Both the position numbers and the translations under genes were made by a program. 64,000 bases of DNA from Octopus vulgaris (taxonomy: Eukaryota): assembly GCA_951406725.2 (NCBI GenBank), contig OX597839.1, positions 28,768,001 through 28,832,000 on the forward strand. Reading direction: 5' to 3'. The notes under the pieces were generated by a model. It made no database searches and was not told the DNA's origin. It was given only the letters and a program-made list of their open reading frames with translations. Positions within the stretch are counted from its first letter, which is position 1. Every line of letters begins with the position of its first letter. Shown here piece after piece: positions 1 through 64,000 of this stretch.

Positions 1-2167
1 GATGCACAGTGTGTCCTTGTGCTTAGTATACATACATACATACATACATATGTGGGGATGTAAACACACCAACACCAGTTGTCGAGTAGTGGTGGGGGAC
101 AAACACTGAAGAACTGGTGAGACTTGCAAAAAAGTTGTCCCTCGATGCTATTGACACGACATTCACCCAAACTCGGACCAGAGGGTTCAGTTTAACACCA
201 TCGTAAGCACTCACACTCAGTCAATAACTTTGGTGTGATCCTTGTATCGTTTTGCGAGGTGTTGTGGCTCATTTTCTAATATTCCCCGTTACCATCGTAA
301 CGATAATGGGCAATTAGCTTACTATTTTGTCTTAATTACCTCTTAAAGATATTTACTTTGGTATATTAAAACACAAACAATACCTTTGTGTGTGTGTGTG
401 TGGTGGGGTTCTATATGTTTTTTCCAGGTATTCTGGCTAAAATAATGCAATACACCGTTTTGTAGTACTGGTATATTCTACAAAATGAGAAAGACTCAGT
501 CATTATTTCATCTTTCAGATGCATACATAAATAAATAATTTTACATGGATGAAATGATTAGAGGAGGTTTTCACGGTCATTTTAAGAACAAAACCAGCAT
601 CCTAACTTCATTCCTTGCCGAGATGTTGCATTCTGAATGTTGTGTAACTTTGACTGTGTTTTTCTCAGTTTTTAAGTTGTAGCGCTTACGATGGAGATGT
701 ACTTGCATAGCAAGTGTCTTGATCTGAGATCGTGTGCTGAAACGAAAACAATTGTGCAGTGAACAGGTCTCGGTCTGAAAGCGACGAAAATATTTTGACA
801 AATTAAACTTGAATGTTGAAGTGAATCGAACGGCTTTTGTGTGTTTCTTAAATGGCTTACAAACACCTTCCACGCTTACGACGGTCTGTTATAAAAAGCC
901 TCGTTTTATATATGTACAACCATTGTCGTAGTTCACTGAAGCCTGTGCTTCATAGACAACGGGAGATATATCACACACCCGCCCTAGAAAATATTTAGAT
1001 TTGTCTCTACGTGTGCATCCGGTTCGGCCTTGAGTCGTCCGCTGCTTATTGTTCTATGACTTAACATTTATAATTCTCATTTTCATGCCTGTTACTCGGT
1101 TTGTTTGGTTTATTCAATTAACCGAAATGAACCTACTCTTGCCTTGACAAACTTCATTGCAAGGCTTTTGTGATAAACTATTTATGAACGTGACTGAATC
1201 GTTCTTTCAGTTGTGTTGACTTGTGGAACTTTATATAATTCATGTCTAACCTGAATATTATGTGTGCAGTGAAATAAAGATTACTATTAAATATTCGCGA
1301 GGTGTTGTTACATCTGTACCGGAGAAGGTTGCGATTTTTGACAAGCAAAATATTTATTGTTTGCGCACACACAAAATACATACTGTCGTTACACTGAATG
1401 ACAGAATGTCGACAGAGTTTTAATGTTGGCAATCTTTCGTCTCTAGTAGACTTTTCCGTCGATTTCCGTAAAAAAATTTTTTTTTTTTACATATGGGCTT
1501 GCGGGAACTTTTGAAGTAATGAGAGCGAAAGAGACTAAGAGAAAGCGATTGTATGAAGAGGGAAGTTCATACTTCCCATGGCCGTAGTCAAATGACTGAA
1601 TCATGTAAAAGAATAAAAGAATTACACGCATGTGTATTTAATGTGTGTATTTACATGCTTACATGTGTGTGTGAGTGTGTGTATATGTGTGTAAATGTGT
1701 GTGAGTGTGCAGGTGTGTGTGTGTGTGAGTGTGCAGGTGTGTGTAAGTGCCTGCGTGTGAGTGTGTGTGCGTTAGTGTGTGCATATGTGTATGTGTGTGT
1801 GTTTGTGTGTGTGCGCATGTGTGTGAGAGAGTGCATGTGTGTGTGGTCGTTATGACGACAGGCAAAACTTTATGTCTGGTGTGACATTGAGAGATATTAA
1901 AATTTTTATTTATTTTGTTCATTTCATGTTTAATCCGGAAATGGGATTTTGTTTAGCAAGCAGATTGTATGGCCTTTTATAGTTTGACATACCTGTTGAC
2001 ACCTGCATTGATTATAAAGGCAATCAGCATTCCGTGGGGCGGTGGGTGTAAGGGGGGGGAGAGAATTCTGAGAGACTGAGAATATGTGACACACTTACGA
2101 ATACATACATACTTACATATATATATGTATGTATATATGCATATATTTTATTTATTTATTATATTGT

Positions 2168-2225
<58 letters not shown>

Positions 2226-2241
2226 TACATATGTATATATA

Positions 2242-2760
2242 TTCTTTTATTGCGTTATTTGTTTTAGTCATTTGACTGCGGCCATGCTGGTGCACCACCT
2301 TAAAGGGTTTTAGTTGAAGAAATCGACTCCAGGACTTATTCTTTGTAAGCCTGCTACTTATTCTATCAGTCTCTTTTTGCCGAATAGCTAAGTCGCGGAG
2401 ACATAAACACACCAACGTCAGTTGTCAAGCGATGGCGGGGGAACAAACACAGATACACACACACATATATACATATATATAAACATTCAGGGGTTGGACA
2501 AAATAATTAGAACACGAGTTAAATTCAATGAATATATTTATTTGATATGGATTTGGTTCTGCTTCAACTTTCTGAACAGCTTCAATGCATCCAGGGATTT
2601 CTGACTTCATTGAGAGGAATCTCGAGCCATTCTTCCTGCAAAACCTCACAAGGCTTTGGTCGGCCCGAAGCTATAGTAGAAGATACTTGCTCAAGGTGTC
2701 TCGCAGTGAGACTGAAACCTGGAACTATGTGGTTGAGAAGCAAGCTTCTTACCACACAGT
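2242..2760 (-). mobile_element. tRNA-derived SINE family A, interrupted by a Tc1-like fragment (~2488-2642)
   Basis: Same body as about 20 other copies in the window (gtcatttgactgcggccatgctgg...gactgaa(a/c)cctggaactatgtggttg...cttaccacacag). On the minus strand the head has A-box TGGCTGTGTGG and B-box GGTTCAGTC. Confidence 0.85.
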
Positions 2761-2776
2761 CAATATATATATTTAG

Positions 2777-3146
2777 TGGAGGCGCAATGGCCCAGTGGTT
2801 AGGGCAGCGGACTCGCAGTCATAGGATCGCGGTTTCGATTCCCAGACCGGGCGTTGTGAGTGTTTATTGAGCGAAAACACCTAAAGCTCTACGAGGCTCC
2901 GGCAGGGGATGGTGGTGATCCCTGCTGTACTCTTTCTCTCACTCTTACTTCCTGTTTCTGTTGTACCTGTATTTCAAAGGGCCGCCCTTGTCACTCTCTG
3001 TGTCACGCTGAATATCCCCGAGAACTACGTTAAGGGTACACGTGTCTGTGGAGTGCTCAGCCACTTACACGTTAATTTCACGAGCAGGCTGTTCCGTTGA
3101 TTCGGATCAACCGGAACCCTCGTCGTCGTAATCGACCGAGTGCTTC
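2777..3146 (+). mobile_element. tRNA-derived SINE family C
   Basis: Head ggaggcgcaatggcccagtggttagggcagcggactcgc...ggtttcgattccc with A and B boxes; a second copy is at 43627. Confidence 0.8.
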
Positions 3147-3391
3147 TATCTATATATATTTAGAAGGCTGTTTGTTAGGGCTGGTCAGAAAGTGAGAATG
3201 GGTTTCGCACCTGCAAAACGCTTACCTGTATAGATGAATTGTGGGATTCAAATGGCTGGAGGCGCTTACGCTGCCCCTGAGAGAGGTTTTGTGACCCCAG
3301 CCATTTGTGTCTGATGAGATGCCTATGCAGCTGAGTGCTTTATAGGTCCGAAACCAAAAGTTACTCTTTGACCAACCATGACAAACAACCT

Positions 3392-3545
3392 TGTTGTGTG
3401 GTAAGAAGCTTGCTTCCCAACCACATGGTTGCTTGTTCAGTCCCACTGCATGGCACCTTGGGCAAGTGTCTTCTACTATAGCCTCAAACCGACCAAAGGC
3501 TTATGAATGGATTTGGTAGACGGAAACTGAAAGAAACTTGTCATA
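3392..3545 (+). mobile_element. SINE family A, head half
   Basis: tgtgtggtaagaagcttgcttcccaaccacatgg...gttcagtcccactgc...ggatttggtagacggaaactgaaag. Confidence 0.75.
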
Positions 3546-3902
3546 AATATATATATATATATATATATATATTGATAAAACGGTAAGATAACAAAAGAAA
3601 GAAAGAGACCTCAATATTATGTAAATAGAGGAAATTTATCTATACAATATGTTACATATGTTAACAAAACACATAAACACATATACTCAGAAACACACGC
3701 ATATATTGAGTGTGTATTACACACACACACACACACATATATATATATCCCCAGTTTCGCACTGGGGTAGGGGCATATAATCGACTCAATCCCTTCGTCT
3801 GTCCTTGTTTGTCCCCTCTGTGTTTAGCCCCTTGTGAGCAGTAAAGAAATATATATATATCTGGCCTTCAAAAAGAAAAGATCCTATATATATATATATA
3901 TA

Positions 3903-3943
<41 letters not shown>

Positions 3944-3964
3944 CGTAGGAGTGGCTGTGTGGTG

Positions 3965-4125
3965 GAGGCGAAAGTTCTAAACTACGAGTATAACGTTTCG
4001 GATATCGTCTTTCGTCGGACACTGGAGGAAAGTTCAAGAGACACTGGAAAGAGATGGAAACGAAAGTAGAGAAGAAAAGAACTGAACATGAGATGAGAGC
4101 CAACAAGAGAACGCACGTGGGTTAG
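3965..4125 (-). mobile_element. Short PLE-derived element with a hammerhead-like core (3988-4023)
   Basis: Reverse strand reads gtgt-CCGACGA-aagacgatatcc-GAAA-CG-TT-atac. Confidence 0.55.
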
Positions 4126-4854
4126 GGCATGTGTGTGTGTGTGTATGTGTGTGTGTTAGCGTATTTCTTTCTTCTGTCGAAGTTCTTTGTTCTTGGATGT
4201 TAAAAAGTTATGTCGATGCTTCTTTCAACCCCTTTCCTCCTCCTTTTCCTCTCAAAATATTTGAACAAAAAAAATGAAAAAAAGAAAACATATTCAACCG
4301 AAGAGAAAATCAAAAGAAGCATGGCGTTGGTACAGTAAACACGTGTGTGTGTAAGTGCGTAGGAGTGCACGTGTGTGTGTAAGTGCGTAGGAGTGCATGT
4401 GTGTGTGTGTTTGTAAGTGTGTATCTTTGTACGAGTACATTTGTGAATGTATGTGTGTACGTGTGCATTTCTGTATGTGTGCGTGTGTATAAGTGTATGT
4501 GTGTAAGAGTGCATATATGTATGTATGTGTATGAGTGCACGTGCACATCAATGTGTGGGAATGTGTGTTTGTGAGAATGTATATATGTATATATATATAT
4601 ATATATACCTAAGAGCATGAACGTGTGTATATATGTATCAGTGTACGCGTGTGTATATGACTGTGTGTATGTGTGTGTATGTACACGTCAGTGTGCATAT
4701 CTGCGTGGATATACATATATGTGTGTGTGTGTGTGTGTAATACACACTCAATATATGCGTGTGTTTCTGAGTATATGTGTTTATGTGTTTTGTTAAATTT
4801 TATATATAGATATACATGTGCGTGTGTCTGTGTCCGTATAAGCATGTATGCATC

Positions 4855-5003
4855 CGCCGAGGTCAACTTTGCCTTTCATCCTTTCGGGGTCGATAAATAA
4901 AGTACCAGTTTCGCACTGGGGTAGGGGCATATAATCGACTCAATCCCTTCGTCTGTCCTTGTTTGTCCCCTCTGTGTTTAGCCCCTTGTGAGCAGTAAAG
5001 AAA
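4855..5003 (+). mobile_element. SINE family B, 3' part
   Basis: ccgccgaggtcaactttgcctttcatcctttcggggtcgataaataaagtaccagtt..., shared with many copies. Confidence 0.8.
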
Positions 5004-5472
5004 TATATATATATATATGCGTGTTTATATTACTTAGGATTTGGTGCACGTGATGTTTTAAAGGAGAGGACAGTGTGTATGTGTATGTGTATGTGTGTGT
5101 GTGTGTATACATCTGTGGATAGATGTGTGTGTGCGCCTGCGTGTGTGTGTTTGTACGTATGACAAACAAGATAACGTATCACGTTATCGTTATTTAACCC
5201 CAGGCTGACTTTGGATTGAGCAGGCCTGTGGTCGAAGTTGTTGCGAGGATATCGAACGCTGTGCCACGGCATGTCCTCCCCTCCCGGGGCGTGGTCGCTC
5301 AACTAAACTGGAGAACTAAAAGCTATCATTCAATATGGCCCTCTCTCTTTGTTAAGACGCTGTCGTATGATTTGAGGGATTCGGCTGCTATATCCAGCAG
5401 GCCGAACGACCACGTAGCGACTCCCGCGTTGACTCATAATTTCATCATGTGACTTTCTGAAGTATATCGGAC

Positions 5473-5534
<62 letters not shown>

Positions 5535-5535
5535 C

Positions 5536-5593
<58 letters not shown>

Positions 5594-5661
5594 AAAATAG
5601 CTATCGCTTTTAGAAAATAAGATAACGGAAGAATGACATGTGATGTTACAAACGATCAACG

Positions 5662-5912
5662 ACCGACGTGTGTGTGTGTGTGTGTCGCTTTGCCGACGTG
5701 TGTGTGTGTGTGTGTGTGTGTCGCTTTGCCGACGTGTGTGTGTGTGTGTGTGTGTCGCTTTGCCGACGTGTGTGTGTGTGTGTGTGTGTCGCTTTGCCGA
5801 CGTGTGTGTGTGTGTGTGTGTCGCTTTGCCGGCGTGTGTGTGTGTGTGTCGCTTTGCCGACGTGTGTGTGTGTGTGTCGCTTTGCCGACGTGTGTGTGTG
5901 TGTGTGTGTGTG
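5662..5912. repeat. Compound minisatellite: 7 x tcgctttgccgacg separated by variable (TG)n
   Basis: Directly visible; preceded by a (TG)n tract at ~5475-5590. Confidence 0.9.
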
Positions 5913-5959
5913 TATGCGTCTTATCGTGTTTGCATCTGACTGTGTTCTTATATATATCT

Positions 5960-6159
5960 CTTTTACTTGTTTCAGTCATTTTGACTGCGGCCATGCTGGA
6001 GCACCGCCTTTAAGTCGAGCAAATCGACCCCGGGACTTATTCTTTGTAAGCCCAGTACTTACTCTATCGGTCATTTTTGCCGAACCGCTAAGTGACGGGG
6101 ACGTAAACACACCAGCATCGGTTGTCAAGCATGCTAGAGGGACAAACATATACACACAT

Positions 6160-6196
<37 letters not shown>

Positions 6197-6350
6197 CACG
6201 ACGGGCTTCTTTCAGTTTCCGTCTACCAAATCCACTCATAAGGCTTTGATCGGCCCGACGCTGTAGTAGAAGACACTTGCCCAAGGTGCTACACAGTGGG
6301 ACTGAACCCGGAACCATGTGATTGGTTAGCAAGCTACTTACCACACAGCC
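5960..6350 (-). mobile_element. SINE family A, near full length
   Basis: Family A consensus motifs from end to end. Confidence 0.9.
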
Positions 6351-6367
6351 TTTTTTCATTCCTTTAT

Positions 6368-6735
6368 CCTTTTACTTGTTTCGGTTATTTTTACTATGGC
6401 CATGCTGGAGCACCGCCTTTTAGTCGAAGAAGTCTACCCCTGGACTTACTCTTCGTAAGTTTAGTACTAGTTCTTTCGGTCCCTTAGACCGAACCACTAA
6501 GTTACAGGGAGGTAAACACACCGACATCGGTTGTCAAGTGATGAAGGGGACACTAAGAAACAAATATATATATACATATACACGACGGGCTTCTTTCAGT
6601 TTCCGTCTACCAAATCCACTCATAAGGCTTTGATCGGCCCGACGCTGTAGTAGAAGACACTTGCCCAAGGTGCTACACAGTGGGATTGAACCTGGAACCA
6701 TTGTGGTTGGGAAGCAAACTTCTTACCACATAAGC
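6368..6735 (-). mobile_element. SINE family A, second tandem copy
   Basis: Family A motifs; head region almost identical to the 5960-6350 copy. Confidence 0.85.
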
Positions 6736-6797
6736 ATGCACACACACACACACACACACACAATCCTTTAAGAAGCAAGCTTCTTACCACATAGCCA

Positions 6798-6839
<42 letters not shown>

Positions 6840-7036
6840 TTAAAAGTAAAATTACATTTAATTCATTAATATTGTCCCAAAATAATCTGTATTTTTGTTA
6901 TTTTTTATTTGCCCTGTCCGTGTGAGCTAACAATCGTACTGACTTTCATGGTAAGCATGTATTTTCGTGGTTGAAACCTTTTGGATTAACTGGTGCTAGA
7001 GTGAGCAATATAGTGACCACTCTCTTATATTTGTTT

Positions 7037-7129
<93 letters not shown>

Positions 7130-7293
7130 TCAATCCAAAGGAAAGAATTTCCTTCAAAGGGTTGAAAACAATCCAATTTTTACTGGTTCTACTATACCAC
7201 AATATAGCCAAGATCAGAACTTAAAATGGTATTATTTCAATATACCATTTAAATTTTTTTTTATATTTATAGCTAGCTATAATGGATGGATAT

Positions 7294-7348
<55 letters not shown>

Positions 7349-7524
7349 TAGTACAACTAGTTACACTCAACAAATACAACAATAGCCGTATGTCATTGAA
7401 TATCACAGCGCTTCATGCAAAAGGCGTTGCATCGAAGGATAACGTGGGAGATGCACTGGCACAGTGACTCTGACGCATGGGGCTCGCACTTGCGGACAGC
7501 AGCCTGCGCCCTGATAGCGGTGAC

Positions 7525-7760
7525 ATATTTTATCGACCCCAAAAGGATGAAAGGCAAAGTGGATCTCGGAAGAATTTGAACTCAGAACGCGAAGACGGAC
7601 GAAATGCCGCTAAGCATTTTGCCCACCGTGCTAAGAGTTCTGCCAATATACTAATATCATATATTAGTTTCAAATTTTGGTACAACGCCAGCAATTTCGG
7701 GGAAGTGTGTAAGCCGATTAGATCAACTGGTAATTTATTCTATTGACCCTAATATTATGA
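7525..7760 (-). mobile_element. SINE family B fragments
   Basis: ttatcgaccccaaaaggatgaaaggcaaagt...aatttgaactcagaacg...gaaatgccgctaagcattt. Confidence 0.75.
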
Positions 7761-7799
7761 AAAGGGTAAAGACCCCCGAAAGGGTTCTTTATATATAAA

Positions 7800-8123
7800 G
7801 ACTCCCTTCAGTCATGAATGACCATGGGATTGTCCCTAGAAAGTTACCCTCCCAGGCACAAGTCCAGGCAAGGTTGTTTATGGAAGACCAGCAGTCACCC
7901 ATGCATACCAGCCTCCCCTCTCCACACCACCGATGTAATCCAAGGAAAAGGCAAAGGGGCTGATACAGCTTGGCACCTGTGACTTCACAACTCATTTCTA
8001 CAGCTGAGTGAACCGGAGCAACGTGAAAAAAAGTATCTTGCTCAAGAACACAACACACAGCCCAATCCAAGAATGGAACTCACTACCTCATGATTGTAAA
8101 CCTGACGCTCTAACCACTTAGCC
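7800..8123 (-). mobile_element. tRNA-headed SINE (distinct family F)
   Basis: Minus-strand head ggctaagtggttagagcgtcagg...gtgagttccattc, followed by tgtgttgtgttcttgagcaagatactt, a typical SINE tRNA-flank motif. Confidence 0.65.
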
Positions 8124-8147
8124 ATTACATATTAGGGATATATGAAT

Positions 8148-8515
8148 AGGGGGAGCATGGTGAATGGTTAAGAAGCTCTTTTGCAAACACGCGATTTCGG
8201 GTTCAAATCCGATGCACGGTACCATGGGTAAGTGTTTTCTATAATAGTTCTGGGGCGACCAGTGTCTTGTACATGGAATTTGACTGACGGAGACTGTGTG
8301 GAAGCCCATCGTGTATGTATGTGTGTTTGTGTTTGTCTCCCCATCTCTTGACAACCACTGCAGGTTTGTTTTTCACCCTCGTAACTTAGCAGTTTGGCAA
8401 AACAGAACGATAAAATAAGTAATAGACTTAGAAAATCAGTACTGGTTAAAATTAGTTCGGCTGAATCTGAGACACGGTGCTCCAGTATGGCCGAAGCCTG
8501 ACGACTGAAACAAGC
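8148..8515 (+). mobile_element. Diverged family A-related SINE
   Basis: Head catggtgaatggttaag...gggttcaaatcc; body ends ccagtatggccg...gactgaaacaag. Confidence 0.7.
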
Positions 8516-8674
8516 CTTTATGTTCGTGTTGCAATGAAAAAACAATTTTACAATCCATTTAGTAGAGTACAAGAATAGTAATGACAGTAAAGTCGAAGCC
8601 CAATGATGGCTTAGCAGGCGGAGACTTCGAAGTCACTATCAATGCTATTCTTGTTAAAGAATTACCTAAATACA

Positions 8675-9058
8675 TGCGTGGGTGTGTGATAAGAAGTTTC
8701 CTTCCCAACCACATGGTTCCGGGTTCAGTCCCACTGTGTGGCACTTTGGCCAAGTGTCTTCTACTATAATAGCCTCAGGCCAACCAAAGCCTTGTGAGTG
8801 GATTTGATAAGCGGTAACAGAAAGAAGTCCGTTGGATATGTGTGTGTGTGTGTGTGTTTGTTTCCAATCCCCGCTTGACAACCTGTGTTGTGGTGTTTAC
8901 GTCCCCAAAACTTAGCAGTTCGACAAAAGAGACCGATAGAATAAGTGCCGGGTTTTAGAAAAGTCCTGAGTTTCGCTTGTTCGACTAAAAGCCCTTCAAG
9001 GCGGTGCTCTAGTATGGCCGCAGCCAAATGACTGAAACAATTTAAACGATAAAAGAAT
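8675..9058 (+). mobile_element. SINE family A
   Basis: cccaaccacatggttccgggttcagtcccactg...gtatggccgcagccaaatgactgaaac. Confidence 0.85.
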
Positions 9059-9093
9059 AGACTAAACAACAACAGTAACACAAAAAATAAGAG

Positions 9094-10140
9094 GGATCTA
9101 GCTTGTTTGGTTGCCAGCATTTCAAAAAATAAAGTTCATCGAAAATTTTAAAATTTGGTACATTAATATACTTTTCCAAGCTGAATTGCTGGATTTATTT
9201 CAGTTTTTCCAGGAAAATGTTTTAAAAATTTTATAGAGAAAAGAGAAAGAGAAAAAAAGAGAGGCTTCAAGTTTGATCATTTTTTCCCAGTCAAGAAACA
9301 GGATATGGAAGCTGTCATTTTGTGCGTGACAGCACGTCTTGTCAGTTGTAAACATCAATTTCTGCTCTATGCACGCCATATAACCCTCATAACTTTTTTT
9401 TATATTTTAGTATTTTCAGAAACATTTTCCGAATATGTATTCTACACATGGGAATTCGGTACTACTTAAGAAGAGTGGTCCCGGTGCGCGCACTCGCGTA
9501 GTCGCGTAGCTGCGCTAGCTAGTCGTGACTAGTCGATCCCTACTTTGTGTTTTTGTATTCTATTTACTTTGTTTAGAAAAATTATTTACTTTGTGTTTTT
9601 GTGTTTTATTTACATTGTTTAAAAAATTATTTCGTGTAAAAAAATATATATATTGTGTTTTATTTACTTTGCTAGGTAGTCGTTGTAGGATCGACTAGTC
9701 ACGACTAGCTAGCGCAGATATACGACTACGCGAGTGCACGCACCGGGACCACTCTTCTTAAGTAGTACCTGGGAATTCATGCGCTTGTCCAAAAGTAAAA
9801 CAAAAAATTTCTTGGTGCATGATTTAAGGCCTATTTGGCTGCTATTTTTAGCACATCTGAACAACCACCTCAATGAGTGGAAAATATTTGTTAACACGTG
9901 TTTTTTCGCACACAAAAGAGTTCTCGTGTTCTGCGTGTTACTATGGAAACAGGCATGAATGAGTCTGTTGCTTACGATTGGCTAAAATTTTCAAACTTTA
10001 TTTGCCAATCACTCTTCATTTATCGATTTATGACGAAGATGACTTTCACGTAATTCATTGGCCTATAAAGGCCTACCATTACACTGAATATGAAATCAAT
10101 TCGAACGGAAGTGATGCTGGCAACCAAACAGACTAGATCC
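9094..10140. mobile_element. Non-autonomous TIR DNA transposon with 8-bp TSD (superfamily unassigned)
   Basis: TIR ggatctagcttgtttggttgccagcat / atgctggcaaccaaacagactagatcc; TSD aataagag at 9086-9093 and 10141-10148; related inverted copy at 21323-22995. Confidence 0.85.
9458..9769. mobile_element. Merlin-like (or MULE-like) MITE nested in the 9094-10140 element
   Basis: ~85-bp TIR starting GGTACTACTTAAGAAGAGTGGTCCCGGTGC; 9-bp TSD tgggaattc at 9449-9457 and 9770-9778. Confidence 0.9.
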
Positions 10141-10319
10141 AATAAGAGATATATCTGCATATTTAAAAACAGCTTTTGCTAATCACAATCAGAGAGGATG
10201 GTCACGGTCGGAAAGCTATTGAGGACTACTTATATTTTCATATAAGGACATCGTCCGTTGTTACAGCTGCTAAACACGAAGAATCAGACGCGATGGTGAC
10301 ACCTGGAATGCTTTTGATC

Positions 10320-10715
10320 TCTCTTTTACTTGTTTTCAATCATTTGACTGCGGCCATGCTGGTGCACCGCCTTTACTCGAGCAAATCGACCCCAGGACTT
10401 ATTCTTTGGAAGCTTAGTACTTATTCTATCGGTCTCCTTTGCCGAACCGCCGGTTACAGGGACGCAAACACATCACTATCGGGCGTCAAGCGATACTGGG
10501 GGGGGGGGACACAAACACAGACACACACACATATATATAGTTCGATTTGAAAACCCCACTAGAATGAGAGAAAGCGCTAATATATGATATATGATCTAAG
10601 TTACATGAGGTATAAAAACATGTAATATACAAATAAATATCTGTAAATATAAAACCATCCGAATTTCTGAGTACCTCATTTCTTCTAATATAAAATACCT
10701 GTACATCATCTCGAA

Positions 10716-10778
<63 letters not shown>

Positions 10779-10932
10779 GACGGGCTTCTTTCAGTTTCCG
10801 TTTACCAAATCCACTCACAAGGCCTTAGTCAGCCCGAGGCTATAGTAGAAGACATTTGCCCAAGGTGCCACGCAGTGGGACTGAACCCGGAACCATGTGG
10901 TTCGTAAGCAAGCTACTTACCACACAGCCACT
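10320..10932 (-). mobile_element. SINE family A with a PLE-derived insert (~10540-10720) in its internal microsatellite
   Basis: Family A motifs on both sides; insert tttgaaaaccccactagaatgagagaaagcgcta... is also present at ~52740. Confidence 0.8.
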
Positions 10933-11434
10933 CGTATATCTTCTCATTAAAGGTTGACCTAGGCAAAACAACAACAATAACAAACAACAGCAACAAAGTA
11001 ACGCCAGTAATAACAGATATACATATAAAGAGAGTCACCTGTTGTTACAACTCTTAAATGAAAAGAATCAGAGGCGATGGTCACAGCTGGAATGCCTTTC
11101 ATCATGTCTGCTCATTGAAGGCAGATCTAGGTTAACCACCACAACAAGAGTAACATCGACAACAATAAATATAAGCAAGGCCACCTGTTGTTACAGTTGT
11201 TAAACGTAAAGAGACAGAGGTGATGGCCACAGCTGGAATGCTTTTGATGATATGTATACTCATTGAGGGCTGACCTAGTTAACCACCACGAGCACCAACA
11301 ACATTAGTAACAGTAACACTGATATATATATATATATATATAAACAGGTTATCTGTTGTTACAGAGGTGATAGCCATGGCTGGAATACTTTTCATTGCGT
11401 TGAGAACTAACCTAGTTAACCACCCCCACGACCA

Positions 11435-11857
11435 GCCGTTCAAGAATTTAGACCTGGAGATCTCCATTTCCAGCGACTTCGAGGGCCACCTCCCAGTGGT
11501 GTCGGGCGTCAACGAAGAGCCCTCGACTACAACAAGACGACCAAAGTTTTTTTTTCCTCCCAAGGTCTGAGGTTTCCCTAGACCAGTGCTTTTCAACCTT
11601 TTTGCTGGAGCGGAACCCCAAGGAAACATTTCACTGGTTCGAGGAACCCCTGTGCAATAATTTAATTGTCTTATTCGCACATATCTGCACAGGAGAATTA
11701 AAAATTACTGTCGATTTTAGCATTTTTGTAACTTCTTGCGGAACCCCTGGACTGTACTGGCGGAACCCTAAGGTTCCACGGAACCCTTGTTGAAAACCAC
11801 TGCCCTAGACCATCACCTAATCACCTTTACCCGTCTTATTGCTTAACAACAACAACA
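11435..11857 (+). mobile_element. Short (~205-nt net) headless retroposon with (AAC)n tail and 13-bp TSD; contains an HDV-like fold; interrupted by a hAT MITE
   Basis: TSD acccccacgacca at 11422-11434 and 11858-11870; second copy at 50768-50980 with the same 5' start. Confidence 0.75.
11584..11802. mobile_element. hAT-superfamily MITE
   Basis: TIR cagtgcttttcaac / gttgaaaaccactg; 8-bp TSD ccctagac at 11576-11583 and 11803-11810; subterminal ggaaccc repeats; empty site at ~50921. Confidence 0.92.
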
Positions 11858-12384
11858 ACCCCCACGACCACCAACTAAGACAGTAACATTCGCAATAACA
11901 GGTATATCTTCGTATAGAAAGGTCGTCTGTTGTCACAATTGCTAAACGTAAAGAAGCAGAAGGGAGAGTCACGGCCGGAATGCTTTGGCCGGAATGCTAT
12001 ATGTCTATTCATTGAGAGCGGACCTAGTTAACCACCCCATCGACTATCAACAACAACAACGTCAATAACATCCATAATATCAGGTATATTCTTCGTATAA
12101 AAAGGTCGTCTGTTGTCACAGCTGCTAAACGTAAAGAAACGGAGTGGGTGGCTACGGTTGGAATGCTTCTGATTGCTTTGAGAGCTGATCTAGGTCAAAC
12201 TCCACCACCACCACTACCACTACTACCAACATGAACAACAACAACAGCAACAAATAAACGGTATGTCTTAATATAAGCCGGCCATGTGTTATAAGTTGCC
12301 TCCGTGTGACAAGCAGACGTCTATCGACTGAGACGCTGACCTTGCACTGACTCCGATTTCCCTCATTAATCAAACAATACAGCA

Positions 12385-12396
12385 ATGAGTCAGTCG
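12385..12396 (+). CDS. Candidate first coding exon (MSQS) of a small unknown gene
   Basis: gcaATGAGTCAGTCG|GTGAGT, a consensus donor in unique sequence; phase 0 matches the acceptor at 17313. Confidence 0.25.
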
Positions 12397-12486
12397 GTGA
12401 GTCGGTGAGTCGGTCAGGCGGGCAAACCGGTTAATGTATGTATGTCGCAAGAGTGGGAACAAACACACCCACAAACACAAACATAT

Positions 12487-12531
<45 letters not shown>

Positions 12532-12827
12532 AACATATACATACACACACATACACACACACACACACAAACACACAGACACCAAACATTTAGAGACACA
12601 GAGCGACACAGAGCGTCTTTTCGCTTCACTTCCCCCACCGCCGCCGCCATTTCACAATACATCACATATTTGTGCCTCTGTGTGTGTGTGAACGAGGGCG
12701 AAGTAAACATTTTCTTTATTAAATGTAAAGCTATACAACGCATGAAACTCTCGGTCCTTGAGTCACTCTGTTCCTTCTGCTATTAAATATATATATATAT
12801 ATTCTTTTATTCTTTTATTTGTTTCAG

Positions 12828-12875
<48 letters not shown>

Positions 12876-12878
12876 ATA

Positions 12879-12921
<43 letters not shown>

Positions 12922-13404
12922 AAAATGGTAAATAATTTTTCAGTGGTTTTTCATATAACCAACAATTATTTACCGGCAAAAATCCGGTATGTAAATATGA
13001 CAAATTCATCGTCAGGAGCTTCTGGAAAGTTCAGTATATAGTGAAAATAATTAAAGGGCGGGCAGCAGGCTGCCTCGCCGCATACCGGAGGAATTAGAAA
13101 TGGCAGTCAAAGACTGTTTTTTCCATTTTCTATAAGTGGATTTTCCAAATACGACGAACCCTGCGATTCACATACGCAAAAGACGGAGTAGCAAATAAAC
13201 AAAACCAATCTCTTACCGTTAATGATGAACATGTTTCTAGATCACAAGCACGAAAATAGCTTGATTTCCTTTATCAACACCATATTCGATAGATTTAGCA
13301 AATGCCACAGGCCCTCACTTCTGACCAAGCGACATCAGATAGTGGGGGGAGGTGTGCATATGTCAAAACTAAGTAATGACTGAGAACGTAAATTTTGCCA
13401 TTTC

Positions 13405-13447
<43 letters not shown>

Positions 13448-13453
<6 letters not shown>

Positions 13454-13628
13454 ACAAAGAAAAACAAACAAGAAAAAAAACAATAACGTGAGGATGTGGT
13501 ACAAGTATTGTATTATCAGACACTCAGGACAGGAAGGAAAGAGGATTTAACGTTTCTAGCTTTGCTCTTCTTCAGAAATAGAAAAAAATTCCAAAGGAAG
13601 GGAAGACGAAGGAAGAAAATCGCTAACG
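13448..13628 (-). mobile_element. Short PLE-derived element with hammerhead-like core (13545-13579)
   Basis: Reverse strand reads attt-CTGAAGA-a-gagc-aaa-gcta-GAAA-CG-TT-aaat; same family as 14222 and 39105. Confidence 0.7.
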
Positions 13629-13637
13629 AGTGGATTT

Positions 13638-13681
<44 letters not shown>

Positions 13682-14168
13682 TTTGTTCCCCCATCACCGC
13701 TTGACAATCGTAACTTAGCGGTTTGGTTACAGAGTCCAAGAGAACAGATACTAGGTTTTTTAAAAACTAAGTCTTGGGGTCGATTCATTCGACTAAAATT
13801 GCTTCAAGGCGGTACTCCAGCATGGCCGTAGTCAAACGACTGAAACCAGCAAAAGAATAACAAGAATTCAATCACAAAAATATAATATGATTATTTTAAA
13901 CAACGAATGGCTCTGGGGTTCCTCTCTGGAACGAGATGAGCTGTCAACTTTATTGACCTGTCTTTATTCTCCTATCCATTCTTTTATTCTTTTATACACT
14001 GTGAATTCTCTGTCTGGAACTTTCCTACATACACACCTTGTCTCTGGTGAAGGAATACTCAGTGTATGGAGATGTTAACCCAAGAAACATCTGTAAGACA
14101 TTGATTACTTCTACTTCTCCATTTTTTTTATTCACCTTACTTTAATAGAATACTCTAGATGACCTGAG

Positions 14169-14221
<53 letters not shown>

Positions 14222-14224
<3 letters not shown>

Positions 14225-14409
14225 GTTGGCGATTTTTTTCCTCTCTCTTTCCTTCTCTGGATCTTTCCTTCTATGTATCCGACGAAGAGCTCCGCTCGAA
14301 ACGTTAAACCCTCCTTCTTTCCTTCTTTCCTGAGCGTCCAATAATTCCATATTTGTTCCACGTCCTCGCGTTGTTGTGTTTTTTTTTTTGTGCTTTCTTG
14401 TCTGGATTA

Positions 14410-14413
<4 letters not shown>
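14222..14413 (+). mobile_element. Short PLE-derived element with hammerhead-like core (14279-14309), flanked by (TA)n
   Basis: CCGACGA-a-gagc-tcc-gctc-GAAA-CG-TT-aaac. Confidence 0.7.
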
Positions 14414-14454
<41 letters not shown>

Positions 14455-15219
14455 GAGTAAAAAATGAAAATCAAAAGGATTCGTCGGTAAAAAAAAAAAG
14501 GTCGAAACTAAAATATGATACCGTAGATGGAAATGGAATCATAAAAGAAGAAACAGATGGAAGATACGAAGCTTTCTAGATGTGAAAGGAATTAAAATAG
14601 AAGACGAAGTCTAACCCTGGAAACATTCAGGATAGGAATGGAATTATAATGGAGTGTCTGCGACTAAAGTGCAAAACATCCAAGATGGGAATGGAATTAT
14701 AACAGACGACTAAGATGGTAAACCATCCCTCGTTAACTCGTCATTCTATTGATGATTAATCGCAAAACATTATTCGAATAATTCCATCACATTCTCTCCA
14801 GAGTGAAAGAGTTGCCATATTCGGCAATCCTCTTCTGTTCGTTTCTCTTCTTTCTTTTGTATTCCTCGTGTGTTTTTTTTTTTTAATTATATTTATTTGT
14901 TTTATATTTAATTTAATTTTTTTACAACCAACGTAGATTTTATTATAAGTACAAATATGTGTGTGCGTATGTATATATATATGTATATATATATATATAT
15001 ATATTTATATATACATACATACATGTGTATAGATTTTGCTCTTGTTTTTCACAGCATTTTCTTACGTCAAGAAGGATTTCATTTTCGTTTTGTTTCTCTT
15101 CTTCTTCTTCCACTTGGCTGCCAGGAGGCATCAGCCGAAATTATATAAAACAGAAGTGGAAGAGAAGAAGAGGAAGAAGATTTCTGGCAGATTCTCTCGT
15201 CTTCGAGAGAACGTGGGAC

Positions 15220-15622
15220 TCGCCGCTACCGCCGCCGCTACCATTGCCACAAATACCAAAAAGTACCAACACCACCTCCGCCGCTACAGCCGACGCCGTC
15301 ACCACCACTACCACCACCACCACCAAAATCCATCACCACCACCATTACTCCCACCGTAAATAACCCCACCACCACAACCACCGCCACCATCACAACTACG
15401 ACTACAACCTCCATCATCATCACCACCATTACCCCCACCACCACCGCCACCACCACCACAACCACTCACAAATACTAATATCACCAACATCACCTCTGCT
15501 GCCGCCGCCGCCACGACCACCACTGCAAATAACACCATCAATTTCAACTGTGCAAAAATCACCCCCACCCATCCCCACTCTCCAGAATACCACCAATGCC
15601 ACCATTGCGCATAGCATCATCA
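15220..15622. repeat. Degenerate (ACC)n/(CCG)n trinucleotide tract
   Basis: Directly visible. Confidence 0.85.
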
Positions 15623-15857
15623 ATTTTAACTCGGAAAAAGAAAAAGAAAAGCCACCCCTGCCAATGGCGGCCTCACCTGAGTCTACAAGGAAGCCTTTTA
15701 CGTGAGCTCCAGATCTGCTAGAAATACCGGATAATTTCGCTGAGATCGCATGTTATGATGACGCCAAAGAAAGGATACAACGGTCAACGGAATGGTCATG
15801 GCTGAAATGGTTTTGGTCTTAGGTTTGTTAGTTCAATCGGGCTTTCCTGCAGCTGGA

Positions 15858-16240
15858 ACCGGCATTTCGCCCGTCGTTACGTTCTGGGTTCAAATTCCGC
15901 CGAGGTCGATTTTGCCTTTCATCCTTCCGAGGTCGATAGATTAAGTACCAGTGGAATACTGAGATCGATGTAATCGATTAGTCCTCTCCCACCAAATTTC
16001 AGGCCCTGTGCCTCCAGCAGAAAGGATTATTAAGGTGTTGTGCTTGTAGAATGGTTAGCGCGCCGGATAAAATGCTGCTAAGAATATTGTCCGTCTTTAT
16101 GCTCTGGGCCCTAATTGCGCAGAGGTTGACTTTGCCTCTCACCCTTTCGAGATCGCTAAAATAAGTACCAAGAATATACTGGAGTCGATGCTATCGACTC
16201 AGCTCTTTTCCCGAAACTGCCGACTTGTGCCAAAATCTGA
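15858..16240 (+). mobile_element. Two tandem SINE family B copies/fragments
   Basis: gggttcaaattccgccgaggtcgattttgcctttcatcc...aagtaccag...gtcgatg. Confidence 0.8.
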
Positions 16241-16261
16241 AATTATTATTATTATTATTAA

Positions 16262-16328
<67 letters not shown>

Positions 16329-16858
16329 GAGAGAGCAGTGCATGCCATCAAAGTGACATTGGAGTAAAATATACGAAGTCCAGTATACCCATCATGTCTA
16401 CCCGTCTGATAAGGGTACACAAGGCACGTGTACACAACCATGTGTGCGCGACATGGTGATCTCATATCAAGATAAACAGCGCATCACCTTGCAGGTGGGG
16501 CCCAGTTAGAATTTCCGTCGCACTCAAAAGGTCCCTGAATAAAGGTTATTTAAGGATGTTGAACAAAACACCTATATTTTCCTGAAGTGAATTATCCAAA
16601 CCCCAAAGAATCCCTCTCAACATATGGCTATGATGTACTCCCACATCTGCTGGTGATCAGAGATACACATATCATTAGCCACTAAGGGACATGCTCAACT
16701 GGTTAAGGTCAAACAACTGAGAGGCAAATCTATGGTATTGAGCAGAATATTTGCTGTAGGCCATCTTTTGTACCAAGACAAAACAATGTACATGATAACA
16801 CTTCCAATCAGTTAAGATGAGAAGCCACGAAAGCCACTGCCTGGTACTGCATCAGGGA
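16329..16858. repeat. Interspersed ~530-bp repeat (family E) embedded in (ATT)n
   Basis: Reverse-complement copy at ~39635-40108, also flanked by (AAT)n. Confidence 0.85.
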
Positions 16859-16877
16859 ATCTTGCTGCATTGGGGTA

Positions 16878-16938
<61 letters not shown>

Positions 16939-17270
16939 AGGCGGTGAGCTGGCAGAATCGTTAGCGCGCTGGTCAGAATGCTTCGCGGCATTTTGTGGGT
17001 CTTTACGTTCTGCGTTCATATTCCGCCGAGGTCGACTTTGCCTTTCCTTCTTTTCGGGGTCGATAAATTAAGTACCAGTGAAATACTGGAGTCGATGTAA
17101 TCGACTAGTCCCTTCTTCCAAAATTTCAGGCCTTGTGCCTTTAGTAGAAAGGATTTATTATTATTATTAAAGTATTTCTGTTCTGCGTTTATGTTCCGCC
17201 GAGGTTGAGGTAATTGATTAAACGCTTCTTCTGAAATTTCACGCCGTGTGCCTTTAGTAGAAAGGAAAGG
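16939..17270 (+). mobile_element. SINE family B (full head) plus a partial tandem copy
   Basis: ggcggtgagctggcagaatcgttagcgcg...gttcatattccgccgaggtcgactttgcc. Confidence 0.85.
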
Positions 17271-17312
17271 ATTATTTAAAGCTCTTCGCATGTAAAACGT
17301 ATCTTGCTCCAG

Positions 17313-17549
17313 GGACTGTACAAGGATACACATCACCAGGGCCGCCCCCAGGATTACTGGCGGTCTGGACAAGGGGAGCTTCGGCGTGTACAAGCTGACG
17401 GTCGTGGAAATTTCTTTGACCTTTGTCACGCTCTCCTTGGCGTCCCGGGCGACAACCCGAATTGCCGGTATCTTGAGCCGGCCCTGCACATCACCAACAA
17501 TAAGTTGCAGAAGAAGAGCAATTGTTGTTTTCTGAGCAAGTCTACTTGA
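17313..17549 (+). CDS. Candidate terminal coding exon, unknown protein (GLYKDTHHQGRPQDYWRSGQGELRRVQADGRGNFFDLCHALLGVPGDNPNCRYLEPALHITNNKLQKKSNCCFLSKST*)
   Basis: Unique, GC-richer island; acceptor tcttgctccAG|; 78 open codons with protein-like composition; in-register antisense ORF; AATAAA at 17880-17885. Confidence 0.5.
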   Translation, partial: GLYKDTHHQGRPQDYWRSGQGELRRVQADGRGNFFDLCHALLGVPGDNPNCRYLEPALHITNNKLQKKSNCCFLSKST

Positions 17550-18227
17550 CTCCGTCTCTGCTGAGACCTCCACCAGAATCTATAGATATACGTGATTCGA
17601 ACTGCCTGGACAAGTGGAGAGAGAGAGAGAGAGAGAGTGTGTGTGTGTGTGTTTAACATGTCTAGACTGCTACAGTTGATCGTCATACTATTTCAGAGTT
17701 GTGTAAGAGTGCGATGTGTGGGTCGTCAGTTACAACGGAGACATGGTTGGTGCCTTTAGGAAGTGAATGAGACAATAGGGCGCAGCTGTCTGGCTGCTGA
17801 CGGTTTGGCATGGCTGGCTAGACAGCCAGCTTGTACTGGCGACACAGCGTTTTCGCCCTGGAGGCAAACACACACACAGAATAAAAGGGCGGGTGAGGAG
17901 AGAGAGGTTACATGTACGTACGAGCATAACAACTCCAACTACCACCAACTCTAACAACAACTCTAACAACAACAGCAACTCTCAGTATCTTTTCTAAGTC
18001 GAGTACATCGACCTTGAAACGATGAAAGGCAAAGTGAACCTCGGCGGAATTCGAACTCAGAACGTAAGAGACAAAAACGAAAATACCGCTGAGCATTTTT
18101 GTCCGACGTGCTAACGATTCCGCCAGACGCCAATAACATCGACACCAGAAAGTCTGAAAGAATTATTTTCCTCTTTTTATACAAAAAAAAAAAAAACAGT
18201 TGTAGGGTGACGGAAGTTTGTTTTAGC

Positions 18228-18262
<35 letters not shown>

Positions 18263-18329
18263 AAATTTGGTGATGGGGGGGCGGGGGGGGGAAAGAAAAT
18301 TTAGAAGTACAACAAAAAGATGAGACAAA

Positions 18330-19180
18330 GAACAGAAATATGATGATGATGATGGTGGTGGTGGTGGTGATAATGATGCTGGTGGTGGAGGTGGTGGTGG
18401 TGGTGGCAGTTTTGATGGTAGTGGTGATAACGAAGTAGATGGTGGTGGTGGTGGTGGTGGTGATGATGATGATGATGATGTTGCTGCTGCTGCTAACGAT
18501 GCTGATGGTGATGATTAAAAACAACAAGCCACCTGCAGCGCCACCAATTCCACTTAACAACAACAACAACAGCAACATTGCAAAAATAACATCAACACCA
18601 ACACCACCACCATCAACAATAACAACAACAACAACATCAACCACAACATCAACAAGATCCAACAATAAACGAGTCGCTGGGGATGGAGAATCCAAATGCG
18701 AGACGGTTCTTTTCTCCCGAAAATTGAAGGATGTCTTTTTTTTAAAATTTATTCTTTTCTGGCCTCCAAAAGGAATTTGAAACAATCTCTAACAACAACT
18801 ATGCCGTCCACCACCATAACTACCCTCACCACCACCACCACCACCTTCGCCGCCACCACAGCTACCACTACCACCGTGACCACAACTGCCACCATCACCA
18901 CTACCACTACACCTACCATCACCACCACAACTACCACTACACCTACCGCCACAACTACCACCTTCACCACTACCACCACAACCACAAGTACCACCACCAC
19001 CACTACCACTACCACTACTACCACCATCACCACCACCACCACTACCACTACACCTACCACCACCACCACCACTACCCTCACCACCACCACCACCACCACT
19101 ACCCTTACCACCACTACCACCACAACCACCACCACTACCTCTATACCTACCGCCACAACTACCACCACCACCACCACCAC
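18330..19180. repeat. (GGT/GAT)n followed by (ACC/ACT/AAC)n tracts
   Basis: Directly visible; source of the poly-Thr and poly-Val ORFs. Confidence 0.9.
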
Positions 19181-19469
19181 TCCCGATCTTCCCTCCTCCC
19201 TACACGTATTCCCCCTTCCCTCATTATCATCCATTCATTGTTTTCCTCTTCCTTTCTATCTCTACTCATTCTCTTTCTTCTTTCTTTCTTTCTTTCTTTT
19301 TCCTTTTCCTTTAATTACTTTCGCTTTCGGTGTTCTCTCTCTCCCTCCCCTTCCCTCCTCACCCTGCTCTCCTTTCTTTCTTTCTCTTTTCTTTTCGTCC
19401 CAAACCTGATCATTTGTTATCTACCATCTGTGGTGTATGTTTGCGCACGTGTGTGTGTGAGCAAGAGGT

Positions 19470-19537
<68 letters not shown>

Positions 19538-19784
19538 TGTGAGTGTGTGTGTGTGAGTAAGAGGTTCAATGTGTGTGTGTGTGTGTGTGTGAGTGTGTGT
19601 GAGAGTGTTTGTGTGAGTGTGTGTGTGTGAGTAAGAGGTTCAATGTGTGTGTGTGTGTGTGTGTGAGTGTTTGTGTGAGTGTGTATGTGTGTGAGTGTGT
19701 GCGCGTATGTGAGTGTACATGCTACTCGCTCGCACGCATACACGCACACATACACATACTTCCTCCATATCTGTGTGTGTGTAC

Positions 19785-19828
<44 letters not shown>

Positions 19829-20397
19829 GTTTGTGCCTGTGCGTCTGTATATATATATATATAGACACACGTACGCACACACATACATAAACACATCCTC
19901 ACACACATCCACTCACACATCCACTCACATATACACACGCACACACACATACATTTTTGGCAGTGGAGAGTGATATTGTCAGACTCCGTTCGTCCTCAGC
20001 ATGGAATTTCCTTTCCTTATATTTATTCCCGTTTTTTTTTTACATTCATATATATACAGTAGCTTCACACACACCGTATATATATATATATATATATATA
20101 TACACGCGCACGATACTTTTCTCCATTTAATTAGTCATAGAAGGTGGGTGACGGGAGGGCGGGAGGACCGTGACCGTTGTGTGCCCTCTAAGACCAACAA
20201 TTCTCCAAGAAATACCAGACCACAACAACTACAGAACGGTGCCGCAATACGACAGGATCTTTAAAGCTTTTGTTTAATAGAAAAACTTTACATTTTTGTT
20301 GTAGAAGTCTTTTTTCTTTTGAATTTTTGTTGATAGACTATTGTATGTATGTATGTTTATCATTCTGTCTATCTGTCTGTCTGTCTGTCTATCTATC

Positions 20398-20446
<49 letters not shown>

Positions 20447-20504
20447 AATCTATCTATCTATCAATCTATCAGTCTATCTATTAATCTATCTGTCTGTCTG
20501 CGAA

Positions 20505-20848
20505 ATTGTATGGATTTTTTGGACGTTGACTGATTCCAGACACTCGTGTTTCTCTCCCAGTCGGGCAACGCCGGTGGTAGGGGTACTACCCCGTTCTTCT
20601 ATAAAGGGTTAGTAGAATTCAAGTGTAACGACGTCCTGGTAGAAACCCTAGGCTTCGACGAAGATCAACTGGCCAACCTATTCCAAAGAACATTTGGTCC
20701 GGGGCCTATGGATAATTACCAAAAGTCCCTTGTCTGGCAATGTTACAGAGTAGCTTTACCGGTTCGAGATAAGCTCTTTAGACATGGGTGTGCGCCTTCG
20801 CCGGTTTGTGCAAGATGCGAACAGGATAGTGAAACCGTCCTGCGTGCG
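20505..20848 (+). mobile_element. Tx1/L1-clade LINE ORF2 C-terminal fragment (zf-RVT)
   Basis: WQCYRVALPVRDKLFRHG...SPVCARCEQDSETVL matches the W...LP....L..hG...CxxC...ET..H signature of zf-RVT. Confidence 0.8.
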
Positions 20849-20929
20849 GTAAAGACCGACCAAACGTTGCTAAGCATTTTGCTTTGCGTGCTAACGATGT
20901 TGCTGCATATGTAATTGATGTATGCTTAT

Positions 20930-21322
20930 AGGTGCAGGCGTGGCTCAGTGGTAAGAAGCTTGCTTTCCAACTATATGATTCTGGGTTCGGTTCCACTGTG
21001 TGGCACCTTGGGCAAGTGACTTATACTATAACTCCGGGCTTGTGAATGGAATTGATAGACGGAAGTTGAAAGAAGCCCGATGTGTGTATACATACGTGTG
21101 TGTGTGTAGATATTTGTCTGTGTGTTTGTGTGTGTATGTGGATGTTTGTGTTTCTGTGTGTGTGTTTCTGCGGCTCTGTGACCCACCAAGTACTTGACAA
21201 CCAGTGTGGCTTTGTTAATAATGTCCCCGTGACTTAGCAGTTTGGTAAAATGTATCGATAGAATATGCATCAGACTTTTAAAAACTAGTACTGGGGTCGA
21301 TGGCAGTGCCCCAGCGTGGCCA
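20930..21322 (+). mobile_element. SINE family A; its tail is displaced to ~22996-23030 by the TIR element insertion
   Basis: ggtgcaggcgtggctcagtggtaag...gggttcggttccactg; ccagcgtggcca|insert|atggctgtagtccaatgac. Confidence 0.8.
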
Positions 21323-21734
21323 GGATCTTTTCAGCTTGGCTGCCAGTTTTCAATCTCTTCAGTTCCTGCTCAAATTGATTTCGTATTCAGTGTTATGGTT
21401 TTATATGCTAATCACTGCTTTGAAATTCATTTTCGCAATAAATCAATAGGCAACTTTTAAAGTTTGAAAATTTTGGGTAATTTTAGCCAATCGTAAGCCA
21501 CAGGCACATTCCTGCCTGTTTCCATAGTAACAAGCCAAACATGAGAGCTCTTTTGTCTGCGAGATACCACGTGTTGATAAATATATTCTACGCAGTGTTC
21601 AGCTGCTTGTGCCCATCTGCTGCTTGTACCCTGGTTAGGAGAAATGGTAAAAATAACAGCCAAATAGGTCTTAAATCAGGCATACACACACTATTTTTTT
21701 TCTTTTGCGTAATCGTATGAATTCCCAAGTGTAC

Positions 21735-22124
21735 TCTCTTACTCTCTTACTTGTTTCAGTCATTTGACTGCGGCCATGCTGGAGCACCGCCTTTAGTCGA
21801 GCAAATCGACCCCGGGACTTATTCTTTGTAAGCCCAGTACTTATTCTATCGGTCCTTTTGCCGAACTGCTAAGTGACGGGGACGTAAACACACCTGCATC
21901 GGTTGTCAAGCAATGCTAGGGGGACAAACACAGACACACAAACACACACATACATATATATATATATACATATATACGACAGGCTTCTTTCAGTTTCCGT
22001 CTACCAAATCCACTCACAAGGCATTCGTCGGCCCGGGGCTATAGCAGAAGACACTTGCCCAAGATTGAACCCGGAACCATGTGGTTGGTTAGCAAGCTAC
22101 TTACCACACAGCCACTCCTGCGCC
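21735..22124 (-). mobile_element. SINE family A (young copy)
   Basis: Near-consensus sequence ending cagccactcctgcgcc. Confidence 0.9.
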
Positions 22125-22358
22125 TGTAGAATACAATTTCGCAAAAATGTTTCTGAAAATTCCAAGAAATAGAAAAAAAGTTATGAGAGGTTTATATGTC
22201 ATGCGTGAAGCAGAATTTGATTTATTTCCAGTTTCATATTAAAACATGTCACGCACAAAATGACAACTTCCAAATCCTGTTTCCTGACTGGGTGAAAATG
22301 ATCAAACTTCAAACCTCAATAACTCTTTTTGAAAAAATTTCTGGGAAAACTGAAATAT

Positions 22359-22671
22359 AGTTCTATATTTAAGGGAAGAGGAATTATTTACATTGGACGG
22401 ATATTTGTCCTAATCTTGTTTGTTATTAACACGTTTTAGCTGATGTCTCTCTTCACCACAAATGGCCTGAACTCTTTGCATGAACACCACCCTGTACATA
22501 ACTCCATACCCCCGCCCCCTACATGGCCTTGCTTTTTGCTTTTTGAGCCAAAAAATTAACTTAACTTCACTTAACTACCCTCCAGCCTTCATCAGGTGTC
22601 TTGGGGGAAATTTCGAACCTGGGTTCGAAATTCCTAAGGTATTTTTCAATGTTGCTGTTGTTGTTGAACTA

Positions 22672-22728
<57 letters not shown>

Positions 22729-22881
22729 TAATAATAATATCGAAAGATACCTCAGGAATGAGAACCCAGGTTCAAAATTTCCTCAAGACACCTGATGAAG
22801 GCTGGAAGGTAAATCAGCCGAAACGTTAACAACAAACGAGATGAGGACAAATATCCGTCAAATGTAAATAATGTAAATAAT
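22359..22881. mobile_element. Fold-back PLE-derived element: two inverted hammerhead-bearing arms around (AAT)n
   Basis: Right arm CTGATGA(22792)-a-ggctg...cagcc-GAAAC; left arm is its reverse complement; 12-bp duplication aaactgaaatat at 22347-22358 and 22882-22893. Confidence 0.8.
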
Positions 22882-23058
22882 AAACTGAAATATCTTCTGA
22901 GATTCAGTTTGGAAAACTACACAAATGTACCAAATTCTAAAATTTTCAATAACATTTGAATTTTCGAAAATTGGTAACCAAGTTAAAAAGATTCCATGGC
23001 TGTAGTCCAATGACCAAGTCTATTAAAAGATACAAAAAAACAAAGACACGTATGAAAA

Positions 23059-23718
23059 GGTACTTTTTGGTTATCTCACCCCTATTTAAAAAATTGCCAT
23101 TAAAAATTGGATTAAGAGTTAGATCCTTTTGATTTAATACTTCGACACATTGTTGACGTCAAAAGGAATGGTATGATTTGTTATAAAAATGTTGGCAGAT
23201 TAGGCGTATGAGTGGCTGTGTGGTAAGTAGCTTGCCTACCAACCACATGGTTCCGGGTTCAGTCCCATTGCGTGGCACCATGGGCAAGTGTCTTCTACTA
23301 TAGCCTCGGGCCGACCAAAGTCTTGTGAGTGGATTTGGTAGACGGAAACTGAAAGAAGTCTGTCGTATATATGTGTGTGTGTCTGTTTGTCCCCCCAACA
23401 TCGCTTCGGCAAAAGAGACCGATAGAATAAGTACTGGGCTTACAAAGAATATGTTCTGGGTTCGATTTGCTCGTCTAAAAGGCGATGCTCCAGCATGGCC
23501 ACAGTCAAATGACTGAAACAAGTAAAAGATATTATTCGAAACGATGTTTCCTCTTTTCACGTTTTCATGTTTATTAATTTTTCACTTCTCTGTTTTGTTT
23601 TATTGGGGGTTGAACAATGTGTTTAGTTGAGGGAGAAGACCAAAAGTAGGGATATTTCTCGTAAAACAGGGGGAGATAACCCAATTTTTTAATGGGGGTG
23701 AGATAACCAAAAAGTACC
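23059..23718. mobile_element. Merlin-like MITE carrying a family A SINE (~23201-23526, +)
   Basis: TIR ggtactttttggttatctcacccc / ggggtgagataaccaaaaagtacc; 8-bp TSD tatgaaaa at 23051-23058 and 23719-23726. Confidence 0.9.
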
Positions 23719-23964
23719 TATGAAAATGTAGGTGGACGTGTATGTGAGGGTTTGTGTGTTAATGTGTATAAGTGGAAATGGGAAAGAATTTTAAACTTGG
23801 AGGTGAAGCAAAGTGTTGAAAATTGAAACAGCTGCTGTGGATTGGAGTAGGGTTCAAGTGACGGCGGTGGAGGTGGCGTTGGTGGCGGCGGTAATGTGGT
23901 CAAAAGTGGAGGCATGAGCAAAGATTGGGTTGTTATTGATGTCGGTGTGTATGTGTATCTGGGA

Positions 23965-25171
23965 AGACTAGAGAAAGAGAGGATGGGAGACGGTGGAAGA
24001 GAGAGAGACGATGGCGGTGAGGGTAACAAAACGCGAAAGAAGTGGGAGAGAAAGAAAGTATGGGGGAGAGAGAGAGGGCTTGATGAAAGATTTTGACTGA
24101 CAGGGGCTAAACAGACGACCGTTAAATGTTAGAGGCAGACGAGGAGAGAGAGGGAGAGAGACAGTACAAAGAGTAGAGAGAAAGAGAGAGTGAGACAGAG
24201 AGTAGAGTGAGACACAGAGAGTGAGAGAGGGCATAAAAAAGACAGAGAGGTCATAGAAAGAGAGAGAGAGGGCATAGAAAGAGAGAGAGAGAGGGCGTAG
24301 AAAGAGAGAGTAGAGTGAGACAGAGAGAGAGAGAGAGAGGGCATAGTAAGAGGGAGAGAGTGAGAGAGATATAGAGTTGAAGATGGATAAAAGGACAGAA
24401 AGAAAGAAGTGGGGAGATAGAGTGAGGGAATAAAGGAAGCAAAATGGCAGAAAGGTGAAAAGGAAGAGGAAGAAAGAAGTAAAGGAAAGAAGAAAGAAAA
24501 GAGTAGAAAACATAAGGAATGAAAAAGAGAAAGAAAAGCAAAAAGGCTGACGAAAAAAAAACTTAACTAGAAATGCAGAGAATGGGAGAAAGAGGATAGT
24601 GAGAGTGGGAGCGAGAAACAGAGAGAGAATGACAGAAAGAGAGGGGAAGAGAAAAAGAGAGAGGGGGTGGGAGTAGAAACATACCCACACCCCAACCCAA
24701 ATTCAGCAAGTCACCCACTTTCCCTTCGTCTTAAAGAAATTGGATGAAACAGGCGTGAAAGGATGCGATGAAGACGAGGTTTTAGGGATGGAATTGAAAG
24801 GTGTTTTCAAAAATAGATTAAAGAGGGTGGGAGGGGGGGAATTAATCGCTAACAGCAGTAAATGGGGAGATTAATTAGAAACAACACACACACACACGCA
24901 CACCTTATATATATTTGGTGGATACCCATAGGTAGGTAGGTAGGTAGGTAGATTGGTGCGCAGGGAGGTAGATAAACAAACAGACAGACAGATAGGTAGA
25001 CAGAGAGACAGGCAGGCAGTCAGATAGATACAGATATGTAGGTAGAGATAGATAGATAGATAGATAGACAGATAGATAGATGTAGAGGGAGAGAGAGAGA
25101 GAGATAAATAGACAGATATGTAGGTAGAGATAGATAGATATAGAGGGAGAGAGAGAGAGAGATAAATAGAC

Positions 25172-25204
<33 letters not shown>

Positions 25205-25281
25205 TAGAGGGAGAGAGAGAGAGAGAGATAAATAGACAGATAGATAGATAGATATAGAGGGAGAGAGAGAGATAAATAGAC

Positions 25282-25318
<37 letters not shown>

Positions 25319-25510
25319 TATAGAGGGAGAGAGAGAGAGAGATAACTAGACAGATAGATAGATAGATAGACAGATAGATATAGAGGGAGAGAGAGAGAGA
25401 TAAATATAGAGGAGATAGAGAGAAAGAGAGAGATGATAAGATAGAGAGATGGATAGATAGATATAGGGGAGAGAGAGAGATGGATTGATAGATAGATAGA
25501 TAGATGGAAA
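23965..25510. repeat. Purine-rich (AG)n / (AGAT)n / (AGAC)n low-complexity block
   Basis: Directly visible. Confidence 0.85.
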
Positions 25511-25677
25511 GACACGATAGTAATGAGTGTGTATGTAAGTTTAAGAAAGAAATTTAAATATGTCTATATTATAGAAAGGTATATTCGTATGCATGAGTGG
25601 TTACATTTCTCAAGTATGTGTGTGTGTGAGCGCTATAACGGGAATATTTTTGTGTCACGTATTGCCTGATGTGTATA

Positions 25678-25870
25678 TGGGGTGGTATCAAAAAGTTTCC
25701 GGACTTGTTCTGTAGCGCGCCAACAGATGGCAGCACACGGTTGTGTGCGCAGCGAGAGCTAACAGTAGCCTTCACGAGACAGTGTGCCGACTGACATCAC
25801 TGTATTTACTTCGTAAGTTGTGAAATTTGTGGTTTTGTGGTCACGTGTGTGCTGTAGTCAATGATTTCTG
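25678..25870 (+). mobile_element. Mariner-like transposon end fragment
   Basis: After TA-rich sequence, ggggtggtatcaaaaagtttccggact resembles a mariner TIR; no partner TIR found. Confidence 0.5.
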
Positions 25871-26140
25871 TGCCCGATAAAACGTGACGTTTATGCTGCA
25901 TGCTGATTGGTCAAAATCGTATTTGAAAACGTCAGCTTGTCGGAGCCTCCTTCTAAGAGGTATAAACAGGAACAAGTCAGTCATTTTACTACAGTTGTCA
26001 AGCACTCAACTCAACTGTCATTTAATACATTTTGAAATCTGATGATTACTACAAACGTATGAAAGTGCTAATTGATGTTTATAGACATTACAACATAGTT
26101 ATTTTAATGTTTAAGCTCACTTGAACAGTATTAAAAAATT

Positions 26141-26234
<94 letters not shown>

Positions 26235-26591
26235 CACACATATAGGTGCAGGCATGGCTGTGTGGTAAGAAACTTGCTTCCCAACCACATGGTTCCTGGT
26301 TCAGTCCCACTGTGTGGCATCTTGGGTGAGTGTCTTCTACTTTAGCTCGTGATGGTTAAAACCTTGTGAGTGAATTTGGTCGACGGAAACTGGAAGAAGC
26401 CCGTCGCTCGTGTATGTGTGTATAATTTATATATATATATATATATAGCAATAAAAAAAATGGAGGAGATCAATAGGTGGTTCATCAACTTTTAGACATT
26501 ATATTATGTTAACTTATTTATTTACTAAACTGATAATTACAATAATATACATACATATAACATATTATGTTTTACATATAAGATATAAGAT

Positions 26592-27297
26592 CATCATGGC
26601 TCGGCTTCGCGAACGAAGATCAGGAAGGCTGTCCACGTTGCGTGCATGCATGCTCATGACTGACAAGTCCGATATGGGAAAGGCAGGTCCATGAGCAGTG
26701 TACACAGACGAAGGTAACATCCGGTGTGGTGTCAGAGGCGGCTCGCGCCTTCCTCCTGCGTTTCTTGTCTTTAAGTGCGTCTCTTCTTTGTTCCTCAAAC
26801 TTGCTGACTGCGTTGAAGATCGTGTGGCGCCAGACATCACGGTCCGCAGCCAGGTCTGACCAGCATTGGTGGTTAATTTGACATGCTGTTAGAGACTTCT
26901 TGAGGCAGTCTTTGTAGCGCTTCCTCGGAGCTCCTCTCACTCGGTGGCGGTGGAGAGTTCGCCAAACGGCAATCTTTGGAAGGCGATGGTTCTCCATTCT
27001 GGTGACATGCCCTGCCCATCGGAGGTGGGACTTCAGTAGCATGGCTTCAATGCTGGGGATCTCGGCCCGCTCCAAGACTTCAATGTTTGTGACGAAATCA
27101 CTCCAGTGAATGTTGAGGATGGTGTGGAGACATCGTTGGTGGAAGCGCTCGAGGAGACGCATGTGACTGCGGTAAGTGATCCAGATCTCTGAGACGTAGA
27201 GAAGAGTGGTGAGAACCACGGCCCTGTAGACACTGATCTTTGTTTTGTTCTTCAGGTTATTATTGTGCCAAGCACGTTTGTACAATCGTGTTTGGCA
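26592..27297 (-). mobile_element. 5'-truncated RTE/BovB-type LINE (post-RT C-terminus)
   Basis: TKISVYRAVVLTTLLY.SE.W...RFHQRCL..IL.I.W...LRWAGHV.RM...RLPK...CxxC...SHIGLVSHEHAC; (TGA)n-like tail; 12-bp TSD aagatataagat at 26580-26591 and 27298-27309. Confidence 0.93.
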
Positions 27298-28229
27298 AAG
27301 ATATAAGATATGAAATATAGTTATATATAAGGATACCATGAATATATATATTGTTTGAAAGATTATGGTTTATATTCTGTGTATTTTTCTTTCCTTTTTT
27401 TTATCGCGACCCACTGAAGGGTCACAGTCCACAGTTTGAGAAACGCTGGTTTACAAGCTTCGGTTACAAAGTATTCTAGCGCACATTGTATAGAGTTCTG
27501 TAAGCATTGGTCCTCTCCTCCTTTTCTCTGTCTTTGATTCATTTGGTGGTGGTTTGGGTTGAGGGAGATGAGGGACGACGAGGATACAGAAATCTATGAG
27601 AGACGAGAGCGGAGAGGAAAGCGGTCCAGAAGGTTGAGAAAGAGGCAGGGTGAGGGGGATGGGGAGAAGGGAGAGGGAGACAGAGAGAGAAAGGGAAAGG
27701 AAGAGGGAGAGACAGAAAACAGACAGACAGAGGGAGGGAGGGAGAGAGAAGGGACGGAGAGGGGTGAGAGAAAAGGAAACGGGAGACAGACAGACAGACA
27801 GACAGTGGAGTGAGAGATTTGAAGGGTAGAAACAGTAATTAGTTGCTAAAATAACCAAACCAATTCACAAATAATAAGGAAGTGAAATCGAACCAATGCG
27901 TGTTATTAATGGTGTGATGATCCTCCCGAAATACAACAACAACAGCAACAAAGTTTTTAAAACTAAATTAACAACGGTGGGACGGAAGTACCGTTACATG
28001 GTCGGTCAATCTGCTAGAAATAGTAGTCAAATGCTGCTTATATCACACTCAAACGAGTGACAAGTCAAGTTTCTCTCAAATCATCTTTTTACTCTTTTCT
28101 TCTACTTCGTCTTCCTCCTCCTTTTCTTTTTCTTTTCCTCCTCCCCCCTTTACATCCTGCTCCTGCTCTTTCTTCCTCTTCCTTCTTTAAATTCTACGTT
28201 AAACAAATGATTCTTAAACTGACAGAGTT

Positions 28230-28540
28230 CAACCACCACCGCCATCACCACCACCACAACTACCACCACCACCACCACCGCTACCACCGCCATCACAACT
28301 ACCACCACCACCACCACTGCCACCACCACCACCACCACCAACACAACTACCACCACCACCGCCGCCACTGCCACCGCTACCACCGCCATCACCACCACCA
28401 CAACTGCCACCACCACCGCCATCACCACCAACACAACTACCACCACCACCATTTCCACCACCACAACTACCACCATGACTGCCACCGCCATCACCACCAC
28501 ATCCACTACCACCACCACCACCACCATTAACAACAACAAA
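28230..28540. repeat. (CAC)n-type microsatellite
   Basis: Directly visible; source of the poly-His ORF. Confidence 0.9.
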
Positions 28541-28764
28541 ATGCTAATGAAATTTTCTGCCCCTCCCCTCTTTTCTTAATCAGCAAACAAAATAAACTTT
28601 GCAACGAAACAATTCTTCCTTCTTCGCCATGACGTTGGACAAGCTTTAAAAAAATAAGTCGAAAAACCATCTTATTTTCATTAAATATGACAATTGCTCC
28701 ACCACCGTTGTTTTTCTAATCCTTGCAGCGCCCCCTATGTGAAACACTGGGCTGCGTCGTCATT

Positions 28765-29110
28765 CATCATCATCATCATCATCGTTTAACGTCCGTTTTC
28801 GTGCTAGCATGGGTTGGACGGTTCAACTGGGGTCTGGGAAGCCAGAAGGCTGCACCAGGCCCAGTCTGATCTGGCAGTGTTTCTACAGCTGGATGCCCTT
28901 CCTAACGCCAACCACTCCGAGAGTGTAGTGGGTGCTTTTTATGTGCCACCGACACAGGTGCCAGACGAGGCTGGCAAACGGCCACGATCGGATGGTGCTT
29001 TTTACGTGCCACCGGCTCGGAGGCCAGTCGGGGCGGCGCTGGCAACGGCCACGTTCGGACGGTTCTCTTACGTGCCACCGGCATTGGTATCTCAGCTACA
29101 ATTTCCATTG
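28765..29110 (-). mobile_element. SINE-like family D with (ATG)n tail and internal gtgccggtggcacgtaaaaagcacc units
   Basis: catcgtttaacgtccgtttt...ggatgcccttcctaacgccaaccactcc; at least 6 copies in the window. Confidence 0.8.
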
Positions 29111-29357
29111 ATGTTGACTAGTGAAATACTCAACGTTTCAACTTGTTTCGGTCATTTGACTGCGGCCATGCTAGAGCATTGCTTTGAAAGGCTTAATCGA
29201 ACAAATCGACTCGTAGGGCGTGTCTTCGTTGCCTTTTTCCGAACTGCTAGATGACGGGATCGAAACCAAACCAACACCGGTTGTCAAGTGGTGGTGATGG
29301 AACGAACACAAATATACACACCCATATATATTCTTTCATTCTCTTTCTTGTTTAGAG

Positions 29358-29409
<52 letters not shown>

Positions 29410-29412
<3 letters not shown>

Positions 29413-29653
29413 CCAAGCAGGAATATCACTCCGTCGAAGAACCACTGTCCACAAACAACAAATCCGCCCCACCCACAATACAGACATATACAGGTTAAGT
29501 GAACACATAGAAAAGTGTGCTAGGAATCTTAATTCTAATTTCCTAATTTTCCCCTTCTATCAATGTTCACAAAACACCTCAGTACAACAAAGAATGAATA
29601 AAGAGGCAACTCTCATCAATAAATATCTTCCCCAACTCAATATAAACACATAA
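29410..29653 (+). pseudogene. Penelope-like element GIY-YIG endonuclease C-terminal fragment
   Basis: Y(S)QAGISLRRRTTVHKQQIR...LSEHIEKCA...FLIFPFYQC...RMNKEATLINKYLPQLN matches the YIGqT..L..R..xH...R..kE..I...P.LN pattern of PLE endonucleases. Confidence 0.85.
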
Positions 29654-29985
29654 CATAATACCGAACACTCCTAACCTTTCAATTAATACCACTAACCCCT
29701 ATACATCCCATTACACCATTCACATTACAGATCTATATCTACCCTAATTGCACCAAATCCAGAATTACTTACCTCCCTTACTTATAATCTTTTTACTCAG
29801 AGACTAGTAGACGTGACACCGTTCAGTAATCGGTGTGCATTGAAAGCAATGATTAGTAATTTTATGAAACCGGTATGCTTTTAAATCTCTTTAACAATTC
29901 ACAATAATGACTTTTATTACTTTTATTCCTACCTCAGTTCATCTAATTATATGAATATCTATCGTTACTTTTCATAAAAAAGCCT
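29654..29985 (+). mobile_element. PLE 3' terminal region with a degenerate hammerhead (29837-29878)
   Basis: gca-tTGAAAG...GAAA-CCGG-TA-tgc directly downstream of the GIY-YIG stop. Confidence 0.6.
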
Positions 29986-30115
29986 TTACATTTTCGATTT
30001 CCAATGTGCATTTTCATTTATTTTTCTTCTTACTTTCCCCTTAAATTTCCACTTGTAGTCTCTATTTTCTTTTCGTAACATATTTCTATTATATATGTGT
30101 ATGTGTGTGCGTATA

Positions 30116-30157
<42 letters not shown>

Positions 30158-30214
30158 GGCGGTGCCCCAGCATGGCCACAGCTCATAAGCTGAAACTAGA
30201 ATCAATCAATCAAT

Positions 30215-30280
<66 letters not shown>

Positions 30281-30693
30281 ACATACACACATGTATAAGT
30301 ATATATATGTATGTATGTATGCATGCATACATACATGCATACACACATACATACACATATACATACACACATATACACACATACATACAAACATACATAC
30401 ATACACTACTTATCAGTGAGTCTAGAAGCTAATACTTATGTCTTACTTAACATCGTTCTCTCTTACCGAATACGAAAAAACCGCTAATGTCAATTACCCA
30501 CTTCTCTTGGTAAATGTTAGAACATATCTTTGATGAATCAGACGCACAGACAGATGTGTATACTCAAACAAACAAACAAACAAACAAATGCATGCATAAA
30601 TAAATAAGTATCAGAGAAGCATGAAGTGTAAAGTGTTTCAATTTCGAGTGAGTCAAGTTCAAAGAGTTTGTTTGCGAGACGTTTAATTTGTTG

Positions 30694-30709
30694 CAATATG
30701 GCGGTGAGA
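30694..30709 (+). promoter_or_regulatory. YY1-type motif overlapping ATG and a splice donor (CAATATGGCG|GTGAGA)
   Basis: Motif lies in a short unique CpG-containing island (~30630-30760). Confidence 0.3.
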
Positions 30710-31144
30710 CATCGTCGAGAAATGACGATGGAGTGAGACGAGAAGGAAGTAGTTTGAAGTATTTAATGATTTTTTTGCTTTTAATATGGACTCGTTCTTC
30801 TTTTTTGTTCATTTGGTTATTGTTGTGGTTGATGTTGTTGTTGTTGTTTAGCCTATGCTCAAAGCTGTTCCAGCCGTGACCGTTCCCTCTTATCTGTCTT
30901 TTATTTGCAGGCTGTGGAAGAGCATTATCGAAGGTGTCCTGCCTTCTTTTATCTTTTGTATCTTTTACATGTTTCAAGCATTGGATTGCGGCCATACTGG
31001 GGCACCATCTTGAAGATTTTTAGTCTAACAAATCGCTCTCAGTACTAATATTTCTTTTAAATTTGATACTTTCTCTATCAGTCGCTCCTACCAAACGCTA
31101 AGTAACAGGGACGCAAAGTTACAAACCAACACCGGTTAGCAACT

Positions 31145-31185
31145 TATATATATATATTGTATATATACATATATATCGTATATAT

Positions 31186-31227
<42 letters not shown>

Positions 31228-31520
31228 ATATATATTTCATATATATGTTGCATATATACATATATATTGCATATATATGTTGTATATATACATATATTGC
31301 ATATATATATTGTATATATACATATATATTGCATATATACTGTATATATTGCATATATATATTGTATATATACATATATATTGTATATATTGTATATATA
31401 CATATATATTGTATATATTGCATATATATATTGTATGTATACATATATATTGTATATATTGCATATATATATATTATATATATATCGCATATATATATAT
31501 ATTTGTATATATTGCTATTT
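31145..31520. repeat. TA-rich minisatellite (tatattg(c/t)ata units)
   Basis: Directly visible. Confidence 0.85.
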
Positions 31521-31531
31521 ATACATCCTAG

Positions 31532-31729
31532 CTCACTTCCGCTGTTTAAAGCAGTGCCAGGAAGGAAGGTGTGTAGCGTGTGATCATAAGCAGTGGAAGC
31601 GAACTAGAACGTTAAAACTTAGTGGCATGCACAGCAAAGTTCATAGTTAATCTTTGCCAAGCCGTTTCATTCTGCAAACTTTAGCTTCGTTACTATGGCA
31701 GCAGTCCGGATACTTATTGATCAAACCTC
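31532..31729 (+). other. Candidate exon (5'UTR plus start MAAVRILIDQT, ATG at 31695)
   Basis: Unique island bounded by catcctAG| and |GTATGT; actATGG Kozak context; no downstream coding exon identified. Confidence 0.3.
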
Positions 31730-31784
31730 GTATGTAAATATATATATATATACACATACACACACATGTGTACACATACATATA

Positions 31785-32003
31785 TGAGGTGATGCAGAAA
31801 AGCTTCTGGCTTTGAATAAAAGAAAATATAGGAGGATCAGTTAATTATGATTTTATTCAACATATTCCCCTCTCAAATTCACTCACTTATTGTAGGGTTC
31901 CTTCAGTTTTTCTAAACCCTCCAAAAGAACTCCAAATGTTGAGCACCACCAACCAGGCCTTTTGCGATACCCTGAAAACCAGGAACTTTTCAGCACGCCC
32001 TCC
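31785..32003. mobile_element. Mariner-type MITE
   Basis: TA-flanked imperfect TIRs tgaggtgatgcagaaaagcttctggc / ccaggaacttttcagcacgccctcc. Confidence 0.7.
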
Positions 32004-32044
32004 TATATACATATACACATATATATATATATAATCGAAATCAA

Positions 32045-32668
32045 ATTCGATGACTGGCATCCGTGCTAGTGGAGCACTAAGAATACCTATTTCTTTATTG
32101 CCCACAAGGGGCTAAACATAGAGGGGACAAGCAAGGACAGACATAGGTATTAAGTCGATTACATCGACCCCAGTGCGTAACTGGTACTTAATTTATCGAC
32201 CCCGAAAGGATGAACGGTAAAGTCGACCTCGGCTAAGAATACCATATGAGTGAAATCGTTGCCAGAGCAACAAGCTGGCCTCTGTGCCGATGGCATGTAA
32301 AAGACACCATTTGAGTGTGATCAATACCTGCGTCACCTTACTAGCACTTGTGCTGGTAGCATGTGAAAAAACATTCGAGCGAGGTCGTTGCCAGTGCCGC
32401 TGGACTGGCTCCTGTGCAGGTGGCACATAGAAAGCACTAATTGTGTGTGGCCGTTGCCAGTACTGTCTGAACAGCCCTCGTGCTGGTGGCACGTAAAAGC
32501 ATCCACTATACTCTCGGAGTGGTTGGCGTTAGGAAGGGCATCCAGCTGTAGAAACTCTGCCAGATCAGACTGGAGTCTGGTGCACCCATTTGGTTTGCCA
32601 GTCCTCAATCAAATCGTCCAACCCATGCTAGCATGGAAAGCAGACGTTAAACGATGATGATGATGATG

Positions 32669-32670
<2 letters not shown>
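32045..32670 (+). mobile_element. Family D element interrupted by an inverted family B fragment (~32088-32232)
   Basis: ctaagaatacc is duplicated on both sides of the insert; tail gttaaacgatgatgatg. Confidence 0.8.
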
Positions 32671-32699
<29 letters not shown>

Positions 32700-33619
32700 T
32701 ACACATACACACATGCACATAAAATTGATTAATATTTATACCCTCCATTGCATGCATTAGAAATCCCGAGATATATCTGAAATCTTTAAACTTACGGATT
32801 TAACTCTTTCCTTTTCGTTTCAACTTCCAACAGACGCAAACTACGTCTTGTTATCTCTTTATGGGCAGAAGGAATAACAGAACCCTTGTTTTCTCATAAG
32901 CACTGGTTAACAAACCGTGAAATACTTTAGAAAAATCTCTGATGTTTTTGCTGAACGTTTTACAGTGGAAGGCTTAAAAACTGTGGTTTATTTAATTGAA
33001 AATTATCTTAGCTTTACTTATGCATCGTCTGGCAGTATGTAAATATTTATATATTATTTAATCACATCGCTAACGAATATGCTGTCTGTATATTTAGTAT
33101 AAGTGTTACATCTGAGCGTGAGTTTGTGTTTGTTTTAAATAGTGATTAGCTATCAGTTTTCTTCATGAGTAGAGGAAGGACAGGGTATATGTTACGTGAG
33201 GAGGAGTCAATGAGCCATGCAGCACATCCGAACAGTCTCTTCTTTTATTTCCTGTCAGGCTGTCTGTGGAGGCATTTTATTTAGTGGTTAGGGCTGTTGC
33301 CCTCATGATCAAGATTGTGGTTTTGATTCCTGGTCTGGGCAATGTGTCATGTTTTGGGGCAAAAACACTTCGTTTCATGTCGCTTCAGTCCACTTGGCTG
33401 ACAAAAACTAGTAATCCCGCTATGGACCAACCTCTTCCCATGCCATACGCTCAGAAGGCTGGTTTCCTAAATGCACGTGGGGTATATATACACCACAGCA
33501 TCTAGGAAAACCAGCCGTCTGAGCGTTTGGCATGGGAAGGGGCTGTGACCCTGTTATTTATATCTATCTATCTGCAGTCTGAAATGTGTAAAAGAATAAA
33601 CAAAATATGGATTGAAACT

Positions 33620-34372
33620 TCTGGCGATTTTCTGTGCTTGAGAAGACATGTCAAGCTAAGTAAAATTGTGGGTGTCGTTGTATATGGGCATGTCCCATAC
33701 ACCCCTCTTCAGCTGAATGATCTTAACCTTGTGGCTTCGTGGGTGCTGGTGTCACGCAAAAAGGGCCTGTACCAGTGCCACTTAGCAAGCATCTGTGCTG
33801 GTGCCATGTAACAAGTAGCCATGCTGGTGTCACATTAAAAAGCACCCATACTGGTCCCACATAAAAAGCTGGTACCATGTAAATAGCACCCGTGCCGGTG
33901 CCACGTAAAAGGCACCCGTGCTGGTGCAATGTAAATAGCACCCGTCCTGGTGCCATGTAAATAGCAACTGTGCTGGTGCCATGTAAGAAGCACCCATGCT
34001 GGTCCCACATAAATAACGCCCATGCCGGTGTCACATGAAATGCACCCATGCTGGTCCCACATAAATAACACCTGTGCTGGTGCCAACCCGTGATCGTGCC
34101 ACATAACAAGCACCTGAGCTAGCGTCACATAAAAAGCACCCATGCTGGTCCCATGTAAATAACATCTGTGCCAGTGCCAACCTGTGCTGGTGTCACATAA
34201 AAGTGCTGTGTCAGTGGCACGCAAAAGTACATGGCAGTGGCACAAGTGAAGTGCTTGGCATTAGGAAGGGCATCCAGCCTAAGTGACCATGCCAAAACAG
34301 ACATGGAGCCCGGACAGCTCTCCAGCTGTCCAACCCATGCCAGCATGGATAAAAGATGATGATGATGATGAT
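33620..34372 (+). mobile_element. Family D element with an expanded internal array of ~26-bp hairpin units (~33743-34240)
   Basis: Roughly 18-20 units of gtgctggtgccacgtaaaaagcaccc, then ggcattaggaagggcatccagc and an (ATG)n tail. Confidence 0.85.
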
Positions 34373-34481
34373 ATGCTAGGCTTCTTTCAGTTTCTATCTT
34401 CTAAATCCAGACATAAAGCTTCAGTTGGCTTTGGGGGCCATAGTAGAAGATACTTGCCCTAGGTTCCATGCAGCTATATAT

Positions 34482-34880
34482 ACTAAATAGCAGTATTGCC
34501 CGGCATTGCTCGGGTTTGTTTCGAACCTTTAGAATTGGAATTTTTGAAAAGTAAAAATTTTGCATTGTGTAGCTTGTTATTCTCTTTAAGTGAACATTTT
34601 TCTGGTTGAAATACACCGAAAAATGGCGATACAGCTGTCAAAAAATCGTAAAAAATAGGGATTTTCATAGAAAAATAAGCACCTTTTTGGTGTAAATAAT
34701 TTTTGGTGTTAACAATGGTCCGATTTGAATTTTTTTCTTCTACAGAAGGAAGAGCAAGCCTTCTTCTATCATACTCTCAATTTTAGTCAACTTGCACCGC
34801 AGGGTCTCAGAGGAGATAGTGTTAGTTGAAGGCTACCAAACCTGCCACACACAGACAACTTCAGCTTTATATAGAGAGAG
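34482..34880 (-). mobile_element. Non-autonomous Helitron-like element
   Basis: Minus strand starts TC(TC)n-tatataaagctgaagttgtctgtgtg and ends with hairpin cccgagcaatgccggg shortly before ...TAGT. Confidence 0.6.
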
Positions 34881-35257
34881 ATTAGAGTTCTTAAGCCTTT
34901 TGCCGTGGAGCTTTAAACAGATATAGATACACCTTGTTATTCTCTTCGTATGTTATCCTAATATGTCCCTTCTTTGTTTCAAGTCATCGCAGTTTGTGAT
35001 TTGAGGAAACTTCACTGCTATTTCTAACTGTCCAAGTGACCATGTGGAGGTCTCCCCTTCTATCCATTGCTTCTTATAATAAACGGGTGGTGTTAGAAGA
35101 CTATTATAAGTAGCTGTGGTTGACATGCTCTGCTAAATCTCTAAAGTCAACAGTTTTTATTGGTCCCACCCTGGTGGGGTTTCACTCGCAGATCCAGTTT
35201 CAGGATAATTTCGTCTGTTTTCTTTGAATGAGTTTGGAGAATAAAGTATCTCTATAT

Positions 35258-36005
35258 TGTTTCTTTCTTTCTTTCTTTCCGTTCTTTCTTTCTCTTCATT
35301 CTTTCTTTTCATTCTTTCTTTCTCTTCATTCTTTCTTTCCATTCTTTCTTTCTTTCTTTCTTTTTCCATTCTTTCTTTCTCTTCATTCTTTCTTTCTCAT
35401 TCTTTCTTTCTCTTCATTCTTTCTTTCCATTCTTTCTTTCTTTCTCTTCATTCTTTTTTCCATTCTTTCTTTCTTTCTTTCCATTCTTTCTTTCTTTCTT
35501 TCCATTCTTTCTTTCTTTCCATTCTTTCTTTTTTCCCATTCTTTCTTTTTTCATTCTTTCTTTCTTTCTTTCATTCTTTCTTTCTTTCTTTCTTTCCATT
35601 CTTTCTTTCTTTCATTCTTTCTTTCATTTTTTTTTTCCATTCTTTCTTTCTTTCATTCTTTCTTTCTTTCATTCTTTCTTTCTTCTATTCTTTCTTTCCA
35701 TTCTTTCTTTTTTTCCATTCTTTCTTTCTTTCTTTCCATTCTTTCTTTTTTTTCCATTCTTTCTTTCTTTCTTTCTTTCCATTCTTTCTTTCTTTCCATT
35801 CTTTCTCTTCATTTTTTCTTTTTTTCCATTCTTTCTTTCTCTTCATTCTTTCTTTCTTTTCATTCTTTCTTTCTCTTCATTCTTTCTTTCCATTCTTTCT
35901 TTCTTTCTCTTCATTCTTTCTTTCCATTCTTTCTTTCTTTCTTTTTTCCTTTTTTCCATTCTTTCTTTCTCTTCATTCTTTCTTTCTTTCTTTTTCATTC
36001 TTTAT
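35258..36005. repeat. ~750-bp (TTTC)n/(CATTC) polypyrimidine satellite
   Basis: Directly visible. Confidence 0.95.
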
Positions 36006-36014
36006 TTATTTATC

Positions 36015-36425
36015 TTTTACTTGTTTCAGTCATTTGACTGTGGCCATGCTGGGGCACTGCCTTGAAGGGCTTTAGTCAAACAAATCAACCCCCAGGACTT
36101 ATTTTTTTAATGCTTTAGAACTTATTCTATTGGTCTCTTTTGCAGAACTGCTAAGTTACAGGGATGTAAACACACTGGCACTGGTTGTCAAGCGGTGATG
36201 TCGGGGGTGGGGTGGGGGTGCAAACAGGCACAAAAAACACTCACACACACACACATATACAATGAGCTTCTTTCAGTTTCCATCTACCAACTCCACTCAC
36301 AAGTCTTTGGCCGGACCAAGGCTATAGTAGAAGACACTTGCCCAAGGTGTCACACTGTGGGACTGAACCTGGAACCATGTAGTACCATGGGGTTGGGACG
36401 CAAATTTCTGAACCACACCTCTGCA
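36015..36425 (-). mobile_element. SINE family A (CpG-decayed)
   Basis: Family A motifs with TG/CA at consensus CG sites. Confidence 0.85.
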
Positions 36426-36824
36426 CCTTTGTCTATTTGTTTATTTATTTATTTATCTATTTCGTTCTGTGAATTCTTCTTATGACACCAGCTGAAATGT
36501 AGCACTATATGATGGTTAGTCCTTGTCAGGAAGTTCTGCCTTTGTATCCAAGAAGGAGATTTCACATTGAGGACCTAAAATAGGATTAGAAGATGAAAAA
36601 AAAGAAATTCATGTTAAAAAAGTAAAGATTTTTTTGTTGTTGTTTGTGAGTCTAAAAGGAGGGGCAGAGTCCATGACTGAACCCCTGTGATGCAGCCATG
36701 AGTAAACTAACTCAGGCACTTGAGATGTTGAGTTTCGCAGGGGTCAGCTGTAGTTTTGAAGGCAATTTGTTTGGCTTTCAACTACCAGCTTTTGACAATT
36801 ACAAGAACAACAGCAACAATAATC

Positions 36825-37590
36825 CTATCTACTGAATGCACAAGGCTTCAAATTCGTGGGGTGGAGACTAGTTGATTATATGGACCCCAGTGTTTCACTG
36901 GTATTTAATTTATCCACCCCCAAAAGTATGAACGGCAAAATTGACCTGGACAGAATTTGAGCTCAGAATGTAGTGACAGGGGAAATACCACGAAGCATTT
37001 CATCCAGCATGCTAACGATTCTGCCAGCTTGCCGCTTTAACAACAACAACAATAATAATAATCTTTTCTACTACAGGTACAAGGCCTGAAATTTTAAAGG
37101 AAGAGAGGGGTTACTCAGTCAGTTTGACCCTGGAAGGACGAAAGGCAGAGTTGATCTCGGACGAATTTGAACTCAGAACTTAAAGACAGACAAACTGCCA
37201 GGTGAGTGTCCTAATAATAATAATGATTTCAAATTTTTGCCACAAGACCATAACTAGTACAAGTGCGTAACTGGTACTTATTTAATCGACCCCGAAAGGA
37301 TGAAAGGCAAAGTTAACCTTGGCAGAATTTGAAAACATATAGCTCTAACAACAACAACAACAATAATAATAATAATAATCCTTTGTACAAAAGGCACAAG
37401 GCCTGAAATTTTGGTGGAGGGGACTAGTTAATTACATCGACCCCAGTACTGAACTGGTACCTGTTTTATTGAACCCGTAAGGATGGAAAGCAAAGTTGAC
37501 CTCAGCGGAATTTGAACTCAGAACGTAAAGCTAGAAAAAATGCCGCTAAGCATTTTGCCTGGCAAAATGTGTTTTCATGTTTGGATTAAC

Positions 37591-37631
<41 letters not shown>

Positions 37632-37670
37632 GGAAAAGAATCTAACCATTCTGCCAGCTCCCCTTCTTAA
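36825..37670 (-). mobile_element. Cluster of about four SINE family B copies separated by (AAC)/(AAT) tracts
   Basis: Repeated aaggcctgaaattt...gaccccag...gaaaggcaaagttgacct...gaatttgaactcagaac. Confidence 0.8.
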
Positions 37671-37983
37671 CAACAAGAACAACAATAATAATAATAATAA
37701 AAACTAGTCATATGAAAACAAATTTGTACCAAAGTTAATGCTACATGAATGAATTTGTTAAACTTACTGACTAATAAGTATATTTCAATTATATTCTACT
37801 ATATGTGTGTGTGAGTGTATAAACACAAGCACGCACATATATATACATACACATATATATATATATATGCATATATGTATGTATAAATGTATGTACATAT
37901 ATATGTATGTGTGTGTGTATATATATATATGTATGTATATATATATGTATGTATATATATATATATGTATGTATATATATATG

Positions 37984-38019
<36 letters not shown>

Positions 38020-38774
38020 TATGTATGTATATATATATATGTATGTATATATATATGTATATATGTATATATATATGTGTATATATATATGTATATATAT
38101 ATGTGTATATATATGTATATATATATATATGTATATATATATGTGTGTGTGTGTATATTTATATATATATATATAAAAGAGAAAAATGTCAGTGAGTGGC
38201 TTTCATCCAAATATAAAAGATGAAATATATATATGTGATGAATATATTTTGTTAAATTTACAGGGAATGTAGAAAAACAATCCCTTCTCCCCATCAAGAA
38301 AAATAATTATAAAGAAACAAAAAAAATAAACAGAAATTGAAGTGGAAAAACCAAAAAAATTCTCACTTCCCCCCCACCCCTGCCGCGCCGAAAAATTTTT
38401 GATTCCACCCCTCCTGGCAGCATCGTCCCCCGCTTCTTACAGTTTAGCTAAAACAACGATAATTTGTGCATTAAACTCTCTTTGCTTGGTTACCAAAATA
38501 GAAATTGGTTGAATGATGTCAGTAAGCAGTGACTCGTCTGGCATGTGTGGGCGTCATTCTTGCTGTATTGACTCCAAAAATAGAGATGGTATTAGAGAGA
38601 GAGAGAAAGAGAGAATGACAGAGAGAGAGAGAGGGAGGTAAGGAGAGAGAGATTACTGTTCACAAAGATCAACGGACACAGATAGATAGATACAAATGCT
38701 TCTGTGTTAACGTGTAAATTATGATGATGATAATGATGATGGTGATAACTGCTCGTCTGTATGTGGTGGGGTGA

Positions 38775-38822
<48 letters not shown>

Positions 38823-38859
38823 GTGCACATACATATATATGTGTGTCTGTATATATGAT

Positions 38860-39085
38860 CATCATCATTTAACGTCTGTTTTCCATGCTAAGCATGAGTT
38901 GGACGGTTCGACCGGGGTCTGGGAAGCCAGGAGGCTGCACCAGGCTCCCGACTGATCTGGCACTCTCTTTCTCTTCCTGACACCAACCACTCCGTGAGTG
39001 TAGTGGGTGCTTTTTACATGCCACTTGCACAGGGGTCAGGGGAGGATGGCAACAGCCATGATCGGTTGGTGCCTTTTAAGTGCGA
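38860..39085 (-). mobile_element. Family D element
   Basis: catcatttaacgtctgttttccatgc...gggtctgggaagccaggaggctgcacc. Confidence 0.8.
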
Positions 39086-39104
39086 CCAGCATGTGACCGC
39101 GTGT

Positions 39105-39296
39105 GTACCGTTGGCCATTTTTTTCCCTCCGTCTTCCCTTCTCTGGATCTTTCCTTTTCCTATGTTTCTAACGAAGAGCTCCGCTCAAAACGTTAAACCC
39201 TCCTTCTTTCTTTCTTTTCCTGAGCGTCCAATAACACTATGCTTGTTCCACGTCCTCGCCTTGTGTTTTCTCTTTGTGTTTTCATGTTTGGATTAA

Positions 39297-39300
<4 letters not shown>
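39105..39300 (+). mobile_element. Short PLE-derived element with a degenerate hammerhead
   Basis: gttt-CTAACGA-a-gagc-tcc-gctc-AAAA-CG-TT-aaac; homologous to the 14222 copy. Confidence 0.7.
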
Positions 39301-39348
<48 letters not shown>

Positions 39349-39590
39349 GGAAAAGAATCTGAAAATGCAGGAGTCTTTATGAACTTAACTGGTTTCACTT
39401 ATTTAAAAGATTTTCAAAAGTAAAGTGTGAGGCTTTGTGTATCCTCTGTGGTGTCAAAAATTAGTTTACATAATTGCATTCCAATCAAGTGATAGAGTCT
39501 TTGACAATGGTTTGAGGCTTTTTGTATCCATCACAGAGCGTACACAAAGCCTCAAACCAGCATGCTAACAATTCTCCAGCTCACTGCCTT

Positions 39591-39623
<33 letters not shown>

Positions 39624-39634
39624 GATAATAATGT

Positions 39635-40108
39635 GCGTCGTTTTGTCTTGGTATAAAATATGGACTACAGCAAATATTCTGCTCAATACCACACATTTGC
39701 TGTCAGTTGTTTGACCTTAACCAGTTGAGCATGTCCCTTGGTGGCTGATGATATGTGCATCTCTGATCACGAGCAGAAGTAGTGGGGAAGCATCATAGCT
39801 ATGGTGAGAGGAATTCTTTGGGGTTTGGATAATTAAACATGGGTGTTTCGTTCAACATCCTTAAATAACCCTTATTCAGGGATGTTTTGAGCAGAATGGG
39901 CTACTCAACGTGAAGAAAATTCTAACTGGTCCCCACCTGCAACGTGATGCGCGGTTTATCTTGATATGGGATCACCATGTCATACACATATGGTTGTGAT
40001 GCATGTGCCTGGTGTACCCCTATCAGACGGGTAGTCATGATGGGTATACTGGGCTTTGTACATTTGTACCCTAGTATCACTTTGATGGCATGCACAGCTC
40101 TCTTACGC
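39635..40108. repeat. Family E repeat (inverted relative to 16329-16858), in (AAT)n
   Basis: Colinear reverse-complement match. Confidence 0.85.
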
Positions 40109-40341
40109 AATAATAATAATAATAATAATCATTTCTACTAAAGGCACAAGGCCTGAAATTTTGGTGGAGGGGACTAGTTAATTACATTGACCTCAGTGTT
40201 TCCCTGGTACTTAATTTATCGACACCGAAAAGATGAAAGGCAAAGTCAACCATGGCAGAATTTGAACTCAGGACATAAAGACAGACGAAATACTGGTAAG
40301 CATTTTTCCCAGCATGCTAATGACTCTGCCAGCTCACCATC

Positions 40342-40401
<60 letters not shown>

Positions 40402-40840
40402 TGGAAACAATATAACGCTCTCTACACTTGAGAAAAAAAAGGAAGTTTGAATGTAGAGAAAAGACAAGATGAAGGTTATAAATAGTTTTGCCACGTCACT
40501 GAAGACTGGGTCACTGGATTTTATTCACGTGTGACACGGACATGGCAAAAAGAACATTGCTGGCTGGATTATGTAATGAGGTTTTCTGTCTGTGAGAAAT
40601 GTCCATTATCTTAAACAATTTTCATGGACAGCAACAAGTGTCTCTCACACCCTCTCTCCTCTCTCTTCTTTGCTTTCATTGTTTCTATGTATATATGTGT
40701 TTGTGTGTGAACATGCATGTGTAAATTTATGTGTGTGTGTGTGTGTATGTATATATTCTATTTATGTATCAATGCATGGATATATGCATGTATGTATGTA
40801 TGTGTATTCACACACACACACACACATGCCTACAAATACA

Positions 40841-41223
40841 TGAGATCTCGCGACAGCCATTGCCATCTCCAAGACTGGAGCGAGACCTCACCTGCATCCA
40901 TTTGCCAGGTGCGAGATCACAACCAGGCTTGTGATGGCAAACTGTATATAAAGGCAAAACAGATTGAGATTCTTGGTCTCTTTTGCCGCCTCTCGTTTCC
41001 GCCTCTTAGCAGCAGCGCACTCCATTGGCTGGGCCTGTCTATATGTTGTACCTCCAGGGGCCATGTGCCCGCACTAACGAAGCTACTACACAACGCACAC
41101 GGCTACAGATGGTTGCTGAGAGCAGCACACTTCACCTGTCCTGTGAAACCTGTAAATAAACCAGTTGTAAATTGCATTTGTACTTGAAGTCTTCTCTCTT
41201 CGCCTGCAGAAGCCTGAACTACA
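40841..41223 (+). mobile_element. Probable solo LTR
   Basis: TG...CA-bounded ~380-bp unique island with TATATAAAG (40945), AATAAA (41155) and an ...ACTACA end; no clear TSD. Confidence 0.5.
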
Positions 41224-41259
41224 CAAAGAACAAAGAGAGATAAAATGGAAGAAGGCGAT

Positions 41260-41630
41260 ATTCTTCCGATATCGTAAACCTTGCCATCCATTATAAACCT
41301 ATATTAAATACATATCTACAAAATACCCAGGAACAAATACCACCCACATCACCAGTTATCATAATGGAAGACATTACTGTCTTGTATGAATGAATTAGTC
41401 TCTCAGGGTCCAGAAGGGGAATTACATACAGAAGTGTGATGAGGATGGCGTAATCATGGGCTCTCCCTGAGAGTCTTATGTTTGCTACTTTTTATGTGGC
41501 GACAGCAGAAAAAGTGGGGCCAAGAGATATATTTATTACATCAGACACCGGGCATTTGGATGAGGTTTTTATTATAAGGGACACACTGGAAGACATAAAG
41601 AAATGAATCCTTTTTTACCAACTCTCTGAG
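41260..41630 (+). pseudogene. Degenerate Penelope-like reverse transcriptase fragment
   Basis: Across frameshifts and stops: GPEGEL/IQK..DGVIMGSP*/LMFATFYVATAEK...LDEVFII, resembling the PLE RT motifs Y.Q.dG.aMGSPl..fa.fym..E and (Y)vDDif. Confidence 0.65.
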
Positions 41631-41713
41631 ACTAGCACCATAAATAGATAGACACACACTCACACACACACATATATAAATATATACATATATATATATT
41701 TATATATATAGAT

Positions 41714-41756
<43 letters not shown>

Positions 41757-41979
41757 TAGATAGATAGATATACAGATATAGATAGATAGATAGATAGATA
41801 TACAGATATAGATAGATAGATAGACTGACAGGCAGAGAGGCAGGCAGGTAGACAGATAGATAGATGGATAGATATACAAATATAGATAGTAGATAGATAG
41901 ACTGACTGACAGGTAGGCAGGTAGACAGACAGATTGCAAGATAGATGATAGAGAAGTAGTCAGGTAATAGATAAAGACT

Positions 41980-42021
<42 letters not shown>

Positions 42022-42387
42022 AAGAGAGATATAGGGATAGATAGATAGATAGATAGATAGATAGACAGGCAAACAAACAGACAGAAACAAGCAAAAGGAT
42101 GAAACAGTTTTCTGAAAAATATAGAAACTTTAATTAAAATGTTAGAAAAATATAGCAAAATGCTGTTTGTTTGTCATTTATTCCGTTTTCTCTCAGAAAT
42201 TCCTTCCTTCCATCTTTCAGCATTTGAAAAATTTTTTTCTGTTCAGTAGCTGGCACAATTGGAGTGTTTGTCTAAATACAAACAGTTGTTACAAATAGTT
42301 GAGATTACATCATTCAACTAGTCTATACAGGCTGCGTTAATAAAAGACACAGTCACTAACGTAAGACTATATATATATATATATATT

Positions 42388-42908
<521 letters not shown>

Positions 42909-43532
42909 ATTTTGATTGAATCTTCCATGTATTAACATGTACCTCCTTGTGACAATGTAGACTTTTATTTAATCAAGATAGCCTTGGCTTGAAGAGTAAC
43001 CGGCGGTATACACTTCATTTGGATATTTACCACTTCTGAGATTCTGTTCTCTATGAAACATGTGTAGCCTGGATTTTATCTGCTCCATTCTGTAACTCTT
43101 GTATTCTTATTTGCACACCTGGCAACCCTGGACGCCTACTGTGAAATATAAAAAAGAGATTTTTTTTTAGTTTATCATTCTTGATATGACAAAAACCCCA
43201 CAACCTTCTGTCTCAATAAACTGCTAGTGTCCTTGAAAGTTGTTTTTTTTTTATTTACTACGGATTGCTTGAAGCTAATTTTTTTCCTCCACCTTGATCA
43301 CTGGATCTTATATTTATATTTATATATATATATATATATAAGTAAGTGATTACTTGAACTTTGGGTATATGTCTAGTAGTATGTTGATCAAAGCACTTTT
43401 ACTGTTTGGGCTATCTGATGTCATTCACAGCTACAATATAATTTCACCGGATCTATGTCAGGAATTCTGCAATGTTTGGTTTATAATAACAATTTGTACC
43501 AAATCCATTTCCTGCTTCCTTCGTCTGTTATA

Positions 43533-43626
<94 letters not shown>

Positions 43627-43629
<3 letters not shown>

Positions 43630-43823
43630 AGGCGCAATGGCCTAGTGGTTAGGGCAGCGGACTCGTGGGCGCAGGATTGCGGTTTCGATTCCCAGACCGA
43701 GCGTTGTGAGTGTTTATAGAGCGAAAACACCTAAAAGCTCCACGAGTCTCCGGCAGGGGTGGGGGTGATCCCTGCTGTACTCTTTCACCACTCTTTCTTC
43801 TGTTGGCCTGCTCGCTTAGCCAT

Positions 43824-43874
<51 letters not shown>

Positions 43875-44165
43875 CACCAGTATTTGAATGCTGAAGGCAT
43901 GTGGCTTAGTGGTTAGGGTATTCAGCTCATAATTGTAAGGCATGTTGTGTCCTTGAGCAAGACTCTTTATTTCCCATTGTTCCAGTCCTATCAGCCAGCA
44001 AAAGTGAGTTGTACCTGTAATTCAAAGGGCCAGCGTTGTCACATTCTGTGAACTACATTAGGGATACATGTGTCTGTGGAATATTCAGCCACATGCACAG
44101 TAATTTAATGAGCAAGCTGTTTCATTGATCAGATCAACTGGAACCCCCATTGCGACTGATGGATT
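43627..44165 (+). mobile_element. Two family C-type SINEs (43627-43825 and ~43893-44165)
   Basis: tggaggcgcaatggcctagtggttagggcagcgg...; the second copy is decayed but shares the 3' body. Confidence 0.75.
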
Positions 44166-44368
44166 GGCATTTTTTTAAAGGGTCATGGAAAATATTTTGC
44201 TCCTGATGTATCTACCAGAAGAAACAACAAGGTTTCTTTTTCTGATATTTTTACATAGTTTTTACATGTTTCCAGTCACCAGAACAGGTTCTCTCAGCAA
44301 GTTCTATTGGAAACCCGTACAAGGGAATGAGTGAAAATGAAAATAGGAATTTTGAAAGAAGTATCAAT

Positions 44369-44783
44369 ACTCTTTTACTCTTTTACTTGTTTCAGTCATT
44401 TGACTGCGGCCATGCTGGAGCACCGCCTTCAGTCGAGCAAATAAACCCCAGGACTTATTCTTTGTAAGCCCAGTACTTATTCTATCAGAGTCTTATGCCG
44501 AACTGCTAAGTGACGGGGACGTAAACACACCAGCATCGGTTGTCAAGCAATGCTAGAGGGACAAACACAGACACACAAACATATACACACACATACATAT
44601 ACATATATATACATATATACGACAGGCTTCTTTCAGTTTCCGTCTACCAAATTCCCTCACAAGGCATTGGTCGGCCCGAGGCTATAGCAGAAGACACTTG
44701 CCCAAGATGCCATGCAGTGGGACTGAACTCGGAACCATGTGGTTGGTTAGCAAGCTACTTACCACACAGCCACTCCTGCGCCT
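44369..44783 (-). mobile_element. SINE family A, full length
   Basis: Near consensus. Confidence 0.92.
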
Positions 44784-45087
44784 ATAAGACTAGTTTTTAA
44801 ACATTGAATGGCTTTGGAGATCTGCCAGAATAGAATGGTAACGAAAGGGGTCCAATGGTTGAGAACCACTGATTTAGATGTATTCATTGCAAGAAACAGC
44901 AAGATTTATTTCTCTAACATTTTACATAGTTTAACATGTTCCTGGCCACTGAAACACGTTCTCTCTGAGAGTTCTATAGCAAACCTATACAAGAGAATGG
45001 GTGAAAAATAGAATAGGAGTTAAAAAATGGTTGAGAACTATTGGTTAAGACATTCATTGCAAGAAGCAACAAAATTTCTTTCTCGAG

Positions 45088-45496
45088 ACGGTGAGCTGGT
45101 AGACACGTTAGCACGCCGGGCGAAGTGCTTAGCGGTATTTCGTCTGCATTACGTTGTGAGTTCGAATTCCGCCGAGGTCGACTTTGCCATTCATCCTTTC
45201 GGGGTCGATAAATTAAGTACCAGTTACGCACTTGGGTCAATGTAATCGACTTACTACCTATGTCTGTCCTTGTTTGTCCCCTCTATGTTTAGCCCCTTGT
45301 GGGTAATAAAGAAATAGGTATTTCGTCAGTCGTTATGTTCTGCGTTCAAATTCAGCCGTGGTCGACTTTGCCTTTCATCCTTTCGGGGTCGATAAATAGT
45401 ACCAGTTACACACTGGGATCAACGTAATCGACTTAATCCCTTTGTCCTTGTTTGTTCCCTCTATGTTTAGCCCCTTGTGGGCAATAAAGAAATAAG
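45088..45496 (+). mobile_element. SINE family B, dimeric
   Basis: Head followed by two gtcgactttgcc...tttagccccttgtggg units. Confidence 0.88.
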
Positions 45497-46389
45497 AAAC
45501 AACAAAATTTCTTTCTCTAATATTTTGCATAGTTTATTTACCATGTTTTTGGCTGCCAAACCATGTTCTTACAGCAAGTTTTATTGCAAATCTACACAAG
45601 AGAATGGGTGGAAAAGAAAATAGGGATTTTGAAAGAAATACCTATAAAACTAGTTTGTAGACACCAAATGGTTATGGGGGTCCACCAGAATAAAATATTA
45701 ATCAAAGGGGTCCAGAGTCCCATAGGTAAAAAAAAATGGCTGAGAACCAACGGTGTAGAACAACTGATTTTAGTGAAAATTCTTTGGTGGAATAACCCAG
45801 TGTGACCCTTGCTAGCAACAATGGGGTTTGTTGAAAAAAAACTGATGTAATGCGACAGTTAGTAGTTGGTAGGACATGTTTGTTTTGGAATAAAATGAAG
45901 AAGATGGAAAAATAAACAAGAGGAAAACAAACTCCAAAAGAAAGAAAAAATAATAGTAATTATCAGAAAGGATTTGAATCATGTTGAGGTTGTTGTTGTT
46001 GTTGTTGAGCCCCAGGCTAGTTCTGATAAAAATTAACATTGATCAAAGGCAATCCAGCTGTGAACATCACAGTATTTTCTATTCAGATGCCATAGTAATA
46101 ATGATGCAAAACTAAAGCTACCAAAACAAAGCCAGCGTCACCGTTATTTCTATAACTACAACCATTATTGCATATATTTGAGAACAAATATCGCAATTGA
46201 GATGCCATTATGATAAAATCAATCATAAATTTGTATTGGTAAATTGATTAAGAAACAGCAAACCACAGCAGGATACGACATAACTTGAAGCTGCGCAACT
46301 CAGTTCCAGGTCTGGCAATGGACGAAGATAATAGGAATTAACCATTGGCAAAAAAGGGGAAAAGAAAAAAAGCACTTTGTTTTTTTTTT

Positions 46390-46778
46390 TTTTTACTTGT
46401 TTCAGTCATTTGACTGCGGCCATGCTGGAGCACCGCCTTTAATCGAGCAACTCGACCCCGGGACTTATTCTTTGTAAGCCCAGTACTTATTCTATCGGTC
46501 TCTTTTTGCTGAACCGCTAAGTAACGGGGACATAAACACACCAGCATCGGTTGTCAAGCAATGCTAGGGGAACAAACACAGACACACAAACATATATATA
46601 TATATATATACATATATACGACGGGCTTCTTTCAGTTTCCGTCTACCAAATCCACTCACAAGGCTTTGGTCGGCCCGAGGCTATAGTAGAAGACAATTAC
46701 CTAAGGTGCCACGCAGTGGGACTGAACCCAGAACCATGTGGTTGGTAGACAAGCTACTTACCACACAGCCACTCCTGC
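46390..46778 (-). mobile_element. SINE family A, full length (a further partial copy at ~46838-46985)
   Basis: Near consensus. Confidence 0.92.
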
Positions 46779-46989
46779 GTTGTTTAGAAAATATTTTGTA
46801 ATGTAATATTTATTCATTCATTCTTTTTTCTTTTTATTTGACTGCGGCCATGCTGGAGCACTGCCTCTATTCAAACAAATCAACTCCGGGACTTATTCTT
46901 TTATAAGCCTAGTACTTATTCTGTCGAACTCTTTTGCTGAACTGCTAAGTTACTGGGACGTAAACACACCAGCATTGGTTGTCAAAATC

Positions 46990-47125
46990 GCAGTTGTGGC
47001 AGATACCATTGTCATGCAAATTGGCAGCTGTGCCGGTGGCATATAAAAACACCCATTACATTCTCAGAGTGGTTGGTATTAGGAAGGGCATCCAGCCATA
47101 GAAAACCCTGCCAAATCATCATCAT

Positions 47126-47179
<54 letters not shown>

Positions 47180-47440
47180 CATATCATCATCATCATCATC
47201 CTCATCATCATTTAACGTCTGTTTTCTATGCTAGCATGGGTTGGACTGTTCAACCGGGTCTGGGAAGCCAGGAGGCAGCACCAGGCTCCAGTCTGATCTG
47301 GCAAGTATTTCTACAGCTTGATGCCCTTCATAATGCCAACCACTCTGTGAGTGTAGTGGGTGCTTTTTACGTGCCACCGGCACAGGGGTCAGAGGGGGCT
47401 GGCAACGGCCACAATTGGTTGGTGCCTTTTACGTGCCATG
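46990..47440. mobile_element. Two family D fragments tail-to-tail around (TA)n
   Basis: aggaagggcatccagcc on + (~47080) and gatgcccttc on - (~47320). Confidence 0.7.
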
Positions 47441-47875
47441 TTTTTCTCTGTCACAACATATGAATGAGAAAGGAAGGGGTGATGGCAAACTGGTAGTGGG
47501 ATGATAGAAATACTATGGTTACAAAAAAATCAAACAGCATTTCAACTCTGTGTGAGTATATGTGTGTGTATGTAAATGGGAGATATATGAATGTTTGTGT
47601 GTGTGTGTGTGTGTGTGTAATGGAAGTGGGATGGTGAACATTCAATGCTGAAAAGAAAAATCAAACAGCGTTTCAATTCTGTGTGGGTATATGCGTGTGC
47701 GTGTACAAGGAAAGTATGTGAATGTATGTGTGAACCAGCGTTCTTTCAGCAACAAACGATGATCAAAGTTTCATCTCAAAAGAGAACTGCTAGAAAACAT
47801 TGAGGAGTGTATTAATTTGAATTACCATCCATATTCTATCTTTTGTCCTTATTTAAATATGAAATACTACCATTA

Positions 47876-47908
47876 GCCCGTCATTTTTGACGGCACAGGG
47901 CCAGCTAG
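47876..47908 (+). mobile_element. Helitron-type 3' terminus
   Basis: Hairpin ccgtca-ttt-tgacgg, then ~11 nt, then CTAG|T. Confidence 0.55.
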
Positions 47909-48135
47909 TCTATATATATATATAAAGTCTTGGTGACGTAAGCAGGAAATTAGAACTTAGAACATGAGAATATAAAGAAAGCTCTAAAGAATAGCATTTG
48001 AAAACTGAGTTGATCCAAAGAAAGAAATATTTTAAGTTCCCCTCAAAGTTTATTTTATTTATTCTTCTGACGTCAACAACATAGAAATCTCATTGATAAG
48101 AATAAAGTGTCTAAAATGAAAAGAGGAATTTCAAG

Positions 48136-48208
48136 GATTGCTTTGGTACAATGGTAAAACATCTGTCATGTTTACAGGAGATAGGGGGTTTGAGTCCCAA
48201 AGGCAGCC
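48136..48208 (+). pseudogene. tRNA-like pseudogene or orphan SINE head
   Basis: A-box TGGTACAATGG, B-box GGTTTGAGTCC, acceptor-like ttgcttt/aaggcag, anticodon-like stem ctgt/acag; several invariant positions are mutated. Confidence 0.5.
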
Positions 48209-48395
48209 TTTGACCTTCTTTTTTTTTTTTCAATCAATATTTATGCACTGTTCTTTTAAAGCATTATGTGATGTGCTTCAAGAAACACCGTTCCAAACAA
48301 GAAATATTTCACATTCTCTCAGAAGTACATGAAATTCTTATGGCATCAACAACATGAGCATACACACACACACACACACACACGTTACGTGTTAC

Positions 48396-48432
<37 letters not shown>

Positions 48433-48504
48433 AACCAGCAGAAGTTTTCAGAGTGACTCAAAGGCCAAGAGCTTATAAGTGTATGCATATATATGCGTAG
48501 ATGA

Positions 48505-48796
<292 letters not shown>

Positions 48797-49435
48797 CACA
48801 GATTGGTAGATAGAGATATAGGTGTGTGTGTGTGGAGAGAGAGAGATGAATACATATGTGTGTGTATGTGTGTGTAGAAATATACATGTATACATATATA
48901 TATGTGTGTGTGTGTGTGTTTGTATAAAACTGTTTGGCAATTTATCAAAGTGTGTTTCTGTCTAAAGGTTATACAAGCTTCTTTCGAGTCAGCATCACCA
49001 GTTGTGCTTACGTTAGCAAATCTGGAAAAACACTGCATTGTCTGAGCTGCTGTTAACTCTGTGCCGCAGTCAGTGTTTGTGGAAGTGAGGCTGGTTTGGT
49101 TCCTGTTGAATAATGGAAGAGTTTCTGCTGTAAAGCACCGGCACCTTGGCATCTGTGCCAAAGATTGCTTCTTTTGCCAATCTAGTGAAATACACACACA
49201 CACACACACACACACACTGACACAGACATATGTGTATATATATGAATGCATGTAGGTGTGTGTGTGTGTATTTATATTAGGTGTTTGTGCTAACAAAGGA
49301 TTATTAGTTTAAAACAGCAATCTGTGCATTTTACTTAAAGCAGATACGTCATTGGAAACCTAATTTACTGTGATATTAATCTTGAAAGATCTGTTGTAAA
49401 CGTATGATATCAAAACAAAAATTTATATGTATGCA

Positions 49436-49480
<45 letters not shown>

Positions 49481-49697
49481 ATGTGTGTGTGTTCGTGTGT
49501 GTGTTCGTGTTCGTGTGTGTGTGTATGTGTGTATTCATATTCGCTGTTTTATAAAGAAGGAGTATTAGTCTAAAATAGGTATTTGTGCATCATACTTGAA
49601 GTAAATAAGAAAATATGTCACTGAAAGCCTAATTTACTGCTGTAATCATTTTGAGAGATCTCTTATAGACATAGAATATAAAAAGGAAATATATATA

Positions 49698-49743
<46 letters not shown>

Positions 49744-49982
49744 CATACATATATACATACATGTATGTATGTATATGTATAGCAAAATACACAATTGTCT
49801 TTCACCTGATGATATAGATCAAATTCTGCATTATTTTGAATGAATCTTTTGCCTTTTGTATCAATGCAGAAGTGTTAAGTAATATATTTATTATTAAATA
49901 TGACAATATAAATTATTTGCATGGTTTTTAGCCATGGAAAATTTGTTGCGATTATACGATTTTGTCTCTATTATTTATGATG

Positions 49983-50216
49983 CACGTAAAAAGCGCCATC
50001 CGATCGTGGCTGTTTGCCAGCCTCGTATGGAACCTGTGCCGGTGGCACGTAAAAGCACCCACTACACTCACAGAGTGGTTGGTGTTAAGAAGGGCATCCA
50101 GCCATAGAAACATTGCCAGATCAGACTGGGCCTGGTGCAGCCTTCTGGCTTCCCAGACCCCAGTTGAACCATGCAACCAATGCTAGCATGGAAAGCGGAC
50201 GCTAAACGATGATGAT
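49983..50216 (+). mobile_element. Family D element, 3' part
   Basis: gtgccggtggcacgtaaaagcaccc...agggcatccagcc...taaacgatgatg. Confidence 0.8.
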
Positions 50217-50767
50217 ATATATATATTTTAAAATTAAGGATATTCTATTGTCTGTGGAGAGTCATTCTCTTTTGGGGCCTTATAATTTGACACACTCACC
50301 AATAAATTTTCCACTTATTTCTTTTTTATTTTTCTAAAATTTTCGTTGTGTCTTTACAACATTTTCAAGGCTATTGAAAAGGTTGTTAGGGTTAGGGTTT
50401 TGGTAATTGTCGTGTTTATGTTTAACTGATAACTCGACAGGGTGAACATACGAGAGGGAGATCTCTGCTATGTTCTCTCTCTCTCTCTCTCTAATACACA
50501 CACGGCATGCAAAGGAGTTTCATTTGGAGTAACTAGCTGTCTAGCCCGAGAATTTGTAACACTCATCGACAACAATTTAATTAAATCAGTTTCTGTATAA
50601 TCAAGCAAGGGCAATGGATTTCATAATGGTCCCTCGACCTGCTAGAAATAGCAGAGAAATCACCATAAAAGGGAAAAGAAGAAGTGGTCATAACTGGAAT
50701 GTCTTTTGACTATACTTCTGCTGGATCAAGACTGATCTGGAGCTAAACATCACTGTTGCCACCAGCA

Positions 50768-50980
50768 GCCGTCCAAGAATTTGGACCTGTAGCTCTCCAT
50801 TTCCAGCGACTTCGAGGGCCACCTCCCAGGGGTGTCGGGTGTCAACGAAGAGCCCTCGACTACAACAAGACGACCAATGTTTTTTTTTTTTTCCAAGGTG
50901 TGGGGTCTCCCGCTCCTAAGCCCTAGACCATCACCTAATCACCCTTACCTATCTTGTTGCTTAACAACAACAACAACAAC
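50768..50980 (+). mobile_element. Second copy of the short HDV-like-fold retroposon (no hAT insert)
   Basis: High identity to 11435-11575 plus 11803-11857; (AAC)n tail. Confidence 0.8.
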
Positions 50981-51391
50981 AGCAGCAGCACTACCACCAC
51001 CACCACCTTCCTCTTCTTCCTTCTCTGCACCATCATCACTACCACAAGCAACCACAGCACCATCACCGCCACCAGCACTGCTACCACTATCATCCTCTTC
51101 TCTTCATCATCATGAACACCTCCACCATCAACAGCACCACCATTGCTATTACCACCACCACCACTGCTACCACCACCACTACCACCATCAACATCATCAC
51201 CTCTCATGACCGCTCCCCCCCCCCACCACAACTTGTCTGTCGATGCGTTACCTTGTATAAACCTGGTATAAATATACACAAGCGAAGACTAAAAATCCAT
51301 CTCTGGAGCTAAATTTAAATAGATTCTGGTTTTAGTAACTGTCTGACCGTCCTTCCACATGTTTACCATGTTTCTTGCCTGATATATATGT

Positions 51392-51440
<49 letters not shown>

Positions 51441-51686
51441 TACATATATATATATACATACATATATATACATATATACATATATATATACATATATACA
51501 TATATATACATATATACATACATATATATATATATATATACATACATACATATATATATATACTTACATACATACATACATGCATACATACATACATGCA
51601 TACATACATACATATACATACATATATATATACTTACATACATACATACATATATATATATATACATACATACATACATACATACG

Positions 51687-51718
<32 letters not shown>

Positions 51719-51974
51719 TATATACACACACACATTTAAATCTATATATACATATATGAATATTATATATATAGAAATAGAGAAAGATAGATAGATAGAT
51801 AGACAGAGACAGACAGAGAGAGAGAGAGAGAGATGTGTATGTATGTATATATGTATGTATGTCAACTAGCATAGATATGTCAGGAATGGATTATTCAGGT
51901 GGGTGAATAGAATGGAAGACGTATATAAATATATTAAACATACACACATATGCATACTATTAAGTGTGTGTGTA

Positions 51975-52011
<37 letters not shown>

Positions 52012-52906
52012 TATTAATAAAAAGAGATCAGGAATTGGTTAAAATCTCTGGATTTAGCGCTTTCATCCATTTCGGTGTAAATGGTTTTTGTCCAAATACA
52101 GACAACTTTTCTCTCTTTATATAAACTGTGCAGGATTTCAAACGATTTATCTATAAAAACACACACATAAGCACACAGCATGTTTTTCAAATACCATCTT
52201 GAAAACACCAGTTACATTGCTTCATTTCCACATGAAACTTAGAGTTATAATAGATATGCTAAAAGGGATGGTGTCACTTTGTATATACACATACACACAC
52301 ACACACAATATATACACACACAGCTATATACTATATACATGCATATATATACATATATATGTGTATATATATATATATACATATATATGTGTATATATAT
52401 ACACACACACACCTCCACAAAACGATCATAGAAAGTATGACCCCAAATGACATTTGTCCGGCCAGCCTACCCACAACACACACTCAGTGACACCAGAATA
52501 GACAGAGAACCAAAATTCTTAGAAAATCATAGGGGGTCCAGCAGGCCAACGGAAATACTTCTTCTTCCCTCTCAGATACAAACGCACACACACACACACA
52601 CACACACATACACACACACACATACACATACACACATGTTCTCTGTCACTTCCTCCTCACCCTCTTATACTGTCTTATTCCTCCCCACTGCTACGAAACT
52701 CTATAAAATGTTCAAATTCCCCACAAAGGAATTGATTTGATTTGAAAACCCCACTGGATTGGGAGAAAGCGCTAATAATCCGAATGATATGATCTGAATG
52801 ATATGATAGATATATATGTAAAAAATGTAATATATAAATAAATATCTATAAATATGAACCATCCGATCTGATTACATCATTTTTTCTAATATATATATAT
52901 ATATAC

Positions 52907-53284
52907 ATTCTAATGCCAAATATGCCTAAAAAAAGACAAAAATTGTCAATAAACATTATCATTTATGCGTCTCGAAACAAGCCAATAGAAATTTCTAAAA
53001 AATCCGTTATTTCCGTATTGGTCCCAATTTCGGGGTTAATTCATAAGAATTTTCCCCACTTCAGCGATAAATACGTGGGATATAAGTGAAATACTTACCC
53101 ATACCCATTCCTTCCACGTATTTATCGCTGAAGAGGGGAAAATTCTTATGAATTAACCCCGAAATTCGACCAATACGGTAATAACGGATGTTTTAGAAAT
53201 TTCTATCGGCTTGTTTCGAGACGCATAAATTATAATGTTTATTGACAATTTTTGTCTTTTTTTCGGCATATTTAGCATTAGAAT
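52907..53284. repeat. Near-perfect ~170-bp inverted repeat (35-nt spacer) with a hammerhead-like core in each arm
   Basis: Arms 52907-53078 and 53114-53284; CTGAAGA(53128)-gggg...cccc-GAAA. Confidence 0.9.
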
Positions 53285-53511
53285 TTTTCTTTTGCCCTTA
53301 TTTTGTAAATTATTTATGAATTTAACCTTTAAAGGTATTTTTTGATATGCTGGCCATTGATAAAAAATTTGATCCTACATTAGTTATATATCACGTGATC
53401 ACGTGACCGACCAGACCATCAGTTGTTACACATCGCTGGTCACAATGCATTCGCACTGTTTTAGCCTTCGAATGACGCCACCCCGCTGGCTAAGCGAGCA
53501 GGCCACATTAG

Positions 53512-53564
<53 letters not shown>

Positions 53565-53662
53565 ATCCAAACAAGAAAACACAAAAAAACAAAAAAAAAC
53601 ACAACCCGAGGACGTGGAACAAATAAAGTATTATTGGACGCTCAGGAAAGAAGGGAAGATAT

Positions 53663-53948
53663 AGTGGTTGTGTGGTAAGTAGCTTGCTTACCAACCACAT
53701 GGTTCCGGGTTCAGTCCCACTGCATGGCACTTTGAGCAAGTGTGTTTGTCCCCCCCCCCACATCGCTTGACAACAGATGGTGGTGTGTTTACATCCTTGT
53801 AACTTGGCGGTTCAGCAAAAGAGACCAATAGAATAAGTACTAGGCTTACAAAGAATAAGTCCTGTGGTCAGTTTGCTCGACTAAAGGCGGTGCTCCAGCA
53901 TGGCCGCAGTCAAATGACTGAAACAAGTAAAAGAGTAAAGAGTAAGAG
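53663..53948 (+). mobile_element. SINE family A, internally deleted
   Basis: Head joined directly to gtgtttgtccccccc. Confidence 0.85.
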
Positions 53949-53954
53949 TATATA

Positions 53955-54942
53955 TAACGGGAAGCTTTATGAAAATAAACAAAAGACGAAGACAGGTGGA
54001 ATACAAACAAACAATTGTATTAGTATGGCGCTCAGGAATATAAATAAAACAAGTCTTTTATATTTCGAGCCTACGCTCTTCAACAGAAAGATACACGTAA
54101 AATTATATAGGGTGGCGAATATTTTTAGAAATTTCCCCACCAGTGGCCTAGCATGTATAAAAAATTAGGTATAACTGTAAAAAAATAACAAGGTAAAAGT
54201 TTTTTTATTTTTCATTCCCTTTGAAAATTGCTCTTAAATGTGGTTTTGGTCGTTTTGACTGCTTCTTCTAGCGTGTAAAAATTACCTGTTAAAGTTAGTT
54301 TTCTCTTGTGTTTAACTGTACACTATTTTATATATATATATATATATATAAGAATGTAAATATATATATATATATATATATATTCAAGAATGGAAGGCAG
54401 TAAATAAAGACTATGTATGTTTCAAAGCTAAACACAGTGTGTCAGCTACGAAACAAATGTAGTCTTTATTTCCCCGTTACCATTTCTTATGTTCTTGGAT
54501 TTTTGTTTGCATATTTGGCAGTCTTCGTTGCTAAACTATGAGTCGTACGGTGACTGTCAGCTTGACGAAATTTCCATTGGTTTCAATATGGGATGAATTG
54601 TATAACATACAACTTTTATTAAGCTCTCTTCCTAGAATGTTGTCCAGTTCTTGTCATGTATACTAGCTGTGTACATGCTAGAAGCTTATTAACTTCCTAT
54701 ACCAGAATCGCTCAGTTTGCAGTATGCTTTCAATCTATCTATCTATCTATTCGCCATGATAGATCGCAAGTCACTACGCATTCTTTATTTTCTCTCCTTG
54801 TTTCTCTCTGTGTTCCTTTCTGTGGAAGAGCGTAGGCTCGAAACGTGAAAGACTTTTTCACTTCACGAGTGTTAAACTAGTACATCTGTTTGTTGTCTAC
54901 ACCACCTGTCTTCGTCTTTTGTTTATTGTGAATTCTCTCTCA
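53955..54942. mobile_element. Inverted pair of hammerhead-bearing short elements (53955-54095 on -, ~54765-54942 on +)
   Basis: cttt-CTGT(T/G)GA-a-gagc-gtag-gctc-GAAA-(TA/CG)-T(A/G)-aaag in both. Confidence 0.7.
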
Positions 54943-55038
54943 ATATATATATATATAAATATATATACTGGAGTAAACTCATAAATGTGAAACAAGGTGG
55001 AAAAAAGAGTACTCAAATACCAGAGGTAGAGTAATATG

Positions 55039-55225
55039 CTTTATTTAAAAGCAGCAGAAATTTAACAAAAGCTGTTACTCGTTTCACGGACAGTTTTGTT
55101 AAAATAGAACCGAGATGACAATCCTATCAAGACATCTTGGTTCTATTTTAACAAAACTGTCCGACGAAGGGGAACGTGAAACTCCGAGTAACAACTTTTG
55201 TTAAATTTCTGCTGCTTTAAATAAA

Positions 55226-55226
<1 letters not shown>
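55039..55226. repeat. Fold-back element with a hammerhead-like core in the right arm
   Basis: ctttattt..gcagcagaaatttaacaaaag...aaatagaacc / ggttctattt...cttttgttaaatttctgctgc..aaataaag; ctgt-CCGACGA...GAAA-CTCCGAG-TA-aca. Confidence 0.8.
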
Positions 55227-55271
<45 letters not shown>

Positions 55272-56177
55272 AGAGAAGAGAGAGAGAGAGAGATTATTTG
55301 AATGTTTATTGACTGCTTTCAACAGAAATAATGAGTTTGCTATGCAAAAGTGCCACTCGAGAAGGAAGTCTAGACAGAACTTAAATAATTTTTATTATGC
55401 AAAGATACATATGTAACGAGTATTTATATATACGTATATATACATATATATTAACTACATTTATCGTTCTTTTTCTCCGTCTACCTATCTATCGATCGAT
55501 CTGTGTGTCTACATACATTCATACATATAAAAACGCATACAAATGAATACATTCGCATATACATATATGCATACATACATATATATGCACATTATATACA
55601 TACATATTATACATACATACATATATACATTCATGCATACATTTAAATATACATACATACATACATGCATCCATATAAAAACGCATACAAATGAATACAT
55701 TCGCATATACATATATGCATACATACATATATATGCACATTATATACATACATACATATATACATTCATGAATACATTTAAATATACATACATACATGCA
55801 CACATACATACATACATACATACATGAATGCATGCATCCATCCATACATACATACATATACATACACACATACATACGTACATACATACATGTTACGTAT
55901 GTACGTATACGTGATAATTTCAACAGAAACTGATTTCGAAATCAAAAGTTGCTTGCTCTTTCTCGCCTTCCACCCGACATATTGTCTCAAACACACACAC
56001 ACGCTTACACACACACACACACACACACACTTTCTCTCTCTCTTGTCTTCTTCACAGTCTAAGCCGGTTAATTTAGGATTGTGTTACATCTAACTTGGCT
56101 GAACTTCGTTTGTGTTATTCGTCTTCGCAGGGTGAAAAGACGAATGGAAAAGATCAACGATTATAACGCGTCTTGCA

Positions 56178-56216
<39 letters not shown>

Positions 56217-56353
56217 CATACACACACACACACACACAACATACACACATACATACATACACATTAATTTTAACTCCACAGTGATGCATTATATACAACC
56301 GTACACTTATACCTCAGTGTATTAGCATATATATATATATATACACGTCTCTC

Positions 56354-56406
<53 letters not shown>

Positions 56407-56801
56407 TGTATATACGCACACATGTATGTATATACACACATGCATTCAGGTATATATGTGTATACATCTATGTATATATATATGCACACACAGATACGAA
56501 GTCATTCACCTCCTCCATACACATACTCTCTACAAGCCTATCACATACATACACATTCATACATACACACAACTTAATGGTAAGGGTCGCGAGATCGAGT
56601 GACAGATAAGTCGGAGGGGTCATCTTAACGCATTATGCGTTATAAGCAAATTCGACGAACAAAACACCCAACACACAGAGGGAAGATAAAGAAGTTACTG
56701 AAAGAAATAATAATAAAAAAAATAAATAATAATAATAATAATGACGATGATGATGATGATGATGATTAATAATGATGATGATGATGATGATGATAATAAT
56801 A

Positions 56802-56851
<50 letters not shown>

Positions 56852-56980
56852 AATAATAATTAATGATGATGATGATGATGATGATTAATAATGATAATAA
56901 TAATAATAATAATAGGTATAAAGAAAAAAGTCAAGATGAGAGAAAAGAAAAACTTGGGTGAAACAAATGGTATCTAATAT

Positions 56981-57075
56981 TTGACGTCATCGTTCAGGAA
57001 TTCGTGAGCAGCCGAGGTAACGACAGCCCCGTAAATTCCGGCTCGTTAGAAACTTCTTATATACTTCCGTCTGAC
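56981..57075. promoter_or_regulatory. Possible promoter/enhancer island (full CRE TGACGTCA at 56982, ETS-like ACTTCCG)
   Basis: Motifs in a CpG-rich unique patch; motif evidence only. Confidence 0.25.
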
Positions 57076-57404
57076 TGCTCTAAGAATAAAAGACGAGGTG
57101 GATCTTGTGCCGTGTACGAGTGTATATATATATATGTGTGTGTGTGTATTTGAGTATGCATATACATATATCTATATATATCTATATCTATCTATATAGA
57201 TATATATATATAGATATAAGTATATGTGTATAACCCTTATACGCTTGCATATACATTGTATATAATATATATATATATATATATTTCACCCGTCTTAAAA
57301 ATAGAATCAGCCGACTGCCACACACACACACACACATCACACAAAAGAATAAACTGTGGGCCAGTGCATAAGCGGGTAGGAGTGCGGGTACGACTGCCGT
57401 ATCC

Positions 57405-57444
<40 letters not shown>

Positions 57445-57639
57445 ATATGAATAGGCACGTAGTCGGGTATGTGTGTGTTTGTGTTGGGGTAGGGTAGAGT
57501 GATGAATAGGTCGGAAATACGAGTGAGGAAGGAAACGTGAAGACATGGGAGGAAAGGTGAAGGGTGTCCCTAATTAGAGAGGGTTGTTGTGTGTTTGTAT
57601 AAGTTTATGAATGACTTTCAAATACATGTGTGTGCGTGC

Positions 57640-57689
<50 letters not shown>

Positions 57690-57980
57690 AATCTCTCTCT
57701 CTCTCTCTGCCTCTTTCCTTCTCTTCATTCCTCTCTCTTTCTCTTTCTACTACTTTAACTCTCTTTCGTACGTACACATACACGTTCACGGCATGTGTAT
57801 GTGTATGTATGTGTGTATGTATGTGTGTGTATGTATGTGTGTGTGTGTATGTATGTGTGTGTGTACATATACATAGGCATACACACACATATATACGTGT
57901 GCATATATCTGTGTGTGTGTGTGTGCGTAGCCATAGTTTTGCAAGTATGTGCATATATATACATGTATATACATAGTATG

Positions 57981-58021
<41 letters not shown>

Positions 58022-58439
58022 CTTTATTTTTAATATTGTCAATATATGTGTGTGTACTTAATACGCACACACATACACTTCTGCATACATACATTTATAT
58101 ACTTACACACACACACACACATATGCGGAAGAATGGTCTGTAAGATTCTTTAGTAAATTGGGTAACGGTGAAAAAAATATAAAATAAAATCAAAGAAAAA
58201 GAAAAAGAAAAACAAGCTGAAATAAGAAAAGAAGAAAAGAAGAGGAAGAAAAAAGCAAAAGAAAAATAAGTTAAAGAAATAAACAGGAAATAATGAATAA
58301 ATAGAAATAAAGAAGAAAAAATTCCACATGCCAAAATGGTTTGTTTGAAGAAAACTATTCCTGTATGGAGAGGAAAACAGCTTCGAGATCAACGCCAAAT
58401 GTGGAGAAATCTTAACCATTTTATCTGAAGCCAGAGTTC

Positions 58440-58667
58440 TATCTTCTTCAGCAGATATTAGTAAGGCTATAATGAAGTAATTTGTACTTATAAACATATA
58501 GAGGTACATATATACTACACAGATTCGTACCTACGTACCTACGTATGTACATACATACATACATACATGTATATATACATACATACATATATACATACAT
58601 ACGTACATACATACGTATATACATACATACGTACGTACGTACGTACATACATACATACATACATACA

Positions 58668-58701
<34 letters not shown>

Positions 58702-59860
58702 CATACGCACGTACATACATACATACATATATACATACGTACGTACGTACATACATACATATATACATACATACGTACGTACATACGTACATACATACAT
58801 ATATACGTACGTACATACATGCGTACATACATACATACATATATACATAAATATATACACACATAAATATATACATACATATACATACATACATATACAT
58901 ACATACATATACATACATACATGCATACACATATACATGTATACATATATATATACATCATACATACATACATATATACATACGTACGGGCACTAGTGTA
59001 CCTAGAGTGTGCCGTCCGGGGCAGCCCTTTCGTTTGCCGCCTCCGGATCCCACGAAAACCATATATTGCCTACAGCAGACCCAAAAGTAGTGCCCCTTTG
59101 AAAGTGACACCGGACCAAACGCTTAGCATTTCGTCCGTGTTTACGCCCCGAATTCGACATTGCCGTTCATCATTTCCGAGGTCGATAAAATAAGTACTGG
59201 TTGAACACTGGGGCCAATGTAATCGATTGGTCCCCAAGGTGGCGAGCTGGCAGAAACGTTAGCACGCCGGGCGTAATGCTTAGCGGTATTTCACCTGCCG
59301 CTGCGTTGTGAGTTCAAATTCCGTCGAGGTCGACTTTGCCTTTCATCCTTTCGGGGTCGATTAAATAAGTACCAGTTACGCACTGGGGTCGATATAATCG
59401 ACTTCATCCGTTTGTCTGTCCTTGTTTGTCCTCTCTGTGTTTAGCCCCTTGTGGGTAGTAAAGAAATAGGTATTTCGTCTGTCTTTATATTCTGAGTTCA
59501 AATTCCGCCGAGGTCGACTTTGACTTTCATCCTTTCGGGGTCGATAAATTAAGTACCGGTTGCGTGCTGGGTCGATCTAATCGACTGGCCCCCTCCCCCA
59601 AAATTTTGGTCTTTGTGTTTAGAGTAGAAAATAATGTAACTAACTGGTCCCCTATCCTGAAATCCCTGGTCTTGTGCTAAAATTTCCTACCAATATGTAT
59701 GAACGTACGTACGTATGTATGTATGTGTGTGTGTACGTACGTACGAATCAGTGTATTATATGTACCTCTATATGCTTATAAGTACAAATTACTTCACATA
59801 GGCTTACTAATATCTGCTGCAGTAGATAGCACACGAAACAGCTGTCAGCTAGTTGTCATT
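58440..59860. repeat. Inverted ~110-bp arms (58440-58550 and 59710-59830) enclosing (TACA)n and SINE B copies (~59120-59690)
   Basis: cagcagatattagtaag..tgaagtaatttgtacttata..catatagaggtacatat..gattcgtac and its reverse complement; right arm continues GAAA-CAGCTG-TC. Confidence 0.8.
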
Positions 59861-59937
59861 AGTTCATAATTAATTAATAATTCTATTAACTACCTCTCCA
59901 TTTCCCCCCTATTCTTTAAATATATATATATACATAC

Positions 59938-59978
<41 letters not shown>

Positions 59979-60092
59979 CGAACCACGGTTTATATGGTTA
60001 CCTGACAGTTGATCTTTCTATACATTGGTAACTAACCAGTATTTTCTTTTGCTTTATGATCACTTAATGAGGTTTATTACCTTTACTCGATT

Positions 60093-60495
60093 AGTGGCTG
60101 TGTGGTAAGTAGCTTGCTTACGAACCACATGGTTCTGGGTTCAGTCCCACTGCGTGGCACCTTGGGCAAGTGTCTTCTACTATAGCCTCGGGCCGACCAA
60201 AGCCTTGTGAGTGGATTTGGTAGACGGAAACTGAAAGAAGCCCGTCGTATATATGTATATATATATATATATGTATGTATGTGTGTGTATATGTTTGTGT
60301 GTCTGTGTTTGTCCCCCTAGCATTGCTTGACAACTGATGCTGGTGTGTTTACGTACCCGTAACTTATCAGTTCGGCAAAAGAGACCAATAGAATAAGTAC
60401 TAGGCTTACAAAGAATAAGTCCTGGGGTCGATTTGTTCGACTAAAGGTGGTGCTCCAGCATGGCCACAGTCAAATGACTGAAACAAATAAAAGAG
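60093..60495 (+). mobile_element. SINE family A, near full length
   Basis: Near consensus. Confidence 0.92.
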
Positions 60496-60499
60496 TATG

Positions 60500-60545
<46 letters not shown>

Positions 60546-60893
60546 GGGTAAACAAATTTTCAAATCAATGAGGTGTAACCCTACAATGTTATATGCATCT
60601 CCATATCGTACTTTAGGGTCTTATTTATCGTATATTTATATATTTATCTAAGTATCTAATAAAAGTCAATATTCAATTTTGGGGGGATTAATCGATATGC
60701 GGGTATTCTATTTCAGATAATACAAAAATAACCTAATGTGTATATCTGACAGTAAACTCATGGTATCCATTTGCACATCATGTAATAACACTTGAAGGAT
60801 ATAACCTAAATTACCAGCTATATAATGTACTTCATTAATTATATCATACTTTAGTTAATACTTATATTTATTCCTTCGTATTTAATAAATAAA

Positions 60894-60966
<73 letters not shown>

Positions 60967-60968
<2 letters not shown>

Positions 60969-61488
60969 GTAAATCCTCGAGTATAATCTGCATTTCCCCC
61001 CCCCAAAAAAAAAAAAATTTAAAGGTCAAAATCCCCACTGCGTATTAAAAACGAGGTTAAAAATGAAAGATATTTTCTAAGCAATGTTCAAGTCTCTATT
61101 TGCTGTCCGGCAATGTTTATTCAGGAGCATTTTCTGATATCGGGCGCGAAAATACCTTAAGCTAAGCCTGAAAGCAATGAAGTCATCCATAACTTGCAGT
61201 AAGTAACATTTATTAAAATAAAAGTATTCAGACCACAGAATAACATGTAACAAAAACAGTTTGCAAACATATTTACATTCCCATATAATAGTTAAGAACA
61301 TCACCATTATTGTATTATGCATGCATGGAAGTGTTTGTTCGACTAGGCGCTGCTGGCTTAATTTCGCACGACTCAAGTTAGAGAAGGAGTGTGTATTGTA
61401 CACAAGGTTTAGGTTTTTCAGAGATATAGCCCCCTAAAAATCCCCTGCGTATTATACTCAAGGGCGGACTATACGCGAGGATTTACGG
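60967..61488. mobile_element. Tc1/pogo-type non-autonomous element
   Basis: TIR ccgtaaatcctcgagtata / tatacgcgaggatttacgg; TA on the left (TG on the right); subterminal aaaatcccc..tgcgtatta repeats. Confidence 0.8.
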
Positions 61489-62015
61489 TGTACACACACA
61501 CACACTAGACATAAGTTTCATAAACTACAAAATATAAGTATCCACACTACCACACTCAAAACGTACCTGTTATAACTGTTTGCCTTGATTTGAATGTACG
61601 TGAAGGTATTTAGAATGCCCAAAACTTATTTATGGAAATATGCTAAACACTGATGCTGATCAGAGTTCAATCAATAAGTATAGGAGCGAGGTAAATGCAT
61701 TAAAAACAGAGGGTCAGTAGAAATTGAACCTCCTTACGATACTCCCTGGGAGTTGATGGTCTGAAATTCATTGTCATTGTACCGATTTAGTCGCCAATGC
61801 CATATATCTAGTTTAAAATGCAGTAAAAATAGGGTCGGGGCCAGTGGGTCCCCAATTAGGCAACCCTTAATAATCTGCACCCCGCCCCCTTAGGACATTC
61901 CCTGGGATTAGAGAGTTGCTGGTTTGGGTTTCGTTGTCCTTGCACCAACATTCTAGGAGGAGTTAACGAACAGAGAAACATCACTCAAATTTATAATAGT
62001 ATATAAATATATATA

Positions 62016-62560
62016 TACAAGAGCCAAACGCCCCCCCCCGTCCAATGGACGGTGCTGAGTTGTCAAACATTTAAACCAAATTTTCTCAAAACAACTTGTC
62101 CAACTGTCCCATAGGCCTCCCCTTTGAGAAACTGATTTAACCTTAAATTTGAGACACCAGCGAAAGAAGAATTTTTTTTCTATTCCAAAGGAAAACGATT
62201 TTATTCACACAAATACGCAACCGAAGAGTTTAAAGTACCAGTAATGATAAGGCTGTTGACTGGGAGAACACAAACATGGTTTAAACTGTAAGCTTGGCAG
62301 GGAAGAAACGTGCCATTAAGCAGTACAAAAACAACAAAAATAGAAGGTGCAGTTATGTACAGGTTGACAGAAGAAAAGGAGGACAAAAACGGCTTTATCG
62401 ATCGCATTCTCACCTGGAATCGATTTTTGTAATTTTTTCAAGACTTATACACGCCCTGATACCGTCGGTATCTACATATCAAATTTGAGCGCAACGGATG
62501 GAGGGTACCCGAGATCCTAGAAGACACACACGCAGACAGACGGAACGGATTTTATATAAT
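62016..62560. mobile_element. Helitron-like non-autonomous element (same layout as 34482-34880)
   Basis: Hairpin ccgtccaatggacgg near one end; acagacagacg...ttttatata at the other. Confidence 0.45.
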
Positions 62561-63087
62561 ACATTAAGAAGGAAAATAGCGTGATGAATTTGTTTTATTA
62601 CATAATCCTACCATTGCTTCAAAGTTATTTTAACTGAAGAGTATTGTTACATTATTTATTATATAACATTGAAACAAAGCCTTTCCTCCGTATTGTTATA
62701 CAATTACTGCTGCAAGAGAATCGCTTCAAGAGGTTTGTGTAAATCACGTCAAAACGAATTACTCGGTCCATTCTCCTTCTTAAATATTTATGTAAACAAG
62801 CGCGGTGAGCTTGGCAGAATCGCTAGCACGTTGTTCGACATGTTTAGCGGCCTTTCGTTCTGGTTGCAAATGCCGCCGAGGTCGGCTTTGCTTTTCATCC
62901 TTTCGGGATCGATAAAATAAAGTACCAATTGGGCAATGTGGTCGATGTAATCGACATCATATCTGAAACCAAATTTCATATAAAACTCTACGAATTTTGA
63001 CATATATTATTAGTAAAACTAGCCGTTTCCTTTGCGTGATTGTATCTGACAGTCGATATCAGGTAGAAACCGGATGCATAATATACG

Positions 63088-64000
63088 TATTGTATTGTAT
63101 TGTATTGGCATCCTTTCTGTCTCGGGAGACAATGGAGTTGCGCATGTTTTTTTGTTTTTGTTTTTTGTTTTTTTGTAGTCTAGTCCGGCTTTTACATTTC
63201 ATGTCCTGGTACATTTCCTGCTGTGGCTGTGTAGTCCTATCCTGGACAAACACTCCCTCTTGCAGGTACCGCAAATGTAGTGAAGACTGTTCCTGGCTGG
63301 TTGTAGTGCCATAGTCTCTTGTTTACGTCTCTTCCTTTCTTTCCATTTCTCCTCTCTCTCTCTCTCACTCCTTTGTATTCCCTCTTTTACTGTACGTCGC
63401 CATTCTCCACGGTTGCCGGCAACTGCCTCCCAACCGCTAATATTGATGTTGCAGGCCTTCATGTCCCTTTTGCAAACATCCCTGTAACGTAAGATCGGTC
63501 TACCCACAGACCTAGTACCCCTAGCAAGCTCTCCGTAGAGTATGTCCTTGGGGATTCTGCCATCTTTCATACATCTAACATGCCCAAGCCATCTCATACG
63601 TCTTTGTGTGAGGAGTGCAAACATGCTTGGCTGAGGACATCTTTGTTGGGGATATGATTCTGCCATTTGATGCGGAGGATTTTTCGGAGGCAGCGCAGGT
63701 GAAAGATGTTTAGGCGACGCTCTTGGCGTGTGTATAGCGTCCAGGTCTCGCTTCCATACAGTAGAGTGCTGAGTACACATGCCTAGTAGATCTTCATTTT
63801 CGTGGTCTTGGTCAGCTTACCGAGTCAAAAGCCTTTGTTAGATCAATGAAAGCCATATATAATGGCATTTTCTGCTCTCTGGACTTCTCCTGAAGTTGGC
63901 GTATGGAGAATATCATATCGATAGTTGATCTGCTTCTTCTAAAGCCACACTGCGATTCCGGATAGATTCGAGAAGCAAGTAGTTGTAGCCTGGCCAGGAT
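63088..64000 (-). mobile_element. RTE-clade LINE with an internal RT deletion; runs off the window end
   Basis: 63821-64000 reads IYPESQCGFRRSRSTIDMIFSIRQLQEKSREQKMPLYMAFIDLTKAFDS; then TKMKIY*ACVLSTLLYGSETW...RWLGHV..M.DGRIPKDILYGEL...CGTCKRECLSRIGLHSHSRKC; (CAATA)n tail. Confidence 0.95.

Follow-up and report, generated by a model that had tools for sequence, protein, structure and literature searches.

[quoted passage not shown]

What sets the 5' end of a short non-coding retroposon that carries no polymerase III head? This question is raised by a locus in a 64,000-nucleotide stretch of Octopus vulgaris DNA (assembly GCA_951406725.2, contig OX597839.1, positions 28,768,001 to 28,832,000), hereafter the window, where positions 11435-11857 had been read from the sequence alone as a head-less, SINE-like mobile RNA whose 5' end is defined by an HDV-like ribozyme, with the caveat that no clean 7-bp P1 helix could be found. 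This is still the best reading of the locus, and the caveat can be removed: a perfect 7-bp P1 exists, in two pieces, and the predicted cut falls at the observed 5' end. As modelled, the first 92 bases of this non-coding retroposon of about 205 nt constitute a P4-less HDV-like ribozyme with a P1 split 3+4, which is probably functional and would set the element's 5' end.

Boundaries and content of the element

Copy 1 starts at position 11435 of the forward strand and is framed, as first noted, by exact 13-bp target-site duplications (11422-11434 and 11858-11870), the 5' one being part of an older repeat's CAC/CAA-rich tail; its 3' end (11803-11857) runs into an (AAC)n tail from 11845. The length originally given, about 205 nt, suits the second copy and not the interval 11435-11857, which measures 423 bp because a 219-bp hAT-like MITE that had gone unmentioned sits inside copy 1 (11584-11802, strand unassigned). 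This MITE, which has imperfect 14-bp terminal inverted repeats, is flanked by an 8-bp duplication (11576-11583 and 11803-11810), occurs as a single copy in the window and is absent from copy 2, is a later insertion into copy 1. Copy 2 (50768-50980, forward strand) is uninterrupted, with a 195-nt body and a tail at 50963-50980; it begins with the same five bases as copy 1, is identical to it at 91% of the first 144 nt and at 93% of the final 56 nt, and differs from it at 7 of the first 112 bases, three of its private changes being damaging to the fold described below. No clear long duplication frames copy 2 (the longest candidate, within a CAG run, has 5 bp at most), the 13-bp duplication being seen in one of the two copies.

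The window is repeat-rich animal DNA, and both copies are inserted in the tail of one and the same older repeat family. This diverged repeat, with CAA/CAC/CAG-rich tails, is found at 11019-12219 (five units in a loose tandem array), 45995-46077 (reverse strand), 50662-50767 and about 30830-30900 (reverse strand). The similarity common to the upstream flanks of the two copies was rejected as part of the element: it belongs to the older repeat, the tail of which is the target, and shows about a thousandth of the element's depth in sequencing contigs. Searching the window with a model built from the sequences of the two copies retrieved only relatives of that upstream host repeat and no further copy. 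Further repeats at 45134-45494 and 33787-34200, tandem or nested, are ones that we take to resemble octopus SINE families.

Regarding content, the retroposon holds no ORF, no A/B box pattern and no tRNA, which bears out the lack of tRNA boxes reported at first, and it contains an internal T run (11547-11555, 9 nt; 13 nt in copy 2). A T run of such length would stop RNA polymerase III. A search of 11300-12000 against Rfam with E up to 10 returned five chance matches, none of them a ribozyme, the HDV and CPEB3 models giving no match. With neither boxes nor a tRNA nor an Rfam match, and with the T9-T13 run, a tRNA-, 7SL- or 5S-derived SINE was rejected.

A predicted HDV-like fold with P1 in two pieces

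In the numbering used here, G11435 is base 1 and C11513 is base 79; all parts of the fold lie on the forward strand. P2, P3, the 7-nt L3, the 7-nt P1' and the CGAA with its C at 11513 are where the sequence-only reading had placed them, and what it had missed is the 5' strand of P1. The first half of that strand, P1a (GCC, 11435-11437), opens with G1, the predicted cleavage site, and pairs with 11505-11507; then follow, as the two halves of an insert, hairpin A (11438-11453, 6 bp and a 4-nt loop, z -3.1 in copy 2) and hairpin B (11454-11473, 8 bp and a 4-nt loop, z -2.4); the second half, P1b (CGAC, 11474-11477), pairs with 11501-11504 and precedes a 1-nt J1/2 (11478). The 5' strand of P2 (11479-11487) forms 9 bp, with one bulged A, with the 3' strand that ends the ribozyme fold (11517-11526). 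The 3-bp P3 and its 7-nt L3 UCCCAGU (11488-11500) present the U20- and G25-equivalent bases, and the continuous 7-nt P1' strand (11501-11507) leads into the 3' side of P1.1 (GU) and a 3-nt linker (11508-11512). These three bases stand in place of P4, essentially absent as had been noted. P1.1 consists of one C-G pair, C59-G74, plus a possible C58.U75 pair, and J4/2 (CGAA, 11513-11516) opens with C11513, the predicted catalytic cytosine.

In this arrangement bases 1-3 pair with 73-71 and bases 40-43 with 70-67, seven of seven pairs being Watson-Crick in copy 1, and the 36 nt between the two halves are two abutting hairpins (bases 4-19 and 20-39) without a spare base; P1 is predicted to be a four-way junction. 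HDV-like ribozymes cut at G1, and since P1 draws on the element's own bases 1-3 and 40-43, the predicted cut coincides with the first base of the element, i.e. with its observed 5' end. Contiguous P1 registers starting upstream were rejected, as none of them pair. Copy 1 has one broken pair in hairpin A and copy 2 has two in hairpin B; otherwise the two hairpins are complete in both copies, as they are in the family majority. When bases 1-95 of copy 1 are folded with the P2 and J4/2 strands kept unpaired, the split P1 forms unprompted with a probability of 0.90-0.95 (P1a 0.95, P1b 0.90-0.93), together with hairpin B at 0.96-1.0 and hairpin A at 0.2-0.4, the low value of the latter being due to its private change. 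Taking all 34 proposed pairs over the two copies, 65 of 68 cells pair (95.6%) vs. 29-47% when the strands are slid, a score computed on the same two copies from which the structure was derived.

The element thus shows a P2 and a 3-bp P3 with a 7-nt L3, a P1.1, a 7-bp P1 from G1 and the catalytic C, and it has a 36-nt two-hairpin insert instead of the contiguous P1 5' strand of described members and search descriptors; with this insert between pairs 3 and 4, it is filed as an HDV-like variant and not as a canonical member. A C at the fifth position of L3 (the C24 equivalent) is also part of the usual HDV-like descriptor; Drosophila R2 has it, and the octopus element has an A there in both copies, with no variant in the contig rows listed. 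Of the features said to be retained in copy 2, U57, G62 and the catalytic C79 are indeed present in both copies; its L3 ends in G and not in U, and the core descriptor (P2, P3, L3 and J4/2) fails on it. By eye, bases 54-69 are alike at 14 of 16 positions to the primer for the conserved catalytic region of Drosophila R2, as given in the text of the source (PMC3414825).

How readily shuffled sequence yields such features depends on how strictly they are defined. A P1, split or whole, that starts at base 1, keeps the register and is all Watson-Crick occurs in 66 of 200,000 mononucleotide shuffles of the 43-nt head and in 1,764 of 200,000 dinucleotide shuffles (first and last base fixed), and these counts rise to 5,718 and 28,241 of 200,000 once G.U pairs and a J1/2 of up to 6 nt are allowed; in other words, a G.U-tolerant split P1 arises in 0.7-14% of shuffled heads. 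Shuffled 36-nt inserts close cleanly in some way in 2,378 of 200,000 cases, tile as cleanly as copy 1 in 307 (3+8 pairs; the threshold was a minimum of 3, and of 10 in sum) and match both hairpins at full length in 3 (at least 6, and 13 in sum). Over 60,000 shuffles of the 195-nt body, the core descriptor fired in 7, with any P1 in 3 and with a P1 starting at base 1 in none. Applied to the window itself, it detected copy 1 alone, missing copy 2, whose L3 end is changed, and three dead-catalyst control descriptors gave one false site, with U at the catalytic position. The fold energy of the head is not unusual (426 of 2,000 shuffles are as low, and 40 of 2,000 pair all of P1'), and the z-scores of the whole element lie between -0.4 and -1.1.

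Beyond the window, an exact-pattern scan of metagenomes with the 29-nt core gave 0 matches, and a 17-mer gave two, both viral. A looser pattern running from P3/L3 to CGAA returned at least 120 metagenome loci, from 30 of the 64 parts of the collection, and all of these loci behave as chance: one has a 9-bp P2 including two G.U pairs, none equals the P2 of the element, and among the seven best none has a Watson-Crick P1. One Streptomyces match was rejected as chance by its context.

These counts bear on the view that the locus is an ordinary short repeat or a LINE 3' end in which a ribozyme-like pattern occurs by chance. The missing Rfam match, the unremarkable z-scores, the false descriptor site in the window and the lack of covariation described below are in its favour; against it stand the 0 of 60,000 shuffles that combine the core with a P1 from base 1, the 14/16 likeness to the R2 catalytic region (PMC3414825, as far as its text goes) and a sharp 5' edge with unlike flanks in four of four sequencing runs. 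We regard it as the least probable of the explanations considered, at very long odds. The related proposal that the element is simply a LINE 3' UTR with variable 5' truncation, set out beforehand as what would overturn the ribozyme-headed reading, likewise finds no support, given the sharp depth step and the unlike flanks.

The family in sequencing contigs and the stability of P1

Four of the 24 sequencing runs listed, each DNA-type or unlabelled and together carrying four organism labels, supplied contigs that were aligned on copy 2, with 6,743, 3,560, 2,716 and 2,611 contig pieces per run; no RNA run is among those listed, which has no bearing on expression. From 50750-50759 to 50770-50779, the summed depth rises 803-, 914-, 1,255- and 1,356-fold, and this step at base 1, in all four runs, bears out the defined 5' end that had been deduced from the shared start of the two copies. 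In the 11 rows listed, the loose 5' ends all fall at 50763, 50766 or 50768 (90, 86, 77 and 63 contigs), those at 50763 and 50766 because the CAGCA or CA of the copy 2 flank matches CAG/CAA repeats. Upstream of the edge, the flanks disagree (agreement 0.41-0.58) and are mostly CAA/CAG-rich. Insertions hence share one 5' end at base 1, according to the duplication boundary and the contig edges in the rows listed. Bases 3-12 are covered at between a quarter and a half of the core depth, and a further 433 loose-end rows lie outside the listing, so that some 5' truncation is possible. Each run has no fewer than 63-90 different contigs that span a 5' junction; summed depth is no copy number, and thousands of copies are inferred. 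The family is abundant and young.

Two further observations were made on the contigs. Two head-to-tail joints of the element occur (runs X1 and X6; window 50700-50980), in which the second copy restarts at or near base 1 (50768). In run X4, eight contigs depart from the element at 50877, just past the ribozyme, and continue in another sequence that they have in common (agreement 0.74 over a median of 9 letters), possibly a longer relative or a chimera.

Four of the seven differences between the two copies damage the fold, namely at base 16 in copy 1 and at bases 23, 26 and 63 in copy 2, and at four of four the majority letter of the family is the fold-keeping one (98-100% at 23, 26 and 63; no variant at 16 among the rows listed, which leave out four variant rows). 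The split-P1 structure had been noted before the contigs were seen, and the test is a modest one, with a 1 in 16 outcome by coin toss. Base 6 separates subfamilies with C or U (U at 13% in one run and 67-69% in three), which turns a C-G pair with G17 into U.G. Nearly all other variants are C-to-T or G-to-A changes at 2-12%, mostly at CpG, including base 73 and C79, the latter being kept in 95-97% of summed depth with CpG decay as the remainder. The C/U variation opposite G1, previously offered as a sign of pairing, is such a case: it lies in a CpG, U is a 6-10% minority at the level of other CpG sites, and it is not covariation. None of the 34 pairs changes on both sides and one shows a one-sided subfamily change; the family is too young for covariation, hence the lack of compensatory changes. 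The lack of any P1 helix and of P2/P3 covariation had been named in advance as evidence that would tell against a ribozyme: the helix has been found, and two-sided changes in P2 and P3 number zero.

The three pairs of P1a are fragile in sequence context according to nested folding models (P2 blocked, pseudoknot left out), and this gives real grounds for doubt. In copy 1, P1a has a probability of 0.21 once 30 nt of the upstream flank are included, of 0.15 with bases 96-112 and of 0.01 with both; with hairpin A enforced, the values are 0.59, 0.34 and 0.07, respectively. In copy 2 with hairpin B enforced, P1a stands at 0.88-0.95 alone and at 0.01 with its flank. Bases 102-108 can pair with 71-76 on the P1' side and act as a downstream competitor, and by likeness to the attenuation of L1TcRz, cleavage would be co-transcriptional and locus-dependent. 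In the text of the published work, the inactivity of other HDV-like ribozymes was blamed on single P1 mismatches (PMC3774820), and in Agam-2-1 activity was low with a J1/2 of 1 nt (PMC4908430). A fast nematode ribozyme with a C.U pair in P1.1 is described (PMC13635239), and P4-less HDV-like ribozymes are known from silkmoth R2, abalone and phages (PMC10879173; PMC3774820). No report on the effect of the L3 position-5 base was found in the text of two mutagenesis papers (PMC9901934; PMC7026644).

From this, it could be argued that the fold is real and was inherited from a LINE 5' end but has since become weak or inactive, with the start of the copies set by an internal polymerase II promoter, as with Pr77 in L1Tc, or by a single master transcript. 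The fragility of P1a in context, the 1-nt J1/2 and the A at L3 position 5 would all fit, Pr77 is described as both promoter and ribozyme in the text of PMC3383444, and a young family cannot show selection. Set against these points, the majority letters of the four runs preserve every pair as well as the catalytic C, and a dead fold needs neither G1 as its first base nor two hairpins closing without a spare base; we consider this explanation unlikely, while giving it more weight than the other alternatives.

Alternatively, only the 4-bp P1b would be used, as in jewel-wasp R2, or some other register, with the 5' hairpins as a separate protein-binding or stabilising domain and the GCC match as incidental. 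According to the text of PMC3774820, one R2 ribozyme has a P1 of 4 nt, and P1b persists in most of the contexts that abolish P1a; a ribozyme of this kind would cut before C40, which is not a G, and remove the first 39 bases, whereas the copies begin at base 1. This makes it highly improbable, though marginally less so than a chance pattern. The split P1 with its cut at G1 accordingly is kept as the preferred reading of the fold.

Proposed mode of action and related elements

Under this preferred reading, a copy would be transcribed from an upstream host promoter, as suggested by the absence of polymerase III boxes together with the internal T run. In the transcript, bases 1-3 and 40-43 would pair with P1', hairpins A and B would stack across as a four-way junction, and P2, P3 and P1.1 are predicted to complete the double pseudoknot. 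C79 would then promote cleavage just 5' of G1, freeing the element from read-through transcripts, probably during transcription, since bases 102-108 can later pair with P1'. A LINE reverse transcriptase would bind the 3' end, which with its (AAC)n tail is likely the part recognised by the LINE protein, and would prime at CAA/CAG-rich sites, repeats that resemble the element's own tail. What is seen at the end of this path is a single 5' end, flanks rich in CAA/CAG, an (AAC)n tail and, in copy 1, a target-site duplication.

By analogy, the retroposon would work like R2 SIDEs, NARTc/SIDER and the bipartite LINE derivatives, a mode of action treated in the text of a review (PMC6765202). In Drosophila, R2 SIDEs and R2/R1 hybrid SIDEs are likewise non-coding and independent of polymerase III, built from an HDV-like ribozyme on the 5' side and a 3' end of LINE type, and in R2 SIDEs the cut site lies at the 5' junction, as predicted for the octopus element; according to the same text, R2 SIDEs are confined to 28S rDNA, in low copy, of about 500 nt (R2Dwi_SIDE), and their ribozyme has a contiguous P1, a long J1/2 and a P4 (PMC3414825). 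The octopus element, in contrast, is about 205 nt long, dispersed and abundant, prefers CAA/CAG repeats, and has no P4 and a split P1. In trypanosomatids, NARTc, RIME and SIDER with Pr77/L1TcRz are also short, dispersed and non-autonomous, with an HDV-like ribozyme head, and downstream sequence can switch the L1TcRz fold off, as predicted here for bases 102-108; they differ in belonging to the protist L1Tc/ingi clade and in a 77-nt hallmark that doubles as promoter, and the text of that source describes no P1 insertion (PMC4035085). [quoted passage not shown] The octopus element matches neither RTE-like 3' end of the window. Mollusc SINEs with LINE-derived heads are also on record (PMC4758252, in its text).

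As for the ribozyme itself, the minimal P4-less examples (drz-Mtgn-1, theta, silkmoth R2 and abalone) likewise have no P4, with the catalytic C first in J4/2 and a short J1/2, according to the texts of PMC10879173 and PMC3774820. In the texts of PMC4908430, PMC11331408, PMC10879173 and PMC3774820, the peripheral inserts of HDV-like ribozymes lie in J1/2 or P4, and none is mentioned in P1. A literature search over main texts, i.e. figures and supplements aside, returned neither a cephalopod retroposon of HDV-like type nor an HDV-like ribozyme in which P1 contains a junction; Ruminski 2011, Webb 2009 and Repbase/Dfam fall outside this coverage, and the repeat may already have a name in Repbase/Dfam. 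Literature searches pairing octopus with HDV ribozyme, and searches for octopus SINE names, found nothing. The novelty would lie in the split P1 of an HDV-like ribozyme and not in ribozyme-headed non-autonomous retroposons, a kind already represented by R2 SIDEs and NARTc/SIDER, and at this level the first impression that no known family could be matched is not supported.

A bolder reading, to which we give somewhat less than an even chance, takes the ribozyme to be active and of a new architecture, with P1 as a four-way junction 3 bp from the scissile bond and P4 absent, setting the 5' end of a promoter-less 200-nt retroposon at thousands of copies; the hairpins may replace P4 and J1/2 as a stabiliser or bind the LINE protein, and split-P1 ribozymes would be an overlooked class missed by contiguous-P1 searches. 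A P1 split by two hairpins is a ribozyme shape that standard searches would miss. If the element does cleave, the tolerance of the HDV fold is widened at its most sensitive helix, contiguous-P1 searches have a blind spot, and an unusually small and abundant animal retroposon without a polymerase III head would imply that a ribozyme front and a LINE-type tail suffice. More speculatively, copies lying inside host transcripts could cut pre-mRNAs, with a possible effect on the host.

Regarding the partner LINE, no match was found in the window and no clear longer relative among the loose ends listed at 80% identity. LINE ORF 3' fragments are present at 26620-27369 and 63199-63816 (both reverse strand), without a confirming match in Pfam; we take them to be RTE-like. 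They were rejected as partners, the comparison of 3' tails with LINEs that had been suggested for this element showing that both 3' ends differ from its own. A short frame at 20534-20914 (forward strand) matches zf-RVT weakly, at E 5.6e-4 and short of the curated cut-off, and is probably an L1/Tx1-type LINE remnant. RTE-BovB and Dong-R4 are described as expanded in coleoids (PMC8967140) and both clades as carriers of 5' ribozymes (PMC5786205) in the text of these sources, which makes them the first candidates. As to what a LINE protein might recognise, the 3' half of copy 2 (50890-50962, forward strand) is predicted to form a long stem with interruptions (z -2.6, a stability reached by 3 of 200 shuffles) that is a candidate recognition structure, and it is in the 3' arm of the equivalent stem that the MITE of copy 1 landed.
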